Shown here: piece by piece, positions 1 to 64,000 of the stretch
Layout: each line of letters opens with the position of its first letter
How positions within the stretch are numbered: position 1 is the first letter of the stretch
Source: Spizellomyces punctatus DAOM BR117
Lineage: Eukaryota
Direction: 5' to 3' (one strand)
NCBI GenBank assembly: GCA_000182565.2
Contig: KQ257455.1
Length of the DNA: 64,000 nucleotides
Made by a program: the position numbers and the translations under genes
The notes under the pieces: model-generated
Databases searched by the model: none
What the model was told of the DNA's origin: nothing
The model's input: only the letters and a program-made list of their open reading frames with translations

Positions 1-464
1 GCAGTTCGTATCCGCAGCTCCAGAAATCCTTCCACCCATTCTTAGAGTCATGCACGACCCAGCAAAAGAACTTCGGGCCAGCGCACTCTCTCTTTTAGCA
101 TGTGTTGCGGAGACAGCTCCGTTGGCTCTGCTACCTGTGCTATATCAGGTGATGGACTATGTGCGGAACCTGCTGGTTTTCGAGAAAGACGTGGAACCGA
201 GAAGAGGTGTGTTGAACCGCGTGTGGTACCCTTGCCGGACTTGGCTTAACATTTTTGCTCGCCCAAGGTGCCATTGTAACCCTCCTGTCACTCATCCGGG
301 GGCTGGGCGAGAACATTTTAGCCACGTTACCGCCCGACCTAGTGAAGGAGATTAGCAAACAGCTCAGGATCACAGAGTCGACTGACGCAGACGAGCTAAC
401 AAGAGTTCATGCTCGGACTGCGCTGAATGATATAAGAGAGATTGTTAGGGGTGTGACTGGGTGA
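1..464 (+). CDS. 3' end of an ARM/HEAT-repeat protein, RTP1/TANGO6-like (partial, one intron ~208-267)
   Basis: Two joined ORFs give ...ELRASALSLLACVAE...VEPRRG|AIVTLLSLIRGLG...DADELTRVHARTAL; the C-terminal D-x-D-x-L-x-R-x-H-A pattern resembles RTP1/TANGO6 C-termini (recalled). Confidence 0.55.
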
Positions 465-725
465 TTCGCTTCGGGTAGCATCCTGATTATGGATGACTGA
501 CGTTTAATCGCATTCCGACGTTATGTGCTCGTCAACATCATGTAATTGAATTCTTCACAACCTACACATTTGGAGCCTTAACCAATCGGTCATTTTCTCA
601 AACTATGGTACAGTAGAAACAAGCATATCTATAACTGATCTATCAACTCTATAACTGTAACAACAACTCCTCCTCGCACCGAGGACAGGCATAATAGGTT
701 CAATTTTGCAAACTATGGAAAACTT

Positions 726-2900
726 TTAAACCGCACTAAATTTTGCCACAAACGCCATAGGAATCCACCCAACCTCGGGTTTAATTTCGGGTGGTGAGTC
801 TGCTTGCGGCTGCTGCTGCTGCGGGGGTCCGCGGCGGAATCTGTCCGCAAAGCCTCTGGAGGATGATGGGCTTTCGACAGAGGGACTCATAGGCTTGTCA
901 GTCCCGTCCTTTTTTTTACGCTGCAATTTTGTGCCATATATCCAGGTTCCTTGGCGTTTGCGGACTTCGATGACGTCGCCCTAAAAGCAACACAATTGAG
1001 AATTGATGTGACCCACCAGAAACCTCGAGTCACGGATACCTTTGTTAAAGACATTTCCTTTGCGCTTCTCGCCGTAAAATCATGAATTGCATACACAAGA
1101 TCTGCCGCCTTCGTTGATGACATGACTCCTACTAAACTTTCGCTCGCTCCAACCACACTCCCCATTTGGCTTTCTGCATCTCCATCCCCACCCGCCACAT
1201 ATACGGCTGGAGTACGAAGATTTCCCCCGTGACGACTCACTGGCACAGATGCAATTTGTGTGTTCTCGGCGGCGAAGATATCGGGATACAATGACGACAA
1301 GGTAGAGGTGAGATTCTGTGAAGTTGTTGGCTCTATGACCGAGGATCGGACCGTGGCGATAGGTTTAGAGGTAGGAAATGCTACACGACGCTTTTCTCTT
1401 TCGATTGTGCTGCTGCTGTTGTTGGATTTAATGATAGGCCTTGGCGGGAACTGTGATGAAGGAGTAGTAACTGTTGGCGATTGCTCCTTCGGGGATGGTG
1501 CGTCATTTTCATTTCCAAGTCGTGAAAATGCGGGGAGAGAAAGCTGTGGTGCACTGGAATTCGACGCGGCTTCCTCAGCCGCCGTGCCCGACGATGCAGG
1601 TTCCGTAGTATCATTTGCTGTAAGTGATGAATCCTGACGCTCAGGAGCTCCTATCGTTGCAGCTGCTACCGCCCCCGCCAGTTGTGCAACTGCCCGCCCA
1701 AAACTGGCCGATTTCATAGCTTCTTCATGATGTCTCTGGTCGGGGCCAATATTGCTATCTAAGGATCCACGCCGTGACACGCGACGAGATGGTCCATCCG
1801 AAGTTTTAATTGAGTTGTTGCGTTTGCTCGCGCTGAACACTGTCTCCGTCAATATAGCATTGGCGTCAGATTTCTGGTCTTCCGACAGCTCATCAGCACA
1901 TCCTGCTGCACCGGCGACGCACTGCCCAAAGAGGATCGCGAGACTACGTAGCAATGTACTCCACTGTGCCTCCATGCTGCGTATGTTTCGTGCTTCTTCT
2001 CCGAGAATCACATTTTGGTTCACATATTTGAGATCTTGCAGCTCAGCGGTGTACTGGGCGAGATTTCTGACGGCTTGTTGAATTTGTTCAGGGTTGCGAT
2101 TCCGTCGTTTTCGGGTGTCAGTTTCTGCCTTTTTGATTTTGTCCTGAATTTCTTTTCCCATATATGCCAATCGCTTTTCGTTTGCCTTTTCGGATATACC
2201 AATGAGTATTGATCAGCTCCTACATGTCAGCACAAACAACATGCACGAGACTTACCACAACTGTGTTGGCATGTTCTTCAATGCCCTTTTGCAGAGGGTC
2301 TTCCAGCTCTCTTTGAACACGATCACCCAGCTCTCTTATTCGTTTGGACATTGTCAAATGAAGTTCGCCACAGCGCTTTAAGCCATCTATCATGCAGAAG
2401 AAGGGGAATTGGTCCGGCTGCCAAGCCCAAAAGTTTGGCATCAACTACGGATTTTACCTGGTTTTACACCGCCTCGTATTCTCTCTGCCTGTTTGACCGC
2501 TCGGCATCTGCTCAAGTCAATGACAGACTCTGACATATCCTGCATAACGCCGGCCAAAGTCCACAAGGCCATTTTGTATTTGCCAGCAACCTTTAGCACA
2601 GACTGAGATCTCGCAATAACATCCTTAATATCCTGGCGGGATATAGAGTCATTGGGTTGGCCGAGCATATTGCTATAGTCGTAAACGGAGGAAGTCGAGG
2701 AAGAGAGGGACGACGAAGACGGAAACTTTGATAGCTCGGGTCTTTTGGGAGACTCTGGATGGAGCGTCCCCCGAGACCCAAACAAATTGAACTGTGGACG
2801 TGGAATGGTGCTTGATTTGTTGGGGCTTTCAACACGTATCTTCACCTCAAACCTATGGGACTTGGCTGCGAAATGACGACCTCTTGGATGATGCCAACAT
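726..2900 (-). CDS. Helical BAR/IMD-like N-terminus, Ser-rich linker and C-terminal SH3 domain
   Basis: SH3 motifs VYAIHDFTARSAKEMSLTK|GDVIEV...WIYG...VGWIPMAFV across an intron; amphipathic coiled segments in ORFs 2441-3016 and 887-2170. Start uncertain. Confidence 0.7.
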
Positions 2901-3198
2901 GCCCTTGTAAAAAACTGAAACTTTGGCTGACGAAAGTGGGCTGGTTTGGGCTGACGGACCGCGCCGTGATTGATCACGTGTATTAGATTCCATCCATTCT
3001 CATATTTGGTTAACATTTGAAACCTGTGCTGTTACACAAAGCTACTAAGCCCCTACGAGTGGGGTCGGTTGTGGGGACAACAAATTTTCCAGGGTAATTA
3101 ATCACGTGAACTATCCACGTGGTTCGGGATTTGTCATGCATCGGATCTCACTTTGATCACTGTGGAAGAACTTGGACCTTGTTCGCAAAGGGCACGGA

Positions 3199-4995
3199 AT
3201 GAACACGACGGAAAGGGCAGCTACTGAAGAAACGTCCACTGAGGGACGGGGGGACGTAGAGTCAGTAACACCCACGCAACCGGCAGCAAATGAGAACACC
3301 CCCCTGCTCTCCGGTGGCAGCAATGCGGTTGCTGATGGCGAAAGACCTCCGGTTGCAAAACCTGCACGCCTCTTGTACTTGGACCACATCCGTGGTCTGC
3401 TCATGATCTTGCAGTCGATTGATCGTAAGTTAAAACAGATGGTCATGTTTGTTCTTTCCAGTGAGGAGCTGACAAGGGCATTGGTAGACTCTCGGCTTTT
3501 CTTGTCGCGCATCGACATTAAACACGAAGAATGGTGGGAGATGCCGGACTACCATGGATCTTTGTATCACTGGTTTGTGCGCTTCCTGACGGCCATCTGT
3601 GCACCAGGTATGTGTACCTGGTCGTCCAACGTCAAAGTTGATAAGCATTGATGGATTGACATGCGCACAGGGTTCATGATGACCATGGGATCCAGCATCT
3701 TGCTATTCACAATGAGTCGCTATAAACTGGGTTGGCATTGGTCTGCCATCTTGAAACACTTTCTCACACGCGCGATTGTATTGATCATTGTGAACTCGAT
3801 TATGTATCCTTGTAAGTGACCAGTACACTGGTACGAACAAAGGGATGTTATTCTCATCTGTCGCTGCATTTCAATAGCGTGGATGCTGGTAACGACTGTG
3901 CTATTTGCCCTGGGATTCGACATGTTCCTTGGCTCTTGTGTTGTCGCATTCGAGTCTTTGACCTCAGAACGTCTTGCATCCTATTTATCGCGGACGCGCC
4001 CAGCACAAGACGCGTATAAGATGGCGGTCTCCGTATCGATCGCTGCCTACGGGATTTCTGCAGCTGCTATCACGTCACTCGCTAGCTTTTATACGCCCAG
4101 CGTCGAACACGCGAACGACGAAACTAACTGGCTTTGGCGACTCTTGTTCTTGCCGCACCTGCCACCAAAGGATGGATGGCTATATAGTATGTACCCACCA
4201 ATCCCTTGGTTTGGTATGGTATTATGGGGAATTGCCCTGCAACGTGCCGTATCCGTTTTCAAGCTGAAGCCAAGAGACGTGGGAATCGTGAACGCGGTAT
4301 TTGTCGCTGTGCACTATGGCTTTATTTCATTGCAGGTGCACTAAATGTCAAATGAACTTTGTAGGCATTGGCTGTGGTTATGTGGATCATTTTTATTCCG
4401 ATTCGTTTGAATGAAGGATATGGAAATATCAATCCGGGGGAATTGCATCCTTCGCCGCGCCATTCATTTATCAATTTCTTTAACCTTACCAAGTAAGGAA
4501 TTTTGTCATTGTTTTTCACAGCATTTGGACTTGAGCTGAGCTGTAATTCTTAGGTACCCACCATCGGTTGCATACACAACTTGCACGCTCGGCATCGTGC
4601 ATGCCCTATGTGCATTATTTATTCTCGCGGAAATTAGATTAAAGGATACTATATGGGCTTCAGATCGTAATCCCCTCGTCGTTTTCGGTCGATCTGCCTT
4701 CTTCTTCTGTAAGTTCATATTTAAAGGGTCTATCATAATGCAATGTTTTAAATCCCATTTTTTTGTATCGTTAGACGTACTACACTTTTATGTATACCGG
4801 GGCTTCCGCCAGGTGCTTTCTCTTGTCGGCGTCATATCTGGCGGATCGGAGTGGCAAGACCAAGAGTATAATCTCCCAGATCCTTGGTATTGGTTGAGCT
4901 GGGTGGTCGGCCTTGTCGTTCTTTATTTTGCCTGCGAGAGATATGGCAGATTCAAGGCGGGCACCTCACCCGATTCTCTATGGAGATTGTTCTAA
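3199..4995 (+). CDS. Multi-pass membrane protein, DUF1624 / HGSNAT-like acyltransferase family
   Basis: Motifs RLLYLDHIRGLLMILQSID, RFLTAICAPG, YPPIPWFGMVLWG, KYPPS, FGRSAFFF over spliced exons. Confidence 0.75.
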
Positions 4996-5232
4996 AAATA
5001 ATGAATATAATAAAATATTATATTGGGGTTTACGTTCGTTGCTTTCGACAAAATGTTGAGTTTGGAACGTCGTTGAGTTTGCACGTGGTAGAGCGTGTTG
5101 AATTTCAAAAATAAAAACGCGCGTTGAGAGCTTCCGATATATCGTAAAAAGCGGGCAACCGCAATTTGGTGTTTTCCTCGCCAGCAAACGATTCCCAGCG
5201 GTGTCGCTACTTTCATAACGCTGCATACCAGC

Positions 5233-6583
5233 ATGACGTCCCAAAACACAGCGGTGACGGCAATAACGTCCTACTGCCTGTCATCCATATTAATGACCTT
5301 GACCAACAAACTGGTCCTCTCAAGCTACGATTTCAAGCTCAACTTTCTTCTCCTAGCAATTCAGTCGGTTATATGTGTTATCACATTGGAGATATTTGGG
5401 GGGTTGGGTCTGGTGAGCAGGAGGAGGTTTTCATGGGATGACGGCAAAAAATGTAGGTGGTCTGCCATGGTGGTGTACTTTGATAACGGTCTTCTGAGGA
5501 ACCAAAAACCATTCTAAAACCAAACACTCTTCATCACAGGGTTCATCGTCTCTGCCTCTCTTGTAGCCATGATTTACACCGGATCCAAAGCCTTACAGCA
5601 CTTATCCATCCCTCTTTTCACCATTTTCAAAAACCTTACTATTATCCTCATTGCGTACTCGGAACGCACGCTGCTAAAGGGACCACCCGTCACCCGTCTG
5701 ATGCTCGTCGCTTTCCTCATGATGGTCGTATCATCTATCATTGCAGGGTGGGCGGATTTATCCACTGGAAAGGTCTTGAAACCTACAGACAGTGACTCGG
5801 ACATGGAATGGATTGTTGCGTACGGGTGGATGTTGTCTAATTGTTTGACGACGGCGGGTTTTGCGTTGTTGATGAAGAGTAAGATTCGGGAAGTGGGATT
5901 CAAGGAGTTTGATACTGTGTTTTACAACAGTAGGTGTCTGCTATTCCTTTTATGTGTTTGCTGTCAAGTCTGTTAAGCATGAAATCCATCGCAGATCTTC
6001 TCTCGATACCTATTCTTGTTGTTGCATGCCTTCTTCTGGAAGGCGGCGAAGCCCAAAAGTTTTATGAAAAGTACTCTGACCCTGAACGACCTTCTGGGGA
6101 GGTGTATGGCCTTGCCATTGGGATCCTCATGAGCGGAGTAAGCAGTTTTGGAATCAGTTACAGCACCGCCTGGTGCATGCGTGTTACCTCTTCGACAACA
6201 TATAGGTATGTGGGAGGTTGTCTACTAGCAATACTGGTCGTCATACGGGACAGCTCATGATTGTACTCCATAAATTGCACAGTATGGTGGGTGCTTTGAA
6301 TAAGCTCCCCATAGCGGTCGCTGGAATGATATTTTTCAATGACCCAGTCACATTCGGTGGTGTGGCTGGTGTATTGATCGGTTTGTGCCCAGTTCCTCTT
6401 GTATTATGGACATGAGCCCTCTCTCATATGGCATTCTCTTTAGCTTTCTTTGCTGGAATCGTATATAGCCATGCAAAGAGCGTGCAACCCACGGCGGGAG
6501 TGAAACCAGCATCAGATTTACCACTCCCTGTCAACATCAAAGCGGACAGAGATAGAGGACTCTATAAGCTTGCAAATGCTTGA
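5233..6583 (+). CDS. VRG4: Golgi GDP-mannose transporter
   Basis: [58 protein letters not shown] signature. Confidence 0.95.
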
Positions 6584-6743
6584 ATCACTAGTGCAGTCAC
6601 ACATGCACACTCTACTGTATATTCTAATAAATTATTGCCGTGATCAAATGAGGTTCCGACCCGAAAATATGCAATCATGTTTTATGAAAATCCACATACG
6701 GCGATACAAGTAAAAGAAACAATCCCATAAAATATATGACCCT

Positions 6744-9700
6744 CTACAACTTTGCCTTGCCAGAGGCGAGCTTCAAGACCGCATCAATCTTGCTATTAAT
6801 TTTGCAAGAGCAATGGTGAGACAATCGGAAACATTCATAAACGCATAGAGAGACAACTTACGTCGCAAGTCCCATGTTGCCCTTTATCTTGATGCGGCCC
6901 GCCATGAATGCCTTCTGGGGTTTGAGCTTGCCCGCAGCAAGCTCAAGGAAGTCCTTGTCGCCCACAAGGACAGTCATGTCAGCCTTGCCTGGTGGACTAC
7001 CTGCGCCGATAGCACCCTCGCCATTCTATGTTTGAAAGGGAAAGGTCAGCGGCTGTCTTTCGCAAAGCCCAAATAACAATCACCGAATTACCTTGAGATC
7101 CACAAACCATGTCTGCTTCTTTCCTTCGGCGTTTGTGATTTCGAACGCAAAGATCGACTTGATCTGATGGAGACGAGACGTTAGAAAATAAACCCAAGAT
7201 TAGCCCTAAAGAAAAGGACCGGTACCTTCTTGACTTGCGCGGCCTTAGCAGCGGGAGAGGCGGCTTTCAAGCCAGTCTCAATCTGCTCAAACACCTTGGA
7301 TGATGCAAAGCCAGGAACTGCCACACCGCCGGCAGGTGACGCGGACTCGGTCGTGACAGGTGCCGCTTCACGCTTGGCCTCAGCGGCCGCCGCGGGTGTA
7401 ACATCACCTGCAACGTTGTCAAAGTTTGCTTGCACAGCGGCGAACGACTCTTGCGTGTTTGTGGGGTAGGTGGCCCGGCCATCGTCGAAGTTGGTGATTT
7501 CGGCCCATTTGGCGGCGATGTGTTCGGGAAGGAGAGGTTTGTTCACGGGGAAACCAACGCCACCAGTTCGTTGCCAGCGAACCTTTGCGACCCATGCAGA
7601 GCCGACTTCAAAGACACCACCAGTCTCGGTGTTGCTTTCGTGACCAAGGTAGGCAACCAAAGGAGAAACGTATTCGGGCTTGAGAGCCTCCACCATTTCT
7701 GGAGGCATGACCGTGGCGGTCATACGCGTACCAGCATTGGGGGCAATGGTGTTAACAACAATGTTGGAGCGCGCACCTTCCAAGGCCAAAGTGTTGCTGA
7801 AGGCGACAGTACCCGCCTTGGCTGTGTACATACGGCGAGGTTACCACCAATGCTTGCTGAAGAGACACGGAGTATTTGTTCACTTACCAGCACTGTAGTT
7901 TGCTTGACCAAAGTTTCCGTAGAGACCCACAGCCGAAGTAGTGTTGATGATTCTACCATACTTTTGCTTAACCATATGAGGCCAGGCTGCCTTAGCTACC
8001 TTGTAGGTACCACGAAGGTGGACGCGCTGCACGAGGTCCCTATAGGGTGAAGTAGTATCCAACATCAGCGCCATGTCCATAGGCACCAATTGTCTGACGA
8101 TTGATCCTCACCAGTCGTTGTCAGTCATACGAGCGAAGGATTTGTCACGAAGGATACCAGCGTTGTTGACAATGATATCAACGCGTCCAAACGCTTGGAT
8201 GGCGGTATCAACGACCTTCTCACCATCCTCAACTGAGTCGTAGTTTGCAACCGCCTTGCCTCCCGCAGCACGGATCTCGTCAACAACCTTGTCAGCAGCA
8301 GATTGCTCAACACCCTCACCCTTGGTGGATCCACCAAGATCATTAACGACAACGGAAGCACCGAGCTGAATTTCAAAGATTAGATAGGGTGTCGCATTTC
8401 TTAACAGTAGACATGAGTACCTTGGCGAACAACAATGCGTGGGCGCGGCCAAGACCGTTTCCAGCACCCGTCACAATAGCGACCTTGCCGTCGAAGCGGA
8501 GCTCCGAGGGGTTGGGGTTACCACTGAGTCCCTTAGCTTGTTCCAAAAGCCCAACCCAGTCAGTGTCCATGATGGAGGTGGGGTATTGTGGGTTGTTGAA
8601 ACTCGTGATCTCTCCCCATTTTGCGGCAACGGACGAAGGAGTGAAGGAGGAGTCGGCCTTGAAGACGGCTCCAGGGGACCGCTCCCATCGGAGCTTGGAA
8701 ACGAACCCGGCACCAACCTCGAAGATCGAGCCAGTCTCCTCGGTAGACTCATGGCACAAGTAAGCCACCAGAGGTACGACAAATTCAGGCTTGAGGGCAG
8801 CAAGGATCTCGGGAGGCATGACAGTTTCCGTCATTCTCGACGCTGCAAGAGGTGCAATAGTGTTCACTCGAATGTTCTTCTTTTCGCCCTCCCGCGCCAA
8901 TGTGTTGGAGAATCCAAAAAGCGCCAATTTCGCTACATCCCAGCTGGTTAGTGGCATCCTAAACGACGATATGACAACACACTTGCATACCCGCAGCGTA
9001 GTTAGCTTGACCAAAGTTACCGTAAATACCGGCAGCGGAAGCTGTGTTGATGATCCTAAAAAACGATCAGTCTCCTGTTGTTGTCCACGCAACGTCATGA
9101 ACATACCGGCCAAAACCTTGCTTCTGCATGTGGGGCCATGCAGCCTTAGCGACTTTGTATGATCCACGCACGTGAACACGGTGGACAAGATCCCAGTCTG
9201 CATCCGTCATACGAGCAAAGGATTTGTCACGCAAGATACTTGAGACGCATCTTTTAGTCGATCTCGAGTCCACGTACGTAACGGGCCGAAATACTTACCC
9301 AGCATTGTTTATGACGATATCAACACGTCCAAAAGCATTCAATGCCGTTTCCACAATCTTGTCACCATCCTCAACAGAGTCGTAGTTGCCGACTGCCTTC
9401 CCACCGGCAGCTTTAATTTCGTTCACAACAACGTCGGCGGCCTAAAGACGTAACTTTAGCACACTAATCTTTGTTGTTTTCTAAATGTTTCAGGCACCAA
9501 CCTTGTGGTCGCCACCCTCATCTCCAGTTCGGCTTGAGCCAAGATCGTTCACAACAACCGAGGCACCTACATCAAGGTTAGATCAGACAAGTGGCACTAC
9601 AAGGATGATAGAAACACTGGGGTACAAACCTCGGGACGCAAAAAACGTCGCGTAAGCCTATATGTGAGGGAAATCTACGTGAGCATGCCACACAAAGTCA

Positions 9701-9848
9701 ATTATGGCATTTGTGAAAAAATGACCTTGCCAAGACCTGGAAAAGACCTGTGAACATGGCTTAAATGCAGACGCACGAGACAACTTTACACACCTCCTCC
9801 AGCACCGGTGACAATAACAACACGGTCGTCGAAGCGTAGTTCAGACAT
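6744..9848 (-). CDS. FOX2: Peroxisomal multifunctional beta-oxidation protein FOX2/MFE-2-like: two SDR domains plus SCP2, PTS1 (AKL)
   Basis: [19 protein letters not shown] and [18 protein letters not shown], two NNAGILRD and GNFGQANYS motifs, C-terminal [19 protein letters not shown]...GKAKL*. Confidence 0.9.
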
Positions 9849-10056
9849 GATGGGAAAAGCAAGTGATGAGATTTGGCGGATGAGACCAGTAAATGTCTTG
9901 TCCTTTTGATCACAGTTCAACCTACGTTCGGATCAGAACGGGATTTCTGGGGACGCCGCGTGATCCATAAAATGGGTTGATTTGAAAAGCCGGTTAGATC
10001 CACAAATTCCCACGTGAAAACATGTCGCGTGACCAAATAGCCGAATGAAAGATTTA

Positions 10057-10779
10057 GTGTGTAGGTGATTGAAAATGGCACTAGGACCCAGCATTATCCG
10101 GATTAATCCGGTTAATCATATCACCTAATCAGAACCCCCATCTATCACTCAGATTGGTGTGGCATGTAGCGGTGTGGCATGTATTGTAATGTTTTTTGTT
10201 TATTTTTAAACTGTGGTGAGGCGCATGCTGAAGGTCTATAAAAGGGGACCTGCTCCCTCTTCCGTCTTGTTTCTTTATCCCTCGACTCTCAAAGCATCTG
10301 CCAACGCTCAACTCTCAAGTCCATCATGAGAATCCTGCTCTGGTGCCGACGACCTCGTCCGCCTGACAAATACAACATAACCCCTTGCAAATGCTGCTAC
10401 TACTATATTGCTACGATCGCAGGTATGCATTATCTTTGTATTTTCCCACGCGTATTATCCAGTCTCATTATTCTGATTTTACTAGTATCTGAACATCCTC
10501 TGACTAAAGAATTTCGGAATCAAGGGCTTAGTAGGATTTCTCTCGTGATGTGGGCTTAGTTACCCGGTTAGAACCAACCGTAATGCCTTGCATGTGTAAT
10601 TGGGCCTAGTTGTAGTTGGTTGCACGTACCCCAGTTCAACCCAGGCTGGAACCTGTAGCGAGTTAGGATAGGGGTGGGTTATGAAGGGTTGGACAGGCTG
10701 GCTAATTGTAAATTAGAACCGGCTGTAGTGGGTTGGAGGGAGAATTTGTCTCTAGTGACATTTTCTACCACCTGCACAC
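10057..10779 (+). mobile_element. Non-autonomous TIR element (copy A), TA-flanked; relative of the Fanzor ghost-like element at 43660-44409
   Basis: Left GTGTGTAGGTGATTGAAAATGGCACTAG vs reverse complement of right GTGTGCAGGTGGTAGAAAATGTCACTAG (24/28); TA at 10055-56 and 10780-81; colinear similarity to the reverse complement of 43660-44409. Confidence 0.9.
10237..10243 (+). promoter_or_regulatory. TATA box inside element copy A
   Basis: GGTCTATAAAAGGGG, conserved in copy B, followed by a pyrimidine-rich tract. Confidence 0.55.
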
Positions 10780-10851
10780 TAAGATGTATGGCTTTTGCAA
10801 AAAAGATATCTACAAGGCAAATGGGCTCATGCAAACGTATCTACAAGATGC

Positions 10852-11742
10852 CTACTCTACCATCAATTTTCCAGCAACAGGTCTAATCACAACAGCATCC
10901 TTTTCACCAACAAAGGCCGCCAAGTCCGCCAGCCATCGCTCGGCTTCCCCCCCAAATCCCATCAGAGCCATGAGGAGACGCAGCGAGGGACTACCGATTT
11001 TGATTTGCTGGGTGAGATACACGACGCATCCAGACGATGAGGAAGGTGCAGGGGATGTGATCTCGATCGTCCATGTTGATGTGATGGAGCTCAGATAGAC
11101 CGAGATAGGCCATCGCGCATCACTTGGTAGAGGTTGATGCGAGCGGACTTGCAGCGAGTTCTTTTCCTGATTATTTTTTTAATTGCGGTAAGTGAGCTTG
11201 ACAGCTTGAGCAAAATCAGGAATCAAAGATGGCCACACCTCCTCGATGACTGTTGTCAGTGTTTTCCTTCCCCATTTGCCCACCTCTATCCATCTTGACA
11301 ATGCATTCCTTTCCATGATCTCTCCATCTGGCCTGCCCGCTTCATCTTCCTCCAAAGGTTCTGAAGCTCCAATAATATCTCGCCGCCACTTTGAGTACTT
11401 TGCCCAGTCAGTGAGACAATTCCACACTACCGCAGGAGGTTGACTTGTCAGCTTTGTGGCCCGCACAACCACAAACTCATCCTTCATAATTCTCCCAGCT
11501 GCATAAAAGAACAGGACAACATCGACCGCAAGGATAACCAACAGGGTGGGAACCAGCCAATACAAATGGCGTGTGGCAAACGCGGCTGCTAAGAGAATCA
11601 AAGAGGTGGATGGGTCTTCCAACGTGTCCTCCCCAAACAACTCATCGTCCTCGTCATCATCTCCTCCGACCGAACACTGTACCGTCGTCGCAAAAACCAA
11701 CCCACAAACCAAAATCCCCAGGTAGCGAGCTGAAATGCTCAT
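10852..11742 (-). CDS. Signal/TM-anchored protein with SRPBCC (START/polyketide cyclase-like) domain
   Basis: N-terminal hydrophobic segments, then PPAVVWNCLTDWAKYSKWR and second exon TWTIEIT...GCVVYLTQ...WLADLAAF. Confidence 0.6.
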
Positions 11743-11885
11743 GTTTAGGTGGTGGATGTAAACTGTGAGCTCAAAAAGATCGAAGATTCTAAAAACGTGA
11801 CCGCTGACTTCACCAGATGACACAATCGGACCTTTTGACTCTGGCCATGTTCCATCAACCTCTCGGCATTCCCTGGCAAATAAAC

Positions 11886-12855
11886 ATGGGCAGCACAACA
11901 ATAAATCCAGACGATATCAAACTGATCGTTTCAGACGTTGACGGGACGCTTTTGGACTCGCACCACCGTCTCCATCCTCGTACACGATCGGCCATTCTTC
12001 ACCTTCGAAAGACACGGCCAGACCTCCCTTTCATTATCGCAACGGGTAAACCGTACGCAGCACTCGCAGAAGTACGAGAAGAACTGGACCTATCACATTT
12101 CCCTTGTATTCACCTAAATGGCTGTATGGTTTATGGTCCCGGGGGCTCTGTCATGCGACAAGACGCACTAGATCCCACCGTTGTTCTTCAGATAGTAGAC
12201 ATCTTACGCCCTATGAACAAGTCTACTTATCTTTATGTGCAAGATGAAGTGTTTGAGGTAATTAAGGATCCTGCGGGAAGGAACGGAAGGGCTTGGATCG
12301 ATGTGCTTCGAGGATTTGGAGAGGATGTGAAGCCTGCGCCTGATGGGATCTTGGATCATGTTCGGGAAGGGCAGGTCAAGGTGCAAAAGGTGGTTGTACT
12401 TGCGGATGAGAAATATATTCCAGGTAGGCCCTACCGTCTGACACGAATGTACTCTTCTGTTCAATGTCCTTACTGACACGTACTTTGGAAAATCTGGAGA
12501 TATCCGCAAAAAACTTTCTGCATTTCCACCTGATGCCTGCTCACAGACCAGCGCCCTCTCCTACGCCATTGAACTGATTTGCAGTACATCGTCAAAAGAG
12601 TTGGCCTTACAAACATTGATAGATTCGTTAGATGTCACCCCTCAGAACGTTCTGGCGTTTGGCGATGGTGAAAACGATGCTGGTATGTTAGCTTTGGCAG
12701 GACATGGAGTAGCTATGGCCAATGCTATGGACATGGCGAAAAAGAGAGCCAGATACACAACTGGAACCCATGATGACGGTGGAGTAGGAATGTTTCTAGA
12801 GGAGGTCTTTAACATAGAACCTGTAACTAATTCCCGTAACCCGACGATTAACTAA
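11886..12855 (+). CDS. Cof-type HAD superfamily hydrolase (subfamily IIB)
   Basis: LIVSDVDGTLL, IIATGK, LNGC, AFGDGENDAGML, AMANA motifs. Confidence 0.92.
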
Positions 12856-13431
12856 AGTAAAGCAATGGATAAAAAGCCAGCTCCAAAAGCTGTTCAAAAC
12901 CCCGTCGATCTACTCGACGCAAGACTTGCCTTCCAACACAGTTGGCCCCATTTGCCAATTGCGTCTAAATTACGACACGTGATATTTCGGACTGGCGACC
13001 CCATTTTTGCAAAGTCAATTGGCAATCGACGAATCGTCCTCTAACCCACACCGAAACGTCAACGTCAACGTCGACTTTGGTATGTATGAATGATTGTTGA
13101 GGAGGGCTGATGACGGAGGATGCATAACGATGGGTAGAACGAATTGCTGGATGGATGGGAGAGACGGATGGATGGATGGATGGGCGTAGACTGGAATGGG
13201 ACCGTGCGCGGCATCCCATGCGCGAGGAATGGCAAGAGGCCGACATGGGACAAGTACGAGAATGCCGAACAGATTGTATGGAGTTTGTGGATTAGTCGGA
13301 GGAACGACAGTGAGAGACGAGCGGAATAGTAGATATGGAGAATTTGTCTGCGACCTTTGACATGGATTCTGAACAGCTCCCATTCCCTTTCCTGACACTT
13401 TGCAGGCCGGAAACCCCGATAGTCATACACC

Positions 13432-14273
13432 ATGAGGTCCATCATTCAGGAAAATGACATCCCCATCCCCGAGGGTGGTAAGTACTTGGCGATTCTTTTG
13501 ATTGTAGCGTTGGAATTCGTCTTGTGACGCAAAATGGATTCCAGTGACGGTTGACGTCAAGGCCCGACTTGTCCGCGTGAAGGGCCCCCGCGGTCAGCTC
13601 GTCAAGGACTTCAAGCACGTCAACATGGAAATCCTCCGCCTCTCCAAGTCGAAGCTGAAGATCAAGGTGTGGCACGGTGGCCGTAAGCACAATGCGTGCA
13701 TTCGTACCATCTCTTCCCACATCGAGAACATGATCACGGGTGTGACCAAGGTGCGTGGGCGGCGGGAAATGATTTGGCACTCTCACGCTCTACGGGTGAC
13801 TGAGATTCCGATGACACTTTCAGGGCTTCGAGTACAAGATGCGCTTTGTGTACGCTCACTTTCCCATCAACGTCAACATCATCAGCGATGGTGCCGAGGT
13901 GGAAATCCGTAACTTCTTGGGAGAGAAGCAGATCCGCCGCATTAAGATGCTTAATGGTGTGAAGATCGACCACTCCACCGCCCAGAAGGATGAGATCATC
14001 CTTACTGGTAACGACATTGACAACGTTTCCCAGTCCGGTATGCATCGACTTTTGAAGGGGGGATTTTGTTGAGAAATATGAGCGCATGACTGACAACGAT
14101 CCTCTCACTTAGCCGCCTCCATCCAGCAGTCCACCACCGTACGGAACAAGGATATCCGTAAGTTCTTGGACGGTATCTACGTTTCGGAGAAGGTGCGTTT
14201 TACTTGGTTATTGCCTCTGTTGGAGCTGTGCTTAACCGCACGTCTTTTACAGGGTCTCTTGGTCAAGGATTAA
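13432..14273 (+). CDS. RPL9: 60S ribosomal protein L9 (uL6)
   Basis: VKGPRG...[27 protein letters not shown]...[15 protein letters not shown]. Confidence 0.97.
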
Positions 14274-14546
14274 ATGTATATGGGTTGGGAGTAGGTCGCA
14301 TTGTACACACGGGATTCGACTTGTCTCAGCTTGTATTGGAACGGGGCCGCGATGGTTGTGGATTGGCGGTACTGTTTAATATATTGTTGAATGAAAGCAA
14401 GACGATGCACAATTGATCAACTGGGAGACAGTTAATGGTCTCACGATATTATTCACCATGTCACTGTACTAATTTGCAGCCACAGTGGACATCAGCACAA
14501 TCATTCTACTAATGTCTCCTACTAAAACCCAAATGCCTAAACAAAG

Positions 14547-15686
14547 CTATACAATATCTTCCCGGGTATTGCTTGACTGTGTAGTTAGATATGTCACCAC
14601 ATCTTTATGGCCATTGATTCTAGCTAATCGCATAGCCTCTCCGCCATTGGCCCAAACATCCGCACCAGCATTTTCGCATAAATATATAACGTTTGACAGT
14701 CTACCTTCCTTTGCGGCAACCGCTAGTGCAAGGCCAGCCTGATATCGAACATCTGCACCGGCTTCAACTAGGGTTGCGCACACTGCCACCTTGTCCGCCG
14801 CCGCTGCGACGACCAATGCTGATTCGTGTGTTTCCCGAAAAATGGTATTTGGACATAGTCCACCTTTTTTAAGAAGGAATTCCACAACATGGGGATGCCC
14901 AGACTGGATGCCACTATACAAGACGACGTTATCTTGTGCGCGTAAATCGAGTCCATGCTTCATTAAAAGGGACAGAGTAGGGACATTTCCGAGGGTTGCG
15001 GCGCGAGCTCCAGCCGCACACATCACCCTGTTCCGTCCATGTGTAATATTGCTTGCAAGGTAGGAAATAACTTCAGAATTTCCGTACTCGACCGCCCGCA
15101 CCAAGATGAACGACGTCACAGTGGCCCTCTCCTCTTCGACCAAGTATCTGATAACCGGAATGTGTGATAATCCAGCCCTAAAGCCTTGTTCCAATACAAT
15201 CGGGTATGTGAGCCGCACTTGGCGGGGTGAAACACCTTGTTGCCCGCCATGTGCAAAAGTATCCTCACAACCATCACCCACATCCTCATCATCCCATTTC
15301 CAACCGCACACACGCTGACTTAATGCTAGTAATTCAGCCACAAGGGCCACTTTCCCAGCCCAAGCAGCCACAACAACCGCATCCCTCAAAGCAGGTAGCG
15401 ACGAGTCAATTTCTCTGCATCTGTTCAGTAATATGCGAATCACTTCAGGAGTACAGATATGCCAATGTGAGCATTCTGCTAGAAAGGAACCGCAAGCTGG
15501 TTCCTGATAATGCCGAGCAAAGAGAAATGACGCTCGAGCGGCTGACGAAAACGCAAGCGCATTGTAACAGGAGCGGGAAACGGTGACTAGTGCAGAGTTG
15601 GCAGAAAAGAGGAGGATGAGTTCTAGGAGGGGAGTGGGGAGGTCGTGTAGGTTGGGTCTATGGACTGAGCTGGTTAATGTATGCAT
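14547..15686 (-). CDS. F-box-like N-terminus plus ankyrin-repeat protein (intronless)
   Basis: LHDLPTPLLELILLF at N-terminus; repeats such as AVEYGNSEVISYL, GHPHVVEFLL, NGHKDVVTYL. Confidence 0.8.
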   Translation of the reverse strand: MHTLTSSVHRPNLHDLPTPLLELILLFSANSALVTVSRSCYNALAFSSAARASFLFARHYQEPACGSFLAECSHWHICTPEVIRILLNRCREIDSSLPALRDAVVVAAWAGKVALVAELLALSQRVCGWKWDDEDVGDGCEDTFAHGGQQGVSPRQVRLTYPIVLEQGFRAGLSHIPVIRYLVEEERATVTSFILVRAVEYGNSEVISYLASNITHGRNRVMCAAGARAATLGNVPTLSLLMKHGLDLRAQDNVVLYSGIQSGHPHVVEFLLKKGGLCPNTIFRETHESALVVAAAADKVAVCATLVEAGADVRYQAGLALAVAAKEGRLSNVIYLCENAGADVWANGGEAMRLARINGHKDVVTYLTTQSSNTREDIV

Positions 15687-15911
15687 TGGTGGTTGGACTA
15701 GGGAGAGTCGGGGACCTGACAATTCTGTTCACTTGTCTTGGCTCGAGCGATTACGTGATGCCAATCGAACACGTGTTCCGATCGGGGGTAACGATAAACA
15801 GTATCTAGTTGACGGGATGTTTTCCATAAAAATAAGAGACCTCGTAATACAAAAAAGTTAAAAATGAATTGATGCTTGAAGTTGCCATGCTATGCTATGT
15901 ACTAAATTCTA

Positions 15912-17943
15912 TCATGCTGCATCTTTGTCCCCTTTTTTCTTATCGTCGCCATTGCGGTCTTTTTTGAGCTTATCAAATGCTGCCCTGAAGAATCCTTTTC
16001 CCGTCTCTTCCTTGCCTGGATTTTTGTCTCCTTCTTCAGAATCTTTTGGTCCAGGGTTCGACGATCCTGGGTTTCCCTTCTTACCAGTGCCTTCGACGTC
16101 AAACGCTTCCTCCAATAGCTTTCTCTGTTTCTCGGTCAAAGTCTTTGGCAAAGCCACGTTCAGAGTGACCCATTGGTCTCCCCGCTCATCGCCCATTCGG
16201 TCAATCTTTCGTACCCCCCGCCGTCGGAGGCGTTTCTTTTCCATCGGCTGGGTACCTGGAGGTACTTGGAGCTCTACTTCCCCGTCGATGGTTGGTATCC
16301 GAATCGTTCCTCCCAAAAGAGCCTTCTCAAGAGGTACGTCAGCATTGACAAGCACGTCCGCACCGTCACGTTTGAATGTTGGATGGCTTTGCACCTATAA
16401 TGTAGGCACACATTAGATTAAACGCAAAATCAGGCTGCTTGTGACCAGTCACGTACATTCAACCGCACAAAGAGATCCCCTTCTGGACCGTCACCTTCCA
16501 GCGGGGCATTTCCTTGACGCGGCAGCCGCAATTCCAACCCATCGTATACTCCTGGTGGGACTTTAACTTCCACCGTTCGTTTCTCCTTAACACGACCAAC
16601 ACCATCGCAAGTGCCACATTTCGCGTCCGCAGGAATGCGCACACCCGTTCCGCCGCACGCTTGACATGTTGACGCCATATGAAATCCTCCTCGAACAAAC
16701 GACACCTTTTTGCGGTGGAATTATGAGGATTAGCTGGTAGCGCACACATATCGATATATGAAGATCACAGTACCTGACCAGCACCTCCACAAACGTTACA
16801 CCGTTGTGGTTTATGCCCTGCCTTCATTCCAGATCCAGTACACGGTTTGCACTTTACGATGCTCGTAAATGTTATCGGTTTCGTTGTCCCCTTGGCCGCA
16901 TCCATGAAAGAAACATTCATCGAAGTCTTGATATTCCGGCCCACCGCATCAAAGCCACCGCGACCTCCCATTCCGCCCATGCCAGGCATACCGCCAAAAC
17001 CACCAGTGAACAGCTGCTCAAAAATGTCTTGCGCATTTCCGTGAAAGCTGCCACCGCCACCAAATGGACCACCTCCAGCACCACCTCCGAATCCATTGAA
17101 GCCGCCAAAACCGCCGCCAAATCCACCGGCCCCCGTGGGTCCTTCACCGCCTATGCAAAGAAAGTTATGGTCATTAAACCTACCCAATCCCAACTGTTGG
17201 CAATATTAACACTACCTGTGAAGGCAGAATGGCCGAATTGGTCATAATTAGCTCGTTTCTGATCATCAGATAGGATCTAGGGCAAAATGAATCAATTAAA
17301 GCGATCATTGTGATCAGAGGCGTTTAAGTGACCACATACATCGTACGCTTCTTGTATTTCGATAAACTTATCCTTTGCGTTCGGATCTTTGCTCGTGTCA
17401 GGATGATAATCGCGCGCAAGCTGTACAATCGAAGATAAATCGCCGTGAAATCGCCACAAATATGAGATCTAACCATACGGACCTTGTAATATGCTTTTTT
17501 GATCTCATTCGCTGAAGCGTCTCTGTTGACTCCTAGAACCTGATAAGCGTCACGCTTTGGAGACAAAGACGACGCTACAATGCGGAGCAGGTTAAACAAC
17601 ATTCCATCAACAAATGCAACAGACGTGAGACGTACGTGTTGAATGGAATGTTCGCTGTCATGTAGAGCATTGTGCTTGAGTTGACAAGGTTGATAAATAG
17701 TAAACATTAACAAACACAACCTACCTTTGTACTTGAGCCAAGCCCTTCGAAACCTCCCTTACATGGCTGATTGCAGTTACGAAGATTGCCAGTAGGTCGC
17801 AATGGGCGTTCATACTCCCGTTGCCGAACAGAGCTGATGCATCGCGCTTTTGCAACAAATGGTCGCCCTGCAACGTTCAGACAAGTAGAAGTTCGAAGTA
17901 GAGCTTTATTCACATGAACCGTAGCTGTCGATGTGCAAGTCAT
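15912..17943 (-). CDS. MDJ1: Mitochondrial type I DnaJ chaperone
   Basis: J domain DAYQVLGV...[17 protein letters not shown] region, four CxxCxGxG repeats, presequence-like N-terminus. Confidence 0.9.
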
Positions 17944-18797
17944 GTTGAAATGGAACCCCAGTTTCCGCCTATGCTGTAGTTGATGCTCAAAGATCGGTGA
18001 TCTCGTAAAGTTGGGACACTTGAACTTTCAAAGTTCCGACCCTTGTTGCTATGACACCTGGAACCTTCACGAAACGCGAACACGTTTTTGTATTAGGTAA
18101 GCGATCTGGGAAGCAATGTTCTGCTGTCTTTCGGGTCCGACTACCCAAATTCCAGCTATTAAGCAGCGTATGAACATGATATTGCTTAAGGGTCAATCTG
18201 AGTCTATAATGTTGGGGAATGTTGAATTCATTCAAATATCCGTAACTTTTATGGAACATTCTACAACCATTTACCGAAATAGAATATCGTGTGGGGTTAG
18301 ACGCCAGTTCCGCTTGGTGACCATCCGTGTGTGCCTTCCTTCGAGCATTGGGCTCTACAAGCGGAGTGTCGCTGCGACTTTTAACTAAAGCAGTCCCGTC
18401 AAGGCATATTGTGATGCTGTTCAGAACGACATAGATGGAGAGAGACAGTCATGGAATGATCAAGAGGGAGCGCGCCTCGTCGCTATCCATAATGAAGTGG
18501 AAGCTTACAGGTATTCGAAAGCATTCCCAAAAACGAGGGCATGATCCTCGAAAGCTTATGCACGGAGTATACCATGGATCTCCGTCCTTTTGTCCCGTGG
18601 ATTGGTCGATTTAGGGCTTAGCTTAGTGGGAGACATATCCAACAGCTTGCAGTAAGTTACCGTAGGAAATGCTGGACATCGCCAATTAACCTAGGATATT
18701 TGCTAGCAAGATATTTATTGATAGACTTCTTCACATGACATTGGAAAGCAAATACAAATTGCAAATACAGATAAGCGATCAAAATGATTGACTTCCA

Positions 18798-19562
18798 TCA
18801 CCAACCATCACTGGAGTTAGAGCTTCGCACGCTGTCGATCGCGACAAGCTCTGATTCTGGTCCAATACCATAGTAACTTAACAACTTGTCATCCTCCAAT
18901 TGCCTTTCGGCAAACATCAGCGTCATGTCGGTTTCCATCCAGGCTTCACACGAAAGCATGTCCTTCAATAGATTGACGCTGTCTGATTTGCGCACTTTAA
19001 ACTCGAATCTTTTTCCATCCACAGTCTTTACGAAGATCCGAAAGGCTTTCTTTGCCTCTCGTTTTCGCTTTGTGTTTGTCTTCTGCGTGTCAGAATCAAG
19101 ATTTTGGACGTTATCAGCCGCCGGCCAAATCTCCTCCTTCGGTTTTTGGTGAAAGTTCGACAAATACAGCTGACATGTCCTATTGAATCTCTCCGGTCTT
19201 TCCGCAAAATCTTCATCGGGATTATGACCAATAACTTTCCCGCAGAACGCTTCACACTCTGCACCGTATCGATTGGTATCCAAAATATGACAGTGCCAGG
19301 CGAGTTCAACATATGGCGAGGGCGATAACTCGGTCCCATCGTAGTCTTGAACACTTGCTTTGAGAATGAGGAAGCGAAGATATTCGGTGACAATGGACAT
19401 TGAAACGGGAAGAGTAAAATCATGGCAGCGCATGAGGCGGGAGACGATGAGTCTGTAGTCGATGCGGCCAAGGCGAGACTCCAGCGTAGCGAGGTCGGTT
19501 ATGAGAGGGGAAGGGATATCGACGGGCATTTGGCCTTTCTTGTTATTATCCTTGACCATCAT
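18798..19562 (-). CDS. Intronless protein: GRDP/DUF1399-like domain fused to a ubiquitin-like domain
   Basis: EYLRFLILKA...SPSPYVELAWHCHILDT..Y...C motif, then FRIFVKTVDGK...LMFAERQLEDDKLLSYYGI (ubiquitin fold, no terminal GG). Confidence 0.75.
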   Translation of the reverse strand: MMVKDNNKKGQMPVDIPSPLITDLATLESRLGRIDYRLIVSRLMRCHDFTLPVSMSIVTEYLRFLILKASVQDYDGTELSPSPYVELAWHCHILDTNRYGAECEAFCGKVIGHNPDEDFAERPERFNRTCQLYLSNFHQKPKEEIWPAADNVQNLDSDTQKTNTKRKREAKKAFRIFVKTVDGKRFEFKVRKSDSVNLLKDMLSCEAWMETDMTLMFAERQLEDDKLLSYYGIGPESELVAIDSVRSSNSSDGW

Positions 19563-20013
19563 ACTGATATCCTGAAGCTTGAAGATCAGAAAGCGATAGA
19601 CTGCGTCAAAAGGTCAATGTAAATACGAGTTGTCCTTTGGCGTCCGATGGGTTTATAAACGAAATAATCGCGGAAGCTTCAAGGTGACATAATGTGAGCT
19701 GGAGGCTATCCGTCGCTCGGTTTCTCCCACGCGACAGCAAGCCCCGCTGCAGTATTGTCCGTGTGCCCGTAGACAAGCTGTCAAACTCACCCTCGATTCT
19801 GGCAATACTCCCATGTGTGGCTTGCAGCTTCGAAAGCCCCTACGGAGTGCGCAACATCAACATATCTGACGTTCTTAACTGGCGTCAATAGAAATCATGT
19901 ATTGTGTTTTTAAGGCGCTACATCATACGCTATATAGAAAAATAATTACATGTACACGAATAAAAATATCTATCTCAGAACAATGACTGAACGAGTCAAG
20001 GAGTGATGGCGAT

Positions 20014-21595
20014 CTACACCGGTCGGAATCTGCATAAACACAAAAAGGAATCAGTTTACCGATTAACATCAAACAAGCAAAAACAGGCTACATACAATGG
20101 CAAAAAATTGCCTACAATCGCCAGCGGGACGTCAAAAATGTCCCGTTTGATTGTAAAGCAAAAGGCACAGGGTACCGGTCGACCAGATGGTGATAACAAT
20201 GTACTCGTTGTCATCACCGACTGTTGTGAATTGTCGAATGCGATCAAACTAAACTTTTCCCAATACTCCACCGCAGATGAATTGTCCATCAATTCATAAA
20301 TGTAGCTCTTTTTCCCAAGCAATTGTTCCCGTGGCCATTGAGTAAGGATAGAAAATTCTTTCCCAACGAGTGCTATCTCGCCTGTTCGCCGCCAAACCAC
20401 GGTCGGAGTGCCCGACGATCCAATGAGCTTGTCAAATTCCTGTTTAGCAAAAGGTGAGAATAGGTATATGCCATGTACTCTTAGAGCCTCATGGCATACC
20501 AATATAGTGCGCTGGAAACATTTTTCCATAAACACAAGATCTTCTTCTGACAAGTTCATGATTTGCGCCATGAATGATGGTCGGAATTGAGCCAACGCAC
20601 GACAAATGCGCATGATATCATTCTTTTCCATTCTGGGGTAAGGCAGAGCATGTGAGATGTAATGTAACCTTGCTTCTAATCAATATTTGCCGAATGACAT
20701 ACCGCTCCTTCACATGTCGCACCAGTGAATGGAATCCCTCTCGATAATCGTAAGGACGAAGCACATTCTTGTACACTCCACTCGTACGACTGTCGGCGTA
20801 CAGATCATCAGACCCGGTGACGGGGGAATTTGTAGTAGCCATCGATTCTCGCTGTCCAACACCTCCTGGATCGTCGCCGCCGTCATTCTGATTTGAGTCC
20901 AGTCCATTCAGATCCATCTGGGGCCCCATTCCCATATCTCCCAGCGGGAAAGGAGAAGCATTGCCATTGGCTTCTCCGATAGGTGGAGCCCCAAGCATAT
21001 TTGAAAGGAATGAATATTCCAGGTTGACGGTTTTGGATCCAAAGTTGAAATTTGGTGCGAGAGGAAAGCCAAGAAGCGAAGAGTCCACGTTGTTGGGGAG
21101 TGTTGTAGCGGAGGTATCTTGGGCTACCATACGGGATCAGCAAGTGCCCTATGCACACAATGCAACTGAGTATATAAGAGCTTCACCTGATTGTTGGGTA
21201 TTGGCTGGCGGGGCAGGGGACGGTGTACTTGTTTGCGCTACAGAGTCTTGTTGAGGCAATGAACAATAGAGTTAGGCAAATGAATTGGGACATGTGTGTC
21301 ATTCTCATCCCACCACTGCCCGCAAAATTCAACGTACCATCAACATCCTGTAGGTATTTGGCCTTTTTTCGCACGCCGTCAGCGCATGTGGCGGCAAGGT
21401 CTCGCTTAACGCACCGAGAACATGGTCGCACTAGAAACAGTCATATATACCGGTCGGTTGGTGTGAAATAGGAGAGGCAGTACGAACTAGCAACATACTA
21501 TCATCGCAGGTCAAATGAGCCTTTTGACAGTGTCCGCAAGCCCGAGAAGCCTTCTTTCGCTTGCTCTTTGGTGGGTCCGCTGGTGTGTCGACCAT
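20014..21595 (-). CDS. ERT1: Zn2Cys6 transcription factor with C-terminal PAS fold, gluconeogenesis regulator ERT1/AcuK family
   Basis: [29 protein letters not shown]...[48 protein letters not shown]. Confidence 0.9.
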
Positions 21596-22572
21596 GTTGT
21601 ATACAAAAAATTCGAGTTCTACTAGTCAAACAGAATTCAAGGCTTCGAGTCTAACAATGCTCGCTAGCGGATTTATCGTTGTTAAGAATGTTGGTTTCCT
21701 AATGGTGAATTGCAATCTTGTCCTCGTCGTCGTCGTCGTCGTCAGCTGGCAAAACGTTGGGCCTTATTAAAGTCTGAGTTGAAAACTTAAAAGTGTGCCA
21801 CGCGAGGTGTCACAATTGGAAAAGCGCAGCCAATGGTTAAATATGGAAGAAATGCATTGCAAGGCGGTTTGAAGGATGGTTTTGGGCATCTGCTGGGCAT
21901 CATGATGGATGTTGTTAGCTCTTGAACGAATATTTCCTGAAGCTTTGTTGATTCTGGCTATCGTTTCTTAAGCAAATAACAAGTCTACCGGCTTGACTAG
22001 GAAAATGTCAGTTAGAATGGATTTGACAATGGTAGCACAGTCTTTATCCCTTTGTCGAGTGGCCAAAGTCTGCCAACCCTGGCATTTTCATGTTCCTTTG
22101 AACAGATGAGGACAAGAAAAGCTGTAGAATTGCAAAGATGTTTTGAAAAGGATGTTGAAGGATGTGTTGCAACACATCTCGGTCTCGCAACAAGAACGCT
22201 TGTAGCAGATTGTTGTGTGTCGCTCTCTTAAAGGATTTGATGCCCATCATCGCACATTGAATGAGATTTGCAAATACATGTATCCTCTACGAATTCCCTT
22301 CTCCCATCCTATTGCCAAAATCAATGTGCGTAAGAAACCGTCGTCCGTTTGTCGTCGTGAAAGCAGCAAAACCGTTGGTTGATGCTCACGTCATTTGGCT
22401 TTGGATGATTCATGTGCACGCGTATGCCGCGTCTTCCCTGACCTTCCACAGGATTTCATCGTTTGGGGGCAACTATAAAAAGGGCACCACGCTTCTTCCC
22501 CCTCCCCTTCATCAGCTTGACCCGCTGCTTTACTTTTTTACGTCCAATATTTTCACGTCTTCTCCAACCGTC

Positions 22573-23935
22573 ATGTCCGCTGCTCCAGAAAAATACCGCA
22601 AAGAGCTTGCCGAGACTGCCAAAGCTATTGTTGCCCCTGGCAAGGGTATCCTGGCCGCAGATGAATCAACAGGAACTATTGGGAAGCGTTTTCAGAACAT
22701 TCAGGTCGAGAATGTAGAAGAGAACCGGAGAGCGTATCGAGAATTGCTCTTCACCTCTGGCAAAGGTATATCCACGTTGAATGAAGCTGNNNNNNNNNNN
22801 NNNNNNNNNNNNNNNNNNNNNNNNNNNNNNNNNNNNNNNNNNNNNNNNNNNNNNNNNNNNNNNNNNNNNNNNNNNNNNNNNNNNNNNNNNNNNNNNNNNN
22901 NNNNNNNNNNNNNNNNNNNNNNNNNNNNNNNNNNNNNNNNNNNNNNNNNNNNNNNNNNNNNNNNNNNNNNNNNNNNNNNNNNNNNNNNNNNNNNNNNNNN
23001 NNNNNNNNNNNNNNNNNNNNNNNNNNNNNNNNNNNNNNNNNNNNNNNNNNNNNNNNNNNNNNNNNNNNNNNNNNNNNNNNNNNNNNNNNNNNNNNNNNNN
23101 NNNNNNNNNNNNNNNNNNNNNNNNNNNNNNNNNNNNNNNNNNNNNNNNNNNNNNNNNNNNNNNNNNNNNNNNNNNNNNNNNNNNNNNNNNNNNNNNNNNN
23201 NNNNNNNNNNNNNNNNNNNNNNNNNNNNNNNNNNNNNNNNNNNNNNNNNNNNNNNNNNNNNNNNNNNNNNNNNNNNNNNNNNNNNNNNNNNNNNNCAAAC
23301 GGTCTAGTTCCAATTGTAGAGCCCGAGATTCTGATGGACGGTGATCATGATCTGGAGCGGTCGGCTCAGGCCACCACTGAAGTCCTTAGTGCCGTGTTCA
23401 AAGCTTTGCACGACCATCTTATCTTCCTGGAAGGCTCGCTGCTCAAGCCTAATATGGTCCTGCCCGGGTTTGACTCGCCTAAAAAGTACACTCCTCAGGA
23501 TATTGCCAAGGCTACCGTGACTACATTACGCCGTACTGTTCCACCCGCAGTCCCGGGCATTACCTTCCTGTCAGGTGGTCAATCTGAGGAGGAAGCTACT
23601 ATCAACCTCAACGAAATCAACCGTGTTCCGGAAGTCAAGCCGTGGGCGTTAACGTTTTCGTATGGACGAGCGCTGCAAGCATCCGTCCTAAAGACCTGGA
23701 AGGGGAAAAAGGAGAATGTGGAAGCCGCTCAGAAGGTGTTTATTGAACGAGCAAAAGCATGTTCTCTGGCAGCTTTGGGCAAGTACCAAGGAGGTGATAA
23801 AAGCTCGGGTGCTACAGAGAGCTTGTATGTGAAGGTAGGCCACGCTCAAGACTGACAATTTTTCAAGGCACAAAATGTAGAGCTTGAAAGCTAACAATCA
23901 TCCCGTGTCTTCCCTGATAGGATTACAAGTACTGA
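22573..23935 (+). CDS. Class I (Schiff-base) fructose-bisphosphate aldolase; middle lies in an N gap
   Basis: [61 protein letters not shown]-terminal Tyr (DYKY*). Confidence 0.95.
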
Positions 23936-24263
23936 ACTCTATCTGGGATGCTTTGGAGTTTTCTTGAGAAGGGATATTGGTGTGCCATTACTTGTATATT
24001 GTTGTGCTCCGGCAAATAAGATATGAGCTTTCTCAAAAGTCCTTTCTCATCATACCCATATTACATTTCAGCGCCGATTTGGGGTATCTTGAAAGTAGCA
24101 TTTCAACACATCTGCACATTAGCAAACGTGATGACAAGGCATGTGGCTTGACGCTAAGCCCAACCGTGACACAGCAATGTGGCGTGGGGGGAATCACCAG
24201 TTGCAAGCTAAACGGAGCTCCAACACTTTTTGGCAAATCCATTCATATATACCTCCATCAACC

Positions 24264-24895
24264 ATGCCAGTCGTACTCCAAGCGTCCGATAACCAGCAAT
24301 TCACCATTGAGAAGGCCGTTGCGGAGCGCTCTATGCTCCTCAAGAACATGCTAGAAGACGTGGGTGAAGCTGGAGAACCGATCCCGCTCCCCAACGTAGC
24401 AGGATCGATCCTCAAAAAAGTCATTGAATACTGCGAACATCACAAGGAAGATCCCGTCCCGTCCGCCGAAGAAGATAAGGATGCGTTCGAATCGTCGCGA
24501 AGAAAAGCGGATGATATCGACGAGTGGGACGCGCAGTTTATCAAGGTTGGGAATGAGGAGCTCTTTGAGATTATCTTGGCTGCGAATTACCTAGATATCA
24601 AGCCACTATTGGATTTGGGATGTAAGACGGTTGCCAACATGATCAAGGGAAAGGTAACGATCTTTTGTTTTTGGTGATTCATGTGAGTTTGAGGTGAACA
24701 AGAAATTGACGCGCGGTAAACAGACCCCAGAGCAAATCAGAGAAATGTTTAACATTGAGAATGATTTCACACCCGAAGAAGAAGATCAGATTAGGAGGTA
24801 TATATTTTGGGTTTCTGTAACCGTTAGGTTTGTGATCTAACCTAGCAAAATGACTTTTGCTCAACAGGGAAAACGAGTGGGCCGCTGATGCTTGA
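24264..24895 (+). CDS. SKP1: SCF subunit Skp1
   Basis: IPLPNV...[58 protein letters not shown]...ENEWA. Confidence 0.97.
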
Positions 24896-25147
24896 GAGGG
24901 ACTCTTGCCAACTGGGGCTGGCATGNNNNNNNNNNNNNNNNNNNNNNNNNNNNNNNNNNNNNNNNNNNNNNNNNNNNNNNNNNNNNNNNNNNNNNNNNNN
25001 NNNNNNNNNNNNNNNNNNNNNNNNNNNNNNNNNNNNNNNNNNNNNNNNNNNNNNNNNNNNNNNNNNNNNNNNNNNNNNNNNNNNNNNNNNNNNNNNNNNN
25101 NNNNNNNNNNNNNNNNNNNNNNTGAAGAGCAGATCTCGCACTTTCCA

Positions 25148-26351
25148 TTATCGACCAGCACCCCACTGTGGTGGTGGAGGAGGAAAATGACCTTGTGGAA
25201 ATCCTTGTTGTGGCGGGAAGCCTTGGCCTGGGAAGGGTGGGGGTGGCATGGGTGGTCGGCCAGGGAATGCAGGTGGAGGACCTGGTGGGCGTTCTGAATC
25301 AAGGATGCAAGACCAATAAGTATCGGAAACCTATTTCAATAGTGACATCAAATAATACGCACGCATAGGGGGAGGTCCAGGTGGCATAGGGCGTGGCGGC
25401 GGGGGCTGAAATCCGCCTGGCGGTGGTCCAGGAGGAAATCCTCCAAATGGTGGCACTGGTGGACGGCCCATGAAAGGCGGTGGGGCTGCTGCCTGGGGTA
25501 CGGGTGGTGCCACTGGCATCGGTGCAGGAGGAACAGGCATTGCCACTGGCACAACAGGCATTCCTGGTCGTCCAGGAATATCGGCAAAAAACCGGTTCGG
25601 CAGATGTGCAGGTTGATTTCTCCGCGCTTGCGCGGCCAGCAATCGCTCCGCGGCGCTTCCATGCCGCTCTCCTTTTCCGTCCTTCTTGAATGCATATGAC
25701 ACCGTAATCGCCTTATTCATCAAGTACTGCCCATTCATTGCCTCAATCGCCGCATCTGAAGACTCAAAATTATCGAATGCCACAAATCCGTATCCCTTCG
25801 AGTTCCCTGTATCCGGATCCCGAGCGACCTTGGGTGTTTGTACAATTACGCCGAACGCAGAGAAGGTATCGTATAGCAGTTTTTCGTCCACATCTGGATC
25901 CAGGTTTCCGATAAAGAGCGACGCACCGACTTCGAGATTCTTTTTATCGGATGTAGCTTTGTTTACTCGTATCGGTTTACCAAAGAGTTTGATCATGTTC
26001 ATAATCTTATGCAATACGTGGCATTGCGGGTCAGGCTAGTGAACTATAACAGAAATACTCTGCTCTGTTACCTTGATCGCATACTCCGCATCTTCCTCTG
26101 ACATGTACTCCACAAACCCATACCCCTGATGTTGCTGAGTGACACGGTCTTTTGGCAAATGTACATTGACTAGTAATAGTTATTAGCTTGTTGTAAGAGA
26201 GCTAGTTAACCGCAGGTCGGCAGTTTGGATACTCACCAACTGGCCCAGCTTGCAACATCAACTCCCACAGTAATCCTTCAGAGACCCGATCATCTACATT
26301 TCCAACATATACCGTGGCGTCTTGATTTCGTTCTTCGGGACGGTTGGACAT
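25148..26351 (-). CDS. HSH49: Splicing factor SF3b4 (two RRMs, Pro-rich tail)
   Basis: [60 protein letters not shown]. Confidence 0.95.
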
Positions 26352-26627
26352 GTCTGAAGCTACTCTTTAGCGTTCAGTACTACTTGTAAAAGATTGGTGC
26401 TTGATCAACAAGACACACATGTAGGTCGACTGTGAGTTGTGGACATTGGTTTGTTGCTTGGCAACTGCATCGGATCCAGTGAATGCTAACCACTCTTGGC
26501 TTCAAGTTGATCTGAACTTTCTCAAGTTCTCTCACATTCGCTAGTGGTTGAAATGGCATCTGAATCAGCGTCCAGAAAGAGAAAGTCGCTAACGAAAGAT
26601 GCCAAGGTGTCGAAAGTTTCAAAAAGG

Positions 26628-27950
26628 ATGGACGGGTATGGTTGGCTTACAGCGCAATCCAAAGATCTGCTTGTCTCTTATTCCCATTTTTGCATTCAGA
26701 GAGAGTGTAAGCGATAAGCAAGCGGCGGACTGGGCAGCGGCTCGTTTGGAAGCGGCCATGATGGCACGGCTAGGATTTTCAGGACCTTCCGGAAGGAAGC
26801 GAAAAGCCCACGAAAACAATAGCGGGCCTACCTCAAAAGCCAATTTAGCGAAACGGAAGAAAGTGGACGGTATCGAAGAACAGGGCGAAGAAGGGGATGG
26901 AGAATCAGTGTCAGATGAAGATTTTGAACAAGGAAGGGGCTCGGATGCTGAAAGTGAGTCCGAATCTGAGGTTGACGTAGAGGAGGTAGTGGGTAGCGGT
27001 TATGTTCTGGAGGATATGCGCTCCGATGATGACGAATGGGACGGTGAATACGATGACGATTTAGAGGAAGATAACGACAGTGATGAGGATACTAGCGAAC
27101 ACGATAAATTTCTTTCAACGGTCACTACGACCGGCCCACAAGTGGTTGTATTCCAAGACACCAGTGCACAGCGAAGTGCGCCCGTGGGCAGTAAAGGTGA
27201 CTGGAAAGCCTTCATGTCATCCAACATTAGCAAACTTTCCGGAGAGGCAAAAACCAAAAACCTTACCAAAGAAGAAGCTGACCAGGAAGAGCAGGACAAT
27301 CAACATGACCGGGATCTGATGGAGTTACTCAAGACCACCAAGCTCATTGAAGAGTACAATGCCTCCCAGCTTGCTGGGACGGAAAGACGAAAGTACATGC
27401 AGGAGAAATTGGTAGAGCTAGGTGCCAAACCAGCCAAGCCCAAAGCACCAAGAGCAATCCGCATGGGAATGGAACTGAAAGAAAAAGAACGTGCTGCCAA
27501 ACGACTAGAAGAGGTGCGTTGATAATGAAAGCTCTCAGGCACTACTGTATTTTTAAGTCTAAAGTGTTCTTCTTGTAGGCCAAGAATATGGGGACATATC
27601 ACTCTTCACTGAAGGCCCAAATCATGGGTGAAGCGGGCAAAAAGGAAAAGGAAAGCAAACTAAAGCGGATAAAAGAGCGGGTGAAGGCTCGTAGCAGAGG
27701 GATTGACGGTGGATTTGGAACATTTAGGAATGGAACGCTGCATGTATCAAAGGAGGATATTGAGGCAGTTGAAAAGGCCAGCAGTAGAGGGCGGGGGCGG
27801 GGCCGAGGCCGAGGTCAGGGTAGAGGAAGAGGGGGAAGTAGAGGAGGAGGAGGGGGAAGAGGAGGAGGAGGGGGGAGAGGAGGAGGAGGGAGTAGGGGAG
27901 GAGGAAGGGGAGGTTCCTCTAAACTGGCTGGTCGTAGGGATCGATGGTAG
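26628..27950 (+). CDS. Nucleolar 40S biogenesis factor FAF1/DUF4602-like with acidic tract and RGG tail
   Basis: PQVVVF, WKAFMSS, DRDLMELL, PRAIRMGM, RGIDGGFGTFRNGTLHVSKEDI; GGRGG repeats. Confidence 0.7.
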
Positions 27951-28095
27951 TTTGCGGCTCATTAACATACAATGCAACAACTATTTATTTCACTCAAATT
28001 GGCAAGTCAACATAAGGAGAGGATACACGTTAATGCATAATGTCAATACTATTTTATACAGTGGTCTAAGAATATCGATCGACCTAATGATGATT

Positions 28096-29465
28096 CTACT
28101 CTTGCAAAAGCTTTCGTAGTCTGTTTAGCAACACGTCGTTTTCTTTTTCCGTCCCAATCGTAATCCTAACACACCCCTCACAGCCCAATTCAGTTCCACG
28201 ATATCTCACTACAACCCCTTCTGACTCTGCCAATGCCTTGTAGATACTGAATGCTCGTTGGTTGTCGGGCTTATCATTGGATCCCAATATTGGCACCAAG
28301 ACAAAGTTGGCGTGGTTACCCCCAATAATCTGTCCAACTCCTTTCAGTTTGCTTAGCTCGTCGATAAGGCGGGACCGTTCTGCAAGGATACGTCGGATGT
28401 GTTCGTGCATTTGAGCAATGCCTTCGTCGGTCAATGCGGAGCGAGCCAGGATGGAACTTGGTGTGGAAATGTTATATGGTGCCTTTGTGTTGTTGAAGAT
28501 TTGAGCAATCTCTGGTGATGAGATAGCAACGCCAAGTCTAGATTGAGGGAGATTTCAAGGTTAGTCTAGTCTGTACTTCCAATTGTCATTCCATTAGATG
28601 CGAACCTGATTCCTGCAAGCCCAAAAGCCTTGGAAAGCGTTTGTGTCACAATCAAGTTTGGATACTTGGTAACCCAGGGCGCAACACTAGACCCTTTTGG
28701 ACAGAAATCGATATAGGCTTCATCCACGACAACTACCCCGCTGAACCCTTCATAGTCCAAGATTTCCTTGATGTCCTCGGGGTTAAGAAGCGTTCCAGTA
28801 GGGTTGCCTGGTGAACACAAAAAGATCACTTTAATCGATGGGTCGGCATCCACCGCCTTCTTGATCTGCAACTGATATATGAGTGATACATCTTTTCAAG
28901 TTGCAAAGTGCTCCAGTCTCACCTCATCTGTCTTCAATTGAAACTTTCCACCTTCCACATCCAACGGCACTTTGACGACCTCAACATCATTTATCTGGGC
29001 GCAAACCGAGTACATTCCGTAAGTGGGGGGGCATATCAGCACCTTATCCCGAGCAGGTACACAGAAAACTCGTATTATGAGATCCAAGCTCTCATCAGAT
29101 CCTACACCCAGAAAGAAGTGTTCGGTAGACGGAAGCCCCCGGAAGTTTGCGAGCGACTGCTTGATTTCTTTCTGGTACGGGTCAGGGTAGCGCTCGAGGT
29201 GAGTGTCTGTGTAACTAGGATTGCTTAAAGCGGGAAGCGGTGGTTGATGACCGGCGGGCAAAGATGGTCCAAAGGAGTTTTCGTTGGCGTCAAGTAAAAT
29301 GCCAGTCGAGTAATCGTCTCTGGCGCATCGATAGGGCTGTTCTCAGACAAAGCAAGTGAGAAATGGTTGACCGTGCCGATATAAACAACGTCAGAGCAAG
29401 CGTACCTTCAAAGCCCAGATATTGGGCCGAACTACTGCCTTTAGAGAAAACCGTTCACGAGCCAT
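28096..29465 (-). CDS. HIS5: Histidinol-phosphate aminotransferase
   Basis: ILLDANENSFG, RYPDP, GVGSDE, CSPGNPTG, VDEAYIDF, TLSKAFGLAGIR. Confidence 0.96.
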
Positions 29466-29627
29466 ACCGTATATGAAAACCCGGTGGAAAGTAATTTGGG
29501 GGCAGACGCTGCGATTTGGGAGCAGTGAGATGATCGGCATCTCACAGTTACCATGCCAACAAGATGCGTCATCCATGATTCTACTGATTCATGCTCGTTG
29601 ACTTTAAAATAAACAAAAGGTTAAGCC

Positions 29628-30855
29628 ATGGCAGATCGCAAGAGAGTAACAGTAAGAATCCTTTCTTTAAACACGTAATAGTATAGTAGGTGGATCCATC
29701 TCAAAGCTTTTCTGTTGAAGGGCCCGGAAAAGTCAGTTGTCCCTCTATTGGAACCTGGATCGCTATCAGCATTCACCTTTGACCCTGAGAAGAGAAAAGA
29801 TGGGCGAAACATTGATCGAATACGACCCGTGTGTAAGTGGACGGGCACTTGCTGTCTCGAACGTGCGTGTATGCTCAATTCGATTGGTCGTTATCCAGTC
29901 ATGAAAACAGGGGTGGTCAGACAAGCGAATGGTAGTGCGTATCTGGAGGCAGGGAAGCTGAAGGTGGCATGTGGAGTGTGAGTATTCCTAGTGGACTCTG
30001 CGCCCTTCCAGAATGGTGGCCTCAAACTGTGGACTGACCGACCGCGTGAGATATGATGTTCTGACCCTTCCATCACTATATAGATACGGGCCACGACAAA
30101 CAGCGAGATCAAAGATATCATCTCGTGGTATTCTGAATTGCGATTTCAAATTCTCCCCGTTTTCGGGTGGACGACGAAGAGCGTACATAAAGGTAAGTCA
30201 AGCTCTTTTCCCTCTCTGTTGATGCGCGGTCAACTCATTCTGTACACATCATCTAGGATAGCCAAGAGAAGGAATATTCGCTAGTTCTAAGACAGGCGTT
30301 AGCACCAGCAGTTAGACTTGATCTACTACCCAAATCAACAGTAGACGTTTTCGTTCAAGTTCTCGAAAGCGATGGCTCTGCGGCCTGTTTGGCGGCCGCT
30401 ATCACATGCGCTGCGTTAGCTCTAGCAGATGCTGGAATCGAAATGCTGGATGCAGTGGCTGCTTGTGCTGTGGTATGTTTTCCATTTGCTGCATCTCAAC
30501 CAAGACGACGAGCTGCGGAAATAATACTTGAATTATCTGCTTGTGATCAGGGCTACTTTGACTCAACAATCTGCTTGGACCCGACTGATGAGGAGGAGAC
30601 CTATCAGAGCGGATCATTGGTGCTGTCATATATGCCATCGTTGAACGAGGTGACGCATGTAATACAAAGTGGGGAAATCGGGACGACGACAACAATCAAA
30701 GTATGCATGCGTCGACACGTGGAGATGAGGTCTACGCTAACTAACGATCATTAATCTAGGCGTTGGAGCTTTGCGTGGATGCATGTGCGCAAATTCAGTC
30801 TGTGATGCAGCAGACACTAGCTGCAACGATCAAGGAAAAAATAAATGGTGCCTAA
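29628..30855 (+). CDS. MTR3: Exosome RNase PH-like subunit (Mtr3/EXOSC6-like; Rrp41 not excluded)
   Basis: RKDGR..DRIRP, GVVRQANGSAYLE, YGPR, PKSTVDVFVQVLESDG, AITCAALALADAGIEM. Confidence 0.75.
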
Positions 30856-31188
30856 TAGCAATTTATATACAATGATGAAAAATTGCAGTCGTCTTGAGAC
30901 CTATGCACGTTGTCTTTGCTGTTCCACTGCAACCATTGATGTAATTTAAGAACTTCATGCTATGCACACCATTTCTTCAGCATGCGAACCACGCCCGTAG
31001 GCATCGATTACAGATGCTGTCGCATGTTCCTGTAAATGGACAATAAAGATCTTTGGTAGAGGATATACTGGATACGGGCATCATACAACAATCTCCCATA
31101 TCCGGCAGCGGAGAGGGGCATAAAGTCCAAGACAAAACGAGCAAAAAAAAGACATAATGGTGATTTCGATATATTATACACTCGACGC

Positions 31189-31910
31189 TTAGAAGGTGCT
31201 GGGGCGGACACCAGAGAAGACGGGGCGATAACGCTTGCTGGCAGGGCGGGTGACCCGGTGGGGCAGAGGGAACTTGAGCTTGGGCTCCTGTTGTTCCAGA
31301 ACAAAACGATTAGATTCTGACCCTCATATGTTTACCAAGGACCATGTCGATACTTACCAACAACTGCCTGATGTAAGGACGGCGGACGTCAGCACTCTTC
31401 ACCTCAGCAACCTTGATGATCTGGATCGAGGAGAAACGGGCACGGTGACGGGCAGCCATGTCCTGGTCTATGATCCTCGGGATTAGCCATTGTCTCAATC
31501 TTTTACAGCGTCCAGAAACTCACAGCAAGCGGCGACGGCGTCGGTACGAGTGAGTTCACGGTACTCCTTGTACATGTTGTGAGTACCAGAGCGGGAGTCG
31601 TAACGGATCCAGATACCAAAGTTCTTGACAGTCAACGGCTTCTTCTCAAAGATCTTCAGAAACAAGCAATCATCAACACCTCGTTCCGGTTATATCGGCG
31701 CTTTGGTTTCCTCCTTCCTACCTCGTTGACAGCCACAATCTCACCGGACGCCTTCTTGACCTTGTTCACCTGCTTCAAGAAGTACCAGAAGCGACTCTTG
31801 GCAACGACTTCGTTGGGAGCGAAGAGACGCATGCGGTACAACTTAGGGACCGGCTCCTTCTCCGTGGGAGTCCGGCGGCCAATAACCTGGTACTCGTGCA
31901 GTCTGCCCAT
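31189..31910 (-). CDS. RPL20: 60S ribosomal protein L20 (eL20/L18a)
   Basis: [13 protein letters not shown]...[45 protein letters not shown]. Confidence 0.97.
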
Positions 31911-32520
31911 TTCTGCGATTCTGTGAATGCAAAATTCAAATGTCAGCGATATGCAAATGCGTCCCTTCCTCCAACCAAGCACTCGTACCCTAACTGGAGA
32001 AACAAAAAAAAACAGCAATAGGTTAGCTCTCCACTGTAGTTACAAGCCGTCGCAAGAAACTTGATTTACCTCCGCAAAGGTGAGTAGATTGAATCGTTTA
32101 TCTTGCCACGGCAGAGATTTTCAAAGGAAGAAGGGCTCCTTGTGGTCGCTTGGATGGAAGAAAAACCAAAAACTCGCCTGTTGCCCAAAAAAGGAACTCG
32201 TCGGATGTGATTGGATGGCTTCTTGTTTGGAATGTATTGGAATGTGGTTGGATATCCAGATATCTATATCACATGACTTTTATATCTATGGCAACCAACG
32301 TCTGGACGATTGCTGCGCGTCGAGGTGGAGCGCGTCAGCGTGCAACTATCCCTGCTGTTGATACCAGAGTTTTCAACAGCCAGGTAAACCCAGCGGGTGT
32401 GCAGAGTCGGTCATTACCAACGTCGAGCGGGACGTTGAACTCGCCATTTCGAACGTCTTTCTCACTTGTTTCCTTCATTTTCGAATATAAATACCACTAG
32501 TCAAGTCGCCAGATCACTGA

Positions 32521-34356
<1,836 letters not shown>

Positions 34357-34497
34357 TTTCAATCAAATATAACAGATATACATGATCATTCGCTTGACAA
34401 GGCCATCACTTCTTTTGGTTAATGATGTACCAAAACTACTCAGATTCCAACTCAAACTATGTACATTGTCAGGCGGCTCAGGACTACAATACCCAGC

Positions 34498-34856
<359 letters not shown>

Positions 34857-35637
34857 TCTGAATGACAATGGTGATTTGTCGACCAGCGCTTGCAGGGCGA
34901 TATCGCCTTACGTGCCTGCTACGCTGTGCCACACCCAAGTTGCTATGGCATCATGGAACTGTGGGATACCGTAAAGGCTTGATAGGCTCGATGGAGCATA
35001 AACAATCGGAAATGTCATCAATGCATCAAGAGTTTTGGATCAATCTGATCAGATGTGAGAAGGAGTGGGTGTTGGTGCAGATGCAGATGCAGGCTTGTAT
35101 CCAGCGGGCACGCATACATGAAAGTAGATGGGATCTGGAGGGTAGCCAAACGGCGGGAAGAAACAAAAGCTTGTCCGTACGCTTACTTGTACGTGCTTAG
35201 TAAGATACATGAAGACATAATAAGATACTATGAAGAATACTCAAGCACTCTTCTTGCTGTGATCCAACGTTGATAACAAAAAGTCTCCAAAATGCAGGAT
35301 AAACAAACAGATCGTTTTGATTACGGCAGCGTGACTCAGCAGCTGGGACTTTCCCGCGCAATTAACCCCTCCTGCCCTCGCTTGCGCCGGTTTCCCCCCA
35401 AGGATGCAGGTTGACGACGACCCATCCCTTCCGCTCGCTGGATTCCCCCGTGCGAGTAACGTGCCTGGCATCGCCCAACTATAAAGTGGCATCTGGGTTT
35501 TTCGTCCGGCCTTGTTGCCAGTCGCACTCGTCCCGTGTTCACCTAGCTGGCTGTCACCTAGGCACTGAAAGGAGGGAGAGGTATGTAGAATACACGTCAA
35601 CGTCAAACGTCAAATTTCGCAAAGTCTGAACACAATT

Positions 35638-37150
35638 ATGTCGGGTCGTAGGTATCACATATCATTTACTCTGGGTCAACATAGTGGGTGCGAATGCTCG
35701 GGCTTTTTCGAAGAGGCACAAACAAAGTGTGCAAAACATGCAACAAACGAATAACATCACGGGCTCACGTTGTTCCAGCCTGTGGGACGTTTTACCACCG
35801 AGACTGTCTAAAATGTGCGGTAAGTCAAACAGGATTTGCTCGTCGACACGCCCTTTACCGCGTCTACATGTTGTTAAACGGGGTGATTATAATGCAGGAT
35901 TGCGGCAGACCAGCATGCCAGCAATACATGCCGTCAACGTCCACCGATGTACCAATTCTACTCTGTAAAGAGGACTATCTGCGCCGCGTTTTTGCCGACG
36001 ATTCTGAAGTCACTGGGGAATATCGTTCCAATGACATTTGCGGCGGTTGCGGAAGACCAGTTATAGTGGGCCTGCCATTACAGGTTGATCCCAACGGTGA
36101 TGGACATATGGAAGGATGGCATCACTATTGTTGGAAGGTGTACAAGGTGGGCTCCTGGATGTTGTGCTCTTTGTAGCTCATGAGCTAATTCACACAACTA
36201 GACATGGGATATCAAACTTGACACCATTAAACCCCCATCGATATGCCTGATGGACTTTGAGTCTTTTGACGCAGAGTGCTTGCTGTGGGAGGATCGAGTG
36301 CAGACAGCTTTTGGGAGTTTGAGCGAATTCGGTGCCGTGCTCGAACAACGTCGTGGGATGTTAGTGAAGCTGCTCCAGGAAGGCCAACATCAAGAGGCAA
36401 TTAATCTCGGCAAGGAAGTGTGGGCACAGGTTGAGTATTTGATCAATATAAGTGAGAACAATGTGAAAGGTACGTCTGGAGATCCGAACGTTGAAAATGT
36501 CATTGTTTAAATTCATCTTTGTTCATCTCCCGCAGGCATCCGGTACGCATCTACTCCCGAATTGTACGAGGCGAAGTCGTCATTCGATATCTGGGTGGCT
36601 CGCACGGAGCTGTATATGGAAGACTGTAGGCAGATGGCGGAAAAAGCAATATCCTTGCTGACAAGTGTCAACAATTCGATCCAAGATCTTTTGAGGAAGG
36701 CTTTTGTGTGGTTCATACAGCAGGTATGTCATACATCCATACGTACACGGGAAATTGTTTGCTGAGTATCGCCACTGCAGGATCTTCATGGTGGGAAGAT
36801 CGATCCGCACCTCCTTCGACTTGAATTGCTTATCCAGTCCTCCAGAAGGTCCCCCTTTGCTGCCATCGAAAGAGTAAAGATTATTGGTTCACCGGCATGT
36901 TCCGCCCTGCCTGCAATCACGAACGATCTTTGGATGGACGATTTGGAACGGCTCTTCACCGAGTTTGGAGTCTCTACAGAGACCCTTGTGGGTTCTGATG
37001 ACCACTCTGCGCCTGCGGTTTATCTTGCTGAAATCGTGCCAGAGGCCGGAAGGACGACCACCATATAGATACCACATGTAAGTTGCACGCTATTTTTTGA
37101 CCAATTTCGATTATATGCTCACGACCATTAGATTACCTGTAAGTCATAGA
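35638..37150 (+). CDS. LIM zinc-finger protein with helical C-terminal region; boundaries uncertain
   Basis: CKTCNKRI...YHRDCLKC|DC...LLCKEDY (LIM), then CGGC...WHHYCWKVYK|TWDIKL. Confidence 0.65.
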
Positions 37151-38328
37151 TCGAAAGAGGTAATGCTTATTTAATGTCTTCCCGACGCACGTTACCTGGA
37201 TATTCGTCTGCTTCGGTATTCCAATGGATTTTAAGGGCCGTTTATGACTTGACATGATTTGACATATCGGACGGCGTACTAGTCAGTCACCCATGTCATT
37301 TACTATTGTTTTGTAGATTTTCTTGACTTGTAGATATGCTACTTAATCGGAACACTTTGCCTTGATACTTTGAAGTTTGTCTTTCTCTCCATGGCTATTG
37401 TCAATGAACCAATATATTATTTGCAAGCAAACCTTCTTTATTCACAGCTCGTGTCGATCTTTACTTTTGGGACCACGGTTGTCAAGACCATACCATGGTT
37501 GCATTCGTGTCGTGCTCAAGGTAATTGATCGAAAGGGTAATTGAAGGGTAAATGAAACTTTAAAGGTTTAGATCAATTTCTTTTAATGGGGATCGGAATG
37601 TTTTTGTTCTATTTCATCATAGCAGTAACCGTGGTCCGAGTTTATGTACACATTTGAATCCATGGGACATCAAAATGAGGGTATCGAAAATTCAGAAATG
37701 CAACCCTTCCATTCCTTTACAGGCGCTTCTAGCAGTCAGCGCTCTTGGTGTTCACGCAAGTGTTATGACAGCATTTCTTGATAACCTGATTGCTTACTTC
37801 AGCACAAATCCAAAACTCCGATGTTCGCTTCGAAACCCTCTCAACCATGGGAACTTTAGTGGAACCTTATTGAGAACCATGGGTGACTTGGACGTTCACA
37901 ATCCCTGGCTCATTCAGTTAGAGTACCGCGGTTTTTATGGCATGGAATCAGACCGTATTGGCCATGAACAGACAGGACTTGTAGCAATTTCATAAAGCCT
38001 TCTCGTCCCAGTCCAAAGGTTCAGATGATGGGATTTCGGTTTCTCTCTGGGATACGCAAGGAATCCTTGGAGCTTTGCTTGAGGATCTGGACCCTTCTGG
38101 CTGACCCACGGTACGCTAGCGCTGCTCTACTTTAACGTAAAATTGGGTTTGACTTAACTGTATACGTTGATGTTATCAATGTTAACGTTACCATTCACCG
38201 TCAAATGTGATATCCTCGGGTTAATTGTACAGTATGCACGATATGATCACAGGTATACTCTATTTCTTCAAAGATGTCTAGAAACACGGAAAAAAAAACA
38301 CTACAACTATTTTCAAAAGACACAGCCA

Positions 38329-41300
38329 TCACTCTTCTTCCTCTTCCTCATCATCATCCCCATCACTCTCCATATCTAATAACATTCTTTCAAAGCCAGG
38401 ACTTCGCCTTGAGCGTTGCTTGACTCGGTCAATCTCCGCTTTGAGTTCCATGACCTGGAGGGTTTGAAATGCAAGTCAGTGAAGAAGGGGTACGGTTGAG
38501 CGAAAATCGTTAAGGTTTTTACCTCGCGTGATGTGTCATCTATCATTTGGCTTTCGTCGTCTAGGGGAGGTGTTCTGATTTGCGCGAATAAGTTAGGCAG
38601 TCCGAATAGGTTTGACAGTGCACAGCAATCGGCTTTTGTACCTGAGCATTCCCGGATATCGTGTATCGTCTCGTCGGGATTGATGTAGACGTTCTCGCTC
38701 TTTACGATCTTGCTCTAGCTTAATTCGATCCAAATCTCGTTCTGTAATTGAAATAAATGGGTCAATGTAACACCTTCAATCAGCTATAAATATTAGCAGC
38801 CCGAACACCTACTCAGTCTCTTTCTCTCCTCTGCCCACTCTTCCTCCCTTTTACCCCATGCCACAACTTGTTTCCTCAACCCCTCGCATCGTCCCTCAGC
38901 GTCTCTCACCCGCGCCGATAATCTCGCCGAGATGCATCGCTCATCCGATAGCTTTTGCACCGTTTCCTTGAGCCGAGTGTCTAATGTCTGTATCCGAGCC
39001 TCCAGGTCATTGACGTGTGTTTGGTAGTCAGAAAGCTGGGTCTGAAGGGTGCGTAGGGTTTGAGCGTGATGGTGCTTTTGTGTTTGGGCTTCAGTATGCC
39101 ATTTTTCTGTCATGCGCTTTTGGTCGGAGAGGAGGGTTTGAATGTCTCGGCAGGTGCGGGTGTGGGATTCAGTTACTGATTCTAGCTTTAATGTAAGGTC
39201 TTTGATCTAGTAGATGTGGTGGACACTGATCAATTTCCTATGATAGCTGTAATAGAAGCACACCATTCCAGTTCTCACCTGCTCTTCGTATTTCTGTGTT
39301 ACAGCCGCTGTCTCCGCTTCATGTTGCATGGCCGCCTTTTGTTTGGCTTCCGCAAGTTTCTTATGCGCGTGTTCCAGGTCGGTGAGTTTGGTGAAGAGCT
39401 TGACGCGGTCTTCCTATCCAGGTCTGACTTTAACCCGTGTTCAAACAGCATAGAGTAGATACTGACCATACCTTGGTTTCCTCCAAGTCTCTCTCAATGC
39501 TTCGGAGTCGCCGAAACGCGTCATCACTTCGCTCCGCAATCAGCTGCTTTTCCTTTTCAAAGCGAGATTCCTCTCTCAGGAGCTTCGAATGCAAACTTGG
39601 TATGCCATAAAAACATTTACCAAATCAGATATTGAGCTTCTCTCATCAGACGTTACAAATGCGTACCTCTCGAACTTGTGCGTTGCTTGATTCCTTTCCC
39701 TCTCTGACGCACGCAATTTATTGTTGAGCTCTTCAATAATAAGTGCCAAGCGTTCCGACTCCTCGGGTAGATGTCGTGTGAGTTTTTCCAGTTCGGCCTC
39801 CGCGGACCTAAGGAGAGACAAATTCAAATGTCAATCTTCCGCTACGATGGACGACCAGAAGGGGATTTCCGTACCGTTTATCTCGGATAGAGCGTTCAGA
39901 TTGATGCTGGAGTTGCGCACATTTAGTTTCGAGGGCAGTGATCTCAATATTCAGTTGTCGCTTTTCCGATAGGAATTGTGCTCGCATTCTATGGATTCGT
40001 ACATAAGCTTGCTTGATTTGCGTTTTGTAAAGTAAAGGAGAACGGACATACGTAGCGACTTCCTGATCCGCTCTCTCCCGATACTTCTGCGGTAGTTCCA
40101 AAAGACGTTCATTCAAACGCTGGATTTCCGCTTGGCACTGTTGCTCCCTGATTAAAGCTTTGTCAAATTCGAGTTTGGCGTCTTCTGCCTTTTGGTCATG
40201 TTAAGTATTGGCAACCAGTAAACTGAGCTACTTGGGCGATAAACTCTGGGCTACCTTCTCAATGTACTTTTGCACCTCCATATGAGCATTAGCTTCCTGG
40301 TCCTCCAATTGTGCCACTCGCTTTTCGAGACCCCGCGAAATCCGTAGCAATTCGTCATAGGAGGATCGAAGGGACTCGTGATCACTGCTTAACGACGCAT
40401 ATTTTGTTTTCCAGTCTAGAGGACGTTGGATCAATATCTTTGTCAGGGTACTATTTCAATGCCGTATCTACCGTCTCGTTCGAGTTCTGTCGTTTTCACA
40501 TTGTCGAGTAGTTCGCGCTCCCTGGCTGAAAGAGCCTGAGACTCACAAACATGAGTTTGATATCGATTTGTCACTTCTTCAAGCGATCTAGCAAAAACGG
40601 GTCCATTAATAGGGCAACAGATGTGGACGTATTTTAACAACCAACCTTTTCAGATCACCAATCTTCCCTTGGTACCCTTTGATATCCACGCCATATCTTT
40701 TAAGTTCTCCATGCAAATGATCATTCTCAACATTGGCGGCAGTCAACTCCTCCATGCATGCCTTCAATTCACGTTCGACGCCGGATTTGCGGTCATTTGT
40801 TTGTAAAAGTTCTTGTTGGAGAGCGTGCAAGTGTTCTTGTGATTGCGTCAAGTCTTCAGTGGTTGTGCGAACTGTAACAAGGGTTGATTTCCAGCGTGAT
40901 GAACAACAATGATCTATGCTCAGGATACAGACGTTGTTTGCCCTGTCTAGCGAGCTCGTCCTGTAGCCGTTCGATTTCAATCTGCGTGGCTTTTCTTTGG
41001 TCCATTAGCACGTCATTCTCTCTTATGAGGATATTCACACGCTCGTTTGCTTCATTCCTATTCGTCGGCATCGATCTGGCAATGAGAACCCTACGCTTCC
41101 ACATCCGCGGTAGAGGAGCACCTACCACTCTTCCGGCGTGATTTGTGCCCAATCGCCCATTGCCTTCCCAAATTTATCTACCAATTCTGAGTTCTGCTTC
41201 AAAGTCGCTTCCTGTGTGCTTTTGAGGGTAGCATTTTCTTCAGTGAGGTGTAGATTGTCTCGTTGGAGGTGATCGATGCGATCAGTCAGAGCTTGGTTCT

Positions 41301-41850
41301 CTGTCTATCAACATTGTGAGAAATTCCATGTCTTGATTAAGACATTGGCTGTAACCCATCTCATCATCACACCTCTAATCTCCGAACTTTTGTTTCCAGA
41401 TCATATAGCCGATCTCGAGATTGCGACTGATGCAACATCTTTTGTTTATTGTGAGTGATGCCCTGTACCCCGACAATGCATGGTGCATTTACAAGGCGCA
41501 TAATTTGGAAATCTTACCGGAAGAGGACTGGACGCCATGTTTCTCGTTGGGCTTGCTTGGCGCGGGACCTCTGGAGACTCATTACCGTGTCTGCCTAGGA
41601 AGAATAAAATAGTTCATCACTTGGTCACCACATATGGAAGCAGCCCAAATGACATATATTCCGGATGCACAGGTTCTGGATACTTACTCGCTTTTAACCC
41701 GTGAGCTTCCAAAAATGCTGCATCCAAGCCACGACGCGTATGGGGTACTTGCAGGTCAGAGGGGTCGTCAACAGAGGGATGCGTGTCAATCGTGCTGGAT
41801 TTGAGAACCGTTTCACGCAGCAAACGGGCTCGATCTTCCCGTGTTAGCAT
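38329..41850 (-). CDS. Long multi-exon coiled-coil protein, SCLT1-like (centriole distal appendage)
   Basis: Many spliced coiled-coil exons; RSIRDKR|SAEAELEK and DIQTLLSDQKRMTEKWHTE resemble segments of animal SCLT1 as recalled; acidic tail. Confidence 0.55.
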
Positions 41851-42369
41851 TGTCCCTGCCGGAAACATGTGGAAACACGATCCAACGATTGTAAACACAA
41901 TGAGAAAACCAGTCGACGACAATTGCCAAAACGTCCTACACGTTCTGGACGTACTGCGCACGCGAAAGCCAAAAGCGCGATAACCTTACGTAATGTATAA
42001 AGTAATCATCCACGTGCGTCTGTCACATGAATTCAAGCGGAGTCATCGCTCGAGGCTCCTTTCGTCACCTTTTCCCCCTCCTTCCATCTTCCTCGCCAGG
42101 TTTCCTTCCCATTGGGCATCGCCAACCATCTTTCTTGTCCATTATTCTTTTTTCAACTGGCCTCATCCCCCCCACTCCCCGTCCCTGCAACCGTAACGGG
42201 CCGAGAACCCATCTGCATTAGCACTTCTGTGGACGTTTTTACTTTGCAGCCAGCTTGAAACAATTCCTTGCACTTATCGTAACTTTGAGCAAAAACTCTT
42301 CCTTTCCTTTACATCTGCATGATTCTCCCTTCTGCTGTCTATTGGATTGTAGCAGAAAGGGTGGGTAAA

Positions 42370-43440
42370 ATGTCCGTGCCGGGGCTCCAGGCCCTGCACG
42401 CAGGCTATGCATTGCTCCAGGTCAGTGTGAAAGAAGCGCTTATACTCTGCAAAACACTATTTGACTTTCATCCCCCGGATAGTTACTTTGTATATATTTT
42501 GCGGTGCTGGCCTATAGACGATCACGTAATGGTGCCCCGGGTGCCATAGTCTTTGCTGTGTTTGCTGGCCTCAAGTGCTTTGATGATCTCTTGGTAGTCA
42601 TTGGACCTTGGCTTGACGCATCTCCAACCCATCACGCCGTTCTTCGAGGATTGTCGGCCTTTAGCTATTTTGCTGGATGCCTTACGCAACCTTCCCTCTT
42701 CCTTGTTGCCTACGAACTATGCCATACTTTACACGGAGGTCCGAAACGACGCTTGCTAAGCCGCGATCAAGTGGGTCGAATCGGGGCCTTAGCACTTACC
42801 TGCAGTTTTGCCACGTATGAGATCTTGGATTATGCTCTCTATTCCAAAGTGGCCGATTCGATTGTGCTCCGGAAGCCCTGGGGTGTTCCCGTGTACGAGG
42901 TAGAACGTGGAATCTTCAGTGCGAGCGTGTATACCCGGTTCGCGACATGTCTTATGCTGTTAGCGGCTGGTGGGTGCCTTTGGGCGCGGACACATTATCC
43001 ATGGCTGAGTTTATTACAGTTGGTTGTTTTGTTGGGTCAAGGTAAGGAATGCATAATACAACGCGCAATGTATCAACTGTTGTGACTCATGATTTACATC
43101 TCGTCATCTAGTAGCGACCTTTCATGCAGCATCGTACCAAATCTTTCTCGATTCTGGCTGGGATGTTGTATTCTCTCTCTCTTTAGCAATGGCACACTTT
43201 CACGTCATGGGTAATCAAGAGGAAGAGGAAAAGTTTGAGCCGTTGCTGTTTGGCGACGACTCTGCGCGTTGGTATGGAGCCGTGGAGGTTTGGGCAGACG
43301 GACATCCAGCTTCTTCATCACCGACACGGTGGAAAGGAAAGGAAGGAATCGTCATTGTATCGCAACCTGATGGAGGGCAGACGGGCAACCCACCCTATAC
43401 GGCAGTTGAGCGAGGCGACAGCGATCGTACGATAGCCTGA
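42370..43440 (+). CDS. Hypothetical multi-pass membrane protein
   Basis: Three exons with GT-AG introns and several hydrophobic helices; no family recognised. Confidence 0.6.
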
Positions 43441-43642
43441 GGAAAATCATCATAGCTGGGCATATTTATACGGGGTTTATTGTATATTTTATCTGGACAC
43501 ATTATGGGATCTCGTAATTTGAAATACAGACATATAAAACTGTATCTCAAGTCATAACGGATATTGCTATTATTTTATGATGGGCGCATTGGTTGAGGTG
43601 CATTTTGGAAAACGCAAAACGACAGTAGTCGTCTTTCTTATT

Positions 43643-43731
43643 TGGTTTGCCGAACGTTAGTGTAGAGGTGACAGAAAATGGCACTAGCTACTACACCAGG
43701 GAATAAACCGGCGACAACCGGTTCGGAAAAG
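43643..43731 (-). ncRNA. Putative Fanzor omegaRNA: ~74-nt scaffold (43658-43731) plus flank-derived guide (~43643-43657)
   Basis: CTTTTCCGAACCGGTTGTCGCCGGTTTATTCCCTGGTGTAGTAGCTAGTGCCATTTTCTGTCACCTCTACACTA; stems AACCGG/CCGGTT and TGGTGTAG/CTACACTA; resembles the SpuFz1 scaffold as recalled. Confidence 0.75.
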
Positions 43732-44409
43732 CTAACTAAGCTACTACTAAGCAATTATACACGCAATACGTAACGGTTGGTTCTAACCGGATAATTGCCC
43801 ACCACCACACGCGGTCCCTACTAGGCCTTGATCCAGAACTCTTGATGGCATTGAAGCCAGAGTCTTCGCAACATTGGGGAGACTCGCAAGCTGGAGGATG
43901 TTCAGTGACAAGGCTTGGAGACTACAAAAAACTGCATGTCAGCGAGGTGAAATGACAGAATGAAATGATGCCATTGGTACATACCAACCAAGCTCAACTA
44001 ATGTGGCAGCATAATAGTAGGTTTTGTTATCGGATCTGATTGGTTGCCACTGGTTCTGATCACGGTTGCTGTCGGGCGGTCAAGGTCCTCGGCACCACCA
44101 CATCTGTATTCTCATGATTCGACCGACAGTCGTGATGAGAAGAGTTGCACAGATGCTTCGAGAGTCGAGGATGGGTGAAGAGGAAAGAGGGAAGAGACAG
44201 AAGGCCCCCCTTTTATAGACCTTCCGCATGTGCCTCACCGCAGTTTAAAAAAAAAGTTACATTAGCATGCCACACCGCAGTTTGGAGAACATTAGCATCC
44301 ATGCCTCACCGCTTTGAGCGATAGAGGGGGGTTCTGATTATGCGATATGATTAACCGGATTAATCCAGATAATAATGGGTCCTAGTGCCATTTTCAATCA
44401 CCTCCACAC
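43660..44409 (-). mobile_element. Non-autonomous TIR element (copy B), Fanzor 'ghost'-like: 5' CATA, TA flanks, 3' omegaRNA-like end, no Fanzor ORF
   Basis: TIRs GTGTGGAGGTGATTGAAAATGGCACTAG / GTGTAGAGGTGACAGAAAATGGCACTAG (25/28); TA at 43658-59 and 44410-11; CATA on the minus strand at 44410-44413. Confidence 0.88.
44211..44217 (-). promoter_or_regulatory. TATA box inside element copy B
   Basis: GGTCTATAAAAGGGG on the minus strand, same position as in copy A. Confidence 0.55.
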
Positions 44410-44524
44410 TATGATGTGGCTTAGCGGTGCGAATGACCAACGAGAGCGGCTCTCGCGCCCGTTGAGAGATCTGCGAGATCGTGCCTTCATTAGACCAAAC
44501 TTCAAAGGTGAAACCAACCTTCAG

Positions 44525-46679
44525 ATGCTGGAACAAACGCACTTTGACGCCATTGTTCTGGGTACTGGTCTATCAGAGTCCATTATTGCCAGGTAGGCAC
44601 CCGCTAGCACGACCACCCGCGCTGTCTGCGAACACTAGTTGCTGACATGTTCAAAGTTCGCTAGCACGAGCTGGTAAAACAGTTTTGCACCTCGACCGCA
44701 ACATATTCTACGGGGACCATTTTGCATGTTTTGATTTAAAGACCTTTTTGAGGGTTTTGTGTGTAGAGCGAGGTATGACAGTAAGTAGTTTACCGTTTCG
44801 GTGAGATACTGATGTGTGCCTTGTAAAGATGAGACGAACCCTTTTAATGCGGCGTACGGTGATGTGGAGGTCGTGCTGCGAAGTGGGTCAAAAGAGGAGG
44901 TCGAGAGACTTGCGGGTATTCAAAAGAGAGAAAACACTGCAAATGAGGAACCAGCGACGTCTGAGGTAGCTCAGGACTTGCCCACTGACGACGGAGCAGT
45001 GGAAACCAATGGCCCAATACAAACGCCAACACCCAACTCAATCTCTACTATCCTCGATTTTCTCAAGCAAAATGCCAACCTCGTCCCCGTCTTCAAATCC
45101 CTCTTGGCTGATCCCGATCCCTCCGTCACTATCGCATCACTCGACCCATCCGACCCTCTCCTCCCAAAGTACACCATCCTTGCCCACCTTCTAACCCAAT
45201 CCCGGCAATTTAACATTGATCTAGCACCCAAACTCCTATACAACCGGGGGCCTTTGGTGGAATTGTTGATATCGTCGGGGGTGGGCAAGTATTTGGAATT
45301 TAAGGCTTTGGAGAGCGTGTATCTTTCGTGGCAGGGGAAATGTGAGCTGGTATGCTCGTGTGCTCATCTTTGATTGTATGAGAGGCTTATGCTGTGATGT
45401 ATAGGTACCTGGCTCAAAAGAGGACGTGTTTTCGAATCAGAGCGTCAGTTTGGTGGACAAACGGCGGCTAATGAAGTTTCTCACTTTTGCGGTGGAGTAT
45501 GAAGCACAGCCGGAGATTTATCAAGGTGAGTAAGCGTGCCACGAGTACTCGGATTACATTGTACTCATATACATGATCTTTAGACTTTGCAACGCGGCCG
45601 TTCATTGATTTCCTACGTGATCAGAAGCTGAGTCCTCGCTTGATATCGTTCATCCTGCATGCAATTGCATTTGCAGTGGACCGGGCTGACTCAGAGACCA
45701 GTATGTACTCTGCATTGATCACGAGTGAAATTTGAATCTAAAGTTTCAAAAAAAACAGTCACTACGGTCCAAGGACTTGCCCTCACGCAACGTCACTTGC
45801 AATCCCTAGGAAGATGGGGTAAGACAGCATTTTTGGTTGCGCTGTATGGAGCCGGGAGTGAGCTCTCGCAGGCTTTCTGTAGGTCCGTTTTTGTGGCATC
45901 TGTGGGAAGTGCGATACTGGGATCTTACTTTTCTTCAGATTTTGCGCAGTGTATGGAGGGATCTATATCTTGAATTTCCCAATATCAACAATTTCCATAT
46001 CTGAGGATCCCGACCGGCGGTTCAAGGTGGTTGGGAGTGATGGGGGAGAGTACACCTCGTCCTGGCTGGTGACTTCATCAAATTATGTTGGCAACTTACC
46101 GCAGGGGATGAACGTCGACATGAAGAGGTATCCGTGCACTTGGGCTAATACTGTAGTGCAGGAATTAATGTGCCATGTTGTTCTAGTACTCGTGTCTTGC
46201 GTGCCATGGCCATCTTGGATAAACCAATTCATGAGGATACCAATCTGACTGTAACCGTCTTTCCACCTGACTCAAATAGCAACACACAAGGCATCATCGC
46301 AATCCAGCAGAGTTGGGACGTGAGCGCATGTCCAAAAGAATATTGTAAGTCTTGTCTGAATTTTACATAATGCGCTTCATATCTAATGTCCGTGCTAGAC
46401 ATTCTCCATCTCCATTCCCCGAGCCCACAAGCCACCCACCAAGATTTCAAGGCCATTCTCTCATCTCTATCCTTGGACCCCCTAATAACAGTCTTTTATT
46501 CTCAAACAGTCCAAGTTCCCTCTACGATGTGGGTAGCGGATCATCTGGCGTTTGTTGGATCGAATGTGGTGGATGTGGATTTCGAGAGTGCTGTGCTGGA
46601 TGCTAAGGCAGTCTTTGAAAGAATCGTGCCTGACGAGGAAATTTTTGGGGGTGTCGTTGCAGAGGAGGACGGAGAGTAA
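44525..46679 (+). CDS. MRS6: Rab escort protein (Rab geranylgeranyltransferase component A)
   Basis: FDAIVLGTGLSESII, VLHLDRNIFYG, SRQFNIDLAPKLLY, VPGSKEDVF, LYGAGSELSQAFCR, CAVYGGIYILN; long insertion typical of REP rather than GDI. Confidence 0.88.
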
Positions 46680-46688
46680 GGCAGTACG

Positions 46689-47214
46689 CTAATGGTGCTC
46701 ATTATCCATGCAACTATTTTCCTCGATCGTATCTTCCCAATTCATAAAATTCACAGCACACCTCCACGACACAAATTCCCATCCACCCCATGACCAACCC
46801 GCTACACGTTTGTATTTTGTGTATGGTTTCCGACGCCTCTGTATCGGGTCTTCCTGTATATAGCGAGTCTTCGTAGGCTTGATTAAGCTCGTCGAGGGGG
46901 ATGTGGAGAAGCGTGAGGAGGAGGGCAAGGAGGAGAATCTGATACCATAAAAAATAAATCCCATGTATACAGATAGACAATGTTGCACTGAAGCTTACCT
47001 TGAAACAAATCAACACTAACCCACTCACTATCCAAAATCTCTGTCGAGTCTCCTTTCTACGCTTTACTGCACATACGATCGCTGGAACAAGGACAACAAG
47101 CAGCGTGCCCAAGAGGATATACGAAACATTGTCGAGTGGGAGTGGAGATGGGGGGAGGAAGAGTTGAAGGGGAATATAGAGCGGTAGTTGGAGGACTGTC
47201 GTTGATGTTAGCAT
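46689..47214 (-). CDS. Small hypothetical membrane protein
   Basis: ORF with several hydrophobic segments and a probable intron at ~46945-47000; true ends uncertain. Confidence 0.45.
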
Positions 47215-47336
47215 TGGAGAGACAAGTTTTAAAGTCGGCGCTTTGTGTGGTGAGTAGGTTGGATTACGTAACGCGTCGGGACAAGATCTTTGGGTTGGGG
47301 ATAGCTGCGAGTTGGCCAGAGAAACAAACAGGAAAG

Positions 47337-49026
47337 ATGAAGCATGTCCAGCGGGAAATTGTAAGTGTTTTTTCTGTAGTGGTTTCTTATTGTGCTCTGC
47401 TTACAGTATTAACAAAATCGATAAACAGCAAAAACCCCTTCCACAAACCTCACATCCCACCCCCATCCCCTCTACCACCGCCAACTCAAGATCTCATTCA
47501 AGAACCCCAACCCCCCACACCAGCACTCGGTCCCCTCCCGCCAACCGTTCTAACAGCCCACATCCTCCCTTACCTCTCACCTACGACCCTGTTGCCTCTT
47601 TCCCTTTTGAACAAAACGTGGCTCTCAATTGCTCGTAATGACAGCCTCTGGCATCGCTTGTGCGTCTTACACGGCGTGCGGGTAGGACCCTGGACGGATG
47701 GGTTACAGTGGTGGGAGGTTTTTAGAATATTTTGGAAGCGGAGGGGGAATTGGAAGAGGGGTGTGTATGGTGTTAAGGTTGTGGAGGTCGTTGGAATTGG
47801 GGATAGTGTGAATTGGTTTGTTTTCGTTTTTTATACTCTTTTTCTCTGTGTGGTTTGTGAATTTAATTTTTTTTAACGTAGCTTCAAGTATGATGCTGAT
47901 GTACTCCTTGTCGGTACCCGTCGTCACCGACTCCACCTCCATCACTTTCCATGGACATCCGTTCCCCATCTCTCTTTATCGGGACATACCCATCCTATCA
48001 TGTGTCTCGCTACAACACAGCAACACCTCCTTACGGGCGACGCTACGGGGACCATGATGCTCTGGAACATTTTCACAGGCGGACTATTGGCGGTTGTGAA
48101 AGCGCATGAAGGGGCTGTAGTAGGTGTTGGGTTTGTGAGTGGGGTGGTAGTGAGTGCGGGTGTTAATGGTCAAGTAAAGACCTGGAAGATTCAGACAAGG
48201 GTCGAAACAGAGACGATCATAAGAGAACATCAAAAAGGATTGAGAAAGATATCCAAAAAGTTACAAAAGAGACATGTGGAAGTATTTGAAAAGGAGATTG
48301 TCGAGTTTGTACATGCCAACCATATTGTTGCGCATGTTGGGGATTGTTTTTGTGTTTGGGTTGGGGAATGGGTTGTTACGGGTGGGTTAGACTGGTGTGT
48401 GAAGGTGAGTATCCAGGTTGAGATCCAGAGGTTTACAAGATGTTCATTCTTTTTCTTGATTTTTACAAGACATGGATGCCGACCACTCTTGCCCACCACC
48501 GCACTTTCCGTGGGCACACGGACTCTGTCACATGTGTCGCTGTCCACGCCAACTGGGTTATGAGCGGATCGCTGGATAAAAGTATTCGACGTACGTTGCA
48601 GGTCCACTCGTTCATGCGCTCCTCAAATTGACGTCTTGTTTATTTTCATTAGAATGGGATCTCCAGACTGGAGCATGCCTCCACACGTTCTTGGGACACA
48701 CAAAATGGGTCAAGACGTTAGATGTTTCTGAAGAGTGGTTGGTCAGTGGGGGTTGGGACGAGTGCGTATTAGGTATGCATCCCTTGTGTTGTTGATACTG
48801 TGCTCTGGTGCAAATGTGTTTTGACACCTCTATGAACATAGTTTGGAATTGGAAAGAAGGCAAGTTGGGTCATCGGATTGATGTACAAAAGGGACCAGTC
48901 GTTGCATTGCAATTTGATGAGGAGAAGATTGTGGTGGGATGTCGGGGGGAAGATGTACAGAATGCTTTGATTGTGGTTGACTTTGGTGAAGACAAACATG
49001 AAAATAAAAACCAAGCAACATCGTAA
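47337..49026 (+). CDS. F-box/WD40-repeat protein
   Basis: F-box LPPTVLTAHILPYLSP...LLNKTWLSIARNDSLW; WD repeats GHTDSVTCV...SGSLDKSIR, GHTKWVKTL...SGGWD. Confidence 0.85.
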
Positions 49027-49081
49027 AAAAATAACTGTGTATATTGTACCAACAACAAGAAGAACAACAACAACAACGCTA

Positions 49082-49564
<483 letters not shown>

Positions 49565-50791
49565 CTATTCGAATTGCAAAGTTTCTTTTACAAAAGTTCC
49601 CACACCCAGCAGCACAACAAGAAAAAGAAAACGGTCTTTGGGGGGTAGTCTTTCCAGTACAATCTGAAATCTCGTTCCAAAACACAACCAAGAAGGTTAA
49701 TCAACCTGCAACAAAACTCGTCCGGCACGACGCGGGCGGCGCAAGATAAGATATTATGTCATCCAACACGTGCTTTCGTGACTCGCTTGTCCGATTTCCT
49801 TTGTTTCTACTTCAAGTTGTTTGTTCTTTATTCCTTTAAGATGATGAATGACTTTTACGGACCTTTTCCGCTTGTTCTTTCTGCACGGCTGTCCATGCCT
49901 CCAATGCAGCTCGCGTCATCGCCTTTGTCGGTCGGTGCATAAAGGCATTAAAGGGGCCCATGGAGAGAAAGGAAGGGAGTGTGCTTGCGTGTCGCACCCA
50001 TGTGTGTCGATATGGGATCATGTTGGGATGCATGAAGGATGTGGCATGAGATGAGAATCAGATGGTAGACTTTATAAAATACCTCCTACTTATCCGATGG
50101 GCCGTTATTCGCCGCTTTGGCCGTTTGTTTATGCTTCCATGTTTGGAACGCGCCTTCCGTTCCGCTTATGTCATCCCGGATATCACACTTTTTCTCCGAA
50201 TCCTTTTCATAACTTTTTGAACTTTTTCCGGACTCGACCATGACTTCGCCCTCCCGTCCCCGCACACTCTCCGAAGGCAAAAGAGACATTCTCACTTGTT
50301 CCAAAAATGATCTCATCACGTATGTTTTTGACGATATTGGGCTAGTTCTAAATTACTGATACCGTTGTAGGAAGGTCTTGGACCTCCAGGAATCTCTTAT
50401 GGCGACTTTAAATCGAGTAGAGACGGCGAGAATTGAGCATGCCCGGATAGCAGGGGAGAATACGCTACTGTTACAGTATGTGAATAATCTTGTAAATGCG
50501 ACGGGAGCCCCGGTGGAGAAGGCCAAAAAGTAGACAAGAGCTATGATATGCTTTCCTGTATGTGGGAAATGGGCTAGCCCGATAGAATGGTTGCAGCCAT
50601 TCTTGGATCTGGTGCAAAGAATCTTGCTAGGAAGAAAGTGAGCCCTGCTCTAGCTATCCAGACGGGAAAAAAATACCCTCCCAAACTTTGCGAAACCACA
50701 CATAGATGCGTGTAGAAACCCCGGTCTATTCCATCCGTTCCTCTATACTCGTAATAAAAATAAAAAATACGCGTCATATCCAGTACTCTAT

Positions 50792-53221
50792 CTACCGTTT
50801 TACCATCCCCACCAAGTCCGGACTCAAATCATTCAACACCCTCAGCGCATTTCGTCGTCCAACATCAGGTGCCACCATCCCCACATTTGGCTGAGCAATA
50901 GGAGTAAAGGAAGGAGTCTCTCCAAAATCAACAGGTAAAACCCGATGCAGAAACTCGTAACAAGCGAGTGTGACACCAAACTGGGGTGAAGAACGCAAGA
51001 CACGGGCCAAACCCCCTTTGAAAAAGGCGCGTGGACCTTCCTCCCGGAGGATTTTGACAAAGGCGTCGTTGATGCCAGTGTAAGTGGTCTCGCCTTTTCG
51101 TGCTGCAACTTGTAGGCGGGTTTTGATAACGTCCGCTGGAGTGACGAGGTAAGCGGCTGGCATACCCGCAATCGCACCCGCCGTCAACAGCTACATACAA
51201 ACATCAGAACTATACCAAAGCCAGTAACGATGTGAACTCGACGCACCTCAAGGGCATTCAACTTTTTGCCGTCCTTGCCTTCATTGAACAAGTTCTTCTT
51301 GAGGTGTGCGTACGTAGGGAAATAAATACCGGAAAAGGGGATATCTCGCAAGAGACAGGCCCCCACGCCCCGGTAAAGTCCTAAAAGTCCGAGTTGACGG
51401 ACAATGTGGATGGCCGTGTGTTTTGGGGCGGAGTTAAGAGCTGTTTTGGCGGCTTCGCCCTGGACTAGATAAAGGTCAGCACATATGTGGTGGTTTGCAA
51501 AGGACAATTGGTGAAAGCACATACCCTGCAGGCGAATTTTGACAATCTCTAATGGATTCGTAAAGAGGACCTGACTTCCACCTGCGGCACACCCAGCAAG
51601 AATCTCGCCCCAAACCGGTATATACCCAGTCTTGCGATCCTTGATTCGGGACCTCACAAAATCATTGACCGTCAGTTTGATTGCCTTCTCCGGTGCGACT
51701 GGCCAAAAGCGTGAGTTTCTGATGCCATCACCAAGAATGACACAGTTATAGTTACCTCCAACAAGCTGCGGCAAAAGTCCAGAATAGAGTCCCAATACGC
51801 CCTCATTTTTAACGACCTTTTTGAAACAATCCCAGCTGTTCTTGTACAGCAACTGACCAACTATTTTGGAGCGCTGGTTCTGCATCCGCGTCTTGACAAG
51901 ATCTGTGAAAAAAGGTAAATACAAGAGCCACAAGGAAACCGGTATAAGAACGCACCAATTGGATATACGACGGTTGCACCCACTGCTCCGGCAATGGCAC
52001 CCAAGGTGAAGTTGTAAATGCCCTTGAGGGCCTCCATTGCCGCCGACAGGGATACGACTTGGTTGGTCAACTCTGTCACATCCGCCGTGGTCGCGGTAAG
52101 GGTAGGACTATCATAACTGATACCTTTGGCTTTTGACCATGAAGGATCAAATAACCGTTCGAACGCCCCAATGGGAAGTCGGCTGGTCTGACTGTCAAAA
52201 TCCCGCGACGCCAGGTGAAACAAGATGTCGACTTCCATGGGTGTGAGAACGTTGAAACGCATCATCTGAGCGGCAGCGGCTTGGAAATCCGCTTTCGAAA
52301 GGGCATGGTCTTGGGTCCTAGTGGCAGCTTTCCGGGCAATGCGTTCAACCATGTCCATTTGGCGGATGACATTGTAACAAGCTCTGACATTGGCAAAGGA
52401 AATGTTGTCCCCAGGATAAAGCTGAACGATACTGGGAAGGTTTTCGACGACAAATGGATTCAACTTGTGTTTTGCGACATGAAGCATGATCTTTTTGAAT
52501 GCGTCGGGGTTGATCGTTCCTGTGCCCTTTGGATCAAAGTACTTGAATTCCTGCTTTAATCGTTCTGCCTGGAACCCCTTGACCAGCTGCGCAAACTCTT
52601 CATAGGAAATGTCCTTCTTCCCGTTCTTTCCGACAAATAGAGTTAACCAATCGCTGTTGAAGTCAAAGGGTACGGCTTCTGATGCAGTTTGACTTGATGA
52701 AATGATATGCTTGAATTGGTCGAGGGTAATGATGCCGTCCGCGTCCTCGTCAAAAAGACGAAACGCAATTTCGAATTCCGCGTCTGGACGACTGAGCATA
52801 GCCTCAAAGTGAATGAAATCATCTACCGTGAGCATTCCCCGTCCCTGCCGGTCCGCTACGCGAAAAAGAACGTTGCATCCGTCCTTTTGGACCTGCCACA
52901 AAGAGTCAGACGCTGGACAAGTGTTTAGAATCATATGATACTTACCTCCTTTGCCTCCGCTGAAGGAGTGACAGCCTGACAAAAGTCTGCAAGCGTCATG
53001 TACTTTGTCCCCTCCTTTTGCACAGAGGCATGCGAGGCAAAGAACTCGCGTGACCGCGACACATCCAGCACGTCCACATTCAAGTCCATCGTTGGCTTTT
53101 CAGCATGAGATGACGGAGGAGAAAGACCGGAAACGTCCCACAAAATCGTCGTCCAGAAACCGGATGAGGCGCGCCCAAATGCCGGAAGAGCAATCCGCCA
53201 AAACGACGACGAGCGAAACAA
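50792..53221 (-). CDS. AGC1: Calcium-binding mitochondrial aspartate/glutamate carrier (aralar/citrin)
   Basis: EF-hand N-terminal half; [53 protein letters not shown]. Confidence 0.95.
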
Positions 53222-55064
53222 TAAATTGTTGCTAGTTGTGGATAAAAATAAATATGGTTAAATTACATGCACGTGATTAATAGATCGTTTGATGCACGTG
53301 ACTACACGACGAAAGCCAACGGGGACGACGGGGACGACCGCCTCGGGGATTAGAGTCCTTGATGCTCAAGGCAGATTCAAAGATGTATGTCCTTTGGTGA
53401 CCTTTGGCGACGGAGGATAGCAAATGCGCAGGCGCTAGACAGGAGCGTCACTTGGGACTGAAAAGTCGATATGACTCTCGCTATCATCGTTGTCGAAAGA
53501 GTCGGAATCATTCAGAAGTAGGAAAGTAATGTAAAAGTTTATTCCAATGATAAAGATAGTTTCAACATGGAGATATTACCAAGTCCTTTGCGACATTACA
53601 GTGGTGTTTTGCAATGTGATGCGTGCGCAGCATCCTCCAACACGCGTTACCTAATCTGAACGCGTTCGCTGGCCCGCCAGGGGAGCCAGGAGGTCCGCAC
53701 GAAGAAGAAGATTATTGCAAGGGGAAATGTGACGTCGGCGGTTACATTTGTAATTACTTTCCACCATGGAAATTCCATCAATGGCATGGAAGCGCAGCTC
53801 CCTCCAGGGTTATAAAAAGGCGACCTTTCCTCGCCTCTCCCCGTCCATCTCTTCACTTCGCTTTTTTCATCTCGGGCCGCGCTGCGTACGACTCTTTCTT
53901 TTGGGGGCAATGGTCACATTGCAGCTTCCCCTACACCAACACCATCATCGCCAAGGCTGTCGCTGGCCTTTTCCAAACCTTTCCGGTCGCCGTCTTCACC
54001 GCATCACTTTGAAGGCAGACGTTCCCCTACTTGCTCCCGTCATTACTATCTGCTACCGGCGATTTGGCATCGGCCATTAGCGCTCCTCACCCAAGTTGTC
54101 GCATCTCACAACTTGCTGCGCAGTACCTTTGCTTGCAGCCACGGATACAGCACCGGGTGCTATCGTGCCCAATCACCCCTCCTCGACGTTACCCCCTTGG
54201 GCCCATCTGCGGGTGGCGTTCCGCAACGTCGCCTGCTGCGCTTCTCTTCTTCGCTGCTGCGCCTACCTTCTTTGCACCCTTCAACCCCAAATCGCGGTTC
54301 ACTGTCCACAACCTCAGCCCCGTTTCAGCACCGGATCTCCAGGAGCATCATCACTCCTTCATTGCACCCAGAGTGCTATGCCTGGCCCTCAACTTTGCCG
54401 CATCGCTCCGGTGCCGAGGATTTTTGTAGCTGGCCGCCCAAGTGAACAAAAACTGCAGCCGTCTACAGAGAGCTGTATACCACCTATTCATATACCTTAC
54501 ATGTCAACGTCTATTCGCATGTCATGTATGCCGTTATGTCACATCAACATTTCCTCCTTGACGGCAAGCTCCCACGAAGCAAGGAAGGCGGTGCGTGCTG
54601 GCATCGTTAGTCACCTCGATCCCGACCACACATACTTCAAAATCATGATACGGTCTTGCGAGCTCACAGTATCACATACAACAGACGACGCAATATGCTG
54701 AATCGCATTCCCTTCGATGTGGTTTGGATCTTGATGTCATCGCCCATCGCTGACACGTCTGACATCGATGACTCCTGGACAAATTCGTAAGCTTCTGAGA
54801 AGGTGCACCCTATCATATGTCTCCATGAGTTGCCCATCATATCCGAGATGGGACCGTCCAAACCATGCGGACTCTGAGATGCCGCCATTTCGTCGACCAC
54901 CCTCAATCCACCAGCACCCTTGGATATCATCGTGCTGATCATGCGGACGAGTCGCAACATTTCACGAAATACGGCTGGCTGCTGCAGGAAGAACACCCTT
55001 TGCAAAGAATCGCGAAATACGACGGTGGCCATCCACAAAGAATGACAAGTTGACATTATTCTAA

Positions 55065-55450
55065 CAATCGTCTCTGCTAGATCGCTGGTCGGCCGGCCCG
55101 CGCATTGATCTGCGGACGGGGAACTCGGCCGACCCACGCTTCGAGAATCGTCTCTGCGAGACCGCTGGTTGGCCGGCCCGCGCATTGAGAAGCGTCTCTG
55201 CGGACCGGGAACTCGGCCGACCAGCGGTCTCTCAGAGACGGTTCCGGACAGGAAACTCCACCGGCCCACGCTTCAAGACGGTCGGCCGGCCCTGCGGACG
55301 GGGAACTCGGCCGACCCAAGCTTCAAGACGGGGCCACGCTTCAACAATCGTCTCTGCGAGATCGCTGGTCGGCCGAGCTCCCTGTCCGCAGAGACGATTC
55401 TCGCCGACCCACGCATTGAGAATCGCCTCTGCGGACAGGAAGCCGCCGAC
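55065..55450. repeat. GC-rich complex repeat of direct and inverted units
   Basis: AATCGTCTCTGCGAGATCGCTGGTCGGCCG-like unit at ~55066, 55146, 55346; CTGCGGACGGGGAACTCGGCCGACC-like unit at ~55109, 55198, 55292; inverted copies at ~55214-55240 and ~55375-55401. Confidence 0.85.
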
Positions 55451-55519
55451 ACTTCTGTTGGATGCTGGATCGTTTGCGCATGAGAAGATGCAGTGGGGAA
55501 CGCGCTGGGCATTGGTGGA

Positions 55520-55690
55520 GAGACAAAAGGTATGTGGTATTACGGTGGTGAACTCATGACGTAGAGCGGAGAAACAGAAGGTACGTGGTATATGATGGTG
55601 GACTAACGATGTAGGACGGACTAACGTAGAGTGAGGTGCAAAGACAAAAGGTACGTGGACCACTGATACGATGGGGGACTAATGTAAAAC
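55520..55690. repeat. Degenerate short tandem repeat next to the assembly gap
   Basis: ACA(A/G)AAGGTA(T/C)GTGG three times and GGACTAA(C/T)G three times. Confidence 0.6.
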
Positions 55691-57540
55691 GTGCCCGTCG
55701 GCGGTGCGGAGATTGCACGNNNNNNNNNNNNNNNNNNNNNNNNNNNNNNNNNNNNNNNNNNNNNNNNNNNNNNNNNNNNNNNNNNNNNNNNNNNNNNNNN
55801 NNNNNNNNNNNNNNNNNNNNNNNNNNNNNNNNNNNNNNNNNNNNNNNNNNNNNNNNNNNNNNNNNNNNNNNNNNNNNNNNNNNNNNNNNNNNNNNNNNNN
55901 NNNNNNNNNNNNNNNNNNNNNNNNNNNNNNNNNNNNNNNNNNNNNNNNNNNNNNNNNNNNNNNNNNNNNNNNNNNNNNNNNNNNNNNNNNNNNNNNNNNN
56001 NNNNNNNNNNNNNNNNNNNNNNNNNNNNNNNNNNNNNNNNNNNNNNNNNNNNNNNNNNNNNNNNNNNNNNNNNNNNNNNNNNNNNNNNNNNNNNNNNNNN
56101 NNNNNNNNNNNNNNNNNNNNNNNNNNNNNNNNNNNNNNNNNNNNNNNNNNNNNNNNNNNNNNNNNNNNNNNNNNNNNNNNNNNNNNNNNNNNNNNNNNNN
56201 NNNNNNNNNNNNNNNNNNNNNNNNNNNNNNNNNNNGGCATTCCGAAACACGGTATTGTAGTTTGACTCTGGGGATAGCTTGCGGGGAGAGCGTTCTGCTA
56301 GGCCAGAAACGCTGAATTGCTCTCCAAATCTGAGGGGAACTGGCAATATCGGCACTGCCGTGGCAGGACCACACTGCTACCGCATTGCCGATGTTATCAC
56401 GCCCCCTATGCGGAGACGCGGCACTGATGATTCGAGTCTTATGGACGTTGAACCATCGGAAATTGCGGGTAGGCGCAGGTCCTCCATGTGCCGTTGCTCG
56501 TCGGCGGAAATCGGCCTTTGTCATGCTTGGCCGTGATCAGCCGCCCTCCCTGCTCGCTATCCATCGAGTCCGCCATATATATGACTTAAACCATCGTGAT
56601 CTCCCAATAAAAGCCCGTGCTTGATCAAGGCATCGTGCTGGAGTCAACTCATGGTTCCTACTTGGAACTCTCAGGTATGCTGTTGGCAAATGCCGTAAGA
56701 TATAGGCGTAGCGCTTCGACGTGAAGGGTCTGGAAAGGGAAGTCGCCACCGCGCAAGGGGTGCTGAACGGCTGGCAGTTGAATGTTGACGTCCGAGGACG
56801 ATCTCTTTGCTCGCCATTGAAGGCACGCATAGTAAAAGACATGGCACACGCCTTAGCCGGCCTCTATGCTTAATCTTTGCGAGCTCGTTCTGAACTGAGA
56901 GATCCTGCTCGGACGCGAAAACATCCTTGCCTGTTGGAGCACCTTTGGCTGGCTGGATTTTGGAATCTGATGAATAGCGTTGTCCAAAAAGTGGATCGGT
57001 AGCCCAGTGTGCGATGTAATCTTATGTGCTCTGTCTTTTCGTAAAATGCTATCTGCTGTCAGCAACCCATCGCTGTCTAACTTCCGGGCAATGGCGTTTT
57101 TTTGGCCGCCGTTAATGACATGAGCGGGTCAAGTTCCACTGCCGATATTAAAGGCATGGACGTTCTGACATCTGGCAAGAAGGTGACTTTAAGCCCCTCA
57201 TTTCTTAATCCTGACTGCAGACAGCCGGATAGTAACTCAATACGCAAGCTCTTGTCAGTTTTCATGAGGATTGCATGGAGGTAAACATTGCCTTTAAATA
57301 CATATCCGGGATCCTTTGTGGATTCCTTGTAGTGTTTGTCGTAGGCAATAGTAGGAATTCGGCCATTCCCCTTCTAATCTAGTTTCCGAGCATCGCACGG
57401 CCCTTTTGGGGGGTCTTCCGTCCATTTGCCTGCTCCCTTTGAGCGTTTGACTTGTTGATATCGCTGCGCTTATTCCAGGACGCGCGTGACGGGGAAACGA
57501 CGGTCGCTTTTCGTTTAGGCATCTTTCAAACTTTTTGGAC

Positions 57541-58616
57541 ATGACAGATCCCTACGACTTTTTGTTGGTATGCATCACTCTTTATTCGTTTTTCCATCAG
57601 TAGTACTCATGCATTAGCAGAAGTGGATTATTATTGGTACAAGCAACTGTGGAAAGTATGTATTCGAGTTGGTTTCGCATATCCAACTTTCCCAACAGCA
57701 CTGACATTGCGATATGCAGATCATGTCTCTTGTCACGCTTTGTTGAAAACAAGTGTAAGTATTCAGTCAACTAAATATTTGGCCAATTGCGCTGACAATG
57801 TGTGCACACACACAGTCAAGGCTGGTTCGGCTCACACGGTCGGCATAGAGTTTGGGTCCAAGGTGGTAAAGATTGGTAACAAGGCGGGTACGTGTAAAAG
57901 TTCTATGCGCAGCCGTTTCCTATACCTACGTACTTGCAGCGACTCACGGCCTCTTTTTTTCCCAGTCAAACTCCAAATCTGGGATTCAGCAGGTCAAGAA
58001 CGATTTCGGGCCGTCACGCGCTCGTACTGGAGAGGTGCCGCAGGATGTTTACTGGTCTATGACGTGACATCCAGATCTTCATTTACACAGCTCAAGGGCT
58101 GGTTGGATGACGCAAGGGCCCTCGCATCACCGGACGTCGTGGTCGTACTGGTTGGGAACAAGATGGATTTAGAAGAGTATCGGGAAGTGAGCTTTGGCGA
58201 GGCGACAGAGTGGGCAAATGAGGAGGGGTTGGTGCATGTCGAGACGAGTGCGCTTACGGGCGAAGGGGTCGAGGAGGCCTTTTTGACGGGGGCGAGGAGT
58301 ATTCTTAGTGCCATCGAGACGGGTGAGTATCTAACACGAGTAATGCACAAGCGCTAGGGAGAGGAGCATGGCTGGGCATGTGCTCCTATGTGGTTGGAGA
58401 GGGAGTGGGTAACGTAATGAACACTTGCTCTCCTATGCATAGTGATGGCCATCGCCTCGCGGTACCCAAATCTTATCACACAGTTACTCATACGACACTC
58501 CGCTAACAGGCAAGATCGACCCAGACCGAATGGGCACAGGCATCCAATACGGCGATCTAGCACTTTTATCACACAAGAGTCTCTCTACCGAGAAGCGACG
58601 AGGATGTTGTTCATAG
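57541..58616 (+). CDS. RAB4: Rab GTPase of the Rab4/Rab14/Rab2 group, most like Rab4
   Basis: YDFLL|KWIIIG...[67 protein letters not shown]-terminal CCS*. Confidence 0.8.
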
Positions 58617-59225
58617 CTTAGTAGTAGTTTTATGTTTCTTAATTTTTTTTCTTTGAATATAGTGAATGGCCGTCTATGTCTAATGCAAGGGCAGAGTAAA
58701 GCACGTTGGAACCGCCATTGGCATGATTTCCTTGTCTTTGGTGTTTCCAACAGGGAGACCTTTTTCGGCTATAAAAGATTAAATGAGATACGTGAAATCG
58801 CAACGCTCAGCGTTGACCGCCGTGCTCCCCCCATGAGAAGCTACAAGTATCGGTCCAATATTTGAACGAGATGCGGTGATGCTCCATGTGTTCTCCAATT
58901 TGCGCACTAGTTGATGGATCGAATGCAGACTCGTGAGTCCCAAAGTTCCAGGTATCTTCAATCACAAGGACAATTGTTCCAAATTCAGTTGTAAAAAGCA
59001 TGTCGGCATCCTGTTATCTGAGAAGTGGTTCCCACAAACCTATAAAAGGCCACTTTGGAGGGTCTTGGCATCAGAAAGTGGGCAATTATGAGCAGCAACA
59101 AGCAACATGCAAAAGTCGTTTCATTGCAACAAGTCAAAGGTGTGCGGGTCCAGACGTGACAATTGCACATGAATATAAACAAAAAAAGAATCTACGACCT
59201 CTAAAAAACGATTGCTACCAGGGTA

Positions 59226-61156
59226 TCAAAAGACCAACTCATCCTTTTCCTCTGTAAAGGGTAACGGTTCCCCAATTCTCAAATCCAACGCATCACTTTC
59301 CTCTTTCTCCAGATTTTCCTTTTCTACGACATCCATTCCTCGCTCCCTTAAAGTGCATTGCCTCTTGCGTTCAGCCACAGCGTGTTGATCTATATCAATG
59401 CGGACCCTTTTTATCCCACACGGCGACGGGACTTTATACCCATATTCCGCATACCGAGGCGGGGTATCAACGTAGCCACAATTCAATAATCCTAGAAATC
59501 CGCGCGGGGAATCTGGGATACGGATTCGGGTTCGGTTGGCAAGGGGTGTGGTGTCGGCGGGACGAGTACATTTGGTGGGGTGAGGGGTACCAATGATCCA
59601 TGTATCTAATAGTGGCTCGTACCGCCTGATTGCAAAAGAGCATGTCATGAACATGGTGTCCAATGTGACATCAGATGCAAAGGAAAACATACCATCTAGT
59701 CCCCTTTTCAGGAGACGCCGCCAAAGCATTTTCCAACTCTCTCAACTCTCGTTTTAGTTTCTCAGCGTCCTCACACCCTTCAATCATTTCAAATTGGTTC
59801 AACATGGTGATAGTCACACGCAGCACCAATGGCAAGGCATCCAATTCCCTAAACCGCTTACGCAAGGCATCGAGATGGGAGTGTGTCGGCAGGTAGGTCA
59901 CGATGCTGTCCATATTGGACGTAGTGGACAGATTCGAGATGCGGTCCAGCGTCGCATCAAGGTCGGATTGGGTGGGACAGAGTTGCATGTACCGGAGCAA
60001 CAGGGCCAGTCGGAGTGTTGGTGATAATTCGAGCTGGGCAGAGTCCATGTCGAGACATAGATCCACAATTGTGTCCAAACACAAGCATCCGAACCCTCGA
60101 CATCCGATGGAATGAATCAAAATCCCATGCACCCATTCCCCCAATCTCGAACAACAAGGTGCATCCTCTCCAGCACGTAACACTACTCTTGTCGCATACA
60201 TTCTCAAAAGATCCGATTGCAAAGGATTCAACCCTTCCATCAACTTGCCGAACCCAATTTGATTACACTGATGGACGGTGAGGGTCTCTCCTATAATGTG
60301 CACCCATTGGGTCCGTTTCCGGAGGTTGAAGGCGGCAGTAAGGGACCAGTGCGTGTCGGCAATGGAATGTCTCCGCCGAAGACTCCAGAAATGATGTAAG
60401 AGCTCCCACGCCTGATGCATACGTGAGATGGTGATTGGGAAACACTAGGTCATATCTAGATGTACCTGTTGATGAGCCTGAACTGCAATACACACATCCA
60501 CCATGGACATGAACACCCGTTCAATTGGAATAAACGCCTTGCAAAGTTGAATGACGTGACTCCACAATGCCATTCTAAGGCGCACACATGTTAAGACTCC
60601 TTTTTGTTGTCACGATCAAACAACCCACACCCTCTCACCTCCTCCAATGCGGCGGCAAGGCCTCATACCAGGCCTCTTCCACATCTGCCTCCTCCTCATA
60701 GTCGCCAACTGGCATGTTTTTGGCAACAGCAAACGCGGCAAATTGCGCTAAACTGGGTACGTGCCCATAGCATTCTATGGAGGTCCGTTTTCGTGGTTTG
60801 CGACGAGGTGATGTACACCCCTCCCAGACCTTTTCCGCAAGGTCCTGGAAATAGTCCTGAAAGCTGAGGGTATGCCGTCGGAGTGGGGATGCATACGACC
60901 GGGTATCCCCTTGTAAGATGGGTGGGAGGGCTGTGTTATCTCGCGTTTCCAGACGAGTTCGGGTCCGTCCGTACTTGAAGGTAACTTGAGAGTGTCGCAT
61001 ATATCTAGCAGGTTTTGACAGTGGGGTTTCGACGGAGGAATTGTCCAACGGACGGAGATGGGTCGTGGCATCCTTTGCGGCATCTGCTAATGCAGAGAGT
61101 TTGGACCGAAGTTGCCGGAGTTGCCGACGGATCTTTCGGATATCTGTAAAATCCAT
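59226..61156 (-). CDS. Hypothetical protein (multi-exon)
   Basis: Long same-strand ORFs 60635-61156 and 59671-60420 joined by GT-AG introns; no family recognised; 3' end approximate. Confidence 0.6.
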
Positions 61157-61318
61157 CCCTCCCTTTTAACATCTACCCGTTCAGAAAAAAGCTCCAGAAA
61201 GTGTTCCAAAAAACACGCATCTGTCCGAACCCTCGAACGCGTAAAGGGCCCATTTGACAAACGCGCGCGTCAGCGACAAGAGCAAAAACAAACCTTCTAC
61301 CATTTTTGTCCATCAGAT

Positions 61319-62006
61319 ATGTCCCTCCTCTACACAAACCCCAAGCAAAAGCGCCGACAAACCCGTCCTGAACTCACTGACGAGCAAAAGCTCGAAATCA
61401 AGGAAGCATTCGAGCTATTTGATACGGATAAGGATCATGCGTTGGATTATCATGAACTCAAGGTGTGGTCAAATGTCGCGGGCCCAAAAGGTTGGAAGCT
61501 GTGCGTTGAACAGACTATTTTAGGTCGCAATGCGAGCCCTAGGCTTTGACGCCAAAAAGCCCGAAGTCCTCAAAATCCTGCGAGAATACGAAAAAGACGG
61601 ACAGGCTGGTCTAATTGATTTCGAAGACTTTAACAAAGTCAGTACGTATCCCCTCTGTCTTCATATCCCTCTGACTCTGCATGCGGTCTCACAACCACTC
61701 AGTGACGGAACGCATCCTCTCACGAGACCCCATTGAAGAAATCCGGAAAGCATTCCAATTGTTTGATGACGACGGAACAGGCAAAATCACACTACGCAAC
61801 CTACGTCGAGTGGCAAAAGAAATCGGAGAGAATTTGGATGATGATGAGCTGCAGGCGATGATTGACGAGTTTGATTTGGATCAGGATGGAGAGAGTATGT
61901 CCTGGTTGCCTGTTTTCTTTTTGCAAGAGGATTTGAAAAGCTTACTTGGTTTCCCCTAGTCAACGAACAAGAGTTTCTGGCCATCATGACAGATAACAAT
62001 GATTAA
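61319..62006 (+). CDS. CDC31: Centrin-3/Cdc31
   Basis: [82 protein letters not shown]. Confidence 0.95.
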
Positions 62007-62213
62007 GAACCCCGCTTGTACCCTACCACCCAATCCCCAAACCACATCGGGGACGATGTAAAACTCTTTGTAATATAGTTTTCGTGTTCAATATACTGCA
62101 CACCCCAAAGGCAAAAAGAAAGAGATCATGTAATATAAAAGGAACAGCCTATCCTCTCTACCAAAACCAGTGTATCCAAATACAACATGTACAAACACAA
62201 AATAAAATATACA

Positions 62214-63971
62214 TCAAGAACCAACCTCGTCCACGTCCACACAACACGGAATGACGACTTGTTTGTCAATACAGGGTGATATCCGCTGTGACGACTCTGA
62301 TGCAGAGTCTGAGGGCTCGGATGGTGAGGAGAGGAGAAGGGGTGACGGGCTGTCAGATGGGAATGGAGGGACACCGGCGGAAGGGTTGGTGACAGGGTCT
62401 GTTACAAGGTCCACGGAAGGCGAAGAAGAAGAAGATGATGATGATGACGACGACGGGACTGGCAGAGCTTCAGAACTGGCGACTTCCAAACCCATCTCTT
62501 CCGCCGCAACCGGAAAAGACGGTATTGCCTCCCCTCTCTCAGCTCTCAACACTGCCCTCACGGCCTCCAACGCCTCCCCGGACATTTGCTTAACTTCGTC
62601 CGCCACCTCATCCCGCGGCGTATACTCGGGCACCCACACCTCCCCTCCCACCACTTTATCATAATCCAGAGGCGGGACCAACGCCGGTTCCTCTCTCAAT
62701 AAAACGTCACAGTCATCCTTTCCAACGGATGCTAAAACGCATCCACTTTCCATGACCAATTTATCAGCGCCAATGAATTCAATAATGACTTGCAGGCTAT
62801 GTCGGACTTCGACATGGGCGGGAAGCAGTGTTCCTTCAGGGGGCACAGGGGGAGGGTTAGTGATTTTAGCGGTCGAGGGGGCAAAACCTCCAAGCGAGGG
62901 TATACGGAGAACGGTTTCGGATTCGGCATACAAGCCGTCTCCGCCACGGCAAATGAGGCCCGGTCGTGGTAGAGGCGACTTTTCACTCGGGGAGCGGACG
63001 GCTTCTTTTCGAGGAATGTGAGAGAGTTCGAATTCACCGTCGCTTGCCTCGGGTAATTGTTCGGTTTGTTCCCAACGCAGTAGTTCGGTGGTTCCCTTGA
63101 CTTTGGTGCCCTTCCGTTCAATCGGGAATTCCGGGTCATCCGCTCGCCCTTGACACCGCTGTTCCCCTACCACATGATGCTCCCGAAGGACCAGTGAAAT
63201 CTTTTTCAATCGCACACCCTTGCGGGCAGACTCGCTAGCAACAACAACGCGGTAGGCAAATCGAAGGGGATCACCAGGTCCCATAGCGACAGAGCCGACT
63301 TCAATGTCGTATTCTACTGGTACGGCACCTGGAGCGGATCTCCAGCGCCGAATATCGGGATGCAGGAGTGTGGGAAGGAGTCGGGGGTCGTAGACTTGGA
63401 AAGGATGGAGGGACGTTGTGGCAGTTCGGATCGTAGGTACCGCTCCAAATATAGATGAAAAAGCACCACCAACAACCTCCGTCAATGTTGCTGTCACTTC
63501 ATAAGTTACTCTCCCCTGATAGGTATTCACACCGCCAGACTGTCGACCGAGGAAGGCGCTAGAGGGGGGTAAAAGGTGCGGGGAGGGCGTCGTTCCCGGT
63601 GGAGGTGGAGGCAATGTTGCAGGATCAGGGTCAGGTGGAAATGGTACATCAAATGGAATCTCCAGCACCGTTCCAGGAGGTACCACTTCAATCTCAGTTA
63701 ACAAATCCACCGTCTTGAACAACAGCACATGCTCTCGTTTCGTCACGTCAATGCCTTCAGAAATGTCTGTGTACAGACACAATGCCACCCCGCTGAGTGT
63801 TATGCTCAAGGTCTGAATCCGAAGCGGGGCAGTTCGTCGGGCGAGGGATGCAAACCCTGGTTCATGGGATATGCGAACTAGTCCTCGAACAGAGCATTGT
63901 TCAATTCCATAAAAGCCTTGCAAGAGGTTGTTTGTGTCGGGGAGCGGGTGAATGGAGATCGTTGTTGGCAT
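62214..63971 (-). CDS. Arrestin-like protein (intronless)
   Basis: VRGLVRI..., LEIPFDVPFP...LPPS, GRVTYEVTATL, VEVRHSLQVII beta-sandwich pattern; PY-like PPLDY/VPEY and a Ser-rich tail. Confidence 0.6.
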   Translation of the reverse strand: MPTTISIHPLPDTNNLLQGFYGIEQCSVRGLVRISHEPGFASLARRTAPLRIQTLSITLSGVALCLYTDISEGIDVTKREHVLLFKTVDLLTEIEVVPPGTVLEIPFDVPFPPDPDPATLPPPPPGTTPSPHLLPPSSAFLGRQSGGVNTYQGRVTYEVTATLTEVVGGAFSSIFGAVPTIRTATTSLHPFQVYDPRLLPTLLHPDIRRWRSAPGAVPVEYDIEVGSVAMGPGDPLRFAYRVVVASESARKGVRLKKISLVLREHHVVGEQRCQGRADDPEFPIERKGTKVKGTTELLRWEQTEQLPEASDGEFELSHIPRKEAVRSPSEKSPLPRPGLICRGGDGLYAESETVLRIPSLGGFAPSTAKITNPPPVPPEGTLLPAHVEVRHSLQVIIEFIGADKLVMESGCVLASVGKDDCDVLLREEPALVPPLDYDKVVGGEVWVPEYTPRDEVADEVKQMSGEALEAVRAVLRAERGEAIPSFPVAAEEMGLEVASSEALPVPSSSSSSSSSSSPSVDLVTDPVTNPSAGVPPFPSDSPSPLLLSSPSEPSDSASESSQRISPCIDKQVVIPCCVDVDEVGS

Positions 63972-64000
63972 GAGTATAATGTCGTTGCTTTTTTCAAGTA

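Follow-up and report, generated by a model that had tools for sequence, protein, structure and literature searches.

The window analysed here, a stretch of 64,000 nt, contains at positions 43658-44411 a mobile, gene-free element of 754 bp that sits between ordinary genes. A repeat search delimited the element by two inverted-repeat arms of 30 nt each, at 43658-43687 and 44382-44411, which are complementary at 27 of 30 positions (90%) and enclose 694 nt. In the element's own orientation, which is that of the minus strand, the arm at 44382-44411 is the 5' (left-end) repeat, and the arm at 43658-43687 is the 3' (right-end) repeat. When the 30-nt arm was searched for in the window with up to three mismatches, it was found at two places only, namely the element's own ends, and 100 shuffles produced no match at all. 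An inverted repeat arisen by chance was ruled out, as the element is multi-copy. Both arms terminate in TA (43658-43659 and 44410-44411), and the plus strand reads TG at 44412-44413, that is, CA before the 5' repeat on the minus strand. The flanking CA and the terminal TA of the repeat form the motif CATA (44410..44413, minus strand). The interval 43643-44413 then consists of a predicted guide of 15 nt, the element itself, and this CA.

No long ORF was found inside the element. ORFs of 30 aa or more that overlap positions 43300-44800 number 25; the longest one located wholly within the element has 59 aa, and the seven internal ORFs matched no Pfam family at E-values up to 1. A preliminary description of this DNA had proposed a 750-bp element with 28-bp TIRs and TA on both sides, CATA directly 5' of its minus-strand start, and no long ORF. 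The first of these statements describes the same object counted differently (754 bp, with the TA included in the 30-nt repeats), and the other two agree with the sequence and with the ORF and Pfam searches. The non-coding interior, from the end of the scaffold described below to the 5' repeat (43733..44381, minus strand), contains three sequence features. A TATAAAA motif at 44211..44217 (minus strand) faces the omegaRNA end of the element. Upstream of it, in the element's orientation, a 16-nt motif is directly repeated three times over 44231..44317, with spacings of 37 and 34 nt. Finally, a subterminal palindrome, detected in the repeat search, adjoins the 5' repeat at 44347..44376. The direct repeats and the palindrome could be protein-binding sites.

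On the side of the 5' repeat, a gene of the GDI family (PF00996) starts about 115 bp past the repeat, with a likely start codon near 44527. No Fanzor gene was detected in the window, which has 41 ORFs of 180 aa or more. A Pfam scan of 29 of them gave no family of the TnpB type, and the remaining 12 overlap masked N runs. Given the absence of a TnpB-like ORF from the scanned set, any nuclease acting with the element must come from elsewhere.

The 3' end of the element carries a candidate omegaRNA scaffold of 75 nt (43658..43732, minus strand), which includes the 3' repeat. Its limits and parts were derived from the predicted fold and from published nucleotides, discussed below: a 5' tail (scaffold positions 1-8), a first stem (9-28), a linker of 6 nt predicted to be unpaired (29-34) and a second stem (35-75), the latter with a predicted 3-nt bulge at positions 46-48. 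The predicted fold of the segment 43732..43658 has an energy of -21.3 kcal/mol (z = -3.18), and only 1 of 200 shuffled sequences folds as well. If the 15-nt flank is folded together with the scaffold, the signal is weaker (z = -1.94, equalled by 6 of 200 shuffles), an effect of spurious pairing between the flank and the 5' tail. The guide, predicted from its position only, would be this unique flank located directly 3' of the element (43643..43657, minus strand). Without mismatches, this 15-mer has a single occurrence in the window. As for a target of the guide elsewhere in the window, a single match with three mismatches was obtained, which is no more than chance provides: 54 of 100 shuffles yielded two or more matches.

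This layout can be set beside that of published elements of Spizellomyces. According to Saito et al. (2023, PMC10432273), SpuFz1 has CATA as its TAM, and its omegaRNA is made of a 75-nt scaffold and a 14-15-nt guide, is transcribed across the 3' repeat, and is present in the fungus as an RNA of 88-90 nt. The scaffold comprises two stems and a 6-nt linker, A29-C34. The CATA at 44410..44413 equals the TAM given there. In S. punctatus DAOM BR117, the same work lists 134 loci of a type named 'ghost Spu-1', which lack an Fz gene; their repeats measure 30 nt, the 5' repeat is preceded by CA, and the conserved interior is about 550 nt long (PMC10432273). The ghost repeats differ at seven positions from those flanking Fanzor genes; ghost stem 2 carries a 3-nt bulge, and the canonical stem 2 has an 8-nt hairpin loop. 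In the editing assays of that paper, 75-nt ghost omegaRNAs from four loci supported DNA editing with SpuFz1 about as well as extended canonical ones, and the supply of guides in trans by ghost loci is a suggestion of its authors. A later survey of 126 unique ghost scaffolds of 74-76 nt assayed representatives of them and includes divergent, less active clusters (PMC13434818, 2026). The preliminary description had cited a CATA TAM, an omegaRNA of about 75 nt lying over the 3' repeat, ORF-less ghost loci and an RNA of 88-90 nt, all as published in PMC10432273, and the structured 3' end of about 74 nt that it had noticed corresponds to the 75 nt folded here.

The element at 43658-44411 shares with the ghost Spu-1 class its 30-nt repeats, the CA upstream, the lack of a Fanzor ORF, its multi-copy status and a Spizellomyces host. 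It also shares, as far as the fold is predicted here, a scaffold of 75 nt that covers the 3' repeat, a linker at 29-34 and a 3-nt bulge in stem 2, a likeness judged indirectly, from the published layout and from 18 named nucleotides. It differs by the length of its interior, which is 694 nt compared to about 550 nt in the published class; skips of 59-131 nt seen in other copies of the family explain only part of this difference. Relative to full-length SPu-1/SpuFz1 loci, the terminal repeats, the putative TA duplication, the logic of the CATA TAM and the omegaRNA at the 3' end are the same. The full-length loci, however, measure about 2.1 kb and encode a nuclease of 633-638 aa, whereas the element here is 754 bp long and protein-less. 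SPu-1 was itself described as a 2.1-kb element with putative TA TSDs (Bao and Jurka 2013, PMC3627910).

Since the letters of the omegaRNA appear in no searchable text, the scaffold was compared with the 18 nucleotides that are named in section 10 of PMC10432273. The locus matches 15 of these 18: eight of nine in the 5' block, at offset +1, and seven of nine in the 3' block, at offset 0. The three misses are G22, C40 and G70, and the last two fall at the edge of the region that the same source terms dispensable. None of 20,000 shuffled sequences reached 15 of 18. With offsets allowed, 10 of the 124,970 75-mers in the window did so, four of them being the scaffold itself read in adjacent registers and the other six coming from two unrelated places. 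For a site specified beforehand, such a match is supportive of the identity of the candidate scaffold and is not a proof of it. The opening string of the omegaRNA, as given in the preliminary description, agrees by eye with eight of the nucleotides named at positions 5-20.

Searches of other collections gave chance-level matches or none. An Rfam search returned two matches only, with E = 6.9 and 8.4, far under the gathering scores. In a metagenome scan, a two-block scaffold pattern was found at 29 loci; blastn at E up to 1e-3 showed no resemblance of any of them to the element, which makes them chance matches. A scan of viral contigs with a 21-nt piece of the repeat gave no match.

A second, diverged ghost copy of 727 bp was found in the window at 10055..10781, on the plus strand and hence in the orientation opposite to that of the element at 43658-44411. 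The two copies align by blastn at 74% identity over 351 nt, together with both repeats, so that only part of the interior is alignable. The portions kept in the second copy are its first 170 nt or so, the TATAAAA motif (10237-10243) and parts of the repeated 16-nt motif. In the alignment of the two copies the TATAAAA motif is invariant, and the palindrome at 44347-44376 is nearly so (alignment columns 55-100). The 5' repeat of the second copy is preceded by TT and not by CA. Its 3' region has diverged, and the succession of stem 1, linker and stem 2 was not obtained when it was folded (z = -1.40). The second copy looks either decayed or representative of a divergent subgroup.

Contigs assembled from public sequencing runs were placed on the stretch that holds the element, 263 from run X1 and 364 from run X4, nearly all of them over the element. 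In X1, the flanks of the element are single-copy and letter-identical, at a depth of 2.7-2.9. Over the element itself the summed depth ranges from 45 to 632, the two repeats being covered alike (632 and 566). This pattern is as expected for the DNA of a multi-copy family. Within 43705-43989, contigs derived from other copies lack 59-131 nt, and the copy at 43658-44411 is longer than most members of the family. The bin 43928-43971, poorly covered in X1 and uncovered in X4, lies in the stretches that have no counterpart in most family members. No contig representing an empty allele, with 43657 joined to 44412, was found among the contigs.

Run X4 is labelled 'DNA?'. One of its contigs, which begins at 44455, skips a 64-nt GT..AG stretch of the neighbouring GDI-family gene (intron 44591-44654), and X4 therefore contains cDNA. 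Besides this spliced contig, a cDNA-like aspect of X4 was noted in the lack of cover over the intergenic positions 43532-43619 and in a very uneven cover of the element. Gaps in cover occur in X15 and X13 over 44148-44411, and in X4 over 43532-43619 and 43928-43971; the absence of contig cover proves nothing. A transcript start near 44116-44119 was considered, since contigs from X15 and X13 stop matching there. It was rejected, because these contigs continue with unlike letters, as a result of divergence between copies.

Family variants inside the scaffold concern a predicted pair of stem 1. The substitutions 43710 G>A and 43719 C>T, which correspond in the RNA to C23>U and G14>A, affect the two partners of one pair. 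A single contig of X15 carries the two together; in X1 and X4, C23>U is the commoner. If the predicted stem is correct, these variants fit a path from G-C through G-U to A-U, which would amount to one compensatory event and is not a statistical test of covariation. RNA-type contigs cover the scaffold of the family, the RNA labels of runs X13 and X15 being guesses. One of these, an X13 contig of 88 nt, spans exactly 43658-43732 with one difference, and carries in addition 13 letters foreign to the flank of the element. A scaffold followed by the guide of another copy would look like this, it being understood that the end of a contig is not the end of an RNA. No contig joining the scaffold to the element's own flank was shown in an RNA run.

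We conclude that the locus is very probably a non-autonomous, protein-less member of the SPu-1/Fanzor1 family, belonging to the 'ghost Spu-1' class, and propose, in line with the preliminary description, that its transcript may guide Fanzor1 in trans. The anatomy of the element, the features that place it in the family, its multi-copy status and the RNA-type contigs over the family's scaffold are direct observations; from them we infer transcription of this particular copy, as well as binding, cleavage and homing. The element would be transcribed toward its 3' end, and the transcript would extend 14-15 nt into the flank (43657..43643). The 3' piece of this RNA would be bound by Fanzor1 protein made from full-length copies located elsewhere in the genome. 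Given that the element is bounded by TA and preceded by CA, the emptied site should consist of the TAM followed by the target of the element's own guide: should the TA be a target-site duplication, the minus strand of the empty site would read CATA and then that target. The occupied site would be immune, as the repeat, and not the target of the guide, follows CATA. The RNP could then cleave an allele from which the element is missing, and the element would be regained through repair templated by the occupied copy, a homing of the TnpB type that would serve a protein-less copy.

Bacterial IS200/IS605 elements that encode TnpB and an omegaRNA, as well as their protein-less derivatives, are organized in a comparable way. 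A guide RNA at their right end reads into the flank, the TAM lies beside the left end, the empty site is the natural target, and subterminal hairpins are present. The element described here differs from these by its eukaryotic host, its terminal inverted repeats, its TA ends and the lack of a known transposase. For Spu-1, no transposase is reported in the discussion section of PMC10432273.

The main alternative is that the element is an inert, MITE-like deletion derivative of SPu-1, whose ends have been kept for some transposase, and whose omegaRNA-like end guides nothing in vivo. TA-ended repeats are expected of any cut-and-paste element that targets TA, in keeping with the 'putative TA TSDs' of PMC3627910. 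An RNA specific to the element's locus was not seen among the contigs, and members of the family do decay, as illustrated by the second copy, with its decayed 3' end and its lack of CA before the 5' repeat. However, the 45 nt upstream of the 3' repeat, that is, stem 1 and the linker, have been kept, with a compensatory change of one pair within the family, and so have the named contact nucleotides. Moreover, RNA-type contigs are found over the family's scaffold, and published ghost scaffolds are active with SpuFz1 in the assays reported in PMC10432273 and PMC13434818. An inert relic seems improbable on this evidence. That the GDI-family gene has recruited the element as its promoter or 5' regulatory module is very hard to sustain. 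The element abuts the 5' end of that gene, for which the spliced X4 contig begins at 44455, but the conserved TATA motif faces away from it, the many copies of the family sit at unrelated sites, and nothing ties the expression of the gene to the element.

The interpretation as a ghost Spu-1 element acting in trans does not by itself define a new class. Protein-less ghost Spu-1 elements were described in 2023 (PMC10432273) and their scaffolds surveyed functionally in 2026 (PMC13434818); in these publications, ghost scaffolds have been catalogued and tested as genome-editing guides since 2023. The present copy is a clean worked example of the class, in which the CA, the TA end and the flank together indicate how the guide of an omegaRNA would match its own empty site.

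A promoter role is proposed for the TATAAAA motif, which is conserved, with parts of the triple repeat, between two otherwise diverged copies. Lying some 190 nt from the 5' end of the element and downstream of the triple repeat, the TATAAAA motif could drive a precursor of about 0.5 kb ending in the omegaRNA. The conserved motif thus offers a testable idea for the transcription of protein-less copies. By extension, ghost elements may be self-transcribed 'guide-only' genes and not passive relics, maintained by homing through a Fanzor supplied from elsewhere; this we put forward as a speculative possibility. The ratio of X4 to X1 depth was calculated in bins along the element. From the scaffold up to 44147, it lies between 110 and 276 in 9 of 11 bins and is 62 and 70 in the other two, the bin 43928-43971 being without X4 cover. 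From the TATA motif (44217..44211) outwards it is 0.2-7. Such ratios, which are per-contig means summed over copies, are to be taken as a hint only. The drop at the TATA motif fits an internal promoter and constitutes a weak hint in its favor, contig depth being a poor measure of transcription.

Some minor observations concern other parts of the window. At 35018-35043, a 27-nt match (92.6%) to the element interior at 43828-43854 was found on the opposite strand; it is either a fragment or a chance match. The ORF at 14547-15686 encodes an ankyrin protein which, over its entire length, shares 96% identity with a protein named from Spizellomyces sp. 'palustris'. The protein of the window itself is the other member of a two-member cluster with the latter, and it is present in NCBI, UniRef and EukProt. 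The DNA therefore comes from a publicly annotated Spizellomyces genome that is near to 'palustris' but distinct from it, probably S. punctatus. The N runs lie at 22790-23295 (506 bases), 24926-25122 (197 bases) and 55720-56235 (516 bases), and the first of these interrupts an apparent class I aldolase gene.

Follow-up and report, generated by a model that had tools for sequence, protein, structure and literature searches.

A probable ghost Spu-1 element of Spizellomyces punctatus with a structured omegaRNA scaffold across its right-end repeat

Fanzor nucleases are the eukaryotic counterparts of TnpB and Cas12. We analyzed a 64,000-nucleotide stretch of contig KQ257455.1 from Spizellomyces punctatus DAOM BR117, referred to below as the window. 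Positions 43643 to 43731 of the window raise the question of whether an element without a nuclease gene can carry a guide RNA for a Fanzor encoded elsewhere, and whether such an RNA could serve the retention of the element itself. The initial annotation, made from the letters alone, had read this stretch as the omegaRNA end of a non-autonomous element, with stems maintained by compensatory changes and a guide matching the empty insertion site. What it had observed, namely the two stems, the difference between the repeats, the guide and the CATA geometry, was confirmed.

Elements of this kind are already described in S. punctatus. In the sections of PMC10432273 (Saito et al. 2023) used here, 134 'ghost Spu-1' loci are reported, with 30-nt inverted repeats, a conserved CA before the 5' repeat and no Fanzor ORF. 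A 75-nt region across their 3' repeat resembles the SpuFz1 omegaRNA scaffold, around 550 nt of the internal region is conserved, and the guide consists of 14-15 nt from the flank. The TAM is CATA, which Extended Data Fig. 3 (legend) places next to the 5' repeat. The ghost RNA folds into two stems with a 6-nt linker (sections 9-10), and its stem 2 has a 3-nt bulge in place of the 8-nt hairpin loop of the canonical SpuFz1 omegaRNA, whose cryo-EM structure is described in section 10. This difference lies in distal stem 2, and the repeats of ghost and canonical Spu-1 elements are stated to differ at 7 of 30 positions. According to the same source, any mutation of the TAM abolishes cleavage (section 8) and no transposase was found for Spu-1 elements (sections 7 and 11).

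The window contains an element of this anatomy, consisting of the following parts:

43658..44411, minus strand: whole ghost-type element, 754 bp including the TA at each end, without a nuclease gene
44382..44411, minus strand: 5' (left-end) inverted repeat, 30 nt, TAGTGTGGAGGTGATTGAAAATGGCACTAG, its core identical in the second copy in the window
43658..43687, minus strand: 3' (right-end) inverted repeat, 30 nt, doubling as the 3' part of scaffold stem 2
44412..44413, minus strand: CA directly outside the 5' repeat, forming CATA with the opening TA of the repeat

The two 30-nt inverted repeats (43658-43687 and 44382-44411) are complementary at 27 of 30 positions. The TA at both element ends may be part of the repeat rather than a target-site duplication. 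Between the repeats lie 694 nt, compared with the around 550 nt conserved internally in the ghost elements of PMC10432273; in kind, we found no difference from the class as its cited sections describe it. No ORF of at least 70 aa lies wholly within 43658-44411 except a 71-aa stop-to-stop frame on the plus strand (43740-43955), and the spliced minus-strand RNA of this copy has no frame longer than 49 codons. No TnpB, Fanzor or transposase was found among ten of the 14 window frames of at least 250 aa in a Pfam scan that left out the four long frames overlapping runs of N. These runs are located at 22790-23295 (506 bases), 24926-25122 (197 bases) and 55720-56235 (516 bases).

We placed contigs of four public runs on positions 43100-45000 at a likeness of at least 80%, which gave 285 contigs for run X1, 380 for X3, 20 for X16 and 13 for X10. 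X1 was taken as DNA because the introns of the neighboring gene are kept in it, and X3 was taken to contain cDNA, although it is labelled 'DNA?', because its contigs skip the GT..AG introns of that gene. The summed X1 depth, which is not a copy number, rose from 2.7-2.9 on the flanks to 81-573 on the element, and the X3 contigs concentrate on the element as well. Since the X1 depth piles up on the element relative to the flanks, we concluded that the element belongs to a large family. Paralogous contigs extend over most of the sequence that separates the repeats, and many of them diverge past 43739 within the element. Because so many contigs break at 43739/43740, just upstream of the scaffold, the family comprises subfamilies that share the scaffold but differ beside it. 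Nine paralogous contigs of run X3 lose their match at this point and then carry another common sequence. Relative to its paralogues in the contigs of the public runs, the window copy carries private changes, for example at 43750, 44037 and 44082. The CA outside the 5' repeat is kept in the family: the match runs through 44413 in three of the four listed paralogous contigs that cross the 5' end, and stops at 44411 in the fourth.

Read on the minus strand, positions 43731..43658 give CTTTTCCGAACCGGTTGTCGCCGGTTTATTCCCTGGTGTAGTAGCTAGTGCCATTTTCTGTCACCTCTACACTA, followed by ACGTTCGGCAAACCA. The features of this end are:

43658..43731, minus strand: omegaRNA scaffold, 74 nt (75 nt with the G at 43732), consisting of 5' UCC, stem-loop 1, a 6-nt linker AUUCCC and stem 2 with a 3-nt bulge
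43705..43724, minus strand: stem-loop 1, core AACCGG / CCGGTT, from the pair list of the fold
43658..43698, minus strand: stem 2, base TGGTGTAG ... CTACACTA, with a distal hairpin within the repeat, from the minimum-free-energy (MFE) fold
43643..43657, minus strand: predicted guide, 15 nt, ACGTTCGGCAAACCA, equal to the flank outside the element, its length following section 7 of PMC10432273 as far as that section is used here

Both stems named by the initial annotation occur in the MFE fold. In stem 1, AACCGG (43723..43718) pairs with CCGGTT (43711..43706). The base of stem 2 is formed by TGGTGTAG (43698..43691) and the terminal CTACACTA (43665..43658), joined by eight pairs, one of them G-U, and a bulge of three nucleotides, CUA, lies on the 5' side of this stem. 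The MFE of the 74-nt scaffold was -21.3 kcal/mol, against -12.4 +/- 2.5 kcal/mol for dinucleotide shuffles (z -3.54), and 2 of 1000 shuffles folded equally well; a repeat run gave z -3.73, with 1 of 500. The mirrored 5' end of the element, used as a control, did not stand out (z +0.35, 312/500), and values for the 5' end in sense (z -1.11, 63/500), the 3' end of the second copy (z -1.58, 35/500) and the antisense strand of the scaffold (z -2.42, 10/500) all lay above that of the scaffold. The mirrored 5' end of the second copy folded well too (z -2.38, 10/500), due to a local palindrome. Over a longer context of 143 nt the fold was ordinary (z -1.61, 14 of 200 shuffles equal), and Rfam gave no match in the 64-kb window.

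Because the canonical scaffold letters stand in no main text (those of PMC10432273, PMC11423790 and PMC13434818), we used the residue names given in section 10 of PMC10432273, rather than the canonical sequence, for comparison. A 15-nt string of the scaffold was likewise not found in the literature text searched. With the alignment anchored on U5 C6 C7 and shifted by 1 nt after position 21, 15 of the 18 canonical residues named there match the scaffold, the exceptions being G22, C40 and G70. U5 C6 C7, U16-G20, A29-C34, U35, G37, A72 and A75 all have counterparts here, and the end architecture and the scaffold plan are those of canonical Spu-1. Unlike the canonical element, the one in the window has no nuclease gene, its scaffold has 1 nt fewer in the stretch between positions 21 and 28, G22 is unmatched, and the pair C40:G70 is replaced by U:A. 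With ghost Spu-1 it shares the 30-nt repeats, the CA, the lack of a Fanzor ORF, the two-stem scaffold of 74-75 nt across the 3' repeat, the 6-nt linker and the 3-nt bulge of stem 2, as well as the 15-nt flank guide, the CATA geometry and the presence of many copies. The element is therefore very probably of ghost Spu-1 type, a kind already known from S. punctatus. To call it a non-autonomous element that keeps a Fanzor1 omegaRNA scaffold, as the initial annotation did, was right; the finding is real but not new, the ghost class having already been described and tested.

The tests in print concern ghost scaffolds as a class. In section 9 of PMC10432273, four ghost scaffolds supported editing with SpuFz1 in human cells at levels comparable to the best canonical designs. 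In section 8 of PMC13434818, which collates 126 unique ghost scaffolds of 74-76 nt (2026), 12 were tested in human cells and supported SpuFz1 editing. Loading and cleavage with a scaffold of this sort, on which the initial annotation had made its reading depend, are thus borne out for the class in these sections. We consider the scaffold in the window likely to be usable by Fanzor1.

We then compared the scaffold with its relatives for changes that preserve structure. The two repeats of the element differ at three positions, one of which is the fifth base after TA, where the 3' repeat has A and the 5' repeat has G. The proposal that this difference preserves the stem agreed with the folding: the 5'-repeat letter at this place costs 4.2 kcal/mol and breaks the stem. 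Reverting all three differences raised the MFE from -21.3 to -14.9 kcal/mol, and each single reversion was destabilizing (-17.1, -19.1 and -20.2 kcal/mol). Among random triple changes, 95 of 3000 equalled the fold stability of the real sequence (p about 0.03).

A two-base-pair covariation with the SpuFz1 scaffold had also been suggested. One of the two pair changes agrees with the residue names given in section 10 of PMC10432273: the canonical C40:G70, which bounds distal stem 2, is U:A here and is paired (43693:43663). A further candidate came from the paralogous contigs. The variants listed at a share of at least 5% include just two substitutions in the 74-nt scaffold, 43710 G>A and 43719 C>T. 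These two sites are partners of one pair in stem-loop 1, and together the substitutions turn G-C into A-U on the RNA strand. One contig of run X16 carries both changes, and in runs X1 and X3 the distances to the contig ends fit one contig carrying both. The 43710 change alone, which leaves a G-U pair, is commoner than the double change in X1 and X3. Among the variants listed, the chance that two variable sites pair is about 0.009 (23 pairs in 2701 site pairs). The base of stem 2 shows no variation among the paralogue variants listed, which is uninformative for or against its pairing.

The window holds one further copy of the element:

10055..10781, plus strand: second, diverged copy, 727 bp, from a BLAST search of the element against the window

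This copy shares the 5' 380 bp with the element and has kept both repeats, the TATA box and an intron-like stretch of 63 nt, while its 3' half has diverged. Its 5' flank reads TT instead of CA, and a long imperfect hairpin replaces the two-stem scaffold. The copy is probably decayed or of another subfamily. At aligned positions it keeps 13 of the 23 scaffold pairs, without the linker. We dropped it as a partner for covariation analysis because it keeps only these 13 of 23 pairs and folds differently. A 27-nt similarity at 35018-35043 looked like chance. Outside the window, a metagenome scan with a degenerate repeat pattern gave no match, and the single metagenome match to the 19-nt repeat core (L001, 1510-1528) fell in an unrelated contig and was set down to chance.

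Selection on RNA structure, as the initial annotation had proposed, was thus upheld in part. The replacement of C40:G70 by U:A, the G-C to A-U change in stem 1 and the repeat asymmetries speak for it; against it stand the invariance of stem 2 among the listed variants and the 13 of 23 pairs in the second copy. On these sequence comparisons, the support for structure-preserving change is modest.

Two further features lie within the element:

44210..44217, minus strand: TATAAAAG box (TATA box), present in the second copy too
43922..43984, minus strand: intron, 63 nt, GTATGT..CTGAC..TAG, defined by contigs joining 43921 to 43985, in RNA running towards the scaffold

The TATAAAAG box lies about 190 nt from the 5' end in both window copies, and both contain a stretch of 63 nt that shows GTATGY, a branch site of the form CTGAY, and TAG at its end. 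Contigs joining 43921 to 43985 were observed in X3 (three contigs), X16 (one) and X10 (one), and none in the DNA-like run X1; only the X16 joint has at least 30 letters on its shorter side. Because intron-skipping contigs occur in X3, X16 and X10 and are absent from X1, the family apparently gives rise to a transcript that is spliced on the scaffold strand. In X3 the contig depth is high between the scaffold and about 44190 and low over the remainder, as far as the 5' repeat, a profile that resembles a start just downstream of the TATA box; we set this aside as start-site evidence, since contig depth cannot rank the parts of a gene. A scan for bacterial-type promoters and terminators was irrelevant in a eukaryote.

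When the family-majority letters are used, a frame of 89 codons opens in the spliced RNA, from 44115 to 43783 on the minus strand; in the window copy the private letter at 44082 stops this frame after 11 codons. We rejected the frame as a gene: its 20 listed variants fall 6/9/5 by codon position, 15 of them are non-synonymous, including two stops, and frameshifting indels occur. Neither the TATA box nor the 63-nt intron nor the compensatory pair in stem 1 is mentioned in the sections of PMC10432273 and PMC13434818 used here. As additions to what is known, we regard this pair, the fold-favoring repeat asymmetries and the promoter with its intron as leads.

We next examined the guide and the insertion site. 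The predicted guide ACGTTCGGCAAACCA has a sole perfect match in the window, its own flank, where ACTA precedes it (the occupied allele); the next-best match in the window has three mismatches and no CATA. Because the 5' flank ends in CA (44413..44412), removal of the element together with one TA gives CATA + ACGTTCGGCAAACCA. The reconstructed vacant site is thus CA + TA + ACGTTCGGCAAACCA, and the occupied junction has ACTA. The expected match between guide and empty site therefore holds, but by construction: whichever RNA runs out across the end of an element, its guide equals the flank. Of this match, the CA ahead of the 5' repeat alone is informative. It is from this CA and from the ACTA at the occupied junction that the TnpB-homing geometry follows.

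In runs X1, X3, X16 and X10, no contig skips 43658-44411, and no excision product was seen in the contigs of the four runs; contigs drop rare forms, so this does not imply absence of the empty allele. RNA contigs of the family cover the scaffold. No listed contig runs across 43658 from the repeat into the guide flank, and contigs cannot show RNA ends.

The geometry resembles that of IS200/IS605 TnpB, for which a homing mechanism is stated in the part of PMC10690162 cited here. As with the TnpB-omegaRNA of these elements, the guide RNA would read out of the right end into the flank, and the TAM lies just outside the left end. Because the TAM is left-outside and the guide right-outside, a vacant site consists of TAM plus target and the occupied site is immune. 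Unlike IS200/IS605, the host is eukaryotic and the ends carry inverted repeats and TA, not TnpA-type hairpins. No transposase is known, the nuclease would act in trans, and seamless excision is a feature only of the homing proposal here.

Based on these features, we propose that a TATA-box promoter of the element itself may drive minus-strand transcription of a spliced, non-coding RNA, and that the 3' end of this RNA (the scaffold plus about 15 nt of flank) would be taken up in trans by the Fanzor1 of full-length elements elsewhere in the genome. The complex would be able to cut any element-free copy of the site, because such a copy reads CATA, the TAM, and then the guide match; the occupied site would be spared, because ACTA stands there and not CATA. 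A break at an empty allele, or at a precisely excised site, could then be repaired from the occupied copy, and the element would be kept or restored, as for IS605 TnpB. Cut-and-paste excision of TA elements usually leaves a footprint, which here would part the TAM from the target.

Taken loosely, as the identity of the element together with trans use of its RNA, this whole chain makes the stretch the right end of a ghost Spu-1 element usable in trans by Fanzor1, a reading that we favor with some reserve. Homing or retention as the natural role of the element, argued from the analogy with TnpB, is more tentative and, in our judgment, less likely than not. A wider version would have ghost Spu-1 elements as self-contained RNA polymerase II cassettes, with a TATA box, a short non-coding exon, a conserved 63-nt intron and a 3' omegaRNA whose stems are kept by compensatory change. 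On this view they would be selfish elements lacking a nuclease, which produce a guide of their own and rely in trans on a borrowed Fanzor1 for homing into CATA sites. We consider this version doubtful.

The same features could also belong to an inert miniature transposon that was recently amplified and whose end is kept for the transposition machinery, the stems being a by-product of subterminal repeats and the RNA having no role for this copy. Here the scaffold overlaps the inverted repeat, which is needed for mobility; most of it is invariant among the paralogous contigs, as in a young family; and the second copy keeps its repeats yet loses 10 of the 23 pairs. The private changes elsewhere in the window copy (43750, 44037, 44082) and the lack of a locus-specific guide transcript among the contigs fit inertness as well. 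Against inertness, the stems are specific to the 3' end (z +0.35 for the mirrored 5' end), with all three repeat asymmetries favoring the RNA fold. The G-C to A-U change in stem 1 and the C:G to U:A change relative to the canonical scaffold point the same way, as does a family transcript spliced on the scaffold strand. Ghost scaffolds, moreover, work with SpuFz1 in the sections already cited (PMC10432273 section 9; PMC13434818 section 8). On this evidence, we judge inertness rather unlikely. Chance complementarity in an ordinary intergenic repeat is hardly credible: the 143-nt context is only slightly better than its shuffles (z -1.61, 14/200) and no Rfam family matches, but the 74-nt scaffold folds more stably than 998 of 1000 and 499 of 500 shuffles, 15 of 18 canonical residues printed in the cited section match it, and it is conserved in hundreds of contigs.

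A role other than the element's own retention was also considered, in which ghost RNAs are trans-acting guides or decoys that send Fanzor1 to, or titrate it for, other transposons or the host. Section 11 of PMC10432273, in the part cited here, proposes that ghost guides let Fanzor1 reach diverse sites and aid other transposons in trans, and because the elements have their own promoter and intron, their RNA would be made independently of the nuclease gene. This guide, however, is the flank, and within the window it matches perfectly at its own site only, with three mismatches and no CATA at the next-best place; the conserved CA, too, creates a TAM nowhere but at the empty site of the element itself. 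Such a role is improbable.

Ghost elements are the clearest hint that a guide RNA can spread without its nuclease. The locus adds no new kind of element; it provides a clean worked example, with the TAM beyond the left end, the guide beyond the right end and immunity of the occupied site. If true, the leads from the stem-loop 1 pair, the repeat asymmetries and the promoter with its intron would bear on how the guide is made in the fungus.

The rest of the window is ordinary eukaryotic gene space that carries ankyrin, ubiquitin, F-box, mitochondrial carrier and Ras genes. The 5' end of the element adjoins a gene of the GDI family (Rab GDI / escort protein type; 44411-44592, plus strand) at its start codon, and the introns of this gene at about 44593-44656 and 44773-44828 are borne out by a spliced contig. 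Because the insertion adjoins the start codon, this gene is cut off from its former upstream sequence. The last A of the element, together with the following TG, forms an extra in-frame ATG just ahead of the ATG at 44414.
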